From Planctomycetota bacterium (GTDB lineage: Bacteria > Planctomycetota > UBA1135 > UBA2386), in contig JBKAGP010000001.1 in NCBI GenBank assembly GCA_046290465.1, positions 2,080,001 through 2,144,000 on the forward strand: a stretch of DNA of 64,000 nucleotides. The letters run 5' to 3'. This document shows, piece by piece, positions 1 to 64,000 of the stretch. Position 1 is the stretch's first letter, and the number at the start of each line of letters is the position of its first letter. Made by a program: the position numbers and the translations under genes. Below the pieces are notes generated by a model. That model saw nothing but the letters and a program-made list of their open reading frames with translations. It made no database searches and was not told the DNA's origin.

Positions 1-1409
1 AACACCCGCACGCCGCCGACGTGGAACGCCTCCATCTGGTCCCATGCGAACTCCTCGCCGTTGACCAGGTCGACAGCTCCGCGGGATTCGCCGTAGTAGG
101 TGAAGGCGTGCCCGATCGGGTAGATGCTGCGCGCGTCAGGGCGACGCCACGGCCGCCGTTCGACCGAACCGTCCGGCGCCTCGTAGACCAGCTCGTCGGC
201 GTCGACCCACACGCGCACCCCGCCGGGCGCCTGGAGCTTCGTCGTGGCGCGGCGCTCTTCGAGCACCTTCGCCTCCCAGTCCTCGTCGGGCAGGATGCGG
301 CGCGTCTCGCGGTCGTAGGCGACCTCGACCCACTGCCTGGTGACCAGGTCGTAGATGCCCTGCACCTCGTCGCCGCGCCAGTCCCACGTGCGCCAGTAGC
401 GCTGCACGCCGGTCGTTCCCAGGTGGTACGGCGCGAGCACCTCGCTCATGACCCCAAGGTGCACGCCGCCGATCTGCTCGATCGCGCCATCACGAAGATC
501 GATGCGCACCGGAACCGACAGCCAGTTCTCGTTCTCCGAGATCCGCGCCAGCGCGAACCGACTGTCGGGCGACAATCCGATGACCTGCCCCAGCGACGCG
601 TTCTCGAGGTCCGGGTGGTGGTAGCGCCACGCGCGTTCGCCGAGCCACGCGCCACCGGGCAGCAGCGCGACACCGGTCGCCAGCAATCCGACCCGCGCCG
701 AACGCAGCGCTCCGCCGCCGAGCCGGCCGCGCGTCCACGACAGCGCCGACACGACCAGGCCCGTGACCGGCACCAGCCACAGCCAGCTCTGCCAACGCAC
801 CCCATCGAAGATCTTCGGAGCCTGCCGCTCGACGGCGAACACGAGGAGTCCGACCACCAGCACCAGCAGCACGGTGCCGAGCAGCGCCAACCGGCCGCCA
901 GGCGTCCACGTGCCGACGGCCCAGATCCAAGGCACCAGCGCGAGCCCCGCCGCGAGCGCGTGCACGACCCACGGCAGGTTCATCCAGACCTCGCCGTCCC
1001 AGCCCCAGCGATAGAGGCCGAACCAGTGCTGGTCGAGCGACTCGACGAACAGCTCTCCGACCAACAGCCCGAGCAGCGGCAACAACAGCGTCGCCAACAC
1101 CAGGAACAGCAGCTTGCCCCAGAACGCCGGCCACAAGGCCCCTGGCAGCCGCCGCACGAACTGGTCCCCCTTGGGCCCGACGTATTCGCCGCGCACCAGC
1201 GCCGGCACCACGAACGCGACCACGCCGATGCCACCGGCGCAGACGAACCACGACACGGCGTGCGCGCCGAAGCCGTCGTCGAACCAGCTGTGCCGCGGCG
1301 CCAGGTAGAGACCGATGCACAGGCACGTGAACACCAGCAACGTGTAGGCGACCAGCAGACCGCGCTGCGCGCGCCACTCCTTCCACAAGTAGGTCAACGC
1401 GAGGTTCAC
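1..1409 (-). CDS. ABC transporter permease-like membrane protein with soluble C-terminal domain (truncated by window edge)
   Basis: Not in the ORF track because it runs off the edge. Read manually from GTG at 1409 (GTGA overlap with the ATPase stop): MNLALTYLWKEWRAQRGLL..., with a typical ABC-2 'WKEWR' N-terminus and about 6-7 hydrophobic segments. The frame stays open to position 1. Confidence 0.75.
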   Translation of the reverse strand, partial: MNLALTYLWKEWRAQRGLLVAYTLLVFTCLCIGLYLAPRHSWFDDGFGAHAVSWFVCAGGIGVVAFVVPALVRGEYVGPKGDQFVRRLPGALWPAFWGKLLFLVLATLLLPLLGLLVGELFVESLDQHWFGLYRWGWDGEVWMNLPWVVHALAAGLALVPWIWAVGTWTPGGRLALLGTVLLVLVVGLLVFAVERQAPKIFDGVRWQSWLWLVPVTGLVVSALSWTRGRLGGGALRSARVGLLATGVALLPGGAWLGERAWRYHHPDLENASLGQVIGLSPDSRFALARISENENWLSVPVRIDLRDGAIEQIGGVHLGVMSEVLAPYHLGTTGVQRYWRTWDWRGDEVQGIYDLVTRQWVEVAYDRETRRILPDEDWEAKVLEERRATTKLQAPGGVRVWVDADELVYEAPDGSVERRPWRRPDARSIYPIGHAFTYYGESRGAVDLVNGEEFAWDQMEAFHVGGVRV

Positions 1410-2146
1410 GACAGCACCTCCTCCGCGCGCACGGCCTCGGCCAGCACGTCGTGCAGGCCGCTCGGCACCTGCGCCGGCTCTTCCTCGCCGAGCACCTCGG
1501 CGAGCGTGCCGTGCCTGACGATGCGGCCGCGCTCGAGCACGGCGACGCGATCGGCGATGCGCGAGGCGACCTCGAGCTCGTGCGTCGCGCACAGCACTGT
1601 GCGCTCGCCGTCCTTCAGCGCCGCGAGCACGCCCTGCAGCACCTCTTCGCGCACCAGCACGTCGAGGCCGGCGAACGGCTCGTCCAGCAGCAGCAGGTCC
1701 GGCTCCGGCGCGAGCGCCGCGACCAGCATCGCCTTCATGCCCTGGCCGCGCGACATCGACTGGAAGCGCGTCTTCATCGGCACGTCGAGCTGCTCACACA
1801 GCTGCCGCACGCGCGCTTCGTTCCACGTCGCGTACTGCCGCGACAGGAACTTGTAGAGGTCCTTCGCGGTCATCCACGGATACACGTCCGGAACGTCCGG
1901 CACGTAGCCGACCCGCGACAGCACCTCCTTGTGGTGCAGGACCGGGTCCTTGCCGAACACCCGCACGCTGCCGCGCTGCGGCCGCAGCACGCCGAGCAAC
2001 AGCCGCATCCACGTGCTCTTGCCGCTGCCGTTCTGGCCGAGCAGCACGGTCACCTGCCCTTGCTGCAGCTCGAAGTCCAACCCGTCGAGCACGCGCTTCC
2101 TTCCGAAGCGCATGCCGAGCCCCTGTGCTGTCACGACGTCGTTCAT
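1406..2146 (-). CDS. ABC transporter ATP-binding protein
   Basis: C-terminal part of ORF 1406..4318. Walker A GQNGSGKS, signature-like MSRGQ, Walker B LLLLDEP, H-loop ATHE. ATG at 2146 overlaps the GntR stop (ATGA). Confidence 0.93.
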   Translation of the reverse strand: MNDVVTAQGLGMRFGRKRVLDGLDFELQQGQVTVLLGQNGSGKSTWMRLLLGVLRPQRGSVRVFGKDPVLHHKEVLSRVGYVPDVPDVYPWMTAKDLYKFLSRQYATWNEARVRQLCEQLDVPMKTRFQSMSRGQGMKAMLVAALAPEPDLLLLDEPFAGLDVLVREEVLQGVLAALKDGERTVLCATHELEVASRIADRVAVLERGRIVRHGTLAEVLGEEEPAQVPSGLHDVLAEAVRAEEVLS

Positions 2147-2529
2147 GCCTTGCTCCTCTCCCTTCCCCAGACCTGCTCCAGTACCTCGTCGACGACTTCG
2201 CGCGCGTGGCCCGATCGCCGCACCTCTTCCGCCGCGCGCCGGAACGCGTCGAGCGTCTCGGCCAGGCGGATCCCCTTGGCGACCTTCGGCCCCGCCGCGG
2301 TGACGTAGACCCCCGAACCGTTGCGCCCCTCGGTTGCGCCGAGGTGCTCGAGGTCGCGGTAGGCCTTGGTCACCGTGTTGGGATTGACCAGCGCTTCGCC
2401 GGCCAGCCCCCGCACCGACGGCAGCTTGTCCCCCGTGCCGAGCTCGCCGCTCGCGATCGCGTCCAACACCGCCGCGACGAGCTGTTGGCTCGGTGGCACG
2501 GAGCTGTTGGGATCGACGCGGACGTTCAT
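2143..2529 (-). CDS. GntR family (YtrA subfamily) transcriptional regulator
   Basis: wHTH motif GDKLPSVRGLA...VNPNTVTKAYRDLE...GRNGSGVYV and a short C-terminus. It lies upstream of ABC genes, as is typical for YtrA. Confidence 0.92.
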   Translation of the reverse strand: MNVRVDPNSSVPPSQQLVAAVLDAIASGELGTGDKLPSVRGLAGEALVNPNTVTKAYRDLEHLGATEGRNGSGVYVTAAGPKVAKGIRLAETLDAFRRAAEEVRRSGHAREVVDEVLEQVWGRERSKA

Positions 2530-2531
2530 CA

Positions 2532-2555
2532 ACCGTCCTATCGGCCTCGGACGGT
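2532..2555. promoter_or_regulatory. candidate YtrA/GntR auto-operator
   Basis: Inverted repeat ACCGTCC-N10-GGACGGT directly upstream of the GntR start. The core GT-N2-TA-N6-TC-N2-AC resembles YtrA-type operators. Confidence 0.5.
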
Positions 2556-2662
2556 CGACACTTGAGCGGTTGCCACACAGCTGCGACATCCGCTGCCGCC
2601 GTCGGCCCCGGACCATCTGCTACCGTGCGACGTCCGCACCCCGCCACCCAGCAAGACACCGC

Positions 2663-5188
2663 ATGCTCCAGAGGTCCGCCCTCGTCTCCGCCCTCGTCCT
2701 GACCGCACCTCTGTTCGCGCAGCAGGCGCCCGACCAGGACGACACCGCGTTCACACTCGAGAACATCTTTCCGGACAAGAAGAAGCCGCTGTTCGGACCG
2801 AGCGCGTCCGGCACCGCGTTCTCGCACGACGGCAAGCACGCCGCCTACCTCTACCGCGGCTACGACGAGCGGCGCCACGGCAACGACCTGTGGCTCGTCG
2901 ACGTGCACAAGGGCAAGGCGAAGCGGCTGACCAGCGCCGTGATGATGGCCGACTTCCAGGCGTCGGCCCGCGAGGTCGTCGACGCCCGCGTCGCCGCCGG
3001 CATTGCCGCCGACAAGAAGGCCGCCGACAAGAAGAAGGCCGATGCGAAGCAGAAGGCCAAGGCCAAGAAGGACGGCGACCACAACGACGCCGACGCGCAG
3101 AAGCAGCTCGACCGCCAGAAGTACGGCAACCGCGTCGACGCCGACGACGCCAACGCCGAGAAGGCGCCGCGCTACGGCGGCGTGCGTTCGTTCGTCTGGT
3201 CGCCCAAGGGCAACGAACTGCTGTTCACGTCGGGCGGCGACGTCTACCGCTTCACGGTCGGCAAGGAGGCGCCCGAACGGCTGACCTGCACCAAGGCCAG
3301 CGAACGCGACGTGCAGTACCTGCCCGACGGCAGCGGCTACACCTACCTGCTCGACGGCGCGCTGATGAAGGTCACGTTCGGCAGCCACCTGGTCGTGCAG
3401 CTCGATCCGAAGCTGCCCAGCGGCGAGTCGATGTCCGGCTACCGCCTGAGCCCCGACGGCAAGCAGCTGGTGTTCCTGGCCAGCAAGGGCTCGTCGTGGC
3501 GCGGCGGCAACCGCAGCGTCAACATCGCGCGCTACCGCGACCGCTTCATGGAGGTGCAGAAGGTGCCGCGCACCGTCTCCGACGACGCGATCCCGGACCG
3601 CAAGACGGCGGTCTACCTGCACACGCTCGACGGCGCGATGCACGAGCGCGACAAGCCGCGCCTGATCTGGACGCACACGCACAGCGGCCCGCGCGACATC
3701 ACGCCGGTGCCCGAGTGGGCGCCCGACAGCAGCCGCGTGACGTTCGGCACCTTCGAGCAGAAGAGCTCGCACGTGCTGATCCTCGAGGCGCGGCTCGACG
3801 ACGAGGCGCCGCCGAAGCAGGCGACGGCGACGAAGGGCGCCGCGAAGACGGACCCTGCGACGAAGGCGAAGGCCGACGGCAAGCCGAAGGCCTACGTCGA
3901 CCTGCCCGCCCGCACCGTGCTGCGGTTCCTGCACGACGGCGGCCCCAACACGCCGCGCATGATGCAGCCGCAGTACTGCGCCGACAGCCGCCACATCGTC
4001 TACCTCAGTGAGCAGACCGGCTTCCGCCACGTGCACGTGCTCGACCCGCTCTACCAGAGCACGCGCCCGCTGACCAACGGCCGCTACGAGGTCTACCCGT
4101 TCGGGATCAGCGAGGACCACCGCCGCCTGCACGTCACCGCGACCAAGGAGCACCCGACGCGGCAGGACCTCTACACGCTCGACCTCGACAGCGGCAAGCT
4201 CCACCACCTCAACCGCGACGCCGGGGTCTACTCCGGCGCGGCGATCAGCAACGACGGCAAGGTCGCGCTGGCGACCTGCAGCCACTACGGCGACCCGCGC
4301 GAACTGGTGATGGTTCACAAGGGCCGCAACACCCGGCTGACCGACTCACACCCGGACCGGACCGCCAGGCTGACCGCGATCGCGCCCGAGTTCTTCAGCT
4401 ACCAGAACCGCCACGGTCACGAGATCCACGGCCACGTCTACAAGCCGAAGGGCTGGTCAAAGGACGACCAGCGGCCGCTGCTGCTCTACGTCTACGGCGG
4501 TCCGCTCGGCACCCGCAAGCAGGTCACCGACGGCAGCTTCCACAGCGCGTCGTACTTCTTCGGCCAATACATGGCGCGCGAGCACGGCTGGGTCACCTGC
4601 ACGATCGATCCGCGCGGCATGTCGGGCTACGGCGGACTGTTCGAGAAGGCCAACTTCGAGCAGGTCGGCAAGCCGCAGGTCGAGGACCTGACCGACGGCG
4701 TCAAGCACATGATCGAGCACTACGGTGTCGATCCGGACAAGGTCGCGATGCACGGCTGGAGCTTCGGCGGCTTCCAAACGCAGATGTGCATGTATACCGA
4801 GCCCGACGTGTTCCAGGTCGGCATCGCCGGCGCCGGCCCGACCGAGTGGGAGAACTACAACTCGTGGTACTCGACCGGCACGATCGGCAACAGCCGCGAA
4901 GGCAAGACCGACCTCGCCAAGTACTCGCTGCTGCCGCTCGCCAAGAACCTGAAGGGCAAGCTGCTGCTGGTGCACGGCATGGAGGACAGCAACGTGCTCT
5001 ACCAGGACACCGTGCGCGTCTACCGCGAGCTGCTGAAGGCCGACAAGGAGACCCTGGTCGAGCTGTTCCTGGACCCCACCGGCGGCCACGGACTCGGCGG
5101 CGACGTGACCACGCTGCGCCGCTACCGCAAGTACGAGGAGTTCCTGGTCCGCCACCTCGGCAGCCCGAAGAAGCAACAGACCCGGTAG
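2663..5188 (+). CDS. S9 family (DPP-IV-like) secreted serine peptidase
   Basis: Signal peptide MLQRSALVSALVLTAPLFAQQ, beta-propeller WSPD/SPDG repeats, YVYGGP, nucleophile GWSFGG, HGMEDSNV (Asp) and GGHG (His). Confidence 0.92.
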   Translation: MLQRSALVSALVLTAPLFAQQAPDQDDTAFTLENIFPDKKKPLFGPSASGTAFSHDGKHAAYLYRGYDERRHGNDLWLVDVHKGKAKRLTSAVMMADFQASAREVVDARVAAGIAADKKAADKKKADAKQKAKAKKDGDHNDADAQKQLDRQKYGNRVDADDANAEKAPRYGGVRSFVWSPKGNELLFTSGGDVYRFTVGKEAPERLTCTKASERDVQYLPDGSGYTYLLDGALMKVTFGSHLVVQLDPKLPSGESMSGYRLSPDGKQLVFLASKGSSWRGGNRSVNIARYRDRFMEVQKVPRTVSDDAIPDRKTAVYLHTLDGAMHERDKPRLIWTHTHSGPRDITPVPEWAPDSSRVTFGTFEQKSSHVLILEARLDDEAPPKQATATKGAAKTDPATKAKADGKPKAYVDLPARTVLRFLHDGGPNTPRMMQPQYCADSRHIVYLSEQTGFRHVHVLDPLYQSTRPLTNGRYEVYPFGISEDHRRLHVTATKEHPTRQDLYTLDLDSGKLHHLNRDAGVYSGAAISNDGKVALATCSHYGDPRELVMVHKGRNTRLTDSHPDRTARLTAIAPEFFSYQNRHGHEIHGHVYKPKGWSKDDQRPLLLYVYGGPLGTRKQVTDGSFHSASYFFGQYMAREHGWVTCTIDPRGMSGYGGLFEKANFEQVGKPQVEDLTDGVKHMIEHYGVDPDKVAMHGWSFGGFQTQMCMYTEPDVFQVGIAGAGPTEWENYNSWYSTGTIGNSREGKTDLAKYSLLPLAKNLKGKLLLVHGMEDSNVLYQDTVRVYRELLKADKETLVELFLDPTGGHGLGGDVTTLRRYRKYEEFLVRHLGSPKKQQTR

Positions 5189-5237
5189 CCGCGCGCACCC
5201 CTTGCGCGGCGGGCCCGAATCGCATTCGATCCCTGCC

Positions 5238-5678
5238 GTGCCTGTGACCGGGAGCAAGAAGAACGGAGCCGATCCGCCGCGCGGCCTGCGTGCGGCGTGG
5301 TTCTGGCTGACCGGCTCGGCGCTCGCGATCACCGCCGGCATCAGCGCCGACGTGGCGCCGGAGTCGGCGACCTGGTTCGGCGTGCGCGGCCCGCAGTGCC
5401 CCCTGGGCAGCTGCCTGGGTCAGCTGCACTGCCCCGGCTGCGGGCTCGTGCGCAGCACCTCGTCGGCGCTGCAGGGCGACCTCGAGGCCGCGTGGCACTT
5501 CCACCCGGCCGGAATCGTCATTGCCGCGCTGTTGCCGGTGACCTTCCTGGTGCATTTCGACATACTTCGCCGCCGCCGCGAACTCCCCCTCCACCACCGC
5601 CTACGCCGCGCCGGCTACCTGTTGTTCGTAGCCTCGATCCTCACCGGCTGGGCCCTTCGCTACTTCATCCGGAGTTAG
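5238..5678 (+). CDS. DUF2752-like membrane protein
   Basis: CP...HCPGCGLVRS...GDLEAAWHFHP motif plus TM helices. Start codon uncertain (5202 or 5238). Confidence 0.75.
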   Translation: MPVTGSKKNGADPPRGLRAAWFWLTGSALAITAGISADVAPESATWFGVRGPQCPLGSCLGQLHCPGCGLVRSTSSALQGDLEAAWHFHPAGIVIAALLPVTFLVHFDILRRRRELPLHHRLRRAGYLLFVASILTGWALRYFIRS

Positions 5679-5685
5679 TCCCCTC

Positions 5686-6252
5686 ATGCTCTCGATGCTT
5701 GCCGCGTCCGAAGACGCCGCGATCTTCGCCGTCCAGATCAGCAGCTGGCTGATCTTCGGCATCATCTGCGCGATCATCGCGGCCAACCGCGGACGCAGCG
5801 CCGTCGGTTGGTTCTTCATCGGCGTGTTCCTGTCGTGCATCGGCCTGATCCTGGTGCTGGCGCTGCCCGACCTGAAGAAGGAGGAGGAACGTGAGCGCCG
5901 CCAGAAGCTCGAGAACCGCCGCCTGCGCGAACAGCTCGCCAAGGAGCGCCAGGTCTCCGACTCCCGCCACACCAACGTCGAGCGCCGCCTCGGCGCACAC
6001 GACGAAGCGCTCGGCCTCGACACGTCGAACCCGCCGGAGCTGCCGCACACCGCGGCGGCCGCACAGCTGACCAACGGCGACCAGTGGTTCTACGCGCGCG
6101 ACAACGAACGCCAGGGCCCGGTGTCGACCGAGACCATCCGCCACCTGCTGCAGGCCAACGCGATCGACGCCGACACGCTGATCTGGTGCGAAGGCATGAC
6201 CGACTGGACCGCGCTGCGTGACACCGACCCGTTCCGCGGAGACGTGGCGTGA
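5686..6252 (+). CDS. membrane protein with coiled coil and C-terminal GYF_2 (DUF4339) domain
   Basis: Two N-terminal TM helices, a charged coiled coil, and WFYARDNERQGPVS...DTLIWCEGMTDW matching the GYF_2 pattern. Confidence 0.82.
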   Translation: MLSMLAASEDAAIFAVQISSWLIFGIICAIIAANRGRSAVGWFFIGVFLSCIGLILVLALPDLKKEEERERRQKLENRRLREQLAKERQVSDSRHTNVERRLGAHDEALGLDTSNPPELPHTAAAAQLTNGDQWFYARDNERQGPVSTETIRHLLQANAIDADTLIWCEGMTDWTALRDTDPFRGDVA

Positions 6253-7172
6253 GCGACGCCAACGAAGGCGCGACCCCGCCGGCCGGCGCACCGCGATCGC
6301 TGATCGTCGAGGGCATCGTCGACGGCCGCGTGCTCGACGCGCAGGCGCTGCGTGAGGCCGTCGCCCGGCTGTCCGCGTGCGGCGCCGGCGAGTTCCGCAT
6401 CGACGTCACCGGCGGCCGCTTCAACATGCTGCCGGTCGACACGCACGTGCCGCCGGAGGGCTTCGACTCGGCTGCGCAGTCGAACTTCCTCGACCGGCTG
6501 CAGGAGCTGGTCGACGCCGCCCAGCCCAACAGCATCGAGACGACCCTGCGCTGCAAGCTCGTCTACGACGACGAGGTCGCCGAGACGCTGTTCGTGGTGC
6601 AGGGCACGACCGTCGAGCCGGTCACCCGCCGCCGTCCCCGGACCGTGCAGGACGCTCCGGCGCTGCCGACGATGGAGGCCGAGGCCTCGCTGGGCATGCG
6701 CCGCAAGGAGCTGCTGTGGATCGCGCCGCTGCTGCTGGTGCTCGGCGGCGTGTTCGCGTGGCAGTCCGGCTACATCGACCGCGTGCTCGCCGTGCGCGCC
6801 GAGGAGATGAACACCGACACCGGCCCGTTCGGCGACATGGTCGCGATGAAGCTCGAGCGTTCGTGGGGCAACTACCACGTCACGCTGACGCGCGGCGCCG
6901 GCTACCCGACGACGCCCGACGCGCTCGCCGCGCGCAAGCAGTCGAGCTCGGACCTGACCGAGCAGGCCGCCTGCGCGGTCGTCGGCGAGGGCGACCAGCT
7001 GTTCGTGCAGCTGCTCGACGACCAGGGCAAGGTGCTCGAGGCCGCCCGCACCGAACTGCGCCCGCTGCTGACCGACGCCGACGGCGAGGTCCTGGTGCGC
7101 CTACCCGGCAAGATGTCGGTCAAGAGCGTGCGGCTGTCGCTCAGCGCCGGCAAGAAGCAGAAGAACAAGTAG
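6249..7172 (+). CDS. hypothetical single-pass membrane protein
   Basis: Translationally coupled on both sides, GC3-rich codon usage, one TM segment (LLWIAPLLLVLGGVFAW). Confidence 0.7.
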   Translation: MSDANEGATPPAGAPRSLIVEGIVDGRVLDAQALREAVARLSACGAGEFRIDVTGGRFNMLPVDTHVPPEGFDSAAQSNFLDRLQELVDAAQPNSIETTLRCKLVYDDEVAETLFVVQGTTVEPVTRRRPRTVQDAPALPTMEAEASLGMRRKELLWIAPLLLVLGGVFAWQSGYIDRVLAVRAEEMNTDTGPFGDMVAMKLERSWGNYHVTLTRGAGYPTTPDALAARKQSSSDLTEQAACAVVGEGDQLFVQLLDDQGKVLEAARTELRPLLTDADGEVLVRLPGKMSVKSVRLSLSAGKKQKNK

Positions 7173-8299
7173 TGGACGAAGCGCCACAGGACGACAGGCC
7201 CGAGGACGACAGCCCCGAGCACGCGCGGCCGGAGCGCGACCGGCCTGCGAACGACCCTGCCGAGCGCGACGTTCCTGGGCACCCGACGCCGCTACCGGCC
7301 GCCTCCGAGCAGACGGTGCGCACCTGGCCGCAGGGCCGCTCGCTCGGCGACGACGAGTGCATCGAGCTGTCCTGCGCCAGCTGCCGCACCCACTGGCGCA
7401 TCCACGACCGCCTGCGCGGCTTCCGCCTGCGCTGCAGCTGCAACGCGTGGCTGCAGATCCCGGCACCGAGCATCGACCCGGAACGGGCGCTGCTGGCGGC
7501 CCCCCGCGAGCCGGACCTGCCGGTCGCGCTGGACTCGTCCCGCGCCGAGGTCGACGAGCGCGGCATGCTGGTGCTGCCGGGAGACGATCACGACGGCGAC
7601 GTCATCTACAGCGAGATCCCGGTCGATGCGCCGATGGCTCCGGGGTCGATGCGCCGCGCCAGCAACACCAACCAGAAGCGCTGGACCAACCGCACGCTGC
7701 TCGAGTTCACGCTGCTGATGGGCGCGCTGCTCGGCCCGCAGCTGGTCGCCTGGCTGCTGGCCCGCAACGACGAGTTCGCGCTGCTGCTGCCGTTCGCGAG
7801 CCTGGTCTCCGGCGTGCTGGTCGCGCTGGTCATCGCCTGGGCCGGCCCCTACGGCCGCGTCGGCCTGCGCCCGGCGCATCCCCGCTACTTCGCCGAAGCA
7901 ACGCTCGTCGCCGCGCTGTCGGTCGGCATCGCGATGCTCTACGTGATGGGCCTCGAGCAGCTGTTCCCCGACGCGGAGAGCGGCCTGGAGGGCATGACCT
8001 CGCGCCTCGGCCTGATGCTGTCCGTGTTCGTGATCGCGGTCACGCCAGCCGTGCTCGAGGAGATCATCTTCCGCGGCATGCTGCAGGGTCGGTTGATGGC
8101 GCTGTTCGGCCGCTTCACCGGGTTCTTCGTGACCGCCGCAGCGTTCGCGATCGTGCACGGCCAGCCGGCCGTGCTGCCGATCCACCTGGGCCTCGGCCTC
8201 TACCTCGGCTGGCTGCGCGAACGCTCCGACAGCCTGCTGCCGTGCATGCTGATGCACTTCCTCTACAACGGCACGCTGGTCTGGCTGGAGTTCCAGTAG
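7172..8299 (+). CDS. CPBP (CAAX protease/Abi) intramembrane metalloprotease with N-terminal Zn-ribbon-like motif
   Basis: GTG at 7172 overlaps the upstream TAG. CASC...CSC near the N-terminus; CPBP motifs EEIIFRG, FAIVH, HFLYN. Confidence 0.85.
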   Translation: MDEAPQDDRPEDDSPEHARPERDRPANDPAERDVPGHPTPLPAASEQTVRTWPQGRSLGDDECIELSCASCRTHWRIHDRLRGFRLRCSCNAWLQIPAPSIDPERALLAAPREPDLPVALDSSRAEVDERGMLVLPGDDHDGDVIYSEIPVDAPMAPGSMRRASNTNQKRWTNRTLLEFTLLMGALLGPQLVAWLLARNDEFALLLPFASLVSGVLVALVIAWAGPYGRVGLRPAHPRYFAEATLVAALSVGIAMLYVMGLEQLFPDAESGLEGMTSRLGLMLSVFVIAVTPAVLEEIIFRGMLQGRLMALFGRFTGFFVTAAAFAIVHGQPAVLPIHLGLGLYLGWLRERSDSLLPCMLMHFLYNGTLVWLEFQ

Positions 8300-8307
8300 C
8301 GCGCGGC

Positions 8308-8325
8308 AGGGGCGCGAGCGCCCCT
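8308..8325. terminator. GC-rich hairpin between convergent genes
   Basis: AGGGGCGC-GA-GCGCCCCT at the junction of two convergent CDSs; no U-tract. Confidence 0.3.
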
Positions 8326-10822
8326 ACTCGACCCAGTAGTTCAGCACCTGGAACTGCTGGCTGCCGGGCGCGCGGTAGACGTAGGTGAACAGGCCGAACG
8401 AGTAGCCGTTGGCCGCGAAGTTCGCCGCGTCGATCGCACCGACGACGCCGGTGTAGGTCGTCGACGTGCCGCTCTGCACCTTCCAGGTGCTGGTCGCCTC
8501 GACCCCGACGCTGACACCGCCGAGCACGGTGCCGCCGGTCGCGGTCAGCTCCTGCTCGTAGCTCAGCGACAGCGCGCCGCCGCTCGAGATCGACGAGCCG
8601 ACCTGCAGCGTCACCTCGGTCGAACCGCCGCCCTGGCCGACCGATTGCGGGCCGACCTGCAGGCCGCCGTAGAGCGAACGCAACGCGTTGCGGCGTGCGA
8701 TCCCAGGGTAGGTCGACGGATCGCCGACGACGTGCTCGAACACCGACGCGTCGACGCGCTGCGCCCCCGCCGGGATCGAACCGTTGTAGAAGGTGCGTTC
8801 GGCCTGCAGCGTGATCGGCGTGCGCGGGTAGTCCACCGTCACCTTCTCGCCGATCAGCGCCGGGTCCGGGTGCGACAGCACCGTGAACACGTAGCGGTCG
8901 ATCGGCACCGTGGTGAACACCACCAGGTCCTCCTCGGGCGCGCTGGTGAAGATGATCGTCTTCGACAGCTCGTAGGCCTGGCCGCGCGTGCGCGTCGCCG
9001 CTTCGGTCAACGTCGCCTTGAACTCGAACTCCGACTGCGTCAGCGGGCCGCCGTCGATGTTGACGCCGGCCGACACGCCGGCCGAGAACGTGACCGAACG
9101 CTCCGACTCGCTGGCCGTCGACGTCGTGTTGCCGAACGCGGTGAACGACCCGGCGACGTTCTGGCCGATGCCCTGACGCGTCGGCGGCGCCGCCAGCGCG
9201 GCGAGCACGATCGGCTCGCTGAACACCAGCTGGTACTCGGCTTCCGCGTAGCTCAGCACGGCGCTGTCCTGGTCGACGTTGACCGGCAGCAGGATCGGGA
9301 AGCGACGCTGCTGGCTGTTCTGGAACGTCACCGGCACGCTGCGCAGCTCGGTCACCGAAGCGCTGGTCGCCGGCAGGCCGTAGACGCGCACGTCGTTGAG
9401 GTCCTGACGGTGCACGGCCAGGTCCTCGCGGTCGTCACCGTTGAAGTCGCCTTTCACGAACGCCGACGTGGTGCGGTCGAAGAAGCCGTGCGCGTTCTGG
9501 TTCCAGATCGTGTCGGCCGGCAGACGCCAGTCGTTGACCTCGGTCCACGGCGACGCGTCGACGAAGTCGTCGAACACGTAGCGGTTGGCGGCGACCTCGT
9601 CGCGCCCGTCGCCGTCGAGGTCGAGCGCGTTGAGGTGGATCGTGCGCACCCGCCGGTTGGACGGCGAGTTGCAGCCCGAGTACGAGTAGGTGCCGTAGAA
9701 CGTGCCGAGCTCGACGAACTGGCCGATCGCATCGTCCAGCGCGACGAACAGCATCTTGGTCGAGTCACACTGGTCGGCGAACTCCGTCAGCCCCGCGAAC
9801 AGCACCTCGTCGAGCCCATCGCCGTCGACGTCGCCGAGCGCGATCGACGACGTCAGCGCGACGCGCAGCGTCTGGTTCTGGTCGCGCGCGGTGAACACCT
9901 CGTTGCGCAGCACGGCGAAGCCGGCCTGGGCGTCGTCGAGCACCAGTGTGCGCGCGGTGCCGGCGCCGCCGCCGCTCAGTTCCTGCACCGCCACGGCGAT
10001 CTCCGGACGGCCGTCGGTGTCGACGTTGCCGGCGCAGAGCTGCAGCCACATCGTCGCGCCGTTGACGTCCGGGGCGATGTCGATCTCGCTGCCGAGCGGC
10101 ACGAACGTCGAGCCGCTGGCCCGGAACGCGCGCACCTTGCCGCGGCCGCCCTCGGTCATGCCGAGCACCAGGTCGTCGCGGCCGTCGAGGTCGAGGTCGG
10201 CGGCGATCGCGGTGACGTTCTCGATGTTGCCGAAGGTCGCGATCTGCACGTCGGTGTCGGCAAAGCCCTGGGTCTGGTCGCCGACCCGGCGCACCCGCGT
10301 CTCGATGCCGTCCTGGTAGACCAGCACGATCTCCTCCAGGCCGTTGCCGTCACAGTCGGCGGCGACCGCGTCGCGCAACGTGCCCGGCGACTGGAAGCTG
10401 CTGCTCTGCGGCAGGAACGGCACCTGGTTCTGGTCCTGGCCGTAGATCACGTCGGCAGTCGCGTTGCCGTTGCCGTCGGTCAGCTCGAGCAGCAGCAGTG
10501 GCGAGGTCGACGCCGGCATGCCGGTCGTGCCGAGGTTGATCAGCGCCAGCTCATCGGTCCGCGACAGCACCGGGCGACGGCCGAGCGGCGTGTCGGCGTC
10601 GTCGACCTCGAGGCCGGGCGCGCTCTCACGGGGCGTGCGCTCGGTCGGCACGCCGAGCTTGTTGAGGCCGGACTCGAGGTCGTCGGTCGGCGTGACGGGA
10701 CCGCCGCCACCGCCGCCGCCGCCACCCCCGCCACAGGCGGCGACGATGGTGACGAGGCAGAGCGGCAGGAGGCGGCCGGGCGCCGGACGGCGCGGGGGAA
10801 CAGCGGAAACTGGCGAGTGCAT
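8324..10822 (-). CDS. FG-GAP/VCBS-repeat lipoprotein with Ser/Thr-rich beta-stranded C-terminal domain
   Basis: Lipobox IVAA-C followed by a poly-Gly linker, then six DxDGDGxxD/E-type repeats (DCDGNGLEE, DLDLDGRDD, NVDTDGRPE, DVDGDGLDE, DLDGDGRDE, DFNGDDRED). Confidence 0.8.
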   Translation of the reverse strand: MHSPVSAVPPRRPAPGRLLPLCLVTIVAACGGGGGGGGGGGPVTPTDDLESGLNKLGVPTERTPRESAPGLEVDDADTPLGRRPVLSRTDELALINLGTTGMPASTSPLLLLELTDGNGNATADVIYGQDQNQVPFLPQSSSFQSPGTLRDAVAADCDGNGLEEIVLVYQDGIETRVRRVGDQTQGFADTDVQIATFGNIENVTAIAADLDLDGRDDLVLGMTEGGRGKVRAFRASGSTFVPLGSEIDIAPDVNGATMWLQLCAGNVDTDGRPEIAVAVQELSGGGAGTARTLVLDDAQAGFAVLRNEVFTARDQNQTLRVALTSSIALGDVDGDGLDEVLFAGLTEFADQCDSTKMLFVALDDAIGQFVELGTFYGTYSYSGCNSPSNRRVRTIHLNALDLDGDGRDEVAANRYVFDDFVDASPWTEVNDWRLPADTIWNQNAHGFFDRTTSAFVKGDFNGDDREDLAVHRQDLNDVRVYGLPATSASVTELRSVPVTFQNSQQRRFPILLPVNVDQDSAVLSYAEAEYQLVFSEPIVLAALAAPPTRQGIGQNVAGSFTAFGNTTSTASESERSVTFSAGVSAGVNIDGGPLTQSEFEFKATLTEAATRTRGQAYELSKTIIFTSAPEEDLVVFTTVPIDRYVFTVLSHPDPALIGEKVTVDYPRTPITLQAERTFYNGSIPAGAQRVDASVFEHVVGDPSTYPGIARRNALRSLYGGLQVGPQSVGQGGGSTEVTLQVGSSISSGGALSLSYEQELTATGGTVLGGVSVGVEATSTWKVQSGTSTTYTGVVGAIDAANFAANGYSFGLFTYVYRAPGSQQFQVLNYWVE

Positions 10823-10913
10823 TCGGTTCTCTTTGCGGTTGGTTGGTGGCCGCAGCAGTGGGTGTCACCCACCGCTGCGCGCGCACCGCCGCCGTCCCGC
10901 AGAGATTCGGCCG

Positions 10914-11475
10914 CTATTTCGCCAGCTCGGCCTTCAGCCAGGCCCGCGCGAAGAACCAGTCGGCCTCGACCGTGCGCAGCGAAACCGCCAGTGCCGCCGC
11001 GACTTCCGGCATCGAGAGCCCGCCGAACGAACGCAGCTCGACGACCCTGGCCTTGCGTTGGTCGAGGCCAGAAAGCCGCTGCAGCGCCTCGTCGAGGTCC
11101 AGCACCGGCCACGTCGCAGCGCCGCCATCCGCCGGATCGAATCGCGTCGCCAGGGTTTCTTCGCGGGCCTGGTCGCGCTTCTGCGCACTCCTCCTGCGGG
11201 CGTGGTCGACCAGCACCTGCCGCATGACCCGGGCGCACAGCCCGCGGAAATGCGCGCGGTCCTCGATCGCCGCGACCGTCTGATCGACCATCCGCAGATA
11301 GACTTCGTGCACGAGGGCCGTCGGGTCCAGCGGCGCGACCGACTCACGCTGCAGCTGGGCCCGGGCCAGCTGGCGCAGTTCGTCGTAGACCGCCGGCAGC
11401 AGCGCGTCCATGGCCACGGAGTCGCCTTCGCGATGACGCTGCAGCAACTCGGTGAACGACGGCGAATCGAACGAC

Positions 11476-11477
<2 letters not shown>
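10914..11477 (-). CDS. ECF sigma factor, STK-associated (TIGR02999-like) group
   Basis: TELLQRHREGD...LLPAVYDELRQLA...LDPTALVHEVYLRM...MRQVLVDHARRRSAQKR...VVELRSFGGLS...SLRTVEADWFFARAWL. Likely start is ATG at 11477. Confidence 0.92.
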
Positions 11478-14583
<3,106 letters not shown>

Positions 14584-14590
14584 TGCATCC

Positions 14591-15019
14591 ATGGCCTCGT
14601 CCCGACGAACCGCAAGCGTGAACGAAACCGGACCAGCCTGGGCCCGCCGCGTGCTCTGGGCCGCCGCGGCCTACAACGTGGCCTTCGGCGCCTGGGCCGT
14701 GCTGTGGCCCGAACACTGGTTCGAGCTCGGTGGCATGCGCGTCCCGGACCAGCTGTTCGTCTGGCAGTGCGTCGGCATGATTGTCGGCGTCTACGGCGTC
14801 GGCTACGCGCTGGCCGCGCCGCGGCCGCTGCGCCACTGGCCGATCGTGCTGGTCGGCCTGCTCGGCAAGGTGCTCGGCCCGATCGGCTTCGCCGACGCTG
14901 CGCTGCGCGGCGAGCTGCCGTGGCGCGCCGGCTGGCTGATCTTGAGCAACGACCTGATCTGGTGGCTGCCGTTCGGCGCCATGCTGGTGCTGGCGCGCCG
15001 CCACCACCGCGAGGCGTGA
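14591..15019 (+). CDS. conserved small membrane protein
   Basis: Four TM segments with WQCVGMIVGVYGVGY...RHWPIVLVGLLGKVLGPIGF...NDLIWW. Start may be the GTG at 14618. Confidence 0.7.
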   Translation: MASSRRTASVNETGPAWARRVLWAAAAYNVAFGAWAVLWPEHWFELGGMRVPDQLFVWQCVGMIVGVYGVGYALAAPRPLRHWPIVLVGLLGKVLGPIGFADAALRGELPWRAGWLILSNDLIWWLPFGAMLVLARRHHREA

Positions 15020-15444
15020 TGGCGTTCGAGCACCTGGCACTGCTGCACCTGGTGCCGACGCTGGTGATGGCCGGCGTGATCTGGTTCGTGCAGGTCGTGC
15101 ACTACCCGCTGTTCGCCGCGGTCGGCGAGCGCGCGTTCCGCAACTACGAAGAACGCCACACCCAGCGCACCACCTGGGTCGTGCTGCCGCCGATGGTCGC
15201 CGAACTCGCGCTGGCCACCTGGCTGCTGCTGCGCGCACCGGAGCCGGCGCGGCCGTTGGCCTGGCTCGGCGCGGGCCTGGTCGCGGGGCTGTGGCTGTCG
15301 ACGTTCCTGGTGCAGGTGCCGTGCCACGCGCGGCTGTCGCAAGGCTTCGACGCGCCGACCTGGCGACGGCTGGTGCGCAGCAACTGGGCGCGCACCGCGA
15401 TGTGGACCGCGCGCGCGGCGATCGCGCTGCGACTCTGCTGGTAG
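15019..15444 (+). CDS. conserved small membrane protein
   Basis: ATG overlaps the upstream TGA. GVIWFVQVVHYPLF...STFLVQVPCH...NWARTAMW; three to four TM helices. Confidence 0.72.
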   Translation: MAFEHLALLHLVPTLVMAGVIWFVQVVHYPLFAAVGERAFRNYEERHTQRTTWVVLPPMVAELALATWLLLRAPEPARPLAWLGAGLVAGLWLSTFLVQVPCHARLSQGFDAPTWRRLVRSNWARTAMWTARAAIALRLCW

Positions 15445-15486
15445 CGCGCCGCCGCGGCGCTCAGCGCACCGCGTCGCTTCATCGCG

Positions 15487-16008
15487 TCATCCGACGCGGC
15501 GTCGACGCCATTTCTTCCACTTGGGCACCGCCCACATCACGTAGCCGCTGCCGGCCAGGAACAGCAGCAGCAACGCGACCACCGGCATCGCCCACGCGTG
15601 TGCGAAGTCGCCGAACCACGAGCCGTCGTGCAGCGCCTCGAGCCAGTCGCTGCGGCGCTCCCGCGGCGCGCTCGTCCTCAGCGTGATCGCGCAGACCTGG
15701 ACCTCGAGGTCGTCGTGCTTGCTGACGACCTTGTGCAGGCGCTTGTTCGGCCGGAAGTCGATGCGCGCGATGTCGTGCTCGCTGCGGAACTGCGGCAGGC
15801 CGAGCGCGAACACCGCCTCGTAGACCTTCGGCAGCGGCTGCAGGGCGTCGACCGGGCCCTCCGCGCACGCCATCGTCGGCGGCTGGATCCAGTCGTAGTC
15901 CTTCTTGACCAGCAGCAGGAAGCCGGTGATCGACACCAGCATCAGCACCAGGCCGGCGGCGAGGCCGAGCCAGCGGTGTAGCATCCAGATGGTGCGAAAC
16001 ACGCGCAT
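15487..16008 (-). CDS. PepSY-associated TM helix protein
   Basis: LHRWLGL...SITGFLL at the N-terminus and LHDGSWF...SGYVMW at the C-terminus. Confidence 0.8.
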   Translation of the reverse strand: MRVFRTIWMLHRWLGLAAGLVLMLVSITGFLLLVKKDYDWIQPPTMACAEGPVDALQPLPKVYEAVFALGLPQFRSEHDIARIDFRPNKRLHKVVSKHDDLEVQVCAITLRTSAPRERRSDWLEALHDGSWFGDFAHAWAMPVVALLLLFLAGSGYVMWAVPKWKKWRRRRVG

Positions 16009-16011
16009 GCG

Positions 16012-16662
16012 CTAGTCCTCGGCGTAGCTGGCCATCAGGTAGCGCGGCTCGAGGTCGGCGGCAGCGGCCGCGAAGCGCGGCAGGCCGTCGGCGAGCAGCG
16101 CCGGCGCGAACAGTCCGACGGCCGCGACGCAGGCGAGGCCGCGCTCGTCGCGCAGCTGCTGCGCGAACGCCGCGGGCGCGACCAGCAGTTCGTCGGAGGC
16201 GATCCGCCCGAGCACCTCGTCGACCGGTGCGGCGTTGGCGGCTTCGCGTTCGAGCACGCCGCGCTCGCCGAGTTCGTGCACCGCCGTATGCAGACGGCCG
16301 CGCCGCGCATCGAGCACGGTGCGCACGGGGCCGACGTGGCATGGGGCCGCGTGGCGGGCCAGCACCGCGAGGCTGCAGACGCCTTCGACCTGCAGGTCGC
16401 CGAACTGCTGCAGCAGACGCACGAACGTGACCGCGACGCGCAGGCCGGTGTAGGAGCCGGGGCCGACGTCGACGACCACGCGGCGCAGCGCGGCCGGAGC
16501 GACACCGCGCGCGGCACACAGCTGCTGGCACAGCTGCGCCAGGTCACCGCGTTCGCCGGCGGGCACGTTGGCCACCGAGGTCTCGCCGTCGTGCTGCAGC
16601 GCCACCGAGAACGGCGCGTCGCCACACAGGTTGCTGCCGCTGATCGCGAGCGTCGGGCTCAC
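16012..16662 (-). CDS. tsaB: tRNA threonylcarbamoyladenosine biosynthesis protein TsaB
   Basis: GPGSYTGLRVA and DARRG motifs, C-terminal LEPRY. GTG at 16662 overlaps the glmM stop. Confidence 0.88.
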   Translation of the reverse strand: MSPTLAISGSNLCGDAPFSVALQHDGETSVANVPAGERGDLAQLCQQLCAARGVAPAALRRVVVDVGPGSYTGLRVAVTFVRLLQQFGDLQVEGVCSLAVLARHAAPCHVGPVRTVLDARRGRLHTAVHELGERGVLEREAANAAPVDEVLGRIASDELLVAPAAFAQQLRDERGLACVAAVGLFAPALLADGLPRFAAAAADLEPRYLMASYAED

Positions 16663-18005
16663 GCGCCGAGCTCCGCCCGGATCAGCTCGGCGAGCTCTTC
16701 GCAGAGGCGGTCGCACAGCGCGCCGTCCTTGGCCTCGATCATCACGCGGCACTTCGGCTCGGTGCCCGAGTAGCGCAGCAGCAGGCGGCCGTCCTGGCCG
16801 AGCAGCTGCTCGATCTCCTGCTGCTTGCTCGCCACCGCCGGGACCGTCGACAGGTCGGGCTTGTCGCGCACCTGCACGTTGATCAGCTTCTGCGGGAAGC
16901 GCTCGAACGACGCAAACGCCTCCGACACCTTGCGGGCGCCGACGTCGGCCAGGATGCGCAGGCCGGTGTAGAGGCCGTCGCCGACCAGTTCGTGCTCGAG
17001 GAACAGGGTGTGGCCGGACTGCTCGCCGCCGAGCGCGAAGCCGTGCTCGCGCATCGCGGCGACCACGTGCCGGTCGCCGACCGGAGTCGTGTGCACCTGC
17101 ACCCCGGCCTCCCGCAGCGCCTGGTGCATGCCGAGGTTGCTCATCACCGTCGCCGCGACGGTCGCGTTCGGCAGCTGCCCCGCCTCGTGCATGCGCGCAC
17201 CGAAGAACGACATCACCGCATCGCCGTCCTGCACCGCGCCGGTCTCGTCGACGAAGATGCCGCGGTCGCCGTCGCCGTCGAGGCAGATGCCGAGGCAGGC
17301 GCCGTGCTCCTTGACCAGCGGTCCGAGGTTCTCCGGGTGCAGGGCACCGACGCCCTCGTTGATGTTGAAGCCGTCCGGCTCGCAGCCGACCTCGATCACC
17401 TCGGCACCGAACATGCGCAGCACGCGCGGCGCGATCACCGAGCCGCCGCCGTTGGCGGCGTCGATGCAGACCTTCTTGCCGGTCAGGTCGAGGTCGGGGA
17501 ACCGCTGGCCGAGCAGTTCTTCGTATTGCAGCACGAGCTTCTCGACCTCGCGCACGCGCGGCTCGCTCGGCGACTCGACCGTCAGCTCGTTGGCCAGGCG
17601 CTCGAGTTCGCGCTCGTCCTCGTCGCAGAGCTTCTTGCCCGCCGCGCCGAAGATCTTGATGCCGTTGTCGTGCGAGGGGTTGTGCGACGCGCTGATCATG
17701 ATGCCGGCTGCGAACTGGCCGCGCGCGGTCAGCAGCGCCAGCGCCGGGGTCGTGACCAGGCCGACGTCGGCGGCGCTCACGTCCGCCCCCATCAGTCCCT
17801 GCACCAGGCTGTCGAGGATCCACGGCGCCGACTCGCGACCGTCGTTGCCGATCAGCACGCGGCGCTGCGAGCCGTCGCCCTCCCTCTGCAGCAGCACCCC
17901 GAGCGCGGCGCCGACGCGGCGCAGGGTCTCGGGTTCCATCGGGGCCTGGCCGGCGCGGCCACGCAGGCCGTCGGTGCCGAATTGGACCGGTTCGAACGTG
18001 TTCAT
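16659..18005 (-). CDS. glmM: phosphoglucosamine mutase
   Basis: FGTDGLRG, GIMISASHNP (phospho-Ser), DGDGDR, GGEQSGH, RYSGTEP. Confidence 0.95.
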   Translation of the reverse strand: MNTFEPVQFGTDGLRGRAGQAPMEPETLRRVGAALGVLLQREGDGSQRRVLIGNDGRESAPWILDSLVQGLMGADVSAADVGLVTTPALALLTARGQFAAGIMISASHNPSHDNGIKIFGAAGKKLCDEDERELERLANELTVESPSEPRVREVEKLVLQYEELLGQRFPDLDLTGKKVCIDAANGGGSVIAPRVLRMFGAEVIEVGCEPDGFNINEGVGALHPENLGPLVKEHGACLGICLDGDGDRGIFVDETGAVQDGDAVMSFFGARMHEAGQLPNATVAATVMSNLGMHQALREAGVQVHTTPVGDRHVVAAMREHGFALGGEQSGHTLFLEHELVGDGLYTGLRILADVGARKVSEAFASFERFPQKLINVQVRDKPDLSTVPAVASKQQEIEQLLGQDGRLLLRYSGTEPKCRVMIEAKDGALCDRLCEELAELIRAELGA

Positions 18006-19150
18006 GGGTTCTTGTTGCGGAGCTTGACCACGCGCGAGTCCTCCAGCTTGAACTCGCTGCGCTCGACCCGACGGGTCGGCGACTCGCGCACCACGAGCTG
18101 GATCTCGCGGTCCAGTTCCTGGCCGAACTGGTTGCCCGCCTCGGGCCGCTGCAGGTGCACGACCAGGCGCATGGTCTCGGCTGCCCAGCGCTGGCGATCG
18201 GTGTCGCGCTCGAACGCACCCGCCACCGAGCGCAGCCGTCCGGACAGGCTGACGCGCACCGGGATGCTCTGCAGGTCCGGCACGAAGCGGCCGCGATCCT
18301 CGGGCTTCAGGTTGAGGTCGTCGACCACCACCGGCAGCTCGAACGTGTAGTCCTGCCGCGTCGGTTCGAGGTCGATGCGCACGCTCGGCGTCTGTTCGAA
18401 CACCACGGCGATGTCGAGGTTGTCGAGGATGCGCAGCTGGCCCGTGGCCTCGTCGCCGAGCTGCTGCAGGTCCGCGTGCAGGATCGGCTGGCCCGTCTTG
18501 ACGCGATCGCTGAGCTTCTGGATGTTGCGGGCGGGGCCGATGATGCGCACCGTGCCGGGCGAGAACTGCGACGTGTCGCGCAAGAGCCGGCTCTCGAAGT
18601 CCTTGGCGTCGAACTGCACGTGGCCGTTGTCGACCTCGAGCACGAGGTTGTCCTGCAGGCCGACCTCGAGACGCACGCGCGGCGGGTCCATCTCGATCGA
18701 GATCTCCTCGAGCGCGCGCACGTCACGGCGGATGTTGTCGGCGGTGAACTCCACCACCTGCACGTCCGGGCCTTCGCCACGCCCCACCCACTCGCGGGTC
18801 TCGAAGGTCGTGATCGCCAGGTTGAGCCGGTCCTCCTTCAGCGCGTCGATGCGGAAGCGCGGGCCGGACACCGTCACCCGCACGTTCTGGATCTCGCGGT
18901 CGCCGTCGAGGAACCGGCGCTTGACGACGCGGTCGGTCGGCAGCGTGATCGACAGGCGGTCCTCGGTGCCGCTGGAGACGTCGAGCACGTCGACCGCGGC
19001 CAGCGGCAGCGTGTAGACCTCCGACTCCATGATCCGGCTGTTGATGAAGAACCACAGCAGGATCGCCAGGCCGATCGCGACCAGCTTGCGGTACGGGTCG
19101 TCGACGACCAGGTTCCACAGCCTGTTCCTGCGGCGACGATCGCGGCTCAC
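18002..19150 (-). CDS. CdaR/YbbR-like membrane-anchored protein
   Basis: KLVAIGLAILLWFFI N-terminal anchor and V-x-V-x-GP YbbR-like repeats; located between cdaA and glmM. Confidence 0.7.
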   Translation of the reverse strand: MSRDRRRRNRLWNLVVDDPYRKLVAIGLAILLWFFINSRIMESEVYTLPLAAVDVLDVSSGTEDRLSITLPTDRVVKRRFLDGDREIQNVRVTVSGPRFRIDALKEDRLNLAITTFETREWVGRGEGPDVQVVEFTADNIRRDVRALEEISIEMDPPRVRLEVGLQDNLVLEVDNGHVQFDAKDFESRLLRDTSQFSPGTVRIIGPARNIQKLSDRVKTGQPILHADLQQLGDEATGQLRILDNLDIAVVFEQTPSVRIDLEPTRQDYTFELPVVVDDLNLKPEDRGRFVPDLQSIPVRVSLSGRLRSVAGAFERDTDRQRWAAETMRLVVHLQRPEAGNQFGQELDREIQLVVRESPTRRVERSEFKLEDSRVVKLRNKNP

Positions 19151-19959
19151 GACGCGCTGCTCCTTCCGAACACCTCGTCGAGCTCGGTCTCGAGCTTCTC
19201 GAGGGTCAGGTCGTGGTGCAGCTTGCCGGCGCTCGCGGTCGAGATCTTGCCGGTCTCCTCACTGACGACGACGATCAACGCGTCGGTCTCCTCGGACAGG
19301 CCGAGCGCGGCGCGGTGGCGCGTGCCCAGGCGCTTGTCGATGTCCGGGTTCTGGCTGAGCGGGAACAGGCACGACGCGGCCACGATGCGGTCGTCCTGCA
19401 CGACCACCCCGCCGTCGTGCAGCGCGCTCTTCGGGAAGAAGATCGACTCGATCAGGTAGCTGTTCAGCTCGGCGTCGATGGTGATGCCGTTCTCGCTGAG
19501 CTCCGACAGCGACGCCTCGCGCTCGATCGCGATCAGGGCACCGATGCGCTCCTTGCTCAGCCGCGCGACCGCGCGCAGCAGACGCGGCACGATCTTGGTG
19601 TCGCGGCGGAAGAACCGGCCGAAGATCGGCGCGTCGCCGAGGTGCACGATGGCGCGGCGGATCTCGGGGTGGAACACCACCACCAGACCGAGCACGACCG
19701 ACGGCGCCAGCTGTTCGACCAGCCACGACAGGCGGTCGAGTTCGAACGAGTCCGCGACGATGAAGAACGCCAGCGCGAACGACGTCAGCAGCAGCGCCAG
19801 GCCGCGGATGATGCCGGAGCCGCGCGTCGCGCGCAGGAACCGCAGCACCACGTAGATCAGCACCGCGAAGATGCCGACCTCGATGACCACCTTGCTCGCG
19901 TCGAGAAGCCCGCCGAAGCCGTCTTCGACGAGGTCCTGAGGAGCGAGGTGGAGCGTCAT
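19147..19959 (-). CDS. cdaA: diadenylate cyclase CdaA/DacA
   Basis: Three TM helices, FHPEIRR, GALIAIER, LHDGGVV (DGA-like), LGTRHRAA, VVSEETG. ATG at 19959. Confidence 0.92.
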   Translation of the reverse strand: MTLHLAPQDLVEDGFGGLLDASKVVIEVGIFAVLIYVVLRFLRATRGSGIIRGLALLLTSFALAFFIVADSFELDRLSWLVEQLAPSVVLGLVVVFHPEIRRAIVHLGDAPIFGRFFRRDTKIVPRLLRAVARLSKERIGALIAIEREASLSELSENGITIDAELNSYLIESIFFPKSALHDGGVVVQDDRIVAASCLFPLSQNPDIDKRLGTRHRAALGLSEETDALIVVVSEETGKISTASAGKLHHDLTLEKLETELDEVFGRSSAS

Positions 19960-19978
19960 GGGGCGGAGCGCCTCGGGA

Positions 19979-22339
<2,361 letters not shown>

Positions 22340-22738
22340 CAGATTGTTCGCCGCCTGCTCGCTCTAGATCACGGGCTCGGATCGCGCCCCGGGCAGGGGA
22401 GCCGCCGATGGCCTCATCGGCGGTTTGCGACGGTTGGCCGTAGCCCGCTTGCCATCGCGACTTCCGACCCGGCGGCACGGACGGCGCGTAGCCCGGGAGG
22501 ATAGGTCACGCCCGCCCGCGATGCCAGCGATGGGATCGACCCGCTGATCGTCGTTGCCGTCGCAAACCGGTTACAGACATGGATCGGTGCTTCCGACGAA
22601 AAGGCCTCGATGGAAACCCCCATGACACGTTAGAAACGCGGCCGATGCCGGCGCCCCGGAAAACACTTCCAGCGTCCCAGCCGGGCGCCCCGTCGGGCTG
22701 CCCCGCGGATCGCTGGTCGCTGCAGCGAGGAGGCGTGC

Positions 22739-23986
22739 ATGCCCTCCTTTGAGGTGCGTGTGCGACGGGCCGGCAGCCCGCTCGAACTGCTGCGCCAGGC
22801 GTTCGAACTCGCGCCGGGCCAGGAGCTGACGTTCGGCCGCGCACCCGACGCCGACGTGACGATCCAGGACCCCGATCGCAAGGTCAGTTCCCGTCACGGC
22901 AAGATCCGATGCGACGCCGAAGGGGCGCTGGTCGCCACCGACCTCGGCAGCCTCAACGGCACCTTCCTGGAGGGAACGCCGGTCGGGCAGGGAGCCGGCA
23001 CCGTGGTCCCGTTCGGCTCGATCCTGCGGGTCAGCGACTACGAACTCGAGATCGTCGAGTCGGCGCAGGCCGAAACCATGCGCACGGGCGGCCTCGCCCT
23101 CGCGGCAAGGTCTCTAACCAACGATTTAGAAGAAGCTTATGACCTCGCCCTCGACGCCGACTGCGGCCAGCGGGCGACCGCGATGCAGACCTCCGTCGAC
23201 TACGCCATCGCGGCGCTCAATCGGCGCGAGGGGGCGTGCCTGCTCGAGAACCTGCTCGGTGAGCAGGCAGGATTCCACAGCGTCACGCCCATGCCGAGCG
23301 GCGTCGGCCCCAGCGGCTTTGGCCCGGGCGGTGTCGCTGCGGGAGGTGTTGCCGCGGGCGGTGTCGGCCAGATGCCGGCCCCCGTCGTCGACCGGGATGC
23401 CGCGGCGGCGGACTCCGGCGCCGACGAGGCCATCCGCCAGCTCGCGGCGGAGCTCGTGCCGAGCGTCGAACTCCGCACCCCCGAGTGCTTCGCCACGTTC
23501 TGCCGGCTGCTGTCGCAGGTCACCAAGGCGACGCTCGACTGGCTGGCCAAGAGCCTGCAGAGCCGCGGGGTGTTCGCCGAGGAGTTCGGCGCCGAGGTCA
23601 CCCTGGTCTTCCAGCGCAGCAACAACCCGCTGAAGTCGATGTCCCAGGACGAGCTGCGCCGGTTCCTGCTCGACTGGTCCGAGTCGACCGACGTCGAGAC
23701 CCGCAACTACTACCTCGAAGGCGTGCTCAAGGACCTGACCGAGCACCAGGTCGGCGTGATCGCCGGCGTCAAGGAAGCGGTCGCCGGCGTCTTCGCGCGG
23801 CTCGCGCCCGAACGGATCGAGGCGCTGTCCAAGGACGCCGCCGGCTGGTCCAAGGCCAACAAGCTCTGGAACGCCTACCAGCAGCTGCACCAGGAACTGT
23901 CCGAGGAGCAGAGCAAGCTGTTCCAGGACCTGATCACGCCCGCCATCCAGAAGGGCTACCTCCATCAACACGGTGACGACGCTTGA
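22739..23986 (+). CDS. tagH: T6SS-associated FHA domain protein (TagH/Fha)
   Basis: FHA motifs FGR...VSSRH...DLGSLNGT and C-terminal NNPLK...DLTEHQVG typical of T6SS Fha. First gene of the cluster. Confidence 0.85.
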   Translation: MPSFEVRVRRAGSPLELLRQAFELAPGQELTFGRAPDADVTIQDPDRKVSSRHGKIRCDAEGALVATDLGSLNGTFLEGTPVGQGAGTVVPFGSILRVSDYELEIVESAQAETMRTGGLALAARSLTNDLEEAYDLALDADCGQRATAMQTSVDYAIAALNRREGACLLENLLGEQAGFHSVTPMPSGVGPSGFGPGGVAAGGVAAGGVGQMPAPVVDRDAAAADSGADEAIRQLAAELVPSVELRTPECFATFCRLLSQVTKATLDWLAKSLQSRGVFAEEFGAEVTLVFQRSNNPLKSMSQDELRRFLLDWSESTDVETRNYYLEGVLKDLTEHQVGVIAGVKEAVAGVFARLAPERIEALSKDAAGWSKANKLWNAYQQLHQELSEEQSKLFQDLITPAIQKGYLHQHGDDA

Positions 23987-24028
23987 GCCCGCGCCGCCGC
24001 CACGTCCCTCCCACCTCTCCCGACCACG

Positions 24029-24496
24029 ATGCCTGATCCACGCGCATCGCGCTGCCTCGCGCAGCGCACGCATGCCGTCTTGTTGTTTGCCACCCTGCTC
24101 GCCGCGTGCTCGAGCGGGCCCTACAAGACCAGGCTGATGGTGACCGGCGGGGACCGGCTGAACCCGACGTTCGACGACCAGCCGAGCGCGGTGCCGATCC
24201 GGATCGTGCAGCTGAAGGACAAGCAGGCGTTCCTGTCCGCGACCGAAGAAGAACTGTTCGGTGAGGACCTCAAGAAGCAGAGCTGGGTGATCGCCTACCA
24301 GGAGGGCAAGGTCCGGGTCTCGCTCGAGCGGGAGATCGAGATCGAGATCCAGCCCGAGGTCCGCTTCCTCGGCATCGTCGGCATGTTCAACGAGACGGAC
24401 GGCGAGTGGAAGGCGGTCATCGACTGCAACGACCTCGACGAGCAGAAGCTGGTGTTCGACGGCTACCGCTTCTCGGCGGAGCCGCGCGACTCCTAG
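24029..24496 (+). CDS. tssJ: T6SS lipoprotein TssJ
   Basis: Lipobox LLAA-C, LNP...PSAVPIRIVQLKD...FL...RFLGIVG...W; position before tssK. Confidence 0.85.
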   Translation: MPDPRASRCLAQRTHAVLLFATLLAACSSGPYKTRLMVTGGDRLNPTFDDQPSAVPIRIVQLKDKQAFLSATEEELFGEDLKKQSWVIAYQEGKVRVSLEREIEIEIQPEVRFLGIVGMFNETDGEWKAVIDCNDLDEQKLVFDGYRFSAEPRDS

Positions 24497-24527
24497 TCGC
24501 CAACCGTTCACGTCCCCAACCGTTCAC

Positions 24528-25850
24528 ATGAGCAACCAACATCGCGTCATCTGGGACGAGGGCATGATGCTCGCGCCACAGCACTTCCAGCAGTGGGAGC
24601 GCTGGATCGAGGGCGAGCTGCACGGCCGCGGCAAGGCCGACTCGACCTACGGCTGGGGCTTCACCGGCCTGACCCTGGATCCGGGCGCACTCGCCGGCGG
24701 CCAGCTGGCCGTGACCTGGTGCGCCGGCATCCTGCCGGACGGCACGTCGTTCTCGAGCCCGGACCGGGATCCACTGCCCGCGGCGATCGCGGCCGCCGAT
24801 GCGATCGACGACAAGGTCGGCAGCGCGCTGGTGCACCTGGCGGCACCCAAGGTGGTGCAGGGTTCGCCGGCATACGGCGAGGACCAGCACGCCCCCCGGC
24901 TGCGCAGCCGGCTGCGCGTCGTCGACGCGGCCCGCCCGGAGTCGGACCGTGAGATCGCCACGTCCCAGTTGAACCTCAGCCTGAGGCTCGACACCGAGGA
25001 CCTGTCGGGCTTCCGCACCATGCCGATCGCGCGCCTGGTCCGCTCGGCCGGCGGCGGGGTCGAGCTCGCCCCCGGCTTCGCCGCGCCGGCGCTGTCGCTC
25101 GACGCGTGCCCGCTGGCGCAGTCGGTCCTGCGGCAGACGTCGGGCATGCTGGCGCAGAAGTGGACCGAACTGTCCGGCAAGCGACGCGGCGCGGGCTCGG
25201 GCATGGCCGACGCGGCGGGCCTGCTGCTGCTGCACACCGCGGGCGAGAGCCTGCCGGCACTGCGCCACCTGGTCGAGAACGGCGGCGCCGGCGCCGAGGC
25301 TGCCTACCTGCAGCTCGCACGCCTGGCGGCGCAGCTGTGCACGTTCCACGCGACGATGTCGCCGGCGGAAGTTCCGATCTATCGCCACGAGGACGCCGGC
25401 CCGGCGTTCCGGGAACTCGGTGACATGCTCCAGGAACTGCTCGGCGACGCCGCCCCCAGCATGTGCGACACGATCCCGCTCGAGCGCGAGGGCGAGTCGC
25501 TGTTCTGGGCCCGCATCCCGTCCCCCAACATGTTCTCGGAGGGCAGCCTGTTCCTCTCGGTGCGCGCCGATGCGCCCGAAGAAGACGTCCAGGGGCGCTT
25601 CCCCAGCCTCACCAAGATCTCGGCGAAGGACCGGGTCCAGGACCTGCTGATGCGCGCCATCCCCGGCCTGCCGATCCGCTACGTGCCGCAACCGCCGGCC
25701 GCCATCCCGACGCAGACCGGGCGCGTGTACTTCCGCCTGGAGCCGGACGGCGACCACTTCGAGGCGATGCGGGCCTCGCTGACCGCCGCGATCCACGTGT
25801 CGCCTGGTCTCCCCGAACTCTCGATCGAGCTCCTCGCCGTGAAACAGTAG
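24528..25850 (+). CDS. tssK: T6SS baseplate subunit TssK
   Basis: VIWDEGMMLAPQHFQQ, YGWGF, GILPDG, AIPGLP...P...YFRL. Confidence 0.93.
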   Translation: MSNQHRVIWDEGMMLAPQHFQQWERWIEGELHGRGKADSTYGWGFTGLTLDPGALAGGQLAVTWCAGILPDGTSFSSPDRDPLPAAIAAADAIDDKVGSALVHLAAPKVVQGSPAYGEDQHAPRLRSRLRVVDAARPESDREIATSQLNLSLRLDTEDLSGFRTMPIARLVRSAGGGVELAPGFAAPALSLDACPLAQSVLRQTSGMLAQKWTELSGKRRGAGSGMADAAGLLLLHTAGESLPALRHLVENGGAGAEAAYLQLARLAAQLCTFHATMSPAEVPIYRHEDAGPAFRELGDMLQELLGDAAPSMCDTIPLEREGESLFWARIPSPNMFSEGSLFLSVRADAPEEDVQGRFPSLTKISAKDRVQDLLMRAIPGLPIRYVPQPPAAIPTQTGRVYFRLEPDGDHFEAMRASLTAAIHVSPGLPELSIELLAVKQ

Positions 25851-25959
25851 TCCGCCACACCCCTTCCCGATCGTCGCGATCCCGCAGCCATGCTGCCGTG
25901 GAGCCCGGAGCCCGCGGCGACGCGACCATCTCCTCGCCAGCGCCAGCAACCCGCCCTCG

Positions 25960-26682
25960 ATGACCGCTACCTCCACCCACGCCGGTAGCCCGGCCGGCAC
26001 CCCGGCTGGCACCCCGGACCGCACGTCGCTGTCGGCGCTGTGCAGCGACCTGTTCGCGTTCGCGTTGAGCCTGCGGACGTCGAAGGCTCCCGACGACTGC
26101 GACCGCCTCCAGGGCACCATCGCCGGCCTGCTCGAGAAGCTCAGCCAACGCGCCCGCGACGCCGGCGTCGACTCCGCCCAGCTCGATGCGGCCCGCTACG
26201 CGATCGTGGCGCTGCTGGACGAGACGGTGCTCGGCTCGCGATGGGAGCTGAAGACGCAGTGGATGAGCAAGCCGCTGCAGATGAGCTACTACGGCGACTT
26301 CACGGCCGGCGAGCAGTTCTACCAGCGCCTGGACGCGCTGATGCAGGACAAGCAGGCGAACGTCGCGGCGATCGAAGTCTACGCGCAGTGCCTGGCCGCG
26401 GGCTTTCGCGGCAAGCACGCCGACCTCGCCGGCATGCAGAAGATCGACGACCTGCTGGCGGAGTTGACCGGGCAGATCCGGCTGGTCCGCGGTGTCGAGG
26501 GGCGCGCGCTGTCGAAGCCGATGCAGCGCACCGAAGTGCTGCAGCAGGAGTCGCGCCAACTGCCGATCTGGGTCGTGGCGGCCGCCGGCGCCGGGCTCGC
26601 GCTGATCGTGTGGTTCGTGCTCGACAGCCTGCTCGCCGCAAAGGCCGCCGAGTTCCTGCGTTCGGGAGGAGCGGGCCGATGA
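25960..26682 (+). CDS. tssL: T6SS membrane subunit TssL/DotU
   Basis: ARYAIVALLDETVL, W...PLQ...AGEQFY, CLAAGFRGK, C-terminal TM helix. Confidence 0.92.
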   Translation: MTATSTHAGSPAGTPAGTPDRTSLSALCSDLFAFALSLRTSKAPDDCDRLQGTIAGLLEKLSQRARDAGVDSAQLDAARYAIVALLDETVLGSRWELKTQWMSKPLQMSYYGDFTAGEQFYQRLDALMQDKQANVAAIEVYAQCLAAGFRGKHADLAGMQKIDDLLAELTGQIRLVRGVEGRALSKPMQRTEVLQQESRQLPIWVVAAAGAGLALIVWFVLDSLLAAKAAEFLRSGGAGR

Positions 26683-29600
26683 AGAAGCTGCTCGCGATCG
26701 TCCTGCAGCCCCCGATCCCGCAGATCGTCGGCCTGCTGCTACTCAGCGCCATCATCTACTTCGGCGGCAACGCGCTGCGCGCCTGGCACGGCCTCGGCTC
26801 GGGCACGCTGCTGCTGCTGGTCGGCGGCGTCTGGTTGCTCGCCGTGCTGGTGTTCGTGTGGCGCCGGTGGCGGTCCGCCAAGCGCGCACGCATGATCGAG
26901 GATCGGCTGCGCGGCCAGGCGCGCGAGCACATCGAGTCGATCCGGCCCGACAAGCGCAGCCAGGTCGAGGAGCTGGAGCAGCAGCTCGCCACCGCGATCA
27001 CGACGCTGAAGAACAGCAAGCTCGGCAAGGGCGCCCTGTACGAACTGCCGTGGTACGTGATCATCGGCCCGCCGGGTTCCGGCAAGACCACGCTGCTGCG
27101 CGAATCCAACCTGAGCTTCCCCGACCAGACGCACGGGCGCGGGGTGCGCGGGGTCGGCGGCACCCGCAACTGCGACTGGTGGTTCACCGACCAGGGCATC
27201 CTGCTGGACACCGCCGGCCGCTACACGACCCAGGACGAGGACAAGGGTGAGTGGCTGCAGTTCCTGTCGATGCTCAAGAAGTCGCGCGCGCGCAAGCCGA
27301 TCAACGGCGCGATCATCGCGATCAGCATCGCCGACATCGCGACCGGCAGCGACGAGCAGCTCGCCGAGCACGCGCGCAAGGTGCGCGAGCGGCTGGCCGA
27401 GCTGACCCAGAAGCTCGAGGTCGTGTTCCCGGTCTACCTCCTGTTCAGCAAGTGCGACCTGCTCGACGGCTTCGTCGAGACGTTCGGCGGCTACGGCCAG
27501 AAGGAACGCGCCCAGACCTGGGGCTTCACGATGCCCTACCTGCACACGGGCGACGGCGACCTGGCGCAGCGCTTCGACCGCGAGTTCGACGACCTGATGG
27601 CACGTCTGTCGGTCGAGCGCCTGCAGACGCTGGGCGCGGCCAGGTCGCAGGCGAAGAAGGCCAAGATCTTCTCGTTCCCGCTGCAGTTCGCCGGCGTGCG
27701 CGACCGGGTGCGCGCGTTCTTGACGCAGCTGCAGCAGGCCAACCCCTACCATGAGAGCTCGGACCTGCGCGGCGTGTTCTTCACCAGCGGCACGCAGGAG
27801 GGGCAGCCGTTCGACCAGGTGCTGGCCGGCATGCGCGAGGCGTGCGGGCTCGAACTCGACCCGGACACGGGCTCGGACGAGGAGGTCGACAAGAAGGCCT
27901 ACTTCATCGACGAGCTGTTCACCGACGTCGTGTTCGGCGACAAGGAGCTGGCGCGCTCGTCCACGGCCGCGGAGAAGCGGCGCGCGACGATCCGCAGGGC
28001 TGGTCTGTTCGGCTCGATCGCGGCGACCGTGGCGCTGTGCGTCTGGATCGTCGTCGCCTACACCGGGCACAGCAGCCTGATCGAACGCAGCATCGCCGCC
28101 TACACCGCGGCCGATCGCGAGTTCACGGCCGACGACTTCGCCGACGAGGAGCGCCTGGCCAAGGGCACCGGGGGCGCCTTCGACCAGCTGCGCAAGGTGT
28201 TCGTCGAACTCGACGAGAGCTACGGCTCGGTCGGCAGCTACCTGATGGGTCAGGGCAACAACCTCTACGACCGTCGCATCCGGCCGCGCTACGTCGAACA
28301 CGTCTTCGACACGTTCGTGCGACCGCTGCAGGACCGGCATGCCGAGAGCCTGCAGCGCGCCATCGACGACGCCGGCGAGGGGCGCGATGCCGCCGGCCTG
28401 AAGGACGAGCTGATGGCCTACAGCATGCTCGGTGGCCGGCTGACGATCGATCGCGAGTGGCTCGAGGGCTACCTGATCGGATCGCGCTGGACCTGGACCC
28501 CCGGCAAGCAGATCGAGGCCTGTCGCGTGCACCGCCAGGCGTTCCTCGAACGCATCGCCGAGCCGGGCTACAGCGACTGGACCTACCTGCCGCGCGAAGA
28601 GGTCCTGCAGCCGGCCGAGGCCCTGTGGCTCGAACAGGACGGGCTGCGCAAGACCGTCGAGGACCTGCGCAAGCGCCAGGGACTCGACCAGGCCGTCTCG
28701 GCGGCCGAGCTGCTCAACCATCCGGACAAGGAACTCGTCGACAAGAGCGTCTCGGTGACCCAGGGCGCGCTGCGCCCCGGCGCCATCGACGAGGTGCTCG
28801 ACACCACCGCCGAGCAGCGCGGCGACGGCACCGCCGCCGAACTCAAGTCGATCGACCGACAGGTGGCGATCCAGCAGCTGCTGCGGGCGCTCGCCGAGTT
28901 CCGCCCGGCGCAGAAGGCCAACCTGCGCGAAGCCAACGAGGTCCTGCTGCAGCTGACGACCAACCCGGAGAGCGGCGTCTACGCCGAGCACTTCGAGAAC
29001 ATCCGCGCGCGCCTCGAATCGCTCGGTGTCGACTGCCCTGCCGGTGACAACGCCTGGCTGGTCGAGACGGTCAAGGAGATCGGCACGCTGCACGAGCCGA
29101 TCCAGGCACTGACGACACGGCCGCGCCTGCAGCGGATCGTCGCCGACGCGACCTCGGACAAGCAGGTCGAGCTGATCGTCGCCGAGATGCTGCGCATCGC
29201 GGAGGTGATCCGCAAGCGCACCAAGGAGGCGCCCGACGCGATCCGCTCGCAGAGCCTGCAACTGCTCAGCAACCTGCTCGGTTCGGTGCAGGACGCGCTC
29301 GCCGGCGAGATCATCAGCGAGACCAACACCACCTGGCGCAACGGCGTCGGCGACCGCCTGCGCGAGTTCTCGATGCGCTTTCCGTTCACCCCGGACGCCG
29401 ACGACTCGGTCGACCCGGGTGCGTTCGACGAGGTGTTCGCCAAGGGCACCGGCGCGTTCGACCAGGCGATGGAGTGGATCCGTTTCCTCGAAGGGCAGCT
29501 CACGATGCTGCAGCGGGGCCGCCCGACCAAGGAGCACAAGGCCGACCGGCGCAAGGTCGAAGCCATCCAACGGGCCCTGTTCTCGGGTGCCGAGACCGGC

Positions 29601-30038
29601 TGCGACATCGACTTCGTGCTGATGCCGCTCGGCGACGCCAGCGCCGTGCACTTCCTGCTCGGCAGGAACGAACCGCTGATCGCGCGTCGCAAGGTCGAGA
29701 AGACCTTCGCGTGGGTCCCGGCCGCCGACGCCGCGATCGAGATCAAGGGCTTCTCGATGCAGGGCAACGACAAGGGCGTCGACGCGGCGTTCGAGTGCGA
29801 CGGCAACTGGGGCTTCATCCGCATGCTGAGCGTCGGCAAGCGCGGCGAAGGCACCGGGCGCTACGAAGGCTTTTTGACCTGCGAGTGGGACCAGTTCCTG
29901 GTCGACGGCGAACCGCTGCTGTCGAGCACCGGGCGCGCCCGCGCCGCGCTGCTGTTCAAGACCACCGCCGAACCCAACCCGCTCGAGCAGGGGTTCTTCA
30001 CGCACGCGTTCACGCGGGAGGTCTTCGGTGCGCGCTAG
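26679..30038 (+). CDS. tssM: T6SS membrane subunit TssM/IcmF
   Basis: ATG at 26679 (ATGA overlap). LPWYVIIGPPGSGKTT, CDWWFT, DTAGRY, FPVYLLFSKCDLLDGF, LRGVFFTSGTQEG. Confidence 0.95.
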   Translation: MKKLLAIVLQPPIPQIVGLLLLSAIIYFGGNALRAWHGLGSGTLLLLVGGVWLLAVLVFVWRRWRSAKRARMIEDRLRGQAREHIESIRPDKRSQVEELEQQLATAITTLKNSKLGKGALYELPWYVIIGPPGSGKTTLLRESNLSFPDQTHGRGVRGVGGTRNCDWWFTDQGILLDTAGRYTTQDEDKGEWLQFLSMLKKSRARKPINGAIIAISIADIATGSDEQLAEHARKVRERLAELTQKLEVVFPVYLLFSKCDLLDGFVETFGGYGQKERAQTWGFTMPYLHTGDGDLAQRFDREFDDLMARLSVERLQTLGAARSQAKKAKIFSFPLQFAGVRDRVRAFLTQLQQANPYHESSDLRGVFFTSGTQEGQPFDQVLAGMREACGLELDPDTGSDEEVDKKAYFIDELFTDVVFGDKELARSSTAAEKRRATIRRAGLFGSIAATVALCVWIVVAYTGHSSLIERSIAAYTAADREFTADDFADEERLAKGTGGAFDQLRKVFVELDESYGSVGSYLMGQGNNLYDRRIRPRYVEHVFDTFVRPLQDRHAESLQRAIDDAGEGRDAAGLKDELMAYSMLGGRLTIDREWLEGYLIGSRWTWTPGKQIEACRVHRQAFLERIAEPGYSDWTYLPREEVLQPAEALWLEQDGLRKTVEDLRKRQGLDQAVSAAELLNHPDKELVDKSVSVTQGALRPGAIDEVLDTTAEQRGDGTAAELKSIDRQVAIQQLLRALAEFRPAQKANLREANEVLLQLTTNPESGVYAEHFENIRARLESLGVDCPAGDNAWLVETVKEIGTLHEPIQALTTRPRLQRIVADATSDKQVELIVAEMLRIAEVIRKRTKEAPDAIRSQSLQLLSNLLGSVQDALAGEIISETNTTWRNGVGDRLREFSMRFPFTPDADDSVDPGAFDEVFAKGTGAFDQAMEWIRFLEGQLTMLQRGRPTKEHKADRRKVEAIQRALFSGAETGCDIDFVLMPLGDASAVHFLLGRNEPLIARRKVEKTFAWVPAADAAIEIKGFSMQGNDKGVDAAFECDGNWGFIRMLSVGKRGEGTGRYEGFLTCEWDQFLVDGEPLLSSTGRARAALLFKTTAEPNPLEQGFFTHAFTREVFGAR

Positions 30039-30933
30039 CCATCAGGCCCGCACGATCTGCTTCGGCAAGCTGCCGATCGCCGGCGACTTCCTGCGCGGCG
30101 ACGGCGCGGCGCCCGAGTTCCGCGAGCTCGACGACTGGATCCAGCACGGCATGTACGACAGCCAGCAGCGCGTCGGCGCAGACTGGCAACAACGATTCGA
30201 CGCGCTGCCGCGGGGCCGCTTCGTCTGGACCGAGAGCAGGAACAAGGGCACGGTGATCGCCGGCTTCTGGCAATCGTCGCAGGACGGCGTCGGCCGCCGC
30301 TATCCGTTCCTGCTCGCGGTGCGCCTGCCGAAGGTCGACGCCGACCACGTGTCGGCGGTACCGTTCGCGATCGCCGACTGGGAGGTCGGCGCGCGCCAGC
30401 TGCTCGACTCGCGATTCGAGGGACTCGACGTCGTGCGCGCGATCGAGACGGCGCAGGCCCTGCCGTGCGAGCCCGACTGGGCGGCGGCGTGCAGCCGCCG
30501 CGATGCCGCCCTGCGCGAGCGCGAGGCCGAGCGTTCGTGGAACGGCCACGACGACCTGCCCGAGCTGCTGCTGCACGACCTGGAACAGGTCTCGCGGCAA
30601 CAGAGCCCGCCGCGCTACAGCCTGCGCTGGCGCTGCGGCAGCGACGCCGCGGACGTCGCGTTCTGGCTGGAGGCGATGCACCGCTTCGGCGCGACGCCGC
30701 GGCTCTTGCAGTGGGACGGCTCCGGCGTCGCCCGCGCCGCCCTGTGCCCGCTGCAGCCGCGCCTGTTCGCCGGCATGGCGCTGCCGACGCTCGACGACGA
30801 CGACGCCTACGACATGGGCCGCAACGGCGGCGAAGACCCCCGCACCCACGCGGCGAAGCAACGCTTCGCCGCCGCCGTGCGGGCCGACGACCAGGCGCAT
30901 GCCCTGGCCGCGCTGCCGCAAGGAGGGCGCTGA
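30028..30933 (+). CDS. tagF: T6SS-associated protein TagF
   Basis: FGKLPIAGDF, LDDW, SQDGVGRRYPF. Confidence 0.88.
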   Translation: MRASHQARTICFGKLPIAGDFLRGDGAAPEFRELDDWIQHGMYDSQQRVGADWQQRFDALPRGRFVWTESRNKGTVIAGFWQSSQDGVGRRYPFLLAVRLPKVDADHVSAVPFAIADWEVGARQLLDSRFEGLDVVRAIETAQALPCEPDWAAACSRRDAALREREAERSWNGHDDLPELLLHDLEQVSRQQSPPRYSLRWRCGSDAADVAFWLEAMHRFGATPRLLQWDGSGVARAALCPLQPRLFAGMALPTLDDDDAYDMGRNGGEDPRTHAAKQRFAAAVRADDQAHALAALPQGGR

Positions 30934-32504
30934 TGGACCTCGACGCGATCCGCGCGCTGGGCTCGCAGGGCGTCTCCGACGCCGCGCCCGCCGGAGAATC
31001 GGTGCGCTACGAACCCGAGTTCGAGCAGCTATCGGCGGAGATCGAGAAGCTCGCCGGCGTCGAACAAGTCCCGGTCGAGTGGCGCATCGTCAACGAGCTC
31101 GCCACCGGGCTGCTGCGTAGCAAAGGCAAGGACCTGCTGGTCGGCAGCTACCTCGCGTTCGGCCTGTTCGACAAGCACGGCTACCAGGGCCTGGCCGCCG
31201 GCATCGACGTGCTCAACGGCCTGGTCGACAACTTCTGGGAGGGCTGCTTCCCCGAGCTGCGCCGGTTGCGCGCGCGCATCAACGCGCTCGAATGGCTCGA
31301 CGGCCGCCTCGAGAAGGCGCTGGCGACCGTGCCCGATCCCTCGGATGGCGACCGCGAGGCGCTGCAGGCCTGCATCGCCGGCCTGTCGAAGCTGATCGAG
31401 GACCCGGCGGGCCGCTTCGGCGACGAAGGCCCCAATCTCGGCCCCGCGCGCCGCGGCCTGAAGGGCAAGCTCGACCTGATCCCGGAGCCCCAGCCAGAGC
31501 CCCAGCCGGAGCCCCAGCCCCAGCCGGAGCAGGCCCCCACAGCCGCTCCCGCCGAGGCGGCTCCCGCCGCCGCAGCGCCGCCGCCGCCGCCACCTCCCCC
31601 GCCGGAGCCCGAGCCGGCCGAGACACCCGAGTCCGTGCTCGAAGCGCTCGGCAGGTTCCGCCAGCAGGAGATCGAATACAGCAACGTGCTGCGCGAAGCC
31701 GACCCGGCCGACCCGCGCGCGTTCCTGCTGCTGCGCGAGGGCGTGTGGAACGAACAGACGCTCGCCGATCGCGACCGCGAGTCGACCGGCGGCGACGAGT
31801 TCGTCCGGATCCAGCAGGCCGAGCTCGACGACGGCGGCTACGACGACGTGCTGGAGCGCGTCGAGAAGCTGCTGCTCGAACACCCGCTGTGGCTGGACCT
31901 GCAGCTCTTGTGTGTCCAGGCCCTCGAGGGCATGGGTCGCAAGTACCGCAAGGCGCACGCCGCCGTGCTCGCGTCGCTGTCGTTCTTGCTGAGGAGGCAT
32001 CCCGAGCTGCTCGAGGCCAACAACCACAAGGGCGAGGCCTTCGCCAGCGACGCCGTGCGCGTCTGGATCGCGAACGAGGTGCTGGTCGGCGACGACGACG
32101 GCGACCAGCCGGCGGGCGACGACGTCAGCGGCGAAGCCCGCAAGCTGGTCGCGCGCGGGCAGCTCGGGGAGGCGATGCGGTTGCTGACGCAGCGCATCGA
32201 GATGACCGCCAGCCGCCGCGGCCGCTTCGTGCTGCGTCTGGACCTGGCCCAGATCTGCATCGAGGCCGGCCGCATGGAACTCGCCGTTCCGCAGCTGGAG
32301 CAATTGGAACAGGAGGTCGCGCACTTCTCGCTCGAGGAGTGGGAGCCCGACCTCGCCACCAGAGTCGTTCGTTCGCTGTGGCAGTGCGCTTCGGGCAAGA
32401 GCCCGGTCGCGTCGCTCGCCGAACGCAGCAAGGACATCTATGCGCGTCTGTGCCGACTGGACCCGGCCGCCGCAGTATCCGCCCCAGGTCCGCAAGGAGA
32501 TTGA
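30933..32504 (+). CDS. tssA: T6SS protein TssA (ImpA_N, Pro-rich linker, C-terminal domain)
   Basis: PAGESVRYEPEF, W...KDLLV, FWEGCFP...RARINALEW, PEPQ linker, PLWLDLQ, LEEWEP, LCRLDP. Confidence 0.88.
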   Translation: MDLDAIRALGSQGVSDAAPAGESVRYEPEFEQLSAEIEKLAGVEQVPVEWRIVNELATGLLRSKGKDLLVGSYLAFGLFDKHGYQGLAAGIDVLNGLVDNFWEGCFPELRRLRARINALEWLDGRLEKALATVPDPSDGDREALQACIAGLSKLIEDPAGRFGDEGPNLGPARRGLKGKLDLIPEPQPEPQPEPQPQPEQAPTAAPAEAAPAAAAPPPPPPPPPEPEPAETPESVLEALGRFRQQEIEYSNVLREADPADPRAFLLLREGVWNEQTLADRDRESTGGDEFVRIQQAELDDGGYDDVLERVEKLLLEHPLWLDLQLLCVQALEGMGRKYRKAHAAVLASLSFLLRRHPELLEANNHKGEAFASDAVRVWIANEVLVGDDDGDQPAGDDVSGEARKLVARGQLGEAMRLLTQRIEMTASRRGRFVLRLDLAQICIEAGRMELAVPQLEQLEQEVAHFSLEEWEPDLATRVVRSLWQCASGKSPVASLAERSKDIYARLCRLDPAAAVSAPGPQGD

Positions 32505-32506
32505 TC

Positions 32507-33022
32507 ATGGCCAAGGATGGCTCCGTAGCACCTCGCGAGAGGATCAACATCAAGTATCGCCCGGCGACGGGCGACGCGACCGAAGAGAAGGAACTGCCGC
32601 TGAAGTTGCTGATGCTCGGCGACTACACGATGCGCAACGACGAGACGCCTCTCGAGGAGCGCAAGCCGGTCCAGATCGACAAGGACAACTACAACGACGT
32701 CATGCGGGGGATGAACCTCAAGCTCGACGTCAACGTCAAGGACACCCTGTCCGGCAAGGACGACGAGGAGCTGGCGGCGAACCTGAAGTTCGAGAGCCTG
32801 AAGGACTTCGGCCCCGAGTCGATCGCCAACCAGGTGCCCGAACTGCAGCAACTGCTGGCGCTGCGAGAAGCGCTGGTCGCGCTCAAGGGTCCGCTCGGCA
32901 ACATGCAGGGCTTCCGCAAGAAGATCCAATCGATCCTGACGGACGACGAGAGCCGCGAGAAGCTGCTCGGCGAGATCCGCAAGGGTGACGACGGCGCCGG
33001 CGACGGCGGCGGTGACAACTGA
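32507..33022 (+). CDS. tssB: T6SS contractile sheath small subunit TssB/VipA
   Basis: MAKDGSVAPRERINIKY...ELPLKLLMLGDY...DFGPESIANQVPEL...LREAL. Confidence 0.95.
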   Translation: MAKDGSVAPRERINIKYRPATGDATEEKELPLKLLMLGDYTMRNDETPLEERKPVQIDKDNYNDVMRGMNLKLDVNVKDTLSGKDDEELAANLKFESLKDFGPESIANQVPELQQLLALREALVALKGPLGNMQGFRKKIQSILTDDESREKLLGEIRKGDDGAGDGGGDN

Positions 33023-33039
33023 TTCTCGGAGACAGCACG

Positions 33040-34527
33040 ATGAGCGAAGAACAGAAGAACGAATCGCAGCAACCCGAAGCTGCCGAAGCCCAGGGCTTCT
33101 CGCTGCTCGACGAGATCATGGAGCAGACCAAGATGTCGCCGGACGACGAGAGCTACGCCGTCGCCCGCCGCGGCGTCGAGGCCTTCATCGGCGAGATGCT
33201 CGCGCCCAAGAGCGCCTACGAGAAGGCCGACAAGACGGCCGTCGACCAGATGATCGCGGAGATCGACCGCAAGCTGAGCGGCCAGATCGACGAGATCCTG
33301 CACCACAAGGACGTGCAGAAGCTCGAGTCCGCCTGGCGCGGTCTCAAGTTCGTGATCGACCGCACCGACTTCCGCGAGGGCAACAAGGTCGAGCTGCTGA
33401 ACATCAGCAAGGAGCAGCTGCTCGAGGACTTCGAGGACAGCCCCGAGGTCGTCCGGTCGGGCCTCTACAAGCTCGCCTACACGGCCGAATACGGCCAGTT
33501 CGGCGGCGAGCCGTACGCCGCGATGATCAGCAACTACGACTTCGGCCCCGGCGCCCAGGACGTCGCGCTGCTGCAGAACTGCGCCAGCGTGGCGTCGATG
33601 GCGCACGCGCCGTTCATCGCCGCCGCCGGCCCGAAGTTCTTCGGGCTCGACGACGACTTCCAGGGCCTCGCCAACCTGAAGGACCTCGACTCGGTGTTCG
33701 AGGGCCCGCAGTACACCAAGTGGAACTCGTTCCGCGAGTCCGAGGACGCGCGCTACGTCGGGCTGACCGCGCCGCGCTTCCTGCTGCGCACCCCCTATGG
33801 AGAAGACAACCCGGTCAAGGCGTTCGACTACAAGGAGAGCGTCGACTCGGGTCACAACAGCTACCTGTGGGGCAACACCGCGTTCGCGTTCGCGACCAAG
33901 CTGACCGAGAGCTTCGCCCAGTACCGCTGGTGCCCGAACATCATCGGTCCGCAGTCGGGTGGCGCGGTCGAGGACCTGCCGCTGCACCAGTACGAGGCCA
34001 ACGGCGCGACCGAGACCAAGATCCCGACCGAGCTGCTGATCTCCGAGCGTCGTGAGTACGAGCTCGCCGAGCAGGGGTTCATCCCGCTGTCGATGCGCAA
34101 GGGCAGCGACAACGCCTGCTTCTTCTCCGCCAACTCGACGCAGAAGGCCAAGTCGTTCGGCACCAGCAAGGAGGGCAAGGAGGCCGAACTCAACTACCGC
34201 CTCGGCACCCAGCTGCCCTACATGTTCGTGATCAACCGACTGGCACACTACATCAAGGTGCTCCAGCGCGAGCAGATCGGCAGCGCCAAGGACCGAAGTG
34301 GCCTCGAGCGCGAACTCAACAGCTGGCTGTCGCAGTACGTCGTCGAGGACGACAACCCGTCGCCGGACGTGCGGGCGCGCCGTCCGCTGCGCGAGGCCAA
34401 GATCCTGGTCGAGGACGTCGAGGGTGAGCCGGGCTGGTACCGGGTGCGCATGCAGGTCCGGCCTCACTTCAAGTACATGGGCGCGATGTTCACGCTGTCC
34501 ATGGTCGGCAAGCTCGACAAGGACTGA
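33040..34527 (+). CDS. tssC: T6SS contractile sheath large subunit TssC/VipB
   Basis: ILHH...LESAWRGL, EYGQFGGEP, AHAPF, YLWGN, GPQSGG, PLREA, VRPHF. Confidence 0.97.
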   Translation: MSEEQKNESQQPEAAEAQGFSLLDEIMEQTKMSPDDESYAVARRGVEAFIGEMLAPKSAYEKADKTAVDQMIAEIDRKLSGQIDEILHHKDVQKLESAWRGLKFVIDRTDFREGNKVELLNISKEQLLEDFEDSPEVVRSGLYKLAYTAEYGQFGGEPYAAMISNYDFGPGAQDVALLQNCASVASMAHAPFIAAAGPKFFGLDDDFQGLANLKDLDSVFEGPQYTKWNSFRESEDARYVGLTAPRFLLRTPYGEDNPVKAFDYKESVDSGHNSYLWGNTAFAFATKLTESFAQYRWCPNIIGPQSGGAVEDLPLHQYEANGATETKIPTELLISERREYELAEQGFIPLSMRKGSDNACFFSANSTQKAKSFGTSKEGKEAELNYRLGTQLPYMFVINRLAHYIKVLQREQIGSAKDRSGLERELNSWLSQYVVEDDNPSPDVRARRPLREAKILVEDVEGEPGWYRVRMQVRPHFKYMGAMFTLSMVGKLDKD

Positions 34528-34542
34528 TGCGGCTGCAACGCG

Positions 34543-34594
34543 GCCGGGACGGGACCGTTACCCCTCGCACCTGCGAGAGGGTCCCGCTCCCGGC
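34543..34594 (+). promoter_or_regulatory. long stem-loop in tssC-hcp intergenic region
   Basis: GCCGGGA-CGGGACC...CTCGCA-CC-TGCGAG...GGTCCCG-C-TCCCGGC nested complementarity. Confidence 0.45.
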
Positions 34595-34687
34595 GATCGC
34601 GCCGAGCTTCCTCACCCCCACACCAAGACCGAGTCCGTTCCCCAACCAGTGGCGGCCGACGCCGCCTGAGCCCAGGAGAGATCAGTT

Positions 34688-35170
34688 ATGGCAAGTATGA
34701 AGGTATTCATGAAGGTCGAAGGCATCGCCGGCTCCTCGATGGAGAAGGGCCGCGCCGACTGGAGCGACGTGCGTGGCTTCGACCACCTGCTGCAGTACCC
34801 GTTCGACATGCGCGACAACCGCGGCCGCGGCGAGCCCGAGCACGGTGCCTGCACGGTGACCAAGGAGATCGACAAGGCCTCGCCGAAGTTCTACGAGGCG
34901 CTGGCGAAGAAGAAGAAGATCGACTCGATCCTGCTCGAGTTCGAACGCGACAAGCCGGGCGAAGGCTCGACCGAGGCCTACTTCCGCATCGAGCTCGAGG
35001 ACTGCCGCGTGATCACGGCGCGCCCGCACGTCCCGAGCCCGACCGGCGGCGGCGAGAACGCTCCCCCGCACGTCGAAGAGATCGGCTTCGCCTACCGCAA
35101 GATCACGTGGACCTGGGATTCGGGCGGCGCGATCGAGACGACCTTCGACTTCAGCGACCCGCAGGCCTGA
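34688..35170 (+). CDS. hcp: T6SS tube protein Hcp (TssD)
   Basis: FMKVEGIAGSS, TVTKEIDKASP, YFRIELED, EEIGFAYRKITW; AGGAG RBS upstream. Confidence 0.93.
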   Translation: MASMKVFMKVEGIAGSSMEKGRADWSDVRGFDHLLQYPFDMRDNRGRGEPEHGACTVTKEIDKASPKFYEALAKKKKIDSILLEFERDKPGEGSTEAYFRIELEDCRVITARPHVPSPTGGGENAPPHVEEIGFAYRKITWTWDSGGAIETTFDFSDPQA

Positions 35171-35200
35171 GCTGCCTGCACCTGACGCAGCCGCAAGACC

Positions 35201-35617
35201 ATGCCTCTCTCCGATTCGACGCTGTTCGAACGGCTGCGTGATGACCGCGCGGCCAGGGAACCTTCGATGTCCCTGGACCGCGCCCGCCTGCGACAGTCGA
35301 TCGCCGCCAACCTGGAGCGCATCTTCGGATCGCGCGAGATGCACGCCCCCGCCCAACTCGAGTACGGCATGCCCGACCCGAACACGATCCTCCACGCGCA
35401 GGACGGCGGCGCCGAGCTGCTCCGCAAGCGCCTGAAGGAATGCGTCGAGCGCTACGAACCGCGGCTCCAGAAGGTGCGCGTGCTGCACATCGAATCGGCC
35501 GAGCTCGGCCACCAGATCCAGTTCTCCCTGCACGCGACGCTGCAGAGCAACCCACCCGAGCCGATCACCCTCGACGCGACGATCGCGGCCAACGGCCGCA
35601 TCGCCGTGACCGTCTGA
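35201..35617 (+). CDS. tssE: T6SS baseplate subunit TssE (gp25-like)
   Basis: LFERL, SIAANLERIF, YGMPD, YEPRL. Confidence 0.9.
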   Translation: MPLSDSTLFERLRDDRAAREPSMSLDRARLRQSIAANLERIFGSREMHAPAQLEYGMPDPNTILHAQDGGAELLRKRLKECVERYEPRLQKVRVLHIESAELGHQIQFSLHATLQSNPPEPITLDATIAANGRIAVTV

Positions 35618-35627
35618 CCTCCTCCCC

Positions 35628-37322
35628 ATGTTCGCGAAGTACTACCAGGACGAGCTCGCGTGGCTGCGCGAGATGGGCGCCGAACTCGCCAACGCGCGCC
35701 CGGAGATGGCCCGCTACCTCGGCGAGCCGGGCGCCGACCCGGACGTCGAGCGCCTGCTCGAGGGCTTCGCGTTCCTGACCGGCCGGATCCGCGAGAAGCT
35801 CGACGACGAGTTCCCCGAGCTGACCCACGGCTTCATGGACATGTTCTGCCCGCACTACCTGCGGCCGATCCCGTCCATGACGATCCTGCAGGTCACGCCG
35901 AAGCCGAACCAGAACGTCGCCGGCGTCACCGTGCCACGCGGCACCCCGATCGACTCGGTGCCGATCGACGGCACCCGCTGCCGCTTCCGGACCACCGCCG
36001 ACTTCCGTCCGGCGCCGTTCGAGCTGCTCGCCCTGACGTTCACGATCGGCCATCCGTCCCGGCTCAACCTGCAGCTGCGTGCGCGCGGCGGCAGCGGCCC
36101 GATTCGCCTGCACCTGACCGGCGACAGCCAGGTCTCTCGAGCGCTCTACGTCGCGCTCTGCCACGGCGTCGCACGGATCCGCGTCAAGGCCGACGGTGCG
36201 ACCACCGAGCGCGCCGACATCCGCATCCGACCTGCCGGCCTCGCCGACGACGAGGCCGCGCTGCCGCTGCCACCGGGCGCGTTCCGCGGCTTCCGGCTGC
36301 TGCAGGAGTACTTCGCGTTCCCGGACCGCTTCCTGTTCGTCGACGTCGACGGCCTCGACAGCATCCGCGGCGACTGCGAACTCGAGTTCGAGTTCGGCGA
36401 ACTGCCGGAGAACATGCCGCCGGTCGCGCTCGCCAACGTCGTGCTCGACTGTGTGCCGGCGATCAACCTGTTCCCGCACGACGCCGACCCGGTGCGCGCG
36501 GAGGCCGGCCGCACCGAGTACCGGATCCGCCCGTCCGGCAAGGACTGGCAGCACTTCGAAGTGCACACCGTGCAGAAGGTGTCCGGCCGGGTTCGCGGCG
36601 GCACCAGGCAGGAGAGCTACGAGCCGTTCTTCTCGTTCCACGGCCGGGACCGCAGCGCGGCGCGCTACTACCAGCTGCGCCGCAACGAGTCGGTGTCGAC
36701 CGAGGGTTCGGACACCTACCTGCGGCTCGGCGCGACCGACCCCGACGCGTGGTCGGAGCTGGACACGATCAGCATCGAGACCACCTGCACCAACCGCAAC
36801 CTGCCGACCCGACTGGGCCCCGGCGACATCGCGACGCCGACCACCGAGACGCCGGGCGCGTTCCAGTTCCGCAACCTCGGATCGCCCTCGGCGCCGATCC
36901 AGCCGCCGCTCGGCGACGAGGTGCACTGGCGGCTGCTGTCGCACATGACCCTCGACCTGCGCCGCCTGGCGGATCGCGACTCGCTGTGCACGGCGCTGGC
37001 CCTCTACGACTTCCGCGCTCGCACCGACCGCCAGGCGCGCCGCCGCCTCGACAACCTGCTCGGCGCGATCGCCGACGTCGGCTCCTGCCGCGGCACCGAG
37101 CTGCTCGACGGCGTGCCGGTGCACGGCACCGAGATGCAGGTCCGGATCGACGAGGAGAAGGCCGGCGGCGAAGGCGAGGTCTACCTGTTCGGCACGGTGC
37201 TCGACGAACTGCTCGCGCAGTACGTGTCCCTCAATTCATTCTCCCGCCTGCGCATCCACTGCACCGGCAACAACGAGGTCTTCCGATGGAACGCGCGGAT
37301 CGGACGCCGGATCACCCTCTGA
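35628..37322 (+). CDS. tssF: T6SS baseplate subunit TssF
   Basis: YYQDELAWLRE, DPDVERLLEGFAFL, PHYLRPIPS, LLQEYFAFP, CVPAINLF, CTNRNLP, SLNSF. Confidence 0.96.
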   Translation: MFAKYYQDELAWLREMGAELANARPEMARYLGEPGADPDVERLLEGFAFLTGRIREKLDDEFPELTHGFMDMFCPHYLRPIPSMTILQVTPKPNQNVAGVTVPRGTPIDSVPIDGTRCRFRTTADFRPAPFELLALTFTIGHPSRLNLQLRARGGSGPIRLHLTGDSQVSRALYVALCHGVARIRVKADGATTERADIRIRPAGLADDEAALPLPPGAFRGFRLLQEYFAFPDRFLFVDVDGLDSIRGDCELEFEFGELPENMPPVALANVVLDCVPAINLFPHDADPVRAEAGRTEYRIRPSGKDWQHFEVHTVQKVSGRVRGGTRQESYEPFFSFHGRDRSAARYYQLRRNESVSTEGSDTYLRLGATDPDAWSELDTISIETTCTNRNLPTRLGPGDIATPTTETPGAFQFRNLGSPSAPIQPPLGDEVHWRLLSHMTLDLRRLADRDSLCTALALYDFRARTDRQARRRLDNLLGAIADVGSCRGTELLDGVPVHGTEMQVRIDEEKAGGEGEVYLFGTVLDELLAQYVSLNSFSRLRIHCTGNNEVFRWNARIGRRITL

Positions 37323-38305
37323 TCGCGGCGCTGCGGCGGCGCAGCAGCGAGAGCGCGTTCCACGAGCTGGTGCGCGTGATCGAGTCGTTGCCCCGGCGAA
37401 ACGACCAGGTCGCGGTCGGCCACCAGGGGCCGCCGTCGCGCGAGGGCGTGCGATTCGAACCGGCGCTCGACTTCTCGTTCGGACCGAGCGAGGTCGACGC
37501 GCTCGACTACGACGAGCAGCACGACCGCTACCGGCTGGTCAGCCGCTTCTTCGGCCTCTACGGCACGCACTCGCCGCTGCCGGCCCACTACACCGAACAG
37601 CTGCTCTACGAGGATCCCGACGGCCGCCTGCGCGCGTTCCTCGACATCTTCAACCACCGGCTGCTGTCGCTGCGCTACCGCGCCTGGAAGAAGTACCGCC
37701 ACAATGCCCAGTTCGACGGGCGCGGCGCCGATGCGACGTCGATGCGGATGCGGATCCTGGCGCATCTCGAGCGCCTGGGCGAACCGATCGCGATGCTCGG
37801 GTTCGCCGGCCTGCTGCACCAACAGCCCCTGTCCGAGGCCACGCTCGAGCAGATCCTGCAGCACAGCCTCGAGGTCCCGGTCGAGGTGCATTCGTGCCAT
37901 GTGCGATGGGTCGCGGTGCCGCCCCACCAGCGCAACGCGCTCGGCCGCGACAACTGCACGCTCGGCGGCCTCTGCGCCCTCGGCGGCGAGGTGCGCTCGG
38001 CGACCACCGCGTTCCGCGTCGTAGTCGGCCCGCTCGACTACAAGCGCTTCAAGACGTTCCTCCCGGGCGGCCGCCGGCGCGAGGCGCTGGTCGCCCTGAT
38101 CGACCGCCTCAACGGCGACCAGCTCGACTGCGAGATCGCCGTCGAGATCGCCGCGGACGCGATCGAACCGACCTGGCTCGGCGAGAAGCGTCAGGGCCTC
38201 GGATGGAACACCTGGCTCGGCGAGGACGCGTCGGAGCTGGCCCCCACTCTGGGCGACACCGTGTCGCGCACCCTCCACTCTCCCAGCAATCCTCAGCTCG
38301 CCTGA
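37286..38305 (+). CDS. tssG: T6SS baseplate subunit TssG
   Basis: C-terminal part of ORF 35660..38305. FFGLYGTHSPLP...Y, FLDIFNHRL...YRAWKKY, GPL...FLPGG, LGWNTWLG. Confidence 0.92.
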   Translation: MERADRTPDHPLIAALRRRSSESAFHELVRVIESLPRRNDQVAVGHQGPPSREGVRFEPALDFSFGPSEVDALDYDEQHDRYRLVSRFFGLYGTHSPLPAHYTEQLLYEDPDGRLRAFLDIFNHRLLSLRYRAWKKYRHNAQFDGRGADATSMRMRILAHLERLGEPIAMLGFAGLLHQQPLSEATLEQILQHSLEVPVEVHSCHVRWVAVPPHQRNALGRDNCTLGGLCALGGEVRSATTAFRVVVGPLDYKRFKTFLPGGRRREALVALIDRLNGDQLDCEIAVEIAADAIEPTWLGEKRQGLGWNTWLGEDASELAPTLGDTVSRTLHSPSNPQLA

Positions 38306-40944
38306 TGGTCGACGTCGACATCAAAGCAATCGTCTCCCGGCTCAACCCTTCGTGCACGCGCGCGCTCGAGCGCGCCGCCGGCATGAGCGTCTCGCGGCAG
38401 CACCACGAGATCACCGTCGAGCACATGCTGGCATCGCTGCTGGAGGATCCCTACACCGACGTGCAGAGCATCCTCAAGCACTTCGGCATCGATGTGGGCC
38501 GCCTGCAGAAGGCGCTCAACGGCACGCTCGACCAGCTGCGCACCGGCAACACCGGGCGACCGGTGTTCTCGCCGACGCTCGTCAGCTGGCTCAAGGACTC
38601 GTGGGTCCTCGGCTCGCTCACCCACCGCGACTCGAAGGTGCGCTCGGGCCACCTGGTGCACGCGATGCTCGACGGCGGCATGCGCATCTGCGGCGGCGAC
38701 TACGCGACGCTGCTGGAGCAGATCAAGAAGAGCGAGCTGTCCGAGAAGCTGGACGAGATCACCTCGGACTCGTCCGAGCAGGGCGAGATGCAGGAGGCGA
38801 ACGCGGCTGCCGGCGGCGGCTCACCGGCAGGTGCCGCGCCGACCGGCGACAGCGCGCTCGAGAAGTTCTGCACCAACCTGACGCAGCGCGCCCGCGACGG
38901 CCACATCGACCCGATCTTCGGCCGCGATCGCGAGATCCGGCAGATGGTCGACATCCTGGCGCGACGCCGGAAGAACAACCCGATCATCGTCGGCGAGGCC
39001 GGCGTCGGAAAGACCGCTCTGGTCGAAGGCCTGGCGATCAAGATCGTCGCCGGCGAGGTCTCGGAGCAGCTCAAGGACGTCGACCTGTTGACGCTCGATC
39101 TCGGTCTGCTGCAGGCCGGCGCCAGCGTGAAGGGCGAGTTCGAGAACCGACTCAAGAACGTCATCGACGAGGTCAAGGCCTCGGAGAAGCCGATCATCCT
39201 GTTCATCGACGAGGCCCACACGCTGATCGGCGCCGGCGGCGCCGCGGGCTCCGGCGACGCCGCCAACCTGCTCAAGCCGGCGCTGGCGCGCGGCGAGCTG
39301 CGCACGGTCGCCGCGACCACCTGGTCCGAGTACAAGAAATACTTCGAGAAGGACCCCGCGCTGGCGCGCCGCTTCCAGCCCGTCAAGGTCGACGAGCCCG
39401 ACACCGACACCGCGATCGGCATGCTGCGCGGCCTGCGCGGTCGCTACGAGGACGCCCACGGCGTGGTCATGCAGGACGACGCGGTCGTCGCCGCCGCCGA
39501 GATGGCCAGTCGCTACATCGCCGGCCGCCAGCATCCCGACAAGGGCGTCGACCTGATGGACACGGCGTCGGCACGCGTGCGGATCTCGATGGCGGCCAAG
39601 CCCGGCGTCATCGAGGACCTCGAGGCCCGCATCCAGACCGCCGAACGTGAGAAGGACGCGCGCGAACGCGACCGACAGAACGGCGCCCCCGATCTCGACG
39701 CACGCATCGAAGAGCTCGGGCACGAACTGACCGGGCTCGCCAGCCAGCGCGACGAGCTGACGAGCCAGTGGCAGACCGAGAAGGAGCTCGCGACCAAGGT
39801 GCTGGACCTGCGCGACCAGGTCGTCGAGGCGCGCGCGAGAGACGACGAGGCCAAGGCCACGGATCTGCAGGCGCAGGCCAAGGCGGCGCTCGACGAACTG
39901 CGCAGCAAGCAGGGCAAAGAGGCGCTCGTGCACGTCGAGGTCACGCCCGAGGTCGTCGGCCAGGTGATCGCCGATTGGACCGGCATCCCGGTCGGCAACA
40001 TGATCCGCGACGAGGCCAAGCTGCTGCTCGAACTCGAGCACGAGCTGGTCCAGCGCGTGAAGGGCCAGGATCACGTCATGGGAACGATCGCCGAGGGCAT
40101 CCGCGCCGCCAAGGCCGGACTCAAGGCGCCGGAGGTGCCGATGGGCATCTTCCTGTTCGTCGGTCCGAGCGGCGTCGGCAAGACCGAGACCGCCCTGGCG
40201 GTCGCCGACCTGCTGTTCGGCGGCGAGCGCTTCATGACGACGATCAACATGTCGGAGTTCAAGGAGAAGCACAACATCTCCAAGCTGATCGGCTCACCGC
40301 CGGGCTACGTCGGCTACGGCGAAGGCGGCCAGCTGACCGAAGCGGTGCGGCAACGTCCCTACTCCGTGGTGCTGCTCGACGAGTGCGAGAAGGCCGACGT
40401 CGAGGTCATGGAGGTGTTCTACCAGGTCTTCGACAAGGGCGTGCTCTCGGACGGCGAAGGGCGCGACGTCGACTTCAAGGACACCGTCATCTTCCTGACG
40501 AGCAACCTCGCGACCGACATCCTGACCGAAGCGGGGATGAGCGAGAACCCGCCGGATCCCGAGACGCTCGCGTCGATGATCCGTCCGGCGCTGTCGGCGC
40601 ACTTCAAGCCGGCGCTGCTGGCGCGCATGACGATCGTGCCGTTCTATCCGCTGAAGCCGGAGGTGCTGCAGATGATCACGCGCCTGAAGCTGGGCAAGAT
40701 CGTGAAGCGCCTGAAGGAGACGCACGACATCGACGCGACGTTCTCCGACGCGGTCGTCGACGCAATTGCCGCGCGCTGCACCGAGGTCGAGACCGGCGCC
40801 CGCAACGTCGACCACATCATCCGCGGCAACCTGCTGCCGCGCATGTCGCGGCAGCTGCTCGAGCAGATGAGCGGCGACGAGATGCCGTCGAAGCTCGAGG
40901 TCGTCGTCGACGAGCACGGCCAGTTCGACATGGAGTTCCGCTAG
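38305..40944 (+). CDS. clpV: T6SS ATPase ClpV (TssH)
   Basis: Two AAA+ modules (GEAGVGKT and GPSGVGKTET), DAANLLKPALARGELRT, ClpV-type N-terminus; ATG at 38305. Confidence 0.95.
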   Translation: MVDVDIKAIVSRLNPSCTRALERAAGMSVSRQHHEITVEHMLASLLEDPYTDVQSILKHFGIDVGRLQKALNGTLDQLRTGNTGRPVFSPTLVSWLKDSWVLGSLTHRDSKVRSGHLVHAMLDGGMRICGGDYATLLEQIKKSELSEKLDEITSDSSEQGEMQEANAAAGGGSPAGAAPTGDSALEKFCTNLTQRARDGHIDPIFGRDREIRQMVDILARRRKNNPIIVGEAGVGKTALVEGLAIKIVAGEVSEQLKDVDLLTLDLGLLQAGASVKGEFENRLKNVIDEVKASEKPIILFIDEAHTLIGAGGAAGSGDAANLLKPALARGELRTVAATTWSEYKKYFEKDPALARRFQPVKVDEPDTDTAIGMLRGLRGRYEDAHGVVMQDDAVVAAAEMASRYIAGRQHPDKGVDLMDTASARVRISMAAKPGVIEDLEARIQTAEREKDARERDRQNGAPDLDARIEELGHELTGLASQRDELTSQWQTEKELATKVLDLRDQVVEARARDDEAKATDLQAQAKAALDELRSKQGKEALVHVEVTPEVVGQVIADWTGIPVGNMIRDEAKLLLELEHELVQRVKGQDHVMGTIAEGIRAAKAGLKAPEVPMGIFLFVGPSGVGKTETALAVADLLFGGERFMTTINMSEFKEKHNISKLIGSPPGYVGYGEGGQLTEAVRQRPYSVVLLDECEKADVEVMEVFYQVFDKGVLSDGEGRDVDFKDTVIFLTSNLATDILTEAGMSENPPDPETLASMIRPALSAHFKPALLARMTIVPFYPLKPEVLQMITRLKLGKIVKRLKETHDIDATFSDAVVDAIAARCTEVETGARNVDHIIRGNLLPRMSRQLLEQMSGDEMPSKLEVVVDEHGQFDMEFR

Positions 40945-40949
40945 CCCCG

Positions 40950-41618
40950 ATGCCCGTAGCGATCCACGATCAGGCGCTGCCGCGACCGCTGCCGGTCCCG
41001 GACCATGCCCGGCACCGCGGCTACCACCGCCGCTACGAGGTGCACGCGCGTGGCGGACGGTGCCAGCTCCAGCAGGTCCGCGTGCACATCCGCTACCTGT
41101 ACGGCGGCGAGCGCGTCGCCGACTACCGCCAGACCTACAGCGAGTTCTTCCGGTTCGAGCGCGACGACGCGAGCCTGGTCGACACCCACGACTTCGACCT
41201 GGCCCGCGACGGCTGGCGCCAGTCGGTCATCGTCGGCCTGGTTCGGCGCCACCGCGCCGAGGGCACGGCGCTGCCGACCGGCGAGGCCGAGCTCGACGTG
41301 CGCAAGCAGTTCTCGATCGCGCCCGGCGACGTGCGCGGGAACGCCGGCGCCGAGCTGCGACCGGGCGCGACGTTCGGCCTGTTGCGCGATGGCCCCGGGG
41401 GCCCGTCGCGGACCCGCCTGACGATCGCCCGAGGCGACGGCCTCCCCGTCGTGATCGACGACCTGCCCAGCTGCCCGCCCGGGTAGCCGGTCCAGGGGAC
41501 CGGTTCGTTCGCCACATCGCGTGGCGGCCGCGCGTTCGAGCACTACCGCTTCCGCTTCGCCAACCTGACCGGGCGGTTCGCCGACCGCGGCGGCTACCAC
41601 CCCATTCGCATCGCCTGA
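40950..41618 (+). pseudogene. hypothetical T6SS-cluster protein interrupted by in-frame TAG at 41484-41486
   Basis: The ORF from ATG 40950 stops at TAG 41486, but the same frame continues with host-like codons for 43 more residues to TGA 41618, 1 nt before the next ATG (41620). Confidence 0.55.
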
Positions 41619-41619
41619 C

Positions 41620-42195
41620 ATGAACCAGCCGACCCGACCCGTGGCGCAGCCAGCCCGTCCGTCGTTCCCGACCGGCGAACCGACCACCTACCTCGGCCCC
41701 GCCCGCGTCCTCGCCAGCGCAGGCGGACCACTGCGCGCCGTTCTCGAGGACGACGCAGCCACCGAGGTCGTGGTGCAGCCGGCGTTGACGTTCCCGTACG
41801 AACCGCACGAAGGCGACGTCCTGCTGGTGCTCGGCCAACCGTCGCAGCACTTCGCCGTCGGGGTGATCGCCGCCAGCAAGCCGCAGGGCCTGACGTTCCC
41901 CGGCGAGACCCGGGTGCACGCCAGCCAGGGCCGCCTGGTGCTGAGCAGCGACCAGGCCGTCGAGCTGCGCGCCCCGCGGGTCTCGGTGCGCACAGGACTG
42001 TTGCGCACGATCGCGACGCGTGTCGTCGAGAAGGCCGGCAGCATGCGCCGCTGGGTGCGCGGCGTGTTCGCCCTGCGCGCCGGCGAGTCCCGTCGGCTCG
42101 TCGACGGCCTCGACAGCACCCGCTGCGAGAACTCCACCACCCTCGCCAAGGACACCGTCAAGATCGACGGCGACCAGCTCCACCTCGGGCACTGA
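41620..42195 (+). CDS. DUF3540 family protein (TagC-like), copy 1
   Basis: Y-x-P-x-x-GDVLLV, 7-8-residue periodic C-terminus ending VKIDGDQLHLG; adjacent to vgrG. Confidence 0.8.
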   Translation: MNQPTRPVAQPARPSFPTGEPTTYLGPARVLASAGGPLRAVLEDDAATEVVVQPALTFPYEPHEGDVLLVLGQPSQHFAVGVIAASKPQGLTFPGETRVHASQGRLVLSSDQAVELRAPRVSVRTGLLRTIATRVVEKAGSMRRWVRGVFALRAGESRRLVDGLDSTRCENSTTLAKDTVKIDGDQLHLGH

Positions 42196-42278
42196 GCCAA
42201 CCAGCGGCACTGAGCCAACCAACGGCACTGGGCCAACCAACGGCACTGGGCCAATCGACGGGCACTGCGCCAACCAAG
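42188..42278 (+). repeat. five tandem ~18-bp repeats (GGCACTGRGCCAACCAAC) upstream of vgrG
   Basis: Units start at 42188, 42206, 42224, 42242 and 42261. Confidence 0.9.
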
Positions 42279-42288
42279 CCGAACCACC

Positions 42289-45174
42289 ATGAAGTTCCAG
42301 AACCAGGTCCTGAGCCTGCACAGCGACGCGCTCGCCGCGGACACGTTGATGGTCCAGAAGCTCTCCGGACGGGAGCAGATGAGCGGGCTGTTCCGCTTCG
42401 ATCTCGACCTGATCTGCAGCGACCCCGAGCTCGACCTCGAAGCCGTGCTGTACGCGCCCGCGAGGCTCGGCATCAAGGTGCAGGTCAAGATCGCCGGCGG
42501 CCAGGTCGGGATGTCGACCCGCGAGATCGCCGGCGTGTTCGAGGAATTCGAGCAGCTCGAGGAGGGGCAGGGCTGGACCAAGTACCGCGCCGTGCTGGTG
42601 CCGAAGCTGTGGAACACGACGCGTTCGTTCCGCAGCCGCATCTTCCAGGAGATGACCATCGAGGACGTCGTCCAGGCGGTGCTCGAGAAGGACGGCCTCG
42701 ATCCACAGCTCGACTTCGAGTTCCAGCTGCAGCGCCACGGCGACGAGGACCCTGAGACCAGGCCGATCTACCCCAAGCGCGAGTACGTCGTGCAATACGA
42801 GGAGAGCGACTGGAACTTCCTGGCGCGCTGGCTCGAGCACGAGGGCATCTACTTCTTCTTCAGCAACGAAGACGGCGAGGAGAAGGTGGTGTTCGCCGAC
42901 ACCGAGTCTGCGTACGCCGACTCGCCGTTCGGCTCGAGCTACCCGTATCGCCCCGAGGCCAAGGGCGAGGGAACGGACTCCGACAAGTTCACCGAAGAGG
43001 AGATCCGGAGCTTCCGGTGCCGGCAGACCCGCCTGCCGACCCAGGTCGCGGTCAACGACTACAACTGGCGCGTGCCGAGCGCGCGCCTGCACTTCACCGA
43101 GGACGTGCGTGAGGCCGGCACCGGCCTGCAGACCGAATACAACGACCACTTCAAGGACGAGGCCCAGGGCAAGGCCATCGCCAAGGTCCGTCGCGAAGAA
43201 CTCGAGTGCCGCGCCAAGGTGTTCTACGGCACCGGCAGCTGCCGCGCGTTCCGCCCTGGCACGACCTTCGCGCTGGAGGAGCACTTCCGCGACGACTTCA
43301 ACCGCAGCTACCTGCTGGTGTCGGTCGAGCACGAAGCCGAGCAGATGATCAGCCTGGAGTCGTCGACGATCACCGGGGTCAAGTACGAGAACACCTTCAC
43401 GGCGATCTCCGACGACCAGCCCTGGCGCCCGGAGCGACGCACCGAGTGGCCGTCGATCAAGGGCGTCATGCACGCCAAGGTCGACGCCGAGGGCGACGGC
43501 ACGTTCGCCGAGCTCGACGAGCACGGCCGCTACAAGCTCAAGATGCCGTTCGACGAGCACTCGGACGAGGCCGACGACGGCAAGGCCTCCCGCTGGGTCC
43601 GGATGGCGCAGCCCTACGCCGGGGTCAACGCGGGCATGCACTTCCCGCTGCTGAAGGGCACCGAGGTCCTGGTCACGCACATCGACGGCGACCCGGATCG
43701 GCCGATCATCAGCGGCGCGGTCCCGAACCCCGAGACCGAGAGCCCGGCGACCAACGCGACGCTGACGCGCAACGCGATGACCACGGCCAGCGGCAACACG
43801 ATGCAGATCGACGATGCGCCGGAGGCGCGCGGCTTCCTGATGGCGGACGCCAGCGGCTCGATCGTCGACGACCGTCGCCGCCACATGCCGCGCGGCTCGG
43901 CCGCGGCCAACGCGTCGTCACCGGGCGGCGGCAACGGCGCCGTGCGGCCCGCTGCCGATGGCGTAGCCCCCACCCCGGCCGCGCACGACGAACGGCCGGG
44001 CTCCGGAGCCGGCATGGCGCGCGGTGACGAGGACTTCGAGAACAAGGTGTCGCAGTGGGACGGCGACGCCCGCAGCGCCTGGCACACGTTCATGAGCGGC
44101 GACGCGCTGCGCGACATCAAGACGCGGGGCTGCTACCAGACGGACTCCGCGCCCGGCGACGGATCCGACGCCAACAGCCTCAGCACGGCCGACTGGTCGA
44201 GCCAGGGCGGCGTGCAGGGGCCGACCGACGACAACAACGCGCTCAACCACGCCGGCTTCAAGGAGATCCTCAAGAACCTGTCGACGGTCGCCGTCAACCT
44301 CGGCTACGAGGGCTTCTCCCGCGGCGGCGACCAGCGCGTCGGCCTGGCCGAGTTCTTCCGCCAGGTGCACAACTTCACCGGCGAGGCCTACGGCTCGCGC
44401 CTGCGCACCTGGGTCGGCGACGACTGGATGATCAAGTGGGGTGACAAGTACACCTACAACGATGTCACCAACGATGTCTCGATCGGCACCGGTGGTTTCG
44501 GCTGGAAGGAGGAGCACGGCGACACCGACGACCACAGCTGGCACTGGGGCACCGCCAAGAGCTACAGCCACCACACCGGAGACGACGTATCGCGCAGCTA
44601 CCGCAAGGGCCGGTGGGCGTCCGATTCGTATACCTACGGTGCGTTCGCCGCGTTCAACCTGCAGTTCGACGCGCACGCGACGTTCTCGTTGACCGGCTCG
44701 ATCCACACCGAAAACAGCATCGACCTCGGCGTCTACAACTCGAACTCGGTCTTCGTCGGGGTGAAGGGCGGCATCGAGGTGACCCTGGCGGCGCTGATCG
44801 ACACGCAGATCGGGCTGACCCGGACGTTCCTCGAGGTCGGCAGCGACAGCCGCCTGAAGATGACCAGGGAGGACGGTGTCTGGCTGACCAAGAGCGAGGC
44901 CGGACTGAAGGACTTCAAGGCGACCTTGAGCAAGACGGACGCCGCGCTGAAGTCCGAGGTCGCCGCGCTCAAGCGGGACATCGCCGCGCTGAGCAAGACG
45001 GACGCCGCCGTCAAGCAGACCGACGCCGCCGTCTCGCAGTCCGCCGCAGCGGTCAAGGACGACAAGGCGGCCGTCAACGCACAGCTCGCAGCGATCATGC
45101 GCAACAGCCTGTCGGCCTCGAGTTCGAGCCAGTCGGCCAGCAGCACCGAACTCAACGCGTTCAAGAGCATGTGA
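42289..45174 (+). CDS. vgrG: T6SS spike protein VgrG (TssI) with atypical C-terminus
   Basis: GREQMSGLFRF, SRIFQ, REYVVQYEESDWNFLARWLEHEGIYFFF, GRYK...FD, WVRMAQPYAG...HFPLLKGTEVLV...GDPDRPII. Confidence 0.95.
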   Translation: MKFQNQVLSLHSDALAADTLMVQKLSGREQMSGLFRFDLDLICSDPELDLEAVLYAPARLGIKVQVKIAGGQVGMSTREIAGVFEEFEQLEEGQGWTKYRAVLVPKLWNTTRSFRSRIFQEMTIEDVVQAVLEKDGLDPQLDFEFQLQRHGDEDPETRPIYPKREYVVQYEESDWNFLARWLEHEGIYFFFSNEDGEEKVVFADTESAYADSPFGSSYPYRPEAKGEGTDSDKFTEEEIRSFRCRQTRLPTQVAVNDYNWRVPSARLHFTEDVREAGTGLQTEYNDHFKDEAQGKAIAKVRREELECRAKVFYGTGSCRAFRPGTTFALEEHFRDDFNRSYLLVSVEHEAEQMISLESSTITGVKYENTFTAISDDQPWRPERRTEWPSIKGVMHAKVDAEGDGTFAELDEHGRYKLKMPFDEHSDEADDGKASRWVRMAQPYAGVNAGMHFPLLKGTEVLVTHIDGDPDRPIISGAVPNPETESPATNATLTRNAMTTASGNTMQIDDAPEARGFLMADASGSIVDDRRRHMPRGSAAANASSPGGGNGAVRPAADGVAPTPAAHDERPGSGAGMARGDEDFENKVSQWDGDARSAWHTFMSGDALRDIKTRGCYQTDSAPGDGSDANSLSTADWSSQGGVQGPTDDNNALNHAGFKEILKNLSTVAVNLGYEGFSRGGDQRVGLAEFFRQVHNFTGEAYGSRLRTWVGDDWMIKWGDKYTYNDVTNDVSIGTGGFGWKEEHGDTDDHSWHWGTAKSYSHHTGDDVSRSYRKGRWASDSYTYGAFAAFNLQFDAHATFSLTGSIHTENSIDLGVYNSNSVFVGVKGGIEVTLAALIDTQIGLTRTFLEVGSDSRLKMTREDGVWLTKSEAGLKDFKATLSKTDAALKSEVAALKRDIAALSKTDAAVKQTDAAVSQSAAAVKDDKAAVNAQLAAIMRNSLSASSSSQSASSTELNAFKSM

Positions 45175-45178
45175 CGCC

Positions 45179-48100
45179 GTGATCCATCAGAACCTGACAC
45201 CATTCGCGTGGGGACCCGTGGTCACCTCGCGCAAGGACAAGGACGTCGAGCTGGCGGTCTGCGTGCGGGGCACGTACACGCTCGTTCCCGGCGAACCGCC
45301 GGCGCCGATCGAGGACCCGCTCGAGCGCGGCTTCATGAGCGGCGAGACCTTCGCCGACGAGGACATCAACCAGCTCGGCGCGTCGCTGCGCGGCGACGAC
45401 TTCGCCCACTGGAAGCTGCACGGGGAGGCGCTGTTGCGCGGCAGCTTCCACCACGCGGACGGCACCGGTCGCGAGGGGGTCGCGCGGTTCTCGGTCGGAA
45501 CCTGGTCGAAGCAGATCCACGTGACCGGACCGCGCGCCTACAAGAAGGGCATGTTGCTCGGCGGCTCCGCTGGCGAACCGCAGCCGTTTCGGAGCATGCC
45601 GTTGACGTGGGAGAACGCCTATGGCGGCGCCGGCTACGCCAGCAACCCGGTCGGGCGCGGCTTCACCGGCGAGGAGCTGCCGACGCTGTCCTTGCCCGGC
45701 CAGCCGGTCCGCAAGATCGGCCAGCGTGACGTTCCGCCGGCGACGTTCCTGCCGATCAGTTCGCACTGGCCGCAGCGCAGCGGCAAGCGCGGCCGCAACT
45801 ACGGCAAGCAGTGGCAGAAGGCCCGCGCGCCGTTCTTCAGCGACGACTTCGACTGGACCTACTACCAGTCCGCACCACCCGACCAGTGGGTCGAGGGCTA
45901 CTGGCGCGGCGACGAGACGCTGACGTTCGAGAACCTGCACCCGACGCAGGCTCGCTGGCAGACGCAGCTGCCGGCGGTGCGCGTGCGGTCGTTCGTCAAG
46001 ACGACCGACGGCCGCATCCACGAGCCGGACATGCACCTCGACACCGTGTTCGCCGACGTCGACGACGGCAAGCTCTACCTGACCTGGCGGGGCCATGCGC
46101 CGATCCAGCGGATCGACATGACCGACGTCGCCGTCGTGTTGCTGGCACACGAGCCGCTCGCGGACGCGCCGACCGATGCGCAGGTCTACATCGACCAGCT
46201 GAAGGCGTTCGAGGACGACCCGGTCGGGCTGAAGGCTGCGTTCCCCGCGGGCTTCCTGATGTTCGCCGACGCCATCGAAGCCGTCGAGCAGGCGGAACTC
46301 GACGGAACGCCGATGCCCGACCTGCAGAAGGTGCAGGACGAACTGCCGCCCGAGTGCCCGATGCCGCCGTGGTTCCTGGCCGCCGTCGCCGGCGACGAGG
46401 ACCCTCTGGGCATCGAGGACAAGTTTCCGCCGGGCATGTTGGACGGCTCCGCAGCACCGGGGGCGGCCGAGGCCGGCGGGCTCGCCGATCCCGACACGCA
46501 GGCCGGCATGTTCGCCGACCTGGAGAAGCTCGGGGACGATCCGGGCCTCGCCGCCGAACTGCTCGACGGCATCGTCGGCCTGCTTCCGGCCGACAAGCAG
46601 GCCGGCCTCAAGGAGGGCATCCGCGCGCTCGCCGAGACGCTCGACGCGGTCAAGGCGGACGCGGGCGCCGACGTCTTCACCAAGGCGGCCACGGCCGCGA
46701 AGTCGTCACCTCCGGCGAAGCCTGCGGCGGAGAGCTACGGCGACATGATGGCCACCGCCAACGAACAGGTGTCGATCGCCGGCGACGCGGCCGACACCGC
46801 CGAGACCGCAGCCAAGGTCCAGGAGGCCCAGGCCAACCTCGACAAGGCGCCGCAGTCGCTCGACGATGCAGTGGCGCAGGGCCTGAAGCCGCTCGAGGAC
46901 ATCGACATCCCCGACGTCCCCGACCTGCCGGACGGCGACGCCGTGCTCGCGGAGCAGGCCGCGATGATCGATCGCGAAGAGGCGCGCATGCGCGACAAGC
47001 TCGGCGACCATCCGATGCTCGGCATCTTCGCGATGGGTCGCAACCTGATCGAGAACGCGCCGCGCCCCGGACAGCTCGCGCCCGACCTCAGCGCGATCCC
47101 CGCGGGGCTGCAGCGCGCCCAGCAAGCGCTCGCCGCGCAGGGTGTGTCGGCCGCCGCCATGGCGCCGCTTTCCGCGCTGATCGCCAAGGTCCAGACGCTG
47201 GTCGACAACTGCCCCAAACCGGACCCGCTGCCCGAAGGCGAGTTCGTGGCGCAGGACCTGCGTCGCCGTGACTTCTCGGGACAGGATCTGCGCGGGCAAA
47301 CCTTCTGCAAGGCCGACCTGACCGGCGCGCTGTTCTGCTCGGCGGACCTGACCGGCGCCGACTTCACCCAGGCGGACCTGACCAAGGCGGACCTGACCGG
47401 AGCGACGCTGACGGAGGCGACGTTCAAGCGCGCCAACCTGAGCAAGGCGCAGTTCACGAACGTCACGGCTCCGCGCGCTTCGTTCGCCGACGCCGACATC
47501 ACGGCGACGGACTTCGCCAACGCCGACCTGACCGGCGCGAAGTTCACCAACGCCCGCGGCGAGAAGGCCGACTTCGGCTCCGCCACGCTGATCGACGCAG
47601 ACGCGAGGTTCAGCGACCTGTCCAAGGCCGACCTCCGAGCTGCCGACCTCACCCGCGCAAACCTGTCGTTCGCGACCCTGCACCTGGTCAAGGCCGACCG
47701 CGCCGACCTGACCGAAGCCAACCTCGAACTCTGCAAGCTGACCCGCTCGCGACTGCATGACGCCGTGCTGCGGAACAGCCGCTCCACGATGGCCTTCTTC
47801 ACCGCGAGCAACCTGACCGGCGCCGACCTGCGCGGCTGCCGCTACGAGAAGTGCGACTTCTCCAAGGCGACGCTGGACCGCGCCGACCTGCGGGGCTCGG
47901 ACCTGAGCCACACCCTGTTCCGCGACGCCATCGCCACCGCGGCCGACTTCCGTGAGGCGGTGCTGACCGGCTGCTCCACCACCGGCGAAGCCCGCTTCAC
48001 GCAGTGCGACTTCCGGCATGCAGAGGGGCCGCGCAGCGTCTGGATGGATGTCGAGCTGACCGGCTCGACGTTCCGACACGGGGACTTCGGGCACGCCTAC

Positions 48101-48382
48101 TTCGACGGCGCCCGGGGCAGCGACATCGACTTCGTGGCGACGGGCCTGAAGTACGCCAACTTCCGCCGCGTCGAACTGTGCCGGGTGTCGTTCGCGTTCG
48201 CGGACCTCGCCGGGGCCGTGTTCCAGGACGCGACCGTCGACGACGGCGACTTCCAGCGCAGCAACTGCTACGACGCCAAGTTCCTCGGCGCCCGCGCCAC
48301 CCGCTGCCGCTTCTCCGATGCATTCCTGGTCGGCGTGCAGCTCGACGACCCCGACAACGAACCACCCGGAGGTGACCGATGA
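45179..48382 (+). CDS. DUF2169 + acidic linker + pentapeptide-repeat protein (TagAB-like)
   Basis: MPLTWENAYGG, NPVGRGF, WPQR, PFFSDDFDWTYYQSAPPDQ, LENLHP-like, LDTV...LTWR, followed by A(D/N)Lxx repeats. Confidence 0.88.
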   Translation: MIHQNLTPFAWGPVVTSRKDKDVELAVCVRGTYTLVPGEPPAPIEDPLERGFMSGETFADEDINQLGASLRGDDFAHWKLHGEALLRGSFHHADGTGREGVARFSVGTWSKQIHVTGPRAYKKGMLLGGSAGEPQPFRSMPLTWENAYGGAGYASNPVGRGFTGEELPTLSLPGQPVRKIGQRDVPPATFLPISSHWPQRSGKRGRNYGKQWQKARAPFFSDDFDWTYYQSAPPDQWVEGYWRGDETLTFENLHPTQARWQTQLPAVRVRSFVKTTDGRIHEPDMHLDTVFADVDDGKLYLTWRGHAPIQRIDMTDVAVVLLAHEPLADAPTDAQVYIDQLKAFEDDPVGLKAAFPAGFLMFADAIEAVEQAELDGTPMPDLQKVQDELPPECPMPPWFLAAVAGDEDPLGIEDKFPPGMLDGSAAPGAAEAGGLADPDTQAGMFADLEKLGDDPGLAAELLDGIVGLLPADKQAGLKEGIRALAETLDAVKADAGADVFTKAATAAKSSPPAKPAAESYGDMMATANEQVSIAGDAADTAETAAKVQEAQANLDKAPQSLDDAVAQGLKPLEDIDIPDVPDLPDGDAVLAEQAAMIDREEARMRDKLGDHPMLGIFAMGRNLIENAPRPGQLAPDLSAIPAGLQRAQQALAAQGVSAAAMAPLSALIAKVQTLVDNCPKPDPLPEGEFVAQDLRRRDFSGQDLRGQTFCKADLTGALFCSADLTGADFTQADLTKADLTGATLTEATFKRANLSKAQFTNVTAPRASFADADITATDFANADLTGAKFTNARGEKADFGSATLIDADARFSDLSKADLRAADLTRANLSFATLHLVKADRADLTEANLELCKLTRSRLHDAVLRNSRSTMAFFTASNLTGADLRGCRYEKCDFSKATLDRADLRGSDLSHTLFRDAIATAADFREAVLTGCSTTGEARFTQCDFRHAEGPRSVWMDVELTGSTFRHGDFGHAYFDGARGSDIDFVATGLKYANFRRVELCRVSFAFADLAGAVFQDATVDDGDFQRSNCYDAKFLGARATRCRFSDAFLVGVQLDDPDNEPPGGDR

Positions 48383-50517
48383 CCTGGGGATCGCTCGACC
48401 GCGACACGGTCCTGCAGCGCATCGCCGGCGGCGAGCCGCTCGCCGACTGCTCGTTGTCCGACCTCGACCTCGGTGGCCAGTCGCTGCGCGGCGCGAACTT
48501 CGACGGCGCCGTGCTCGAGCGGATCGACCTCCGCGGCTGCGACCTGACCGGCGCCAGCTTCCGCGGGACCACGCTGCTGGACTGCCAGTTCGCCGAAGCG
48601 ACGCTGGCGGGTTCGCAGTGGTCCGGCTGCCATGCCCTGCAATCCGACTTCGCGAACCTCGACTTCGCCGGAGCAGAGGTGATCGGGAGCCAGTTCGTGC
48701 AGTGCCACCTACCGCACGCGAAGTTCGACGAGGTCCGCCTCGACCAGACGACCTTCGCGTCGTGCGCGATGTCGCGAGCGAGCTTTGCCGGGGCCAGCCT
48801 GCGCAGCGCCGTGCTCGCGCAGTGCGAGCTCGACGGCGCGCAGCTGGCCGGAGCCGACCTGACCGAAGCGACGCTCGCGCTGTCGAACCTCGAAGGCGCC
48901 GTGCTGCGCGATTGCAAGCTCGGGTTCGCGTCGCCGGCCAAGGCCAACCTGCAGGGTGCCGACCTGCGCGGCGCCGACCTCAACGAGACGATGCTCGCCG
49001 GCGCCGACCTGCGCCGTGCCGACCTGCGTGAGTGCAAGATGTCGCAGTCGCTGTTCGCCAACGCCGACCTTCGCGGCGCGCTGCTGCCGGCCGGCGAACT
49101 GCAGGGCCTGATGTTCAACAACGCCGACCTGACCGGCTGCGACCTGTCGCAGACCAGCCTGGTCAAGTGCATGCTCAACGGCGCGGTGCTCGACGCGGTG
49201 ACGTTCGGCGACGGGCAGGCGATCCGCGAGTGCCTCGCCAACGGTGCGTCGTTCCAGCACGCCACCTTCGCTCGCCTGCAGCTCGAACAGACCGTGATGG
49301 AGGACGCCGACCTGCGCGGAGCGGACCTGTCGCAGGCGACCGTCGCAACGACGCGCATGCCGCGCAGCGACCTGCGCGGAGCGCGCCTGCCCGAACGGCT
49401 GGTCGACTGCTCGTTCGCGCACGGTCGCCTCGACCCCGACACGTTGCGCGGCAAGGTGCTGACCGGCGCCGACCTCGAGGGCATCGACTTCGCCGGCTAC
49501 TGCTTCGACGGGTGCGACCTGCACCGCGCGTCGTTCCAGGGCTGCAACGTGCAGGGAGCCAGCTTCCGCGGCGCCCGGCTCGAGGCAGCCAACCTGCAGG
49601 AGTGCGACCTCGCCGGCGTCGACTTCACCGATGCGGACCTGCGGCACGCCCGCTTCGGCAAGGCGCGACTCGCCGGTGTCGACCTGTCGGGCCATGACCT
49701 GACCATGACGCAGTTCCGGGAGGCCGACCTGACCGGCGCCGACCTGACCGGCTGCGACCTGTCGATCGCCGACTTCGGCGACGCGAGGCTCGACCGCGCC
49801 AACCTCAGCCGCGTGCGTATGAACGGCGGCAGCCTGGCCCACGCCTCGATCGAGGGCCTCGTGCTCGAGAACGCCGAGCTGCACGGTGATCTCAGCGAAC
49901 TCGACTACGACCACCTGACGTTCCGCGGCCAGACCTTCAGCCGCTGTTCGTTCCGCGGCGCGGACCTCAGCGGACGCGACCTGTCCGGCTGCGACCTGAC
50001 CCAGAGCCTGTTCCACATGGCGAACCTCGCCGGCGCGAAGTTCACCGGCAGCCGCCTGCACCTGGCGAACTTCTGCGAGGCCGACCTCAGCGACGCCGAC
50101 TTCGAAGGCGTGACCGCGACGATCGCGAACTTCGCCAGGGCCACGATGCACGGGACCAGGCTGCGCGGAGCGAACCTGCGCAACGCGATCCTGCCCGAGG
50201 CCGAAGCGCTGCGTTGCGACTTCGGCGGGTGCGATCTGCGCGAGTCCGTCTGGACCCGGGCGGACCTGACCGGCAGCAGCTTCGTCGGGGCCAACCTGAC
50301 GCACGCCGAGATGAGCTACGCCACGCTCGACGGCTGCGATCTCGACATGAGTGATCTGACCTGGGCCAACCTGCACGGCGTGCTCGAGAAGGAGACGCGC
50401 TGGGGCAAGGCGATCCGCAGCAAGGCGCGCAAGACCGACGACGATCGCCTGCATGGCGAACACGGCTTCCGTCGCCCGACGCCCGAAGAACTCGAACGGA
50501 TGGGGATCGACCCATGA
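48379..50517 (+). CDS. pentapeptide-repeat protein (TagB-like)
   Basis: Nearly the whole 712 aa is A(D/N)(L/F)xx repeats; ATGA-coupled to its neighbours. Confidence 0.92.
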   Translation: MTWGSLDRDTVLQRIAGGEPLADCSLSDLDLGGQSLRGANFDGAVLERIDLRGCDLTGASFRGTTLLDCQFAEATLAGSQWSGCHALQSDFANLDFAGAEVIGSQFVQCHLPHAKFDEVRLDQTTFASCAMSRASFAGASLRSAVLAQCELDGAQLAGADLTEATLALSNLEGAVLRDCKLGFASPAKANLQGADLRGADLNETMLAGADLRRADLRECKMSQSLFANADLRGALLPAGELQGLMFNNADLTGCDLSQTSLVKCMLNGAVLDAVTFGDGQAIRECLANGASFQHATFARLQLEQTVMEDADLRGADLSQATVATTRMPRSDLRGARLPERLVDCSFAHGRLDPDTLRGKVLTGADLEGIDFAGYCFDGCDLHRASFQGCNVQGASFRGARLEAANLQECDLAGVDFTDADLRHARFGKARLAGVDLSGHDLTMTQFREADLTGADLTGCDLSIADFGDARLDRANLSRVRMNGGSLAHASIEGLVLENAELHGDLSELDYDHLTFRGQTFSRCSFRGADLSGRDLSGCDLTQSLFHMANLAGAKFTGSRLHLANFCEADLSDADFEGVTATIANFARATMHGTRLRGANLRNAILPEAEALRCDFGGCDLRESVWTRADLTGSSFVGANLTHAEMSYATLDGCDLDMSDLTWANLHGVLEKETRWGKAIRSKARKTDDDRLHGEHGFRRPTPEELERMGIDP

Positions 50518-51446
50518 TGCCAGCGGCCAACCAGGGGGTCGGGATGAACCTGGGCTTTCCGGACGTCTGCACGACGCCGGCAGCTCCTGCCCCGATCCCG
50601 ATCCCGTATCCGAACATCGGCATGAACGCGATGGCGATGCCGTTCGTGCCCAACGTGCTGGTGTCGTTCGCGCCGGCGCAGAACATGGCGGCCAAACCAC
50701 TGCTGACCAATGGCGACAACGCCGGCGTCGCCCACCCCTTGTTCATGCAGCCGGGCGGGACCACCGTCGGCAAGCCCAACCTGCTGGTCGGCGGCATGCC
50801 GGCAGGCCACCTGACCAACCCGACCTACGGCAACAACTTCAACAACCCGGTCGGCGCCAAGATCGTGCCCAGCATCACCAACGTGCTGATGGGCTACACC
50901 CCGTCGCTGACCCCGTCGCAACGGGCGTTCGGCGCGCGCCTGGTCCGCTCGGAGGGCAGCTCGATGCGCTGCACGGCCGGCCTGCTGCAGCTCCGGATCC
51001 CGTGCATCGGCCTCGGCACCGACCGGTGGCTCGCGCGGGGCCTGTCGCGGCTGCGCGGCGTCGCGATCCGCGCCGTCGCGCTCGACCTGCGTGGCAATCC
51101 CGGAGGCGTGATCACGGTCGCGGCCCGGCTCGCGCTGCTGCTGCTGCGCCTCGATGTGCCGATCGCCGTCGCCATCGACCGCGACACCGCATCCGCCGCC
51201 GAACTGCTCGCCACGGCGCTCGACGCCCGCACGTTCGGAGAGCGCTCCTTCGGCAAGGCCCGGGCGACGACGTTCGACGTGCACGCCGCGGACCTGTCGG
51301 CCCGCGGCGATGCCCCGACGGTGACGTTCGCACGAGCCGGCGGCGAGACCATCGACGGCGTCGGCCTGCCCCCCGACCAGCCGTGCGCACCCGAGCAGGC
51401 CCACGCCGAGTCGATCGCGTGGCTGCAGACCCGCCGAGCGACATGA
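50514..51446 (+). CDS. DUF4150 (PAAR-like, PIPY motif) domain fused to S41-family peptidase domain
   Basis: N-terminal FPDVCTTP...PIPIPYPN...GDNAG...N; C-terminal ALDLRGNPGG, TASAAE, GERSFGK, IDGVGLPPD. Confidence 0.82.
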   Translation: MMPAANQGVGMNLGFPDVCTTPAAPAPIPIPYPNIGMNAMAMPFVPNVLVSFAPAQNMAAKPLLTNGDNAGVAHPLFMQPGGTTVGKPNLLVGGMPAGHLTNPTYGNNFNNPVGAKIVPSITNVLMGYTPSLTPSQRAFGARLVRSEGSSMRCTAGLLQLRIPCIGLGTDRWLARGLSRLRGVAIRAVALDLRGNPGGVITVAARLALLLLRLDVPIAVAIDRDTASAAELLATALDARTFGERSFGKARATTFDVHAADLSARGDAPTVTFARAGGETIDGVGLPPDQPCAPEQAHAESIAWLQTRRAT

Positions 51447-52201
51447 CGGATCCATCGAACAACACCACCGACTGGCTGCAGGCATTCCTGCCGCTCGGCA
51501 CCGTTCGCAGCGACAGCTGGGAGCCGCGCGGCGGCGGCGTGCTGATCCTCGACCGTCCGGTCGTCTGGCTGGTCACCGGGCGCCAGGTCGTCGACCCGGT
51601 CGGCGACGAGGAGCTGGCCACCTGGATCCCGAACGAACGGGGCGTCGGGTTGCTCAACCTGACGCGCAACCAGCGCCAGACCGGCATGCCGTGGGTCCAC
51701 CACCCGGTCGGACTCAGCGCGGCCATGCTGCCGCTCGACCCGAGCTTCCGCATCAAGGCGTTCGCCGAGACCCAGTGCACGCGCGTTCGCGACCTGCAGC
51801 CGATGCAGCCGGCCGCCTCCGTCGGTCGACTCTACGGCCCCGACATCGCGCCCGACCAGGCCGCGCCGCCGGCGGTGCTCGACGGCATCATCTCGGCCGC
51901 CGACGCGAAGTCCGGCTCGATCTTCACGACCGCGCCGATGCTGCCGCGCAACCTCGGCGCTCCGCTCGTGCTGGCGTCGCCCTACGGTGGCCCGGTCACG
52001 CTCGCCGGCATCCTGCTCGGCAACACGATGGTCAACGAACCCGACCCGCGCATGCTGCCCGTTCGCCTCGGCCGGGCCATCTGCGTCGACGCCGCATGGG
52101 AACTGGTCCGCGGTGCGGAAGCCTCCGAGCAGCGTCGACGGGTCACGGCCAGTGAGGGATCCGACGACGCCGAGCGCAGCGACGAGGAGCCAACCGCATG
52201 A
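51443..52201 (+). CDS. trypsin-like fold protein with degenerate catalytic triad
   Basis: ATG at 51443 overlaps the upstream TGA. GGGVLI...WLVTGRQVV, WVHHPVGLSAAM, DGIIS...IFTTAPMLPRNLGAPL...LAGI. Confidence 0.65.
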   Translation: MTDPSNNTTDWLQAFLPLGTVRSDSWEPRGGGVLILDRPVVWLVTGRQVVDPVGDEELATWIPNERGVGLLNLTRNQRQTGMPWVHHPVGLSAAMLPLDPSFRIKAFAETQCTRVRDLQPMQPAASVGRLYGPDIAPDQAAPPAVLDGIISAADAKSGSIFTTAPMLPRNLGAPLVLASPYGGPVTLAGILLGNTMVNEPDPRMLPVRLGRAICVDAAWELVRGAEASEQRRRVTASEGSDDAERSDEEPTA

Positions 52202-52716
52202 GTGCGGCGGTCTACGTCGGTCCCGCCCGCGTGCTGCGCATGGACGGCGAACGCCCCCACGTCCAGGTGCTCGGCGGAGGCTGCGAGACGGCGACGGCGG
52301 ACTGGGCACTGCCGTTCCGCTACGAGCCGGCGACGGGCGACCTGCTGCTGGTGATCGGACAGAGCGGCCGCTACTGGGTGACCGGCATCGTGCACGGGGC
52401 CGGACGATCGCAGCTCGCGTTTGCTGGCCACACCGAGCTGAACGCGGCCGGCGGACCGCTGCACCTGTCCGCCGACGGCGGCGTTCGCATCCAGTCGCCA
52501 GCGGTCGGCGTCGAGGCCGATGTGTTCGAGACCGAGACGAACGCCACACACCAGCGGCTCGACCAGTGCGACAGCGAGGTCTCCGGCACCCTCGACGAGC
52601 GATCCGGGGAGAGCATGCGCGACATCGACGGCGAGGACGCGGTCACGGCTGCGCAGACCTCGACGGTGGCGGCGAGGGTCGCGAAGATCGACGGCGGCCT
52701 GCTGCGCCTCAGCTAG
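52198..52716 (+). CDS. DUF3540 family protein, copy 2
   Basis: YVGPARV...YEPATGDLLLVIG matches copy 1 (YLGPARV...YEPHEGDVLLVLG); ends AKIDGGLLRLS. Confidence 0.78.
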   Translation: MSAAVYVGPARVLRMDGERPHVQVLGGGCETATADWALPFRYEPATGDLLLVIGQSGRYWVTGIVHGAGRSQLAFAGHTELNAAGGPLHLSADGGVRIQSPAVGVEADVFETETNATHQRLDQCDSEVSGTLDERSGESMRDIDGEDAVTAAQTSTVAARVAKIDGGLLRLS

Positions 52717-52860
52717 GGCCGTGGGCCGCAGCGGCGACGCGCTTGTGACCGGTACGCGCACCATGGGCGGATGCGCGCACGGCCCGCGCGGCGCTCGCCG
52801 CGCCTCGGTCTCGCTCGCCCTCTGGCCTGAGCTGCACCGCCTCGGTACGTTGACCCACCG

Positions 52861-53730
52861 ATGACGCAAGGTCACGACAACCAGGCACCCGACGGCGCGA
52901 TCGACGTCTCGTTCGATACGCTCGCCCGGCTGCTCGGCGGCGCGCGCGCGGCCGAGGCCCTTGCCGACCATGCCGACGCCGCACCGCACATCGCGGCGCT
53001 CGACGGTCCCGCCGCATGGCTGACGCCCGGCACCGACGCCACGACACCGAGCGCCGGCACCATCCGCCAGCTCGCGCTCGAGGTGCTGTCGCTCAAGCTT
53101 CGCACGTTCGCGGCGATCGTCGACCAGGTGCCGCCGCAGCTGCCGTCGCTGCCGCCCGAGCACGTTCGGGTGCAGCTGCTCGACGGCACCGGCCTGCCCG
53201 GCGCAAGGCGCTGGAACGTGCATGTGTCGCTCGTCGCCGGTGGCGGTGCGCCCGCCGACCGCGCCGCCGGTGCCGACGCCGGCCTGCGCACGTCGCTGGG
53301 TCGGCTGCTGGCGCGCCTGCTGTTCGAGAGCGACCGACGCCGTGGCGATGAGGCGCAGCAGCACGGCGTCGGCCTGGCCAGCACGTTCGCCACCGGCTCT
53401 GGCACGTCGCCCGCCGAGAACGCCGAACGCCTGTTCGCCAACGGTCCGGGCGGAGACAGCTCCGTGGTGCTGTTCTCGTCGGGGCATCGCGACCTGCTCG
53501 CGGGCAAGGCCCTGCCGGCAGGGCTGTGGGCGCAGGTCGGTGGACTGCTGCTACGTCTGCTGACGGACGTCTCCGAGTTCTCGCTGCCCGACCCTCCGAT
53601 CGACGCGTTGCGTCCGCGGCTTGCGCAGCTGATCCGACGACTCGACATCGCGACGTTCGGCGCCATCGCGCGGCGCGACGAGATCAGCGACCTGCTGCGC
53701 CAGAACCTGGCGCGCCTGAAGCAGGACTGA
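52861..53730 (+). CDS. hypothetical protein at end of T6SS cluster
   Basis: Long GC3-biased ORF co-directional with the cluster; no confident family assignment. Confidence 0.6.
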   Translation: MTQGHDNQAPDGAIDVSFDTLARLLGGARAAEALADHADAAPHIAALDGPAAWLTPGTDATTPSAGTIRQLALEVLSLKLRTFAAIVDQVPPQLPSLPPEHVRVQLLDGTGLPGARRWNVHVSLVAGGGAPADRAAGADAGLRTSLGRLLARLLFESDRRRGDEAQQHGVGLASTFATGSGTSPAENAERLFANGPGGDSSVVLFSSGHRDLLAGKALPAGLWAQVGGLLLRLLTDVSEFSLPDPPIDALRPRLAQLIRRLDIATFGAIARRDEISDLLRQNLARLKQD

Positions 53731-53833
53731 GGCGGCCCAGGATCAAGGAGGAACGGCATCGGGTCGATGCCCGGGACGCGCAAGCGGGTCGACACGGCCG
53801 CGATGGTCGAGGCCGTGCCGGTGCGGACGCGTG

Positions 53834-55693
53834 CTACTTCGCGAACGCCTCGACCTCGCAGAGACGGCTGAACGACGGGAACGTCAACCCGTGGCAGCCC
53901 TGCGTGACGATGCGCACGTAGCGCACCGTCCGCGGCTCGAAGCGGTGCTCGACGAAGCTCTGTTCGCCGCGCGTGCCCTTGCCCGACGTGCCGACCTGCT
54001 GCCACGCCGATCCGTCGACGGAGACGTGCAGGTCGTAGATCTCGTGGCTCTGGCCGACCGCGCGTTCGTGCACGACCACGCGCCCGACCGTCGCCGGGAC
54101 GCGCAGCTCGAGCGTGATCTCGAGCGGCTGTGGCTGCGTCGGGTAGCCGAGGAAGTGGTCGAACCGGTCCGGGATGCCGTTGGTCAGACGGTCCGGACCG
54201 AACACCGGCTGGCTCGTGCCGGCCGACGCGGTCACCCTGGCGCGGTATGCGTAGTTGTCGCGCTGCGTCGCAGGATCCGCAAACGCGGTGCGGCCCAGAT
54301 CGGTGCGAGCAACCGCCGCGCAGCGCGGCAGCAGACGCCGCTGCCGCTCCTGGAACCCGTCGAAGTCGCGTTCGCCGTCGGGGTTCCACGCCCTCGCGGC
54401 CACCGCCGCGAAGCGCGGCACGCACAGCTTGGCGACGTTCTCCTGGCGGCCCTCCCACCACGGCATCATGAAGCCGACGATGCCGTCCCGGGTGCGCGTG
54501 CGGTGCGGCTCCGCGAACGTCGGCATGCCGTGGTTGACGTGCTTGAACTCCTGCAGGTCCCACTGGTAGCACCGCTTGACCGGCACCGCGGTGAACATCG
54601 TGCGCGGGTAGTGGTCGACGATGTACATCGGATCCCACGCCGCGTTGACGACCTGGTAGCCGGCGTCGAGCATCTGCTGGGCCGGGAAGTCGACGGTGCG
54701 CCAGTTGACGTGCAGCACGTCGGTGTCGACCTTGTGCTTGCCCTCGCCGAGGCGCGGCCCCTCCCACGCCATCGGCCGCCGCCCGCGCTGCTTGACGAAC
54801 AACGCCAGCCGGCTGACGAAGTCGCGCTGGTCGTCCTCCGGCACGCCGTAGGCCTCGTCGCCGCCGATGTGCACGTAGGGCGACGACGCGAACACCTGCA
54901 TCAACTCCGCCAGCAGCGCCTTCATGCCCTCGGTCGCCGACGGCAGTGTGGCGAGGTCCTTGGGCGACTTGCCGAACACCTCCGGGTAACGCTGGCGCAG
55001 GATCGTCGAGTGCGCCGGCACGTCGATCTCCGGGATGATCGCGACGCCGCGCGCCCGGGCGTACTGCTCCAGATCGACGAAGTCCTGCCACGACCACCCC
55101 GACCGTTCGTCGAACAGCTTCGGATAGACGCGCGACGGCCAGCTGAACAGCTGGTCGTCGCTCAGGTGCAGCTGCAGGTAGTTGACCTTGTAAAACCAGC
55201 ACGCGTCGACGATCTGCCGCAGCACGGCGGGGCCGTGCGGATTGCGCCCCATGTCGACCATGAAGCAGCGGAACGGCATCGCCGGCTCGTCGGTGATCGT
55301 GACCCGCGGGAACGTCGCCACGCCGTCGACGATCTCGGCCAGCTGCAGCAGCGTCGCGGCCGCGCGCGCAGCACCCTGCGGCGCCGCCGCGGTCACCACC
55401 AGGCCGGCCTCGTCGGGCGCGATCCGGTACCACTCCGCGCCCCCGGCGTCGGCCTGGTAGCGGAACGACACGCGCCCGGGAGCGCTCGACTTCTGCTGCA
55501 GCCGCGCGCCGGCGAGCTGCAGCGCGCTCGCGAACGCGCTGCCCTGCGACGACGTCTCGATGCTGCCACCAGTGACCCGGCCGATCGCGACCGCGCCGTC
55601 CGCGCGCACGACCTGGCGCGGCTGCGGCACGACCGGCAACTGCGCCGCCACCGTGCCGGCGAGCGCGAGGCACGCCGTCATCGTGCGCATCAT
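53834..55693 (-). CDS. GH20 beta-N-acetylhexosaminidase with C-terminal F5/8-type (CBM32-like) domain
   Basis: Signal peptide, ITDEP...FRCFMVDMGRN, LQLHLSDDQ, PEIDVPAH, HIGGDE, and a discoidin-like end RYVRI...LCEVEAF. ATG at 55693. Confidence 0.9.
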   Translation of the reverse strand: MMRTMTACLALAGTVAAQLPVVPQPRQVVRADGAVAIGRVTGGSIETSSQGSAFASALQLAGARLQQKSSAPGRVSFRYQADAGGAEWYRIAPDEAGLVVTAAAPQGAARAAATLLQLAEIVDGVATFPRVTITDEPAMPFRCFMVDMGRNPHGPAVLRQIVDACWFYKVNYLQLHLSDDQLFSWPSRVYPKLFDERSGWSWQDFVDLEQYARARGVAIIPEIDVPAHSTILRQRYPEVFGKSPKDLATLPSATEGMKALLAELMQVFASSPYVHIGGDEAYGVPEDDQRDFVSRLALFVKQRGRRPMAWEGPRLGEGKHKVDTDVLHVNWRTVDFPAQQMLDAGYQVVNAAWDPMYIVDHYPRTMFTAVPVKRCYQWDLQEFKHVNHGMPTFAEPHRTRTRDGIVGFMMPWWEGRQENVAKLCVPRFAAVAARAWNPDGERDFDGFQERQRRLLPRCAAVARTDLGRTAFADPATQRDNYAYRARVTASAGTSQPVFGPDRLTNGIPDRFDHFLGYPTQPQPLEITLELRVPATVGRVVVHERAVGQSHEIYDLHVSVDGSAWQQVGTSGKGTRGEQSFVEHRFEPRTVRYVRIVTQGCHGLTFPSFSRLCEVEAFAK

Positions 55694-56154
55694 GCGTCTT
55701 CCTCTTCCCAGAGGTCGTCGTCGGCCGCCCACTCGTGCAGCGTCTCGGCGCGGCTGATCAGCATCGGCACCAGCTCGGCGTCGTCGGCGATGCCCTCGAT
55801 CTCGATCGCGTCGCTGACCTTGCCGTCGCGCACGTCCTGCGCGTAGGCGAGCCAGCGGTCGGCGATGGCGTGCATCGCGTCGCGCGGATGCGGGTGATCG
55901 TCCGCCGACGCCAGGTCCATCGGGACGTCGCCGGAGATCACCCACGCCCCCACCGTCTCGGGACGCCGCTTGCTCTCGATCGCCCACAGCGCCACGTAGG
56001 GCGCCACGAACCACGCCGGCTCCTCGCCGATGCGGCCGTGCTCGACCTTCTCGTCGCGCAGGTAGGTCTCGACATGGCCGCGCACTTCCGCGCACCAGCG
56101 GTCCTGGACCGCGGGATCGTCCCAATCGGGCTCTCGATGGTCTGCTTCGCTCAT
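55690..56154 (-). CDS. DUF4826-like protein
   Basis: PYVALWAIES...WVISGDVPMD...PRDAM...ADRW...W. Confidence 0.72.
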   Translation of the reverse strand: MSEADHREPDWDDPAVQDRWCAEVRGHVETYLRDEKVEHGRIGEEPAWFVAPYVALWAIESKRRPETVGAWVISGDVPMDLASADDHPHPRDAMHAIADRWLAYAQDVRDGKVSDAIEIEGIADDAELVPMLISRAETLHEWAADDDLWEEEDA

Positions 56155-57143
56155 GGCTGCTGGTCGACCTTCGTGGTCGCTTGCTCCTCGGACCGCCCGT
56201 TGCCGGACGGCTTGTGGTGGTTGGATGGCTCGCCCCCGGCCGCACCGTTGCCGGAGCCCGAACCCGATGGCGTCGCCTCCTTCGCGGGCCCCTTCTTCGG
56301 TTGGCCCTTCTTCGGTTGGCCCGTCTTCGGTTGGCCCGTCTTCGGTTGGCCCGTCTTCGGTTGGCCCGCCTCAGGTTGGGCCTGCTTTGGTAGGGGCTTC
56401 TTCGCGAGTTCCTTCATCGCCGCGTGCGTCGGCGGCTGCTTCAGTCGCTGGTGCACGCCCTTCATGCCCTCGGTGCGCAGCACGTGCAGGAAGTAGTTGC
56501 GGCCGCGCACGTAGCTCGGGTCCAGGCCGACTGCGAGGCCGCCGTACGGCCCCGTCAGCATGAAGTCCTCGAGCCCGAGTTCGCGTTCGGCGATCAGCTC
56601 CTCGACGAGCACCGCGTGCCCCTCGATCAGCCATTTGTAGCGCAGGATCTCGTCGATCTCCGTCGCGGCCTCGAGCTTCGACGGCAGGCCGAAGTGCACC
56701 TCCTGCAGCGCGTGCACGATCTCGTGCGCGATGGTCGCCTTCTGGTGCGCGACCGCCTTGCGCGTATGCCGCGGCGCGTCGTCGTCGAGATCCTTGATCA
56801 GCGGCGCGACCACCAGCGGCGACAGCACGATCTCCTTCGAGCTCGCCAGGTAGACGCCCAGCGTCGACACGCTCATCTGGAACAGCTCGCGCCCGCCCTC
56901 GATCTCGAACTCGCGCTGGATCAGTTCGCGCCATTCCTTGTGCTTGGCGGCGCGGACCGTGGGCGGCGTCTCGAACTTCAGCTGCGCATACTTCTCGACG
57001 ATCCGAACCATCTCGTCGACGGCCTTCTGCAGCCGCAGGTCGCGCTTGCTCGGCGGCTTCTTCTCGAGCGGGTCCTGCTGCGCCGAAGCACCGACGGACA
57101 GCGCCAACGCGACGCACAGGGCCGAGGTGATCGGAGAACGCAT
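56151..57143 (-). CDS. secreted putative zinc metallopeptidase with low-complexity tail
   Basis: Signal peptide, AHEIVHALQE (HExxH), downstream LIEGHA, and GQPK(T/K) repeats. Confidence 0.7.
   Translation of the reverse strand: MRSPITSALCVALALSVGASAQQDPLEKKPPSKRDLRLQKAVDEMVRIVEKYAQLKFETPPTVRAAKHKEWRELIQREFEIEGGRELFQMSVSTLGVYLASSKEIVLSPLVVAPLIKDLDDDAPRHTRKAVAHQKATIAHEIVHALQEVHFGLPSKLEAATEIDEILRYKWLIEGHAVLVEELIAERELGLEDFMLTGPYGGLAVGLDPSYVRGRNYFLHVLRTEGMKGVHQRLKQPPTHAAMKELAKKPLPKQAQPEAGQPKTGQPKTGQPKTGQPKKGQPKKGPAKEATPSGSGSGNGAAGGEPSNHHKPSGNGRSEEQATTKVDQQP
56295..56384. repeat. 15-bp coding tandem repeat (CTTCGGTTGGCCCGT, 5 copies plus one degenerate)
   Basis: Encodes GQPKT/GQPKK repeats on the minus strand. 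Confidence 0.9.
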
Positions 57144-57343
57144 CGCGGCACGATAGCAGCGCCGCGCCTGCTATCCGGCCAGAATCGCGGCGGCGCGTGG
57201 ACGCCGCGGACGACGGCATCGATGCCGTTGCCGGTCGCCTGCCCGAACGGGTCGCGCAGCCGTCGGCAACGGCACAGGCAACAGCGCCAATGGTCCCGGC
57301 AGGTCCGCGCCGGCCTGATCCGCTCCGCCGCGCGCCGCGCCCC

Positions 57344-57667
57344 CTACTCCGGCTCCGACCGACCGCGGCCTTGCAATGGCTGGCCGTTTGCGACTGCCCG
57401 ACGCCGCGCCACCACGTGCGCGATCAGCACCGCCACCGCCACGTAGCACGCCCAGCTGATCGCAACCGCCGCCGGCAGGTCCCGGTTGCCCAGCGGCCCA
57501 CCGGCCGCCCGCAGGATCCCGGTGCCCGGCGCGAAGAACGCCGCCTGCACATTGCCCACCGGCGAAAGCCCCGAACTCCCGTCCTCCGCCCCGAGGTAGG
57601 CCACCGAGAACCCACCCCACAACGTCACGACCCCCACCCCGACTCCATACACACCAAGCCGTCGCAT
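57344..57667 (-). CDS. small hypothetical membrane protein
   Basis: 107 aa with two hydrophobic segments; same orientation as the cassette array. Confidence 0.5.
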   Translation of the reverse strand: MRRLGVYGVGVGVVTLWGGFSVAYLGAEDGSSGLSPVGNVQAAFFAPGTGILRAAGGPLGNRDLPAAVAISWACYVAVAVLIAHVVARRRAVANGQPLQGRGRSEPE

Positions 57668-57704
57668 CCCCCCGTTCTACCCCATCCCCCCAATCCCAAT
57701 CCCA

Positions 57705-57771
57705 CCGCATACCGAACCGGGTTCATCCTGCGCCGCTTCGCGGCGCAGGATGAACCCGGTTCGGTATGCGG
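57705..57771. repeat. perfect 67-bp palindrome (32-bp arms, 3-nt loop)
   Basis: CCGCATACCGAACCGGGTTCATCCTGCGCCGC-TTC-GCGGCGCAGGATGAACCCGGTTCGGTATGCGG. Confidence 0.95.
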
Positions 57772-57868
57772 CACTTCAGCATGTGCGTCACCCTTTCGGG
57801 CCGATCGCCACGGCAGCGCGGACGCACGCACGGAGCCAGCCCTCACGCCCAGGGCCGCGGCTCGAGCA

Positions 57869-58297
57869 CTACCGCTGCCACAGACCGTGCTGCACGCCGC
57901 CCTGCAGGTAGATCGCGAACCTGCCGTGCCCCGGAATCTCCATCGGCGGCACCGCGAGTTCGCAGCCCGCGTCCACCGCCGCGGCGACCGCACCCTCGAG
58001 GTCGTCGACGAGCCAGTATGGCCGCACCACCGGATCCTCGTCGTCGCGCATCGGCGCCCGCACGCCGACCAGGCTGCCATCGGGCATCGCCGCCGTGCGC
58101 GCGTTGCCGAGGCCGACGTCCGGCTCGCCGAACGGCACGCCATTGGCGGCGGCGTAGACGGCGCACACGGCGTCGACGTCCTTGGTGACGATCTCGAGGT
58201 AGCGGATCTGCATGGTATCGATCTCCGGGGTCTGGCTGCCGGTCGGCCCGACACAGCCGTGGCACAGCAGCAACCACGCGAACAGTGCGGCTCTCAT
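57869..58297 (-). CDS. VOC/glyoxalase family protein
   Basis: YLEIVTKDVD...PYWLVDDLEGAV...PPMEIPGHGRFAI. Start is either 58297 (lipoprotein-like leader) or 58213. Confidence 0.75.
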   Translation of the reverse strand: MRAALFAWLLLCHGCVGPTGSQTPEIDTMQIRYLEIVTKDVDAVCAVYAAANGVPFGEPDVGLGNARTAAMPDGSLVGVRAPMRDDEDPVVRPYWLVDDLEGAVAAAVDAGCELAVPPMEIPGHGRFAIYLQGGVQHGLWQR

Positions 58298-58370
58298 CGC
58301 TGCAGCAGACTACGCGGGCTCCCCGCTCGCAAGCTTCGCTGCCGGGCCGCGCCCTCGGCGCCCGACGCGC

Positions 58371-59156
58371 TCACCCCTGCTCGATCGCGAAGCACACCCC
58401 GACCGGATCCCGGATCACCGCGCGCGTCGCCTTGCCGCTGTCATCGGCCACGGACCGAACGATCTCCCCGCCGCCCGCCTCGACCTGCGCCAGGCTGGCC
58501 GCCAGATCACCGACCGGCAGGTGCATCAGCCAGACCGCTTCGACCTCGCGCTCGACGCCGCGCGCCTGCCGGATCGTGGCCACCGCCACGCCGCGTTCGC
58601 CGGTCAACTCGTAGTCGACGCCCCCGTCGGCACCCGGGACCTCCCGAACCGACCAACCGATCACGTCGCGGTAGAAGTCGCGCGCCGCGCCGGCGTCGGC
58701 GACCACCAGTTCGAACGAGGCGATCCGCCCAGCGGGCCGCGCTGCCGACCGCCCATCCTCCGCGTGCGCCGCAGCGTCCTCCGCCGACACGACCGGGATC
58801 ATCCCGAACGCGGCCCCGCCCGGATCGACGAGCACCGCACCCTGGCTGCGCCCGGCGTCGTCGCGGCCGTGCCACAGCTCCGTCGCCCCCATCGCGAGCC
58901 CGCGCGCAACGCTGGCCGCGACGTCGGCGACCTGGATGTGCGTCATCCACTGCAGCGGCAGGCTCTCGTATTCGGGCACGCGCTCGCCGAGGCCGATGAC
59001 CGGCGTGCCGTGGGCATTCATCAGGTCGTCACGCCAGAAAGGCGCGTCACCGGTGGTCAGGACCCGCGCGTAGAACGCCAGCTCGCAGTCGTGCTGCGGG
59101 ACGGCGATGTCAGCGCTCGGGATCTCACCGACGCCGGGAACGAGAGGACGGGTCAT
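58371..59156 (-). CDS. two-domain VOC/glyoxalase family protein
   Basis: WMTHIQVADVAASV...LVDPGGAAF and FEL...AARDFYRDVIGW...WL...VGDL...IRDPVG. ATG at 59156. Confidence 0.82.
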   Translation of the reverse strand: MTRPLVPGVGEIPSADIAVPQHDCELAFYARVLTTGDAPFWRDDLMNAHGTPVIGLGERVPEYESLPLQWMTHIQVADVAASVARGLAMGATELWHGRDDAGRSQGAVLVDPGGAAFGMIPVVSAEDAAAHAEDGRSAARPAGRIASFELVVADAGAARDFYRDVIGWSVREVPGADGGVDYELTGERGVAVATIRQARGVEREVEAVWLMHLPVGDLAASLAQVEAGGGEIVRSVADDSGKATRAVIRDPVGVCFAIEQG

Positions 59157-59290
59157 GGGCTTGCTGGATGCGGGTTCGACGCGAACGGCCATCATCGCCG
59201 ATGCGCGTGCGCACCGTCGACGACAACCGGTCGACAGCCCGTCCAGGTGACGTGAACCCGGATCCGACCGCAGGTCCGCGTCACGGGCGT

Positions 59291-59839
59291 TCACGGCTCC
59301 CATCGATCGTGCTCCGAGACCTGCCGCGCGACGTAGCCACCGCGCACGAGGTAGCGTCGCAGCGCGTCGGCGCGCTCTTCGCTCGACAACTCGACGCAGA
59401 ACGCACGTCCCGCGGCGACGCCGTCGAGCCCCCACTTCGCACGAACGACGGACACCCCGAACTCGGAGTAGAGGTGCCTGGCGACGGCCAGCGGATCGGG
59501 CTCGCCCGCAACCGATTCGACCACCACCACACGCCCCGGCTGCAGGTGTGGATCACCGGTCGCCTCGTAGCGACGCAGGTAGGTCTCGTGCGCATGTGCC
59601 GAGCCCGTCTCGAGGATCCTGCCGGTATCGCGTTCGACGATCAGCGGACCACCGCCGCCGTAGAACCTCGCGTGCTTGCGCGGCACGACGAAGAACATCC
59701 AGCCCCACGGCCGTTCGATCGTCAGCTCGTCCGCGACGACGAACTCGATGTCGTTGCGCGGCCCGGTGTAGTAGGGCTTCGGCTCCGGGTCGTTCCGCCA
59801 GCGGAGCGCCAGGTCACGGGCTTGCTCGAACGTGATCAT
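59291..59839 (-). CDS. YrhB/Imm35-like immunity protein with extra C-terminal domain
   Basis: MITFEQA...ELTIERPWGWMFF...GGGPLIVERDTG...GSA...YLRRYE. Confidence 0.72.
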   Translation of the reverse strand: MITFEQARDLALRWRNDPEPKPYYTGPRNDIEFVVADELTIERPWGWMFFVVPRKHARFYGGGGPLIVERDTGRILETGSAHAHETYLRRYEATGDPHLQPGRVVVVESVAGEPDPLAVARHLYSEFGVSVVRAKWGLDGVAAGRAFCVELSSEERADALRRYLVRGGYVARQVSEHDRWEP

Positions 59840-60242
59840 GGTATCGCTCGCCCATCACCGAAAGCCGCCCCCTCGCCGCGGACGAACGCTCGCCAACCAT
59901 CGGACTCCGCCAGCTGCTGGATCGCGACCATGCGACGCTCCAAGAACCGACGCATGTGCCGCGCAACCACCACTGCGTCCGCGATGCGGCCGAGCACGCG
60001 GCCATCAAGGCAACTGGAACGCCAAGGACCCGAATCGGTCGCGGCAACCGTCGCCAAGTGAGCGAGAGAAGAATCAACGCACCAAGTCCGAGCCCTGCTG
60101 CAACCACGAGAGCGCCCGACTCCGTTTCCGGCACGTAGGTCGTGATGCTGGCCAACGCTGAAATCGGCGACATCAGCAAGGCTGCGTTGAAGCCGAGGAC
60201 CACGAGACCCGGCGTCCGAGGAGGCTTCTTGCTATCCGGCAT
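59814..60242 (-). CDS. gene cassette ORF, membrane protein (3' end possibly frameshifted)
   Basis: ATG lies 9 nt after the GTTGGGC core of attC 60252-60314. Three hydrophobic segments, then a low-plausibility tail overlapping the next gene. Confidence 0.45.
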   Translation of the reverse strand: MPDSKKPPRTPGLVVLGFNAALLMSPISALASITTYVPETESGALVVAAGLGLGALILLSLTWRRLPRPIRVLGVPVALMAACSAASRTQWWLRGTCVGSWSVAWSRSSSWRSPMVGERSSAARGRLSVMGERYHDHVRASP

Positions 60243-60251
60243 GCCCTGTCT

Positions 60252-60314
60252 GCCCAACGTCTGTCACGATCAGCTGCGAGGCGAAGCCTCGCCAGCTGCA
60301 TTGTGTCGTTGGGC
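60252..60314 (-). mobile_element. attC site
   Basis: GCCCAAC...ATCAGCTG CGAGGC GAA GCCTCG C CAGCTG C AT...GTTGGGC; 63 bp with two extrahelical bases. Confidence 0.88.
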
Positions 60315-60333
60315 AGCATCCTACCACGCTTTG

Positions 60334-61023
60334 CTAGCGAGCACTCAGCCAAACAGAGTATCCCCAGACCGTGAGCAGGATCGTCAGGTTGCATGTCACA
60401 TGCGCGATGATTGGCACCACAACCCCACCCGTCCGCAGCCGCAGCGCGCCCATCATCACGGCGAACACTCCATAGCCGGCCGCGATCCCGATGCTGCTTG
60501 GATGGTGCGGGAGCACGAACAGGACTGATGTCAGGATCAGCGGCAACCATGAACTGCGGGCCAAGCTCTCGGCTGCAACCCACTCGAGCCCTCGACTTGT
60601 GAACTCCTCGGTCACCGGACCGAGAAGCCCAATCACGAGCCACACTACCCAAACAGTGGGATACGAATCCTCCGGACCGGCAGTCGCCATGGTCTGCCCC
60701 ATGAGGAACATGCATCCGTAACCCGCTAGGCCGACCAAGAAGCCGAGCAAGCAATCCCGCTTGCTCGGCTGCCTCCCCCAACTCATGCGGAGCCCAACTC
60801 GCCCGAACAAGGGGTAGGCCGCCAAGAGCAAGATGAAGGGCTGAAGGCGCAGGAACAACTCTCCCAGAGCAGAGGCTGGGTATTCACTCCATCCCCAGTC
60901 CGGAACAATCGTGTGCCAAGCAACAATCGCGACGGCCCACACAAGGACTGCAAGCCAACGCCAGCGGGCAGGCCCATCACCGGAGTTGCAATGACGAACA
61001 CTTGTTGGCGATGCCGCTACCAT
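60334..61023 (-). CDS. gene cassette: CPBP family intramembrane protease
   Basis: GPVTEEFTSRG, FVLPH, HVTCN; bounded by attC sites; lower GC than the host backbone. Confidence 0.75.
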   Translation of the reverse strand: MVAASPTSVRHCNSGDGPARWRWLAVLVWAVAIVAWHTIVPDWGWSEYPASALGELFLRLQPFILLLAAYPLFGRVGLRMSWGRQPSKRDCLLGFLVGLAGYGCMFLMGQTMATAGPEDSYPTVWVVWLVIGLLGPVTEEFTSRGLEWVAAESLARSSWLPLILTSVLFVLPHHPSSIGIAAGYGVFAVMMGALRLRTGGVVVPIIAHVTCNLTILLTVWGYSVWLSAR

Positions 61024-61027
61024 GCCT

Positions 61028-61091
61028 GCCCAACGTCTCAGGACGCTCACCTGCGGCGCGAAGCGCCGTCAGGTGCTGCGTCGAGTTGGGC
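61028..61091 (-). mobile_element. attC site
   Basis: GCCCAAC GTCTCAGGACGCTCACCTG CGGCGC GAA GCGCCG T CAGGTG CT GCGTC GA GTTGGGC; 64 bp. Confidence 0.9.
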
Positions 61092-61107
61092 AGCCTACCA
61101 ACAACCG

Positions 61108-61326
61108 CTACTCGCTGCTGCCGTCTCTGCCGGGATCGCTGGCCCTCACGAACAGGCCGACCAACCAAAGAACGGCGCCGAGGGACGCGCCGACCGCCGC
61201 GAGGACGACCAAGCCGCAGGGGTTGCTGTCTTCTGTCCAACCGAGCGCATCCGTCAGACATACCAGCAAGAAGGGTAGGAGCGATGCGGCGATGATGATC
61301 AAGCCAACGATGCTCAGCCTGGACAT
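61108..61326 (-). CDS. gene cassette: 72-aa two-TM protein
   Basis: Single ORF filling the space between two attC sites. Confidence 0.6.
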   Translation of the reverse strand: MSRLSIVGLIIIAASLLPFLLVCLTDALGWTEDSNPCGLVVLAAVGASLGAVLWLVGLFVRASDPGRDGSSE

Positions 61327-61347
61327 GGAGTGCGCGCGCAGGGGCCT

Positions 61348-61411
61348 GCCCAACGTCTTTGGTCTCTCAGCTGCGAGCCGCAGGCTCGTCTGCTGCTGAG
61401 ACTAGTTAGAC
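61348..61411 (-). mobile_element. attC site
   Basis: GCCCAAC...CAGC TG CGAGCC GCA GGCTCG TCT GCTG...GTTAGAC; 64 bp; the cassette stop TAA lies within the R'' box. Confidence 0.9.
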
Positions 61412-61723
61412 ACCGCTCGTGCCCGCTTGGTCAACCCGGCAACGGAACGCGAGGGTGTGAATGTCGGCGAGATTGATCGACTCCCAGTCATCTGACGTGT
61501 GCACGCCGACCCGCAATGCGCCGGCATACACGTGTGTGCCATCTCGAGTGCACTCAAGCTCGACAGGCGATGCAGGCTCCGCGAAGCGTGTCTTGATCGT
61601 CCACGCGTGCCCGCCATGCCCCGTGATCTCGCTCGTCGCATCGCGACCAGCACAGGTCACGCACCCCCGCGCCAGCAACTGATCACCAGCAAAAAACCCA
61701 AGCTCGATGTGCATCGTTGGCAT
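61406..61723 (-). CDS. gene cassette: 105-aa hypothetical protein (duplicate copy B)
   Basis: Identical to 61793..62110; stop codon inside attC R''. Confidence 0.7.
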   Translation of the reverse strand: MPTMHIELGFFAGDQLLARGCVTCAGRDATSEITGHGGHAWTIKTRFAEPASPVELECTRDGTHVYAGALRVGVHTSDDWESINLADIHTLAFRCRVDQAGTSGV

Positions 61724-61734
61724 CGGTCGCGCGT

Positions 61735-61798
61735 GTCTAACGTCTTTGGTCTCTCAGCTGCGAGCCGCAGGCTCGTCTGCTGCTGAGACTAGTTAGAC
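61735..61798 (-). mobile_element. attC site
   Basis: GTCTAAC...GTTAGAC; 64 bp; internally identical to attC 61348-61411. Confidence 0.9.
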
Positions 61799-62110
61799 AC
61801 CGCTCGTGCCCGCTTGGTCAACCCGGCAACGGAACGCGAGGGTGTGAATGTCGGCGAGATTGATCGACTCCCAGTCATCTGACGTGTGCACGCCGACCCG
61901 CAATGCGCCGGCATACACGTGTGTGCCATCTCGAGTGCACTCAAGCTCGACAGGCGATGCAGGCTCCGCGAAGCGTGTCTTGATCGTCCACGCGTGCCCG
62001 CCATGCCCCGTGATCTCGCTCGTCGCATCGCGACCAGCACAGGTCACGCACCCCCGCGCCAGCAACTGATCACCAGCAAAAAACCCAAGCTCGATGTGCA
62101 TCGTTGGCAT
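61793..62110 (-). CDS. gene cassette: 105-aa hypothetical protein (duplicate copy A)
   Basis: MPTMHIELGFF...; flanked by attC sites. Confidence 0.7.
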   Translation of the reverse strand: MPTMHIELGFFAGDQLLARGCVTCAGRDATSEITGHGGHAWTIKTRFAEPASPVELECTRDGTHVYAGALRVGVHTSDDWESINLADIHTLAFRCRVDQAGTSGV

Positions 62111-62121
62111 CGGTCGCGCGT

Positions 62122-62185
62122 GTCTAACGTCTCAGGACGCTGAGCTGCGGCCCGAAGGGCCGTCAGCTCCTGCGTCGAGTTGGGC
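62122..62185 (-). mobile_element. attC site
   Basis: GTCTAAC GTCTCAGGACGCTGAGCTG CGGCCC GAA GGGCCG T CAGCTC CT GCGTC GA GTTGGGC; 64 bp. Confidence 0.9.
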
Positions 62186-62479
62186 AGGCTTGCGCCAAGC
62201 GCGAATGAGAAGCGCGAGCAGGCCTGAAAGCACGGAGGGAAAGCAGACGACTACGACACCGAACCAAAACGTCGACCAATTGCCCTGGGGGTAGATTAGA
62301 AGGCAAGACGGAGCCACGAGCCCGGCAGCGATCGCACCGCGACTCAACGCGATGGAACTTCTCGATCTTGTCCAGGCAAGGACAACCGCTGCTATTCCGC
62401 AGGTGCAACCGATTCCGGCTACGGCAAGCAGGCAGAAGCCCGCCAGCACCAACTCGCCATCCGGAAGCTCTGCAGCCAT
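62132..62479 (-). CDS. first gene cassette: three-TM hypothetical protein
   Basis: ATG at 62479 preceded by AGGTG, 12 nt after the attI core; the ORF reads through most of its own attC. Confidence 0.6.
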   Translation of the reverse strand: MAAELPDGELVLAGFCLLAVAGIGCTCGIAAVVLAWTRSRSSIALSRGAIAAGLVAPSCLLIYPQGNWSTFWFGVVVVCFPSVLSGLLALLIRAWRKPAQLDAGADGPSGRSSAS

Positions 62480-62491
62480 TTCACCTGCTCT

Positions 62492-62515
62492 GCCCAACTA
62501 GTCTTAGGCAGCGAA
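62492..62515 (-). mobile_element. candidate attI site
   Basis: Minus strand reads TCGCTGCCTAAGACTA-GTTGGGC: a GTTRRRY core with a degenerate L box and no attC-type hairpin partner, between intI and the first cassette. It resembles the class 1 attI GCCCTAAAACAAAGTT. Confidence 0.7.
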
Positions 62516-62540
62516 CCGAATCCCGCCACCACCGCCGGAC

Positions 62541-62568
62541 ATGCTAACCCGCACCCCCATCGCCGCAA
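62541..62568 (-). promoter_or_regulatory. candidate cassette promoter Pc
   Basis: TTGCGG-N16-TAGCAT on the minus strand between the intI stop and attI. Confidence 0.4.
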
Positions 62569-62587
62569 CCCGCGCCAACAACTCCAC

Positions 62588-63613
62588 CTACCGATCCCAA
62601 TCCTCGGCAGGAGGTTCGACAGGTCTGTCTAATCCCGGGTCGTCTTCGACGACGCGGTCCAGGGGGCTTCGGACACCCAGGGGGCCGCGACCGAGGATGT
62701 GGGTGTAGATCATCGTCGTCCGAACGTCCTTGTGGCCCAGGAGGGTCTGGATGGTGCGGATGTCGTAGCCGTCTTCGAGGAGGTGGGTCGCAAAGCTGTG
62801 GCGGAGGGTGTGCGGGGTGACGCGCTTGGTCAGGCCGGCTTCGCGCGTGGCGCGGGTGAAGTCGCGTTGCACGACGGTCTCGTGGAGATGGTGGCGGCGG
62901 AGCTGGCCAGATCCTTGGTGCTGGTAGGTGCGCGTCGCAGGGAAGACCCACTGCCAGGGCCAGGAACGGTCGGCGCCGCGCAGTTTGGTGGCCAGGGCGT
63001 TCGGCAATTCGACGTGGCCCGCGCCTCGATCGAGATCGCGCTCCCACTGCAGACGCACAAAGGTCAGATGCCGGCGCAGCGGCTCGTGCACGGGATCCGG
63101 CAACAGGGTCTGGCGGTCCTTGTCCCCCTTGCCTTGGCGCACGACGAGCACCTTGCGGTGCCAGTCGAGGTCCTTGACGCGCAATCGCAACGCCTCGAGC
63201 AGGCGCAGTCCAGAGCCGTAGAGCAGGCGGCCGATGAGGTCGGATGGATGCGCGAGGCGACCGAGAAGGGTTCGGACCTCCGGCCGGGCGAGCACCGTCG
63301 GCAGGCGCTTGGGGCGACGAGCGCGCTCGAGTCCATCGAGCCACGGGAGCTCGATCCGGAGCACGCGCCGGTAGAGATAGAGCAGCGCACTCAGAGCCTG
63401 ATTCTGGGTCGCGGCGGCGACCTCCATGGTGACGGCGAGGTGATTCAGGAAGCGCTCGACGTCGGGGGCGCCCAGCTCCCGCGGGTGGCGCATGCTCGAG
63501 AAGCGGATGAACCGCTCGATCCAATCGCAGTAGGCGCGCTCGGTGCGCACGCTCTTGTGCTCTCGCCGCATCGCGATGCGAGCCTGTTCGAGCAGTCGCG
63601 GTTCGTCACCCAT
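62588..63613 (-). CDS. intI: integron integrase
   Basis: Tyrosine recombinase residues (GSGLRLLE, KGDKDR, HTLRHSFATH, LLGH...TTMIYTH) plus the IntI-specific insertion VELPNALATK...WPWQWVFPA and TQNQALSALLYLY. Confidence 0.96.
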   Translation of the reverse strand: MGDEPRLLEQARIAMRREHKSVRTERAYCDWIERFIRFSSMRHPRELGAPDVERFLNHLAVTMEVAAATQNQALSALLYLYRRVLRIELPWLDGLERARRPKRLPTVLARPEVRTLLGRLAHPSDLIGRLLYGSGLRLLEALRLRVKDLDWHRKVLVVRQGKGDKDRQTLLPDPVHEPLRRHLTFVRLQWERDLDRGAGHVELPNALATKLRGADRSWPWQWVFPATRTYQHQGSGQLRRHHLHETVVQRDFTRATREAGLTKRVTPHTLRHSFATHLLEDGYDIRTIQTLLGHKDVRTTMIYTHILGRGPLGVRSPLDRVVEDDPGLDRPVEPPAEDWDR

Positions 63614-63707
63614 GCCGTGACAGGGGCCCGGACGCGTCAACGGTGGCGAACTTTTTTCGGGAAGCCGGCGGAGGCCAGTGCCTGCGTCGTGGTCGCCGGG
63701 GAGCCCG

Positions 63708-63947
63708 TCAGGCGCTCGCCGCCGGCTCCAGCTCCGCGCGCTTGTCCTGCAGCGCAGCCACGACCAACTCGTGCATGCCGTCGCCGCCGGCCTCGTCGAA
63801 GCGGGCCAGCAGCTCGCGGCGCATGCGCGGCTCCCAGAACTTCTTGATGTGGCCCGCGGTGCCGGCGATGGCCTCGGCGCGGTCGGGTTCGCTCTGGAAG
63901 TAGGAGGCGATCTGGTTCGCCATCGTGATCAGCTTGTCGGCGTTCAT
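63708..63947 (-). CDS. fdsD: formate dehydrogenase subunit delta
   Basis: KLITMANQIA...F...HIKKFWEPRMR motif. Confidence 0.88.
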   Translation of the reverse strand: MNADKLITMANQIASYFQSEPDRAEAIAGTAGHIKKFWEPRMRRELLARFDEAGGDGMHELVVAALQDKRAELEPAASA

Positions 63948-64000
63948 CCGTTCTGCTCCTCGCCGTCGGTAGCGAACGCCTCGCGGGCGAGCTTCTCCTG
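63944..64000 (-). CDS. 3' end of upstream gene (probably a formate dehydrogenase operon gene), partial
   Basis: ...QEKLAREAFATDGEEQNG* with ATGA overlap onto fdsD. Identity inferred from context only. Confidence 0.4.
   Translation of the reverse strand, partial: QEKLAREAFATDGEEQNG

Follow-up and report, generated by a model that had tools for sequence, protein, structure and literature searches.

We analyzed a window of 64,000 nucleotides from a Planctomycetota bacterium (assembly GCA_046290465.1, contig JBKAGP010000001.1, positions 2,080,001 to 2,144,000), in which a gene codes for a PAAR-like (DUF4150) spike-tip domain fused to an S41-type protease. The gene lies inside a complete T6SS cluster, the only T6SS found in the genome, with genes for Fha, TssJ, TssK, TssL, TssM, TagF, TssB, TssC, Hcp, TssF and a ClpB/ClpV-type AAA+ ATPase upstream of it. 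The 6.59-Mb genome yields a single Phage_GPD match, and hence the VgrG of this cluster (42289..45174) is the only one found; likewise, the fusion protein is the single DUF4150 match genome-wide. The genes and features of the module are the following:

41620..42195, + strand: TvpC-like DUF3540 protein, upstream paralogue (PF12059, E 1.6e-17)
42289..45174, + strand: VgrG spike protein, 961 aa (PF05954, E 1.7e-77; PF04717)
45179..48382, + strand: TvpAB, a DUF2169 PAAR chaperone with pentapeptide repeats (PF09937, E 1.4e-68; pentapeptide-repeat families)
48379..50517, + strand: TvpB, a pentapeptide-repeat protein (PF00805, E 1e-103)
50514..51446, + strand: fusion of a PAAR-like (DUF4150) domain and an S41 protease, 310 aa, with an MMPA(A/S)NQG start that is kept in homologues
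50541..50849, + strand: PAAR-like spike-tip domain, residues 10-112 (PF13665), with FPDVC at 50556-50570 and PIPYPN at 50598-50615
50892..51443, + strand: PDZ-less S41 core, residues 127-310 (PF03572, predicted structure, invariant Ser and Lys)
51084-51107, + strand: oxyanion-hole motif DLRGNPGG, within the S41 core
51192-51194, + strand: Ser227, within the S41 core
51255-51257, + strand: Lys248, within the S41 core
51267-51269, + strand: Thr252, replacing the triad Gln, within the S41 core
51443..52201, + strand: X252, a trypsin-fold pseudoprotease (Foldseek and distant Trypsin_2 homologues), translationally coupled to the fusion gene
52198..52716, + strand: TvpC-like DUF3540 protein, downstream paralogue (PF12059, 34.7 bits against a cut-off of 27.9)
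52861..53730, + strand: Y289, a conserved protein at the module end (no Pfam or NCBIfam family)

The boundaries given to the fusion gene in an earlier note on this DNA proved correct. Its ATG at 50514 overlaps the stop codon of the preceding gene (ATGA), its TGA (51444-51446) overlaps the start codon of the following gene, both junctions being 4-bp overlaps, and from about 50560 to 51370 the third-position GC in this frame is 0.85-0.98, with another frame taking over at about 51443. We discarded the overlapping ORFs at 50453-52201 (+), 50316-51485 (-) and 50894-52549 (-), because none has a Pfam family and codon-position GC favors the frame starting at 50514, followed by that of 51443. The translated protein displays six motifs in the order claimed, namely FPDVC (residues 15-19), PIPYPN (29-34), DLRGNPGG (191-198), TASAAE (225-230), GERSFGK (242-248) and GVGLPPD (282-288); these exceed chance, as the scores for PF13665 and PF03572 pass the Pfam cut-offs.

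A profile search bore out the Tox-PAAR-like/DUF4150 identity of the N-terminal region: PF13665 matches at E 3.3e-24 over positions 1-107 of its 108, and the score of 85.5 bits clears the cut-off of 31. The pLDDT of this part is 47-79 when the protein is modelled as a monomer, and residues ~125-133 form a linker of low pLDDT between the tip and the S41 core. Domains of this type cap the VgrG spike, and the present one is predicted to bind the blunt end of the VgrG beta-prism. The gene shares one operon with vgrG and the DUF2169-pentapeptide gene, both upstream of it, and DUF4150 genes have been reported to occur together with vgrG and genes for DUF2169 chaperones (PMC11883445, PMC13373197).

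For the C-terminal part, the earlier note had named the lack of any S41 profile or structural match as grounds for rejecting its assignment; both kinds of match were found instead. PF03572 is recovered with E 8e-11 and 42.3 bits (cut-off 24), the match being split into two stretches by an internal deletion in the S41 core. The S41 part of the predicted model has pLDDT >90, and VIA-align superposes it (residues 127-310) on CtpA of H. pylori (9jr1; Z 20.1, 175 residues at rmsd 2.4 A) and on CtpB (4c2f; Z 19.1), whereas crotonase-fold enzymes rank lower, at only Z 12-13. In phmmer searches, solved C-terminal processing proteases match the fusion with E 1.8e-5 to 6.6e-5. Alignment to the D1 protease places TA-S-AAE on TA-S-ASE and FGK on FGK, thereby matching residues which we take to be the catalytic Ser372 and Lys397 of that enzyme, 25 apart, a numbering consistent with the alignment. 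Ser227 and Lys248, proposed to form a retained catalytic dyad, indeed align with the D1 protease and CtpA motifs, and both are invariant, along with Asp191, Gly197 and Gly198, in all 68 complete fusions compared (the window protein and those from 67 loci). The position of the triad Gln is Thr252 in the window protein and Gln in 49 of the 68.

The absence of a PDZ domain was likewise confirmed, with no PDZ family recovered for the fusion protein at E <= 0.01 in a Pfam search, and the clade of the window protein is also devoid of a segment of ~25 residues before the serine strand. The TIGR00225 (prc) profile scores 40.8 bits, far under the NCBIfam cut-off of 218.6; the fusion has neither the PDZ insert nor the full-length TIGR00225 match that mark the CTP subfamily. 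The S41 part is a trimmed Ser-Lys core that keeps all catalytic and oxyanion-hole residues and is predicted to be proteolytic. The premise that a PDZ domain normally gates S41 enzymes fits CtpB, which becomes constitutively active upon PDZ deletion, and fails for Prc, which the same deletion inactivates (PMC6686036). Given these opposite outcomes, the fusion protease may be called ungated only presumptively. A naturally minimal S41 core should also be useful for studying S41 function without the PDZ gate.

The module around the fusion contains all four families of a Class III Tvp system, that is, TvpAB with DUF2169 and pentapeptide repeats, a separate TvpB, a DUF3540-type TvpC and a DUF4150 PAAR (PMC13373197), each past its cut-off. 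This loading system had gone unnoticed in the first reading of the sequence. The two DUF3540 paralogues are 35% identical to each other, and the single myxobacterial TvpC is nearer to the upstream than to the downstream one. Copies of Y289 with 32-36% identity occur at six of the seven closest loci (L001-L004, L006, L007), and none is recorded at L005 since that contig stops short of the relevant position; in an Atlas search with Y289, no hit exceeded 0.83 and the structural matches reached at most TM 0.38. The portrayal of the Class III PAAR as small and free of cargo was generalized from representative strains and is no formal criterion (PMC13373197). The present PAAR bears an S41 domain of 185 residues and contradicts the recent generalization that Class III Tvp systems serve only such proteins. 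An S41-bearing Class III PAAR is also a natural test of the idea that an effector domain and the Tvp cap are rivals for one and the same space in the baseplate.

The gene coupled to the fusion, X252, has no Pfam match of its own in profile searches. Nevertheless, P0291 and P0292, to which it is distantly related, score past the Trypsin_2 (PF13365) cut-off and retain both the His and the GNSGGP motif, and the predicted model of X252 (pLDDT 87.5) retrieves MamO, HtrA, DegS and V8 protease in Foldseek searches (E 3e-8). In X252 the catalytic His is replaced by Gln (TGRQV for TA(A/K)HV) and the Ser by Leu (RNLGAP for GNSGGP); the Ser is gone from every genome-derived copy examined, and a metagenome scan for relatives returned three short loci, all of which have lost it. 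The protein has neither a signal peptide nor a membrane segment. The first reading had missed this dead trypsin-like neighbor. Its description of the fusion as the only recognizable enzyme cargo stands, and needs amending only in that a trypsin-fold protein adjoins the fusion, albeit one with the His and Ser replaced. X252 lies beside the fusion in all seven closest loci (L001-L007) and relatives are found near five more, making 12 of the 80 loci surveyed, none of the 12 being labelled Myxococcota; across this survey, X252 accompanies the fusion in Planctomycetota only. We consider X252 a candidate immunity protein or chaperone.

Far from being a one-off, which the earlier note had not recognized, the fusion constitutes a large conserved family. 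The survey of its spread suggested there recovered at least 323 proteins from Planctomycetota and polyangial Myxococcota. The carriers include Polyangiaceae, Sorangium, Chondromyces and Planctomycetota, predatory or surface-living organisms of soil and water on whose T6SS biology we know of almost no studies. Across the seven closest loci, identity to the window sequence is 36-47% for the S41 part, as against 78-86% for the PAAR part, 61-63% for TvpA, 53-66% for X252, 46-53% for VgrG and 46-54% for TvpC. The S41 domain is thus the quickest-diverging recognized part of the module, with only Y289 lower, and this rate agrees with an effector domain. No immunity gene conserved family-wide was found in the 80 loci, nor did any recurrent downstream family besides X252 appear; among the 66 loci whose sequence extends past the fusion, a co-directional ORF directly follows it in only 26, as judged by a crude ORF caller, and in four of these 26 that ORF is vgrG itself.

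Fusions of T6SS tip proteins to enzymes are a familiar theme; to our knowledge, protease effectors of any type are few among the characterized T6SS toxins. A literature search returned no description of a PAAR/DUF4150-S41 fusion, although supplements of surveys could still list such an architecture: the part examined of a 2012 survey of polymorphic toxins holds nothing on the domain terms of the fusion, and a 2021 PAAR survey, outside its supplements, names peptidase toxins solely as M35-like. The family is widespread yet apparently undescribed.

We posit that the fusion is a specialized T6SS effector that would deliver a protease, a reading to which we assign a probability of roughly 0.55. 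The candidacy advanced in the earlier note holds in that tip and enzyme reside in one protein within a vgrG/DUF2169 module; the choice it left between a toxin and a protease maturing the spike is not settled computationally. In favor of delivery speak the domain architecture, the S41 fold, the dyad intact in 68 of 68 fusions, the full set of T6SS genes, and the lone VgrG with its lone DUF4150 protein. There is precedent in Tde2, Tse7 and VP1415, delivered effectors that join DUF4150 to a C-terminal domain and depend on DUF2169 (PMC13373197). SaNSR, an S41 enzyme whose serine motif is likewise of the TASSAE type, is experimentally active (PMC4828448). By extension from Serratia, the Tvp proteins would chaperone the hydrophobic PAAR domain, assemble a pre-complex on TvpC and pass it to VgrG. 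Upon firing, the protease would ride the spike tip into a neighboring cell and there could cut proteins without a substrate C-terminus having to open a PDZ gate, much as in the constitutive PDZ-deleted CtpB. More speculatively, X252 might hold or block the protease domain in the cytoplasm of the producer, as an immunity protein or chaperone. Some observations point the other way. Polymorphic toxins typically swap their C-terminal cassettes; the constant S41 domain across two phyla is unlike such swapping and counts against an effector, as do the lack of a family-wide immunity gene and the Thr at the triad Gln position. Moreover, the activity of a trimmed core is not assured, since Prc is inactive after PDZ removal (PMC6686036), and the Class III representative strains carry PAAR proteins without effector domains (PMC13373197). 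Should the fusion prove toxic, a new type of effector and partner would be defined by what it targets and by what the dead trypsin-like protein does.

S41 enzymes characteristically process the C-termini of proteins. Accordingly, a tentative alternative, which we hold to be considerably less probable than delivery, is that the S41 domain is built into the spike and acts on the apparatus, trimming the C-terminal tail of VgrG or TvpC or cutting the TvpAB-TvpB cap. Tethered where the C-termini of VgrG or TvpC converge, it could by such a cut aid the exchange from TvpC to VgrG, uncap the spike, or free a peptide. This would sit well with the retention of one PAAR-fused protease family in both Planctomycetota and Myxococcota, whose C-terminal domain is S41 throughout the fusions compared, and with the want of a family-wide immunity gene. 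A PDZ-sized insert, which would bind a C-terminus, is present at 6 of the 68 loci (PDZ Pfam families occur in 16 of 120 among the relatives listed), and myxobacterial genomes harbor several full modules, every one of which has a PAAR-S41 protein to itself (e.g. L013, L029 and L079 in one genome). Two puzzles raised for Class III systems might also find an answer here (PMC13373197): a cleavage that would liberate a cryptic peptide from the C-terminus of VgrG1, and the way in which the cap comes off ahead of firing, both unexplained. The window VgrG could even provide a substrate in the long Ala/Lys/Ser-rich tail at its C-terminus, beyond the last beta-rich region. However, such a tail is not common to the family, the VgrG next to PAAR-S41 being ~960 aa in Planctomycetota versus ~490 aa in Myxococcota with no shared tail, and the S41 domain diverges more quickly than the structural parts of the module. 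Furthermore, Class III systems of Serratia, Burkholderia, Pantoea and others work with a bare PAAR (PMC13373197), and the protease is therefore not needed in general. That the protease is specifically a maturation enzyme on the spike tip rather than a target-cell toxin, cutting the tail or the Tvp cap, we regard as a shade more doubtful again; if true, it would be the first known proteolytic step of T6SS spike assembly and would bear on both the VgrG1 cleavage and the cap release.

It is improbable that the S41 domain is non-catalytic and, its fold kept as in IRBP, merely fills the baseplate cavity or binds a partner such as X252 or a cargo effector. The trimmed core, without PDZ or the ~25-residue segment and with Thr for the triad Gln, would accord with such a role, as would the proposal that the cavity must be occupied if the PAAR is small (PMC13373197) and the existence of S41-fold proteins without protease function, among which IRBP matches the window S41 model with Z 14-15. 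Against this, none of the 68 fusions departs from Ser227, Lys248 or the glycines of the oxyanion hole, despite only ~30-47% identity elsewhere in the domain, a pattern hard to account for without catalysis. Least probable of all is a releasing peptidase whose self-cleavage would liberate either the PAAR or an additional toxin domain, like the pre-toxin peptidases of polymorphic toxins: the S41 domain does stand directly behind a trafficking domain and a flexible linker, but no domain comes after it, all 68 fusions end shortly past the core, and a search among longer proteins (544-2000 aa), a weak test, produced no PAAR-S41-toxin form and only five ordinary PAAR-less CTPs.

The proposed delivered protease can be compared with several known systems. 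Effectors of the type of Tde2 (Agrobacterium tumefaciens), Tse7 (Pseudomonas aeruginosa) and VP1415 (Vibrio parahaemolyticus) are, among the examples known to us, nucleases. These three have other toxin domains and belong to Tvp Classes I and II, whereas the window fusion has an S41 protease in a Class III module; in common are an N-terminal DUF4150 domain, a C-terminal enzyme, and vgrG and DUF2169 genes alongside (PMC13373197, PMC11883445). The Class III system of Serratia marcescens Db10 (VgrG1, TvpAB, TvpB, TvpC, Paar1) has the same accessory families in one operon, but its Paar1 is small and is described there with no further domains (PMC13373197), in contrast to the window PAAR with its 185-residue protease. 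The window module differs further in having two DUF3540 paralogues and a trypsin-fold pseudoprotease gene after the PAAR gene. With CtpA, CtpB, Prc and the D1 protease the fusion shares the core fold (Z 15-20), the Ser-Lys dyad, and the motifs DLRGNPGG, TASAAE and FGK; unlike these CTPs, it has no signal peptide, PDZ, N- or C-terminal dimerization domains or ~25-residue segment, and Thr stands at the triad Gln position. The nisin resistance protein SaNSR (PDB 4y68) matches with Z 16.6 and resembles the fusion in its S41 core and TASSAE-type serine motif, and a review of it mentions no PDZ (PMC4828448). It differs in being a lipoprotein that acts outside the producing cell; its dyad is Ser-His, it has a cap domain, and it is attached to no injection apparatus. 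Nevertheless, SaNSR uses its S41 core against a molecule of another organism (PMC4828448), as we propose for the fusion.

The complete T6SS cluster of the window (Fha, TssJ, TssK, TssL, TssM, TagF, TssB, TssC, Hcp, TssF and a ClpB/ClpV-type AAA+ ATPase) is followed by these genes:

41620-42195 (+): DUF3540 protein, TvpC-like, upstream copy
42289-45174 (+): VgrG
45179-48382 (+): DUF2169-pentapeptide fusion (TvpAB)
48379-50517 (+): pentapeptide-repeat protein (TvpB)
50514-51446 (+): PAAR-S41 fusion, between the pentapeptide-repeat and X252 genes
51443-52201 (+): X252, 252 residues
52198-52716 (+): DUF3540 protein, TvpC-like, second copy
52861-53730 (+): Y289, 289 residues, no family, at the module end

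Overlaps of 4 bp join successive genes from the pentapeptide-repeat gene (48379-50517) through the second DUF3540 gene, such that the ATG of the PAAR-S41 gene overlaps the upstream stop and its TGA the following ATG. Its 310-codon frame has a third-codon-position GC of 0.85-0.98 throughout, with another frame dominating from 51443. Long ORFs overlapping it on both strands matched no family and were rejected as by-products of the 70% GC content. Pfam searches recovered a Tox-PAAR-like (DUF4150) domain at residues 10-112 (PF13665; E 3.3e-24; score 85.5 bits, cut-off 31) and a Peptidase_S41 domain (PF03572; E 7.6e-11; score 42.3 bits, cut-off 24), and reported no PDZ family. The earlier note had read this protein as a DUF4150 tip fused to an S41 protease devoid of PDZ; the profiles bear out both parts, and the six motifs it listed are all found, in the order it gave.

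The phmmer alignments to solved structures (Helicobacter pylori CtpA, the D1 C-terminal processing protease, Pseudomonas aeruginosa CtpA, CtpB and Prc) place TA-S-AAE on TA-S-ASE and FGK on FGK. As these motifs coincide, and as their 25-residue spacing in the D1 protease agrees with its dyad, Ser372 and Lys397, we assign Ser227 and Lys248 as the catalytic pair. The same alignments indicate that the window domain lacks the ~25 residues that, in the C-terminal processing proteases, lead from the helix behind DLRGNPGG to the serine strand, and four further residues between Ser and Lys; where the CtpB-type triad has its Gln, the window domain has Thr252. We modelled the protein with AlphaFold2 from 116 homologues; the pLDDT is > 90 over residues ~140-310 and 47-79 in the PAAR part. 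By VIA-align, residues 127-310 match H. pylori CtpA (Z 20.1; rmsd 2.4 Å over 175 residues), P. aeruginosa CtpA (Z 19.3), CtpB (Z 19.1) and the nisin resistance protein NSR (Z 16.6), besides Prc, D1 protease, IRBP and CPAF, with unrelated crotonase-fold enzymes coming next at Z 12-13. Foldseek concurs, and the structural match supports the S41 assignment. Since the aligned ranges begin ahead of the CtpA PDZ and pick up behind it, the core is otherwise complete, with only the PDZ excised from it.

The proposed survey of the fusion's spread, run among proteins of similar length, returned 323 relatives at E <= 0.001. Both PF13665 and PF03572 occur in 118 of the 120 relatives listed, and PDZ families are present too in 16 of the 120; their source names are automatic only ('PAAR-like domain-containing protein', 'DUF4150 domain-containing protein', 'carboxyl-terminal processing protease'). 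A one-genome-per-species scan gave 373 places with confirmed relatives, of which we kept the best 80 (L-numbers denote such loci). Most of these belong to metagenome-assembled genomes of Planctomycetota or to Polyangiaceae, Sorangium, Polyangium, Chondromyces apiculatus, Minicystis rosea and Byssovorax; eight of the 80 have a bare PAAR of 131-132 aa. Our comparison set comprised 68 complete fusions of 250-520 aa, namely that of the window and 67 others, with 13 loci excluded (PAAR ORF cut in L008, L011 and L024; below 250 aa in nine; 632 aa in one). Ser227, Lys248, Asp191, Gly197, Gly198 and Gly242 are invariant in all 68, upholding the claim that the dyad is retained, and Gln stands at the triad position in 49 of 68. 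A PDZ-sized insert follows the PAAR in six fusions, 53 have no PDZ and retain the ~25-residue segment, and nine (window, L001-L007, L009) have neither; thus, PDZ loss is the rule in the family. The nine are from Planctomycetota, except L003, labelled only 'uncultured bacterium', and this clade, with the window protein in it, is the most reduced of the family. The C-terminal 186 residues alone gave 1143 matches at E <= 0.001 in an exhaustive search, only 4 of them at E <= 1e-10; the domain is a divergent S41 branch.

The window comes from a genome of a single 6.59-Mb contig, in which we found one VgrG and one DUF4150 protein, along with a canonical PAAR at another place and seven further S41 genes. 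PAAR-S41 is therefore the tip whose gene accompanies that of the sole spike. The only canonical PAAR_motif protein (G000:C1:979555-979752 (-); open frame of 122 aa) is encoded 1.1 Mb from the only T6SS cluster and only VgrG found. The T6SS region ends at a convergently oriented GH20 beta-hexosaminidase gene (53834-56245 (-)), whose product has an F5/8 type C domain at its C-terminus and is probably unrelated to the module.

The VgrG is Gly/Ala/Pro-rich at ~residues 530-590, followed by a further beta-rich region and then, towards the C-terminus (~100 residues), by a long Ala/Lys/Asp/Ser-rich tail that looks coiled-coil-like, unusual for an end that must accept a PAAR cap; alignments to L001-L004 and L007-L009 include this tail. 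Several Myxococcota loci (L022, L029, L079, L013 and others) have a VgrG of only ~490 aa, which matches residues 1-510 of the window VgrG and by sequence appears to lack the long C-terminal prism, and a DUF3540 gene immediately precedes PAAR-S41 in them; TvpC may there be a permanent spike extension. Proteins of ~205-230 aa adjoin vgrG in myxobacterial Tvp modules (L040:3064-3675, L026:11132-11800 (-), L048:11167-11865, L062:2801-3418). The eukaryote-type COMM domain (PF07258; cut-off 22.4) scores 27.0 bits in L040 and 30.0 bits in L026, the L048 protein falls under the cut-off, and the L062 protein matches a different profile, COMM_HN, just under the cut-off of that profile; a bacterial COMM-domain protein within a T6SS module is unexpected.

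We posit, with a probability of about 0.55, that PAAR-S41 is delivered as a T6SS effector. Its architecture and location match every characterized DUF4150 protein with a C-terminal domain in the excerpted text of PMC13373197, and its catalytic residues are invariant. Moreover, the S41 part evolves fastest among the recognized module parts: across the seven closest loci its identity is 36-47%, as against 78-86% for PAAR, 61-63% for TvpA, 53-66% for X252, 46-53% for VgrG and 46-54% for TvpC, with Y289 alone lower (32-36%). Excerpts of PMC6686036 describe PDZ-deleted CtpB as constitutively active, and those of PMC4828448 describe NSR, an S41 core that shares its serine motif with the window protein, as acting on a foreign peptide. 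Against delivery stand the inactivity of PDZ-deleted Prc (PMC6686036, same excerpts), the replacement of the triad Gln by Thr in the window protein, the retention of an identical domain family over two phyla, and the failure to find a family-wide immunity gene downstream of the fusions at 66 loci with >= 300 bp downstream. At these 66, a GC3-based caller that misses lower-GC loci placed a co-directional ORF after the fusion in 26, with X252 (7 loci) and VgrG (4 loci) as the only recurrent families; genes behind myxobacterial fusions are heterogeneous.

A protease working on the spike or its cap is the main alternative, tentative and less probable; the conservation pattern is compatible with it as well. 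It would accommodate the PDZ retained in some members and the several complete modules within single myxobacterial genomes, and the excerpts of PMC13373197 leave unexplained both the release of a putative VgrG1 C-terminal peptide and the departure of the cap before firing; however, Class III systems elsewhere function without a protease, and the VgrGs beside PAAR-S41 share no common tail. A non-catalytic, purely structural filler is unlikely, being hard to reconcile with a dyad kept in 68/68 fusions. A releasing peptidase is more improbable still, as there is nothing there to release.

X252 itself matched no Pfam or NCBIfam family. Of its 25 relatives, the two most distant score above the Trypsin_2 cut-off and retain TA(A/K)HV and GNSGGP; the Ser is gone from X252 and from all genome-derived copies (RNxGAP), and all of these but one lack the His too. 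Its model (pLDDT 87.5) matches MamO, HtrA, DegS and V8 protease, and a simple hydropathy scan found no signal peptide or membrane segment. Relatives occur at 12 of the best 80 loci, none labelled Myxococcota, and in 6 of 401 sampled genomes of the phylum, the window's counted. At nine loci (L001-L007, L014 and L016) they begin at the stop of the fusion or <= ~60 bp from it; they lie one ORF off in L009 and 9 kb off in L017; in L021 the relative lies inside a 632-aa open frame starting at the PAAR start. Such long frames beginning at the PAAR gene, with X252-like sequence and no S41 serine motif (L021:10001-11899; 641-645 aa in genomes G214 and G276), are present in some Planctomycetota; a frameshift, an error of assembly or a genuine fusion might explain them. 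Y289 has no signal peptide and no confident Atlas model (pLDDT 0.33), is kept at 32-36% identity behind the module in L001-L004, L006 and L007, and is possibly further cargo or an immunity protein.

Our proposals for PAAR-S41 start from domain identity, conservation and gene context, from which we infer every further step. DUF4150, S41 and Class III Tvp are each already known; a literature search exclusive of supplements did not find the DUF4150/PAAR-S41 combination, which adds an enzyme class not previously found on a PAAR-like tip. The window genes are a Class III Tvp accessory system in the sense of Monlezun, Earl and Coulthurst (PMC13373197), in whose excerpted text a DUF4150 PAAR is surrounded by TvpAB, TvpB and TvpC (DUF3540) in a pre-complex, with TvpC later swapped for VgrG. 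The published model has a single TvpC, whereas the window has two DUF3540 paralogues (41620-42195 and 52198-52716; 35% identical), one ahead of vgrG and one behind X252; two copies also occur in L001, L002, L004, L007, L014 and L021, and one in myxobacterial modules. In the representative strains of those excerpts the Class III PAARs are bare of effector domains; the window's, bearing S41, is an exception, making this a Class III Tvp system in which the PAAR carries cargo and has a pseudoprotease partner.
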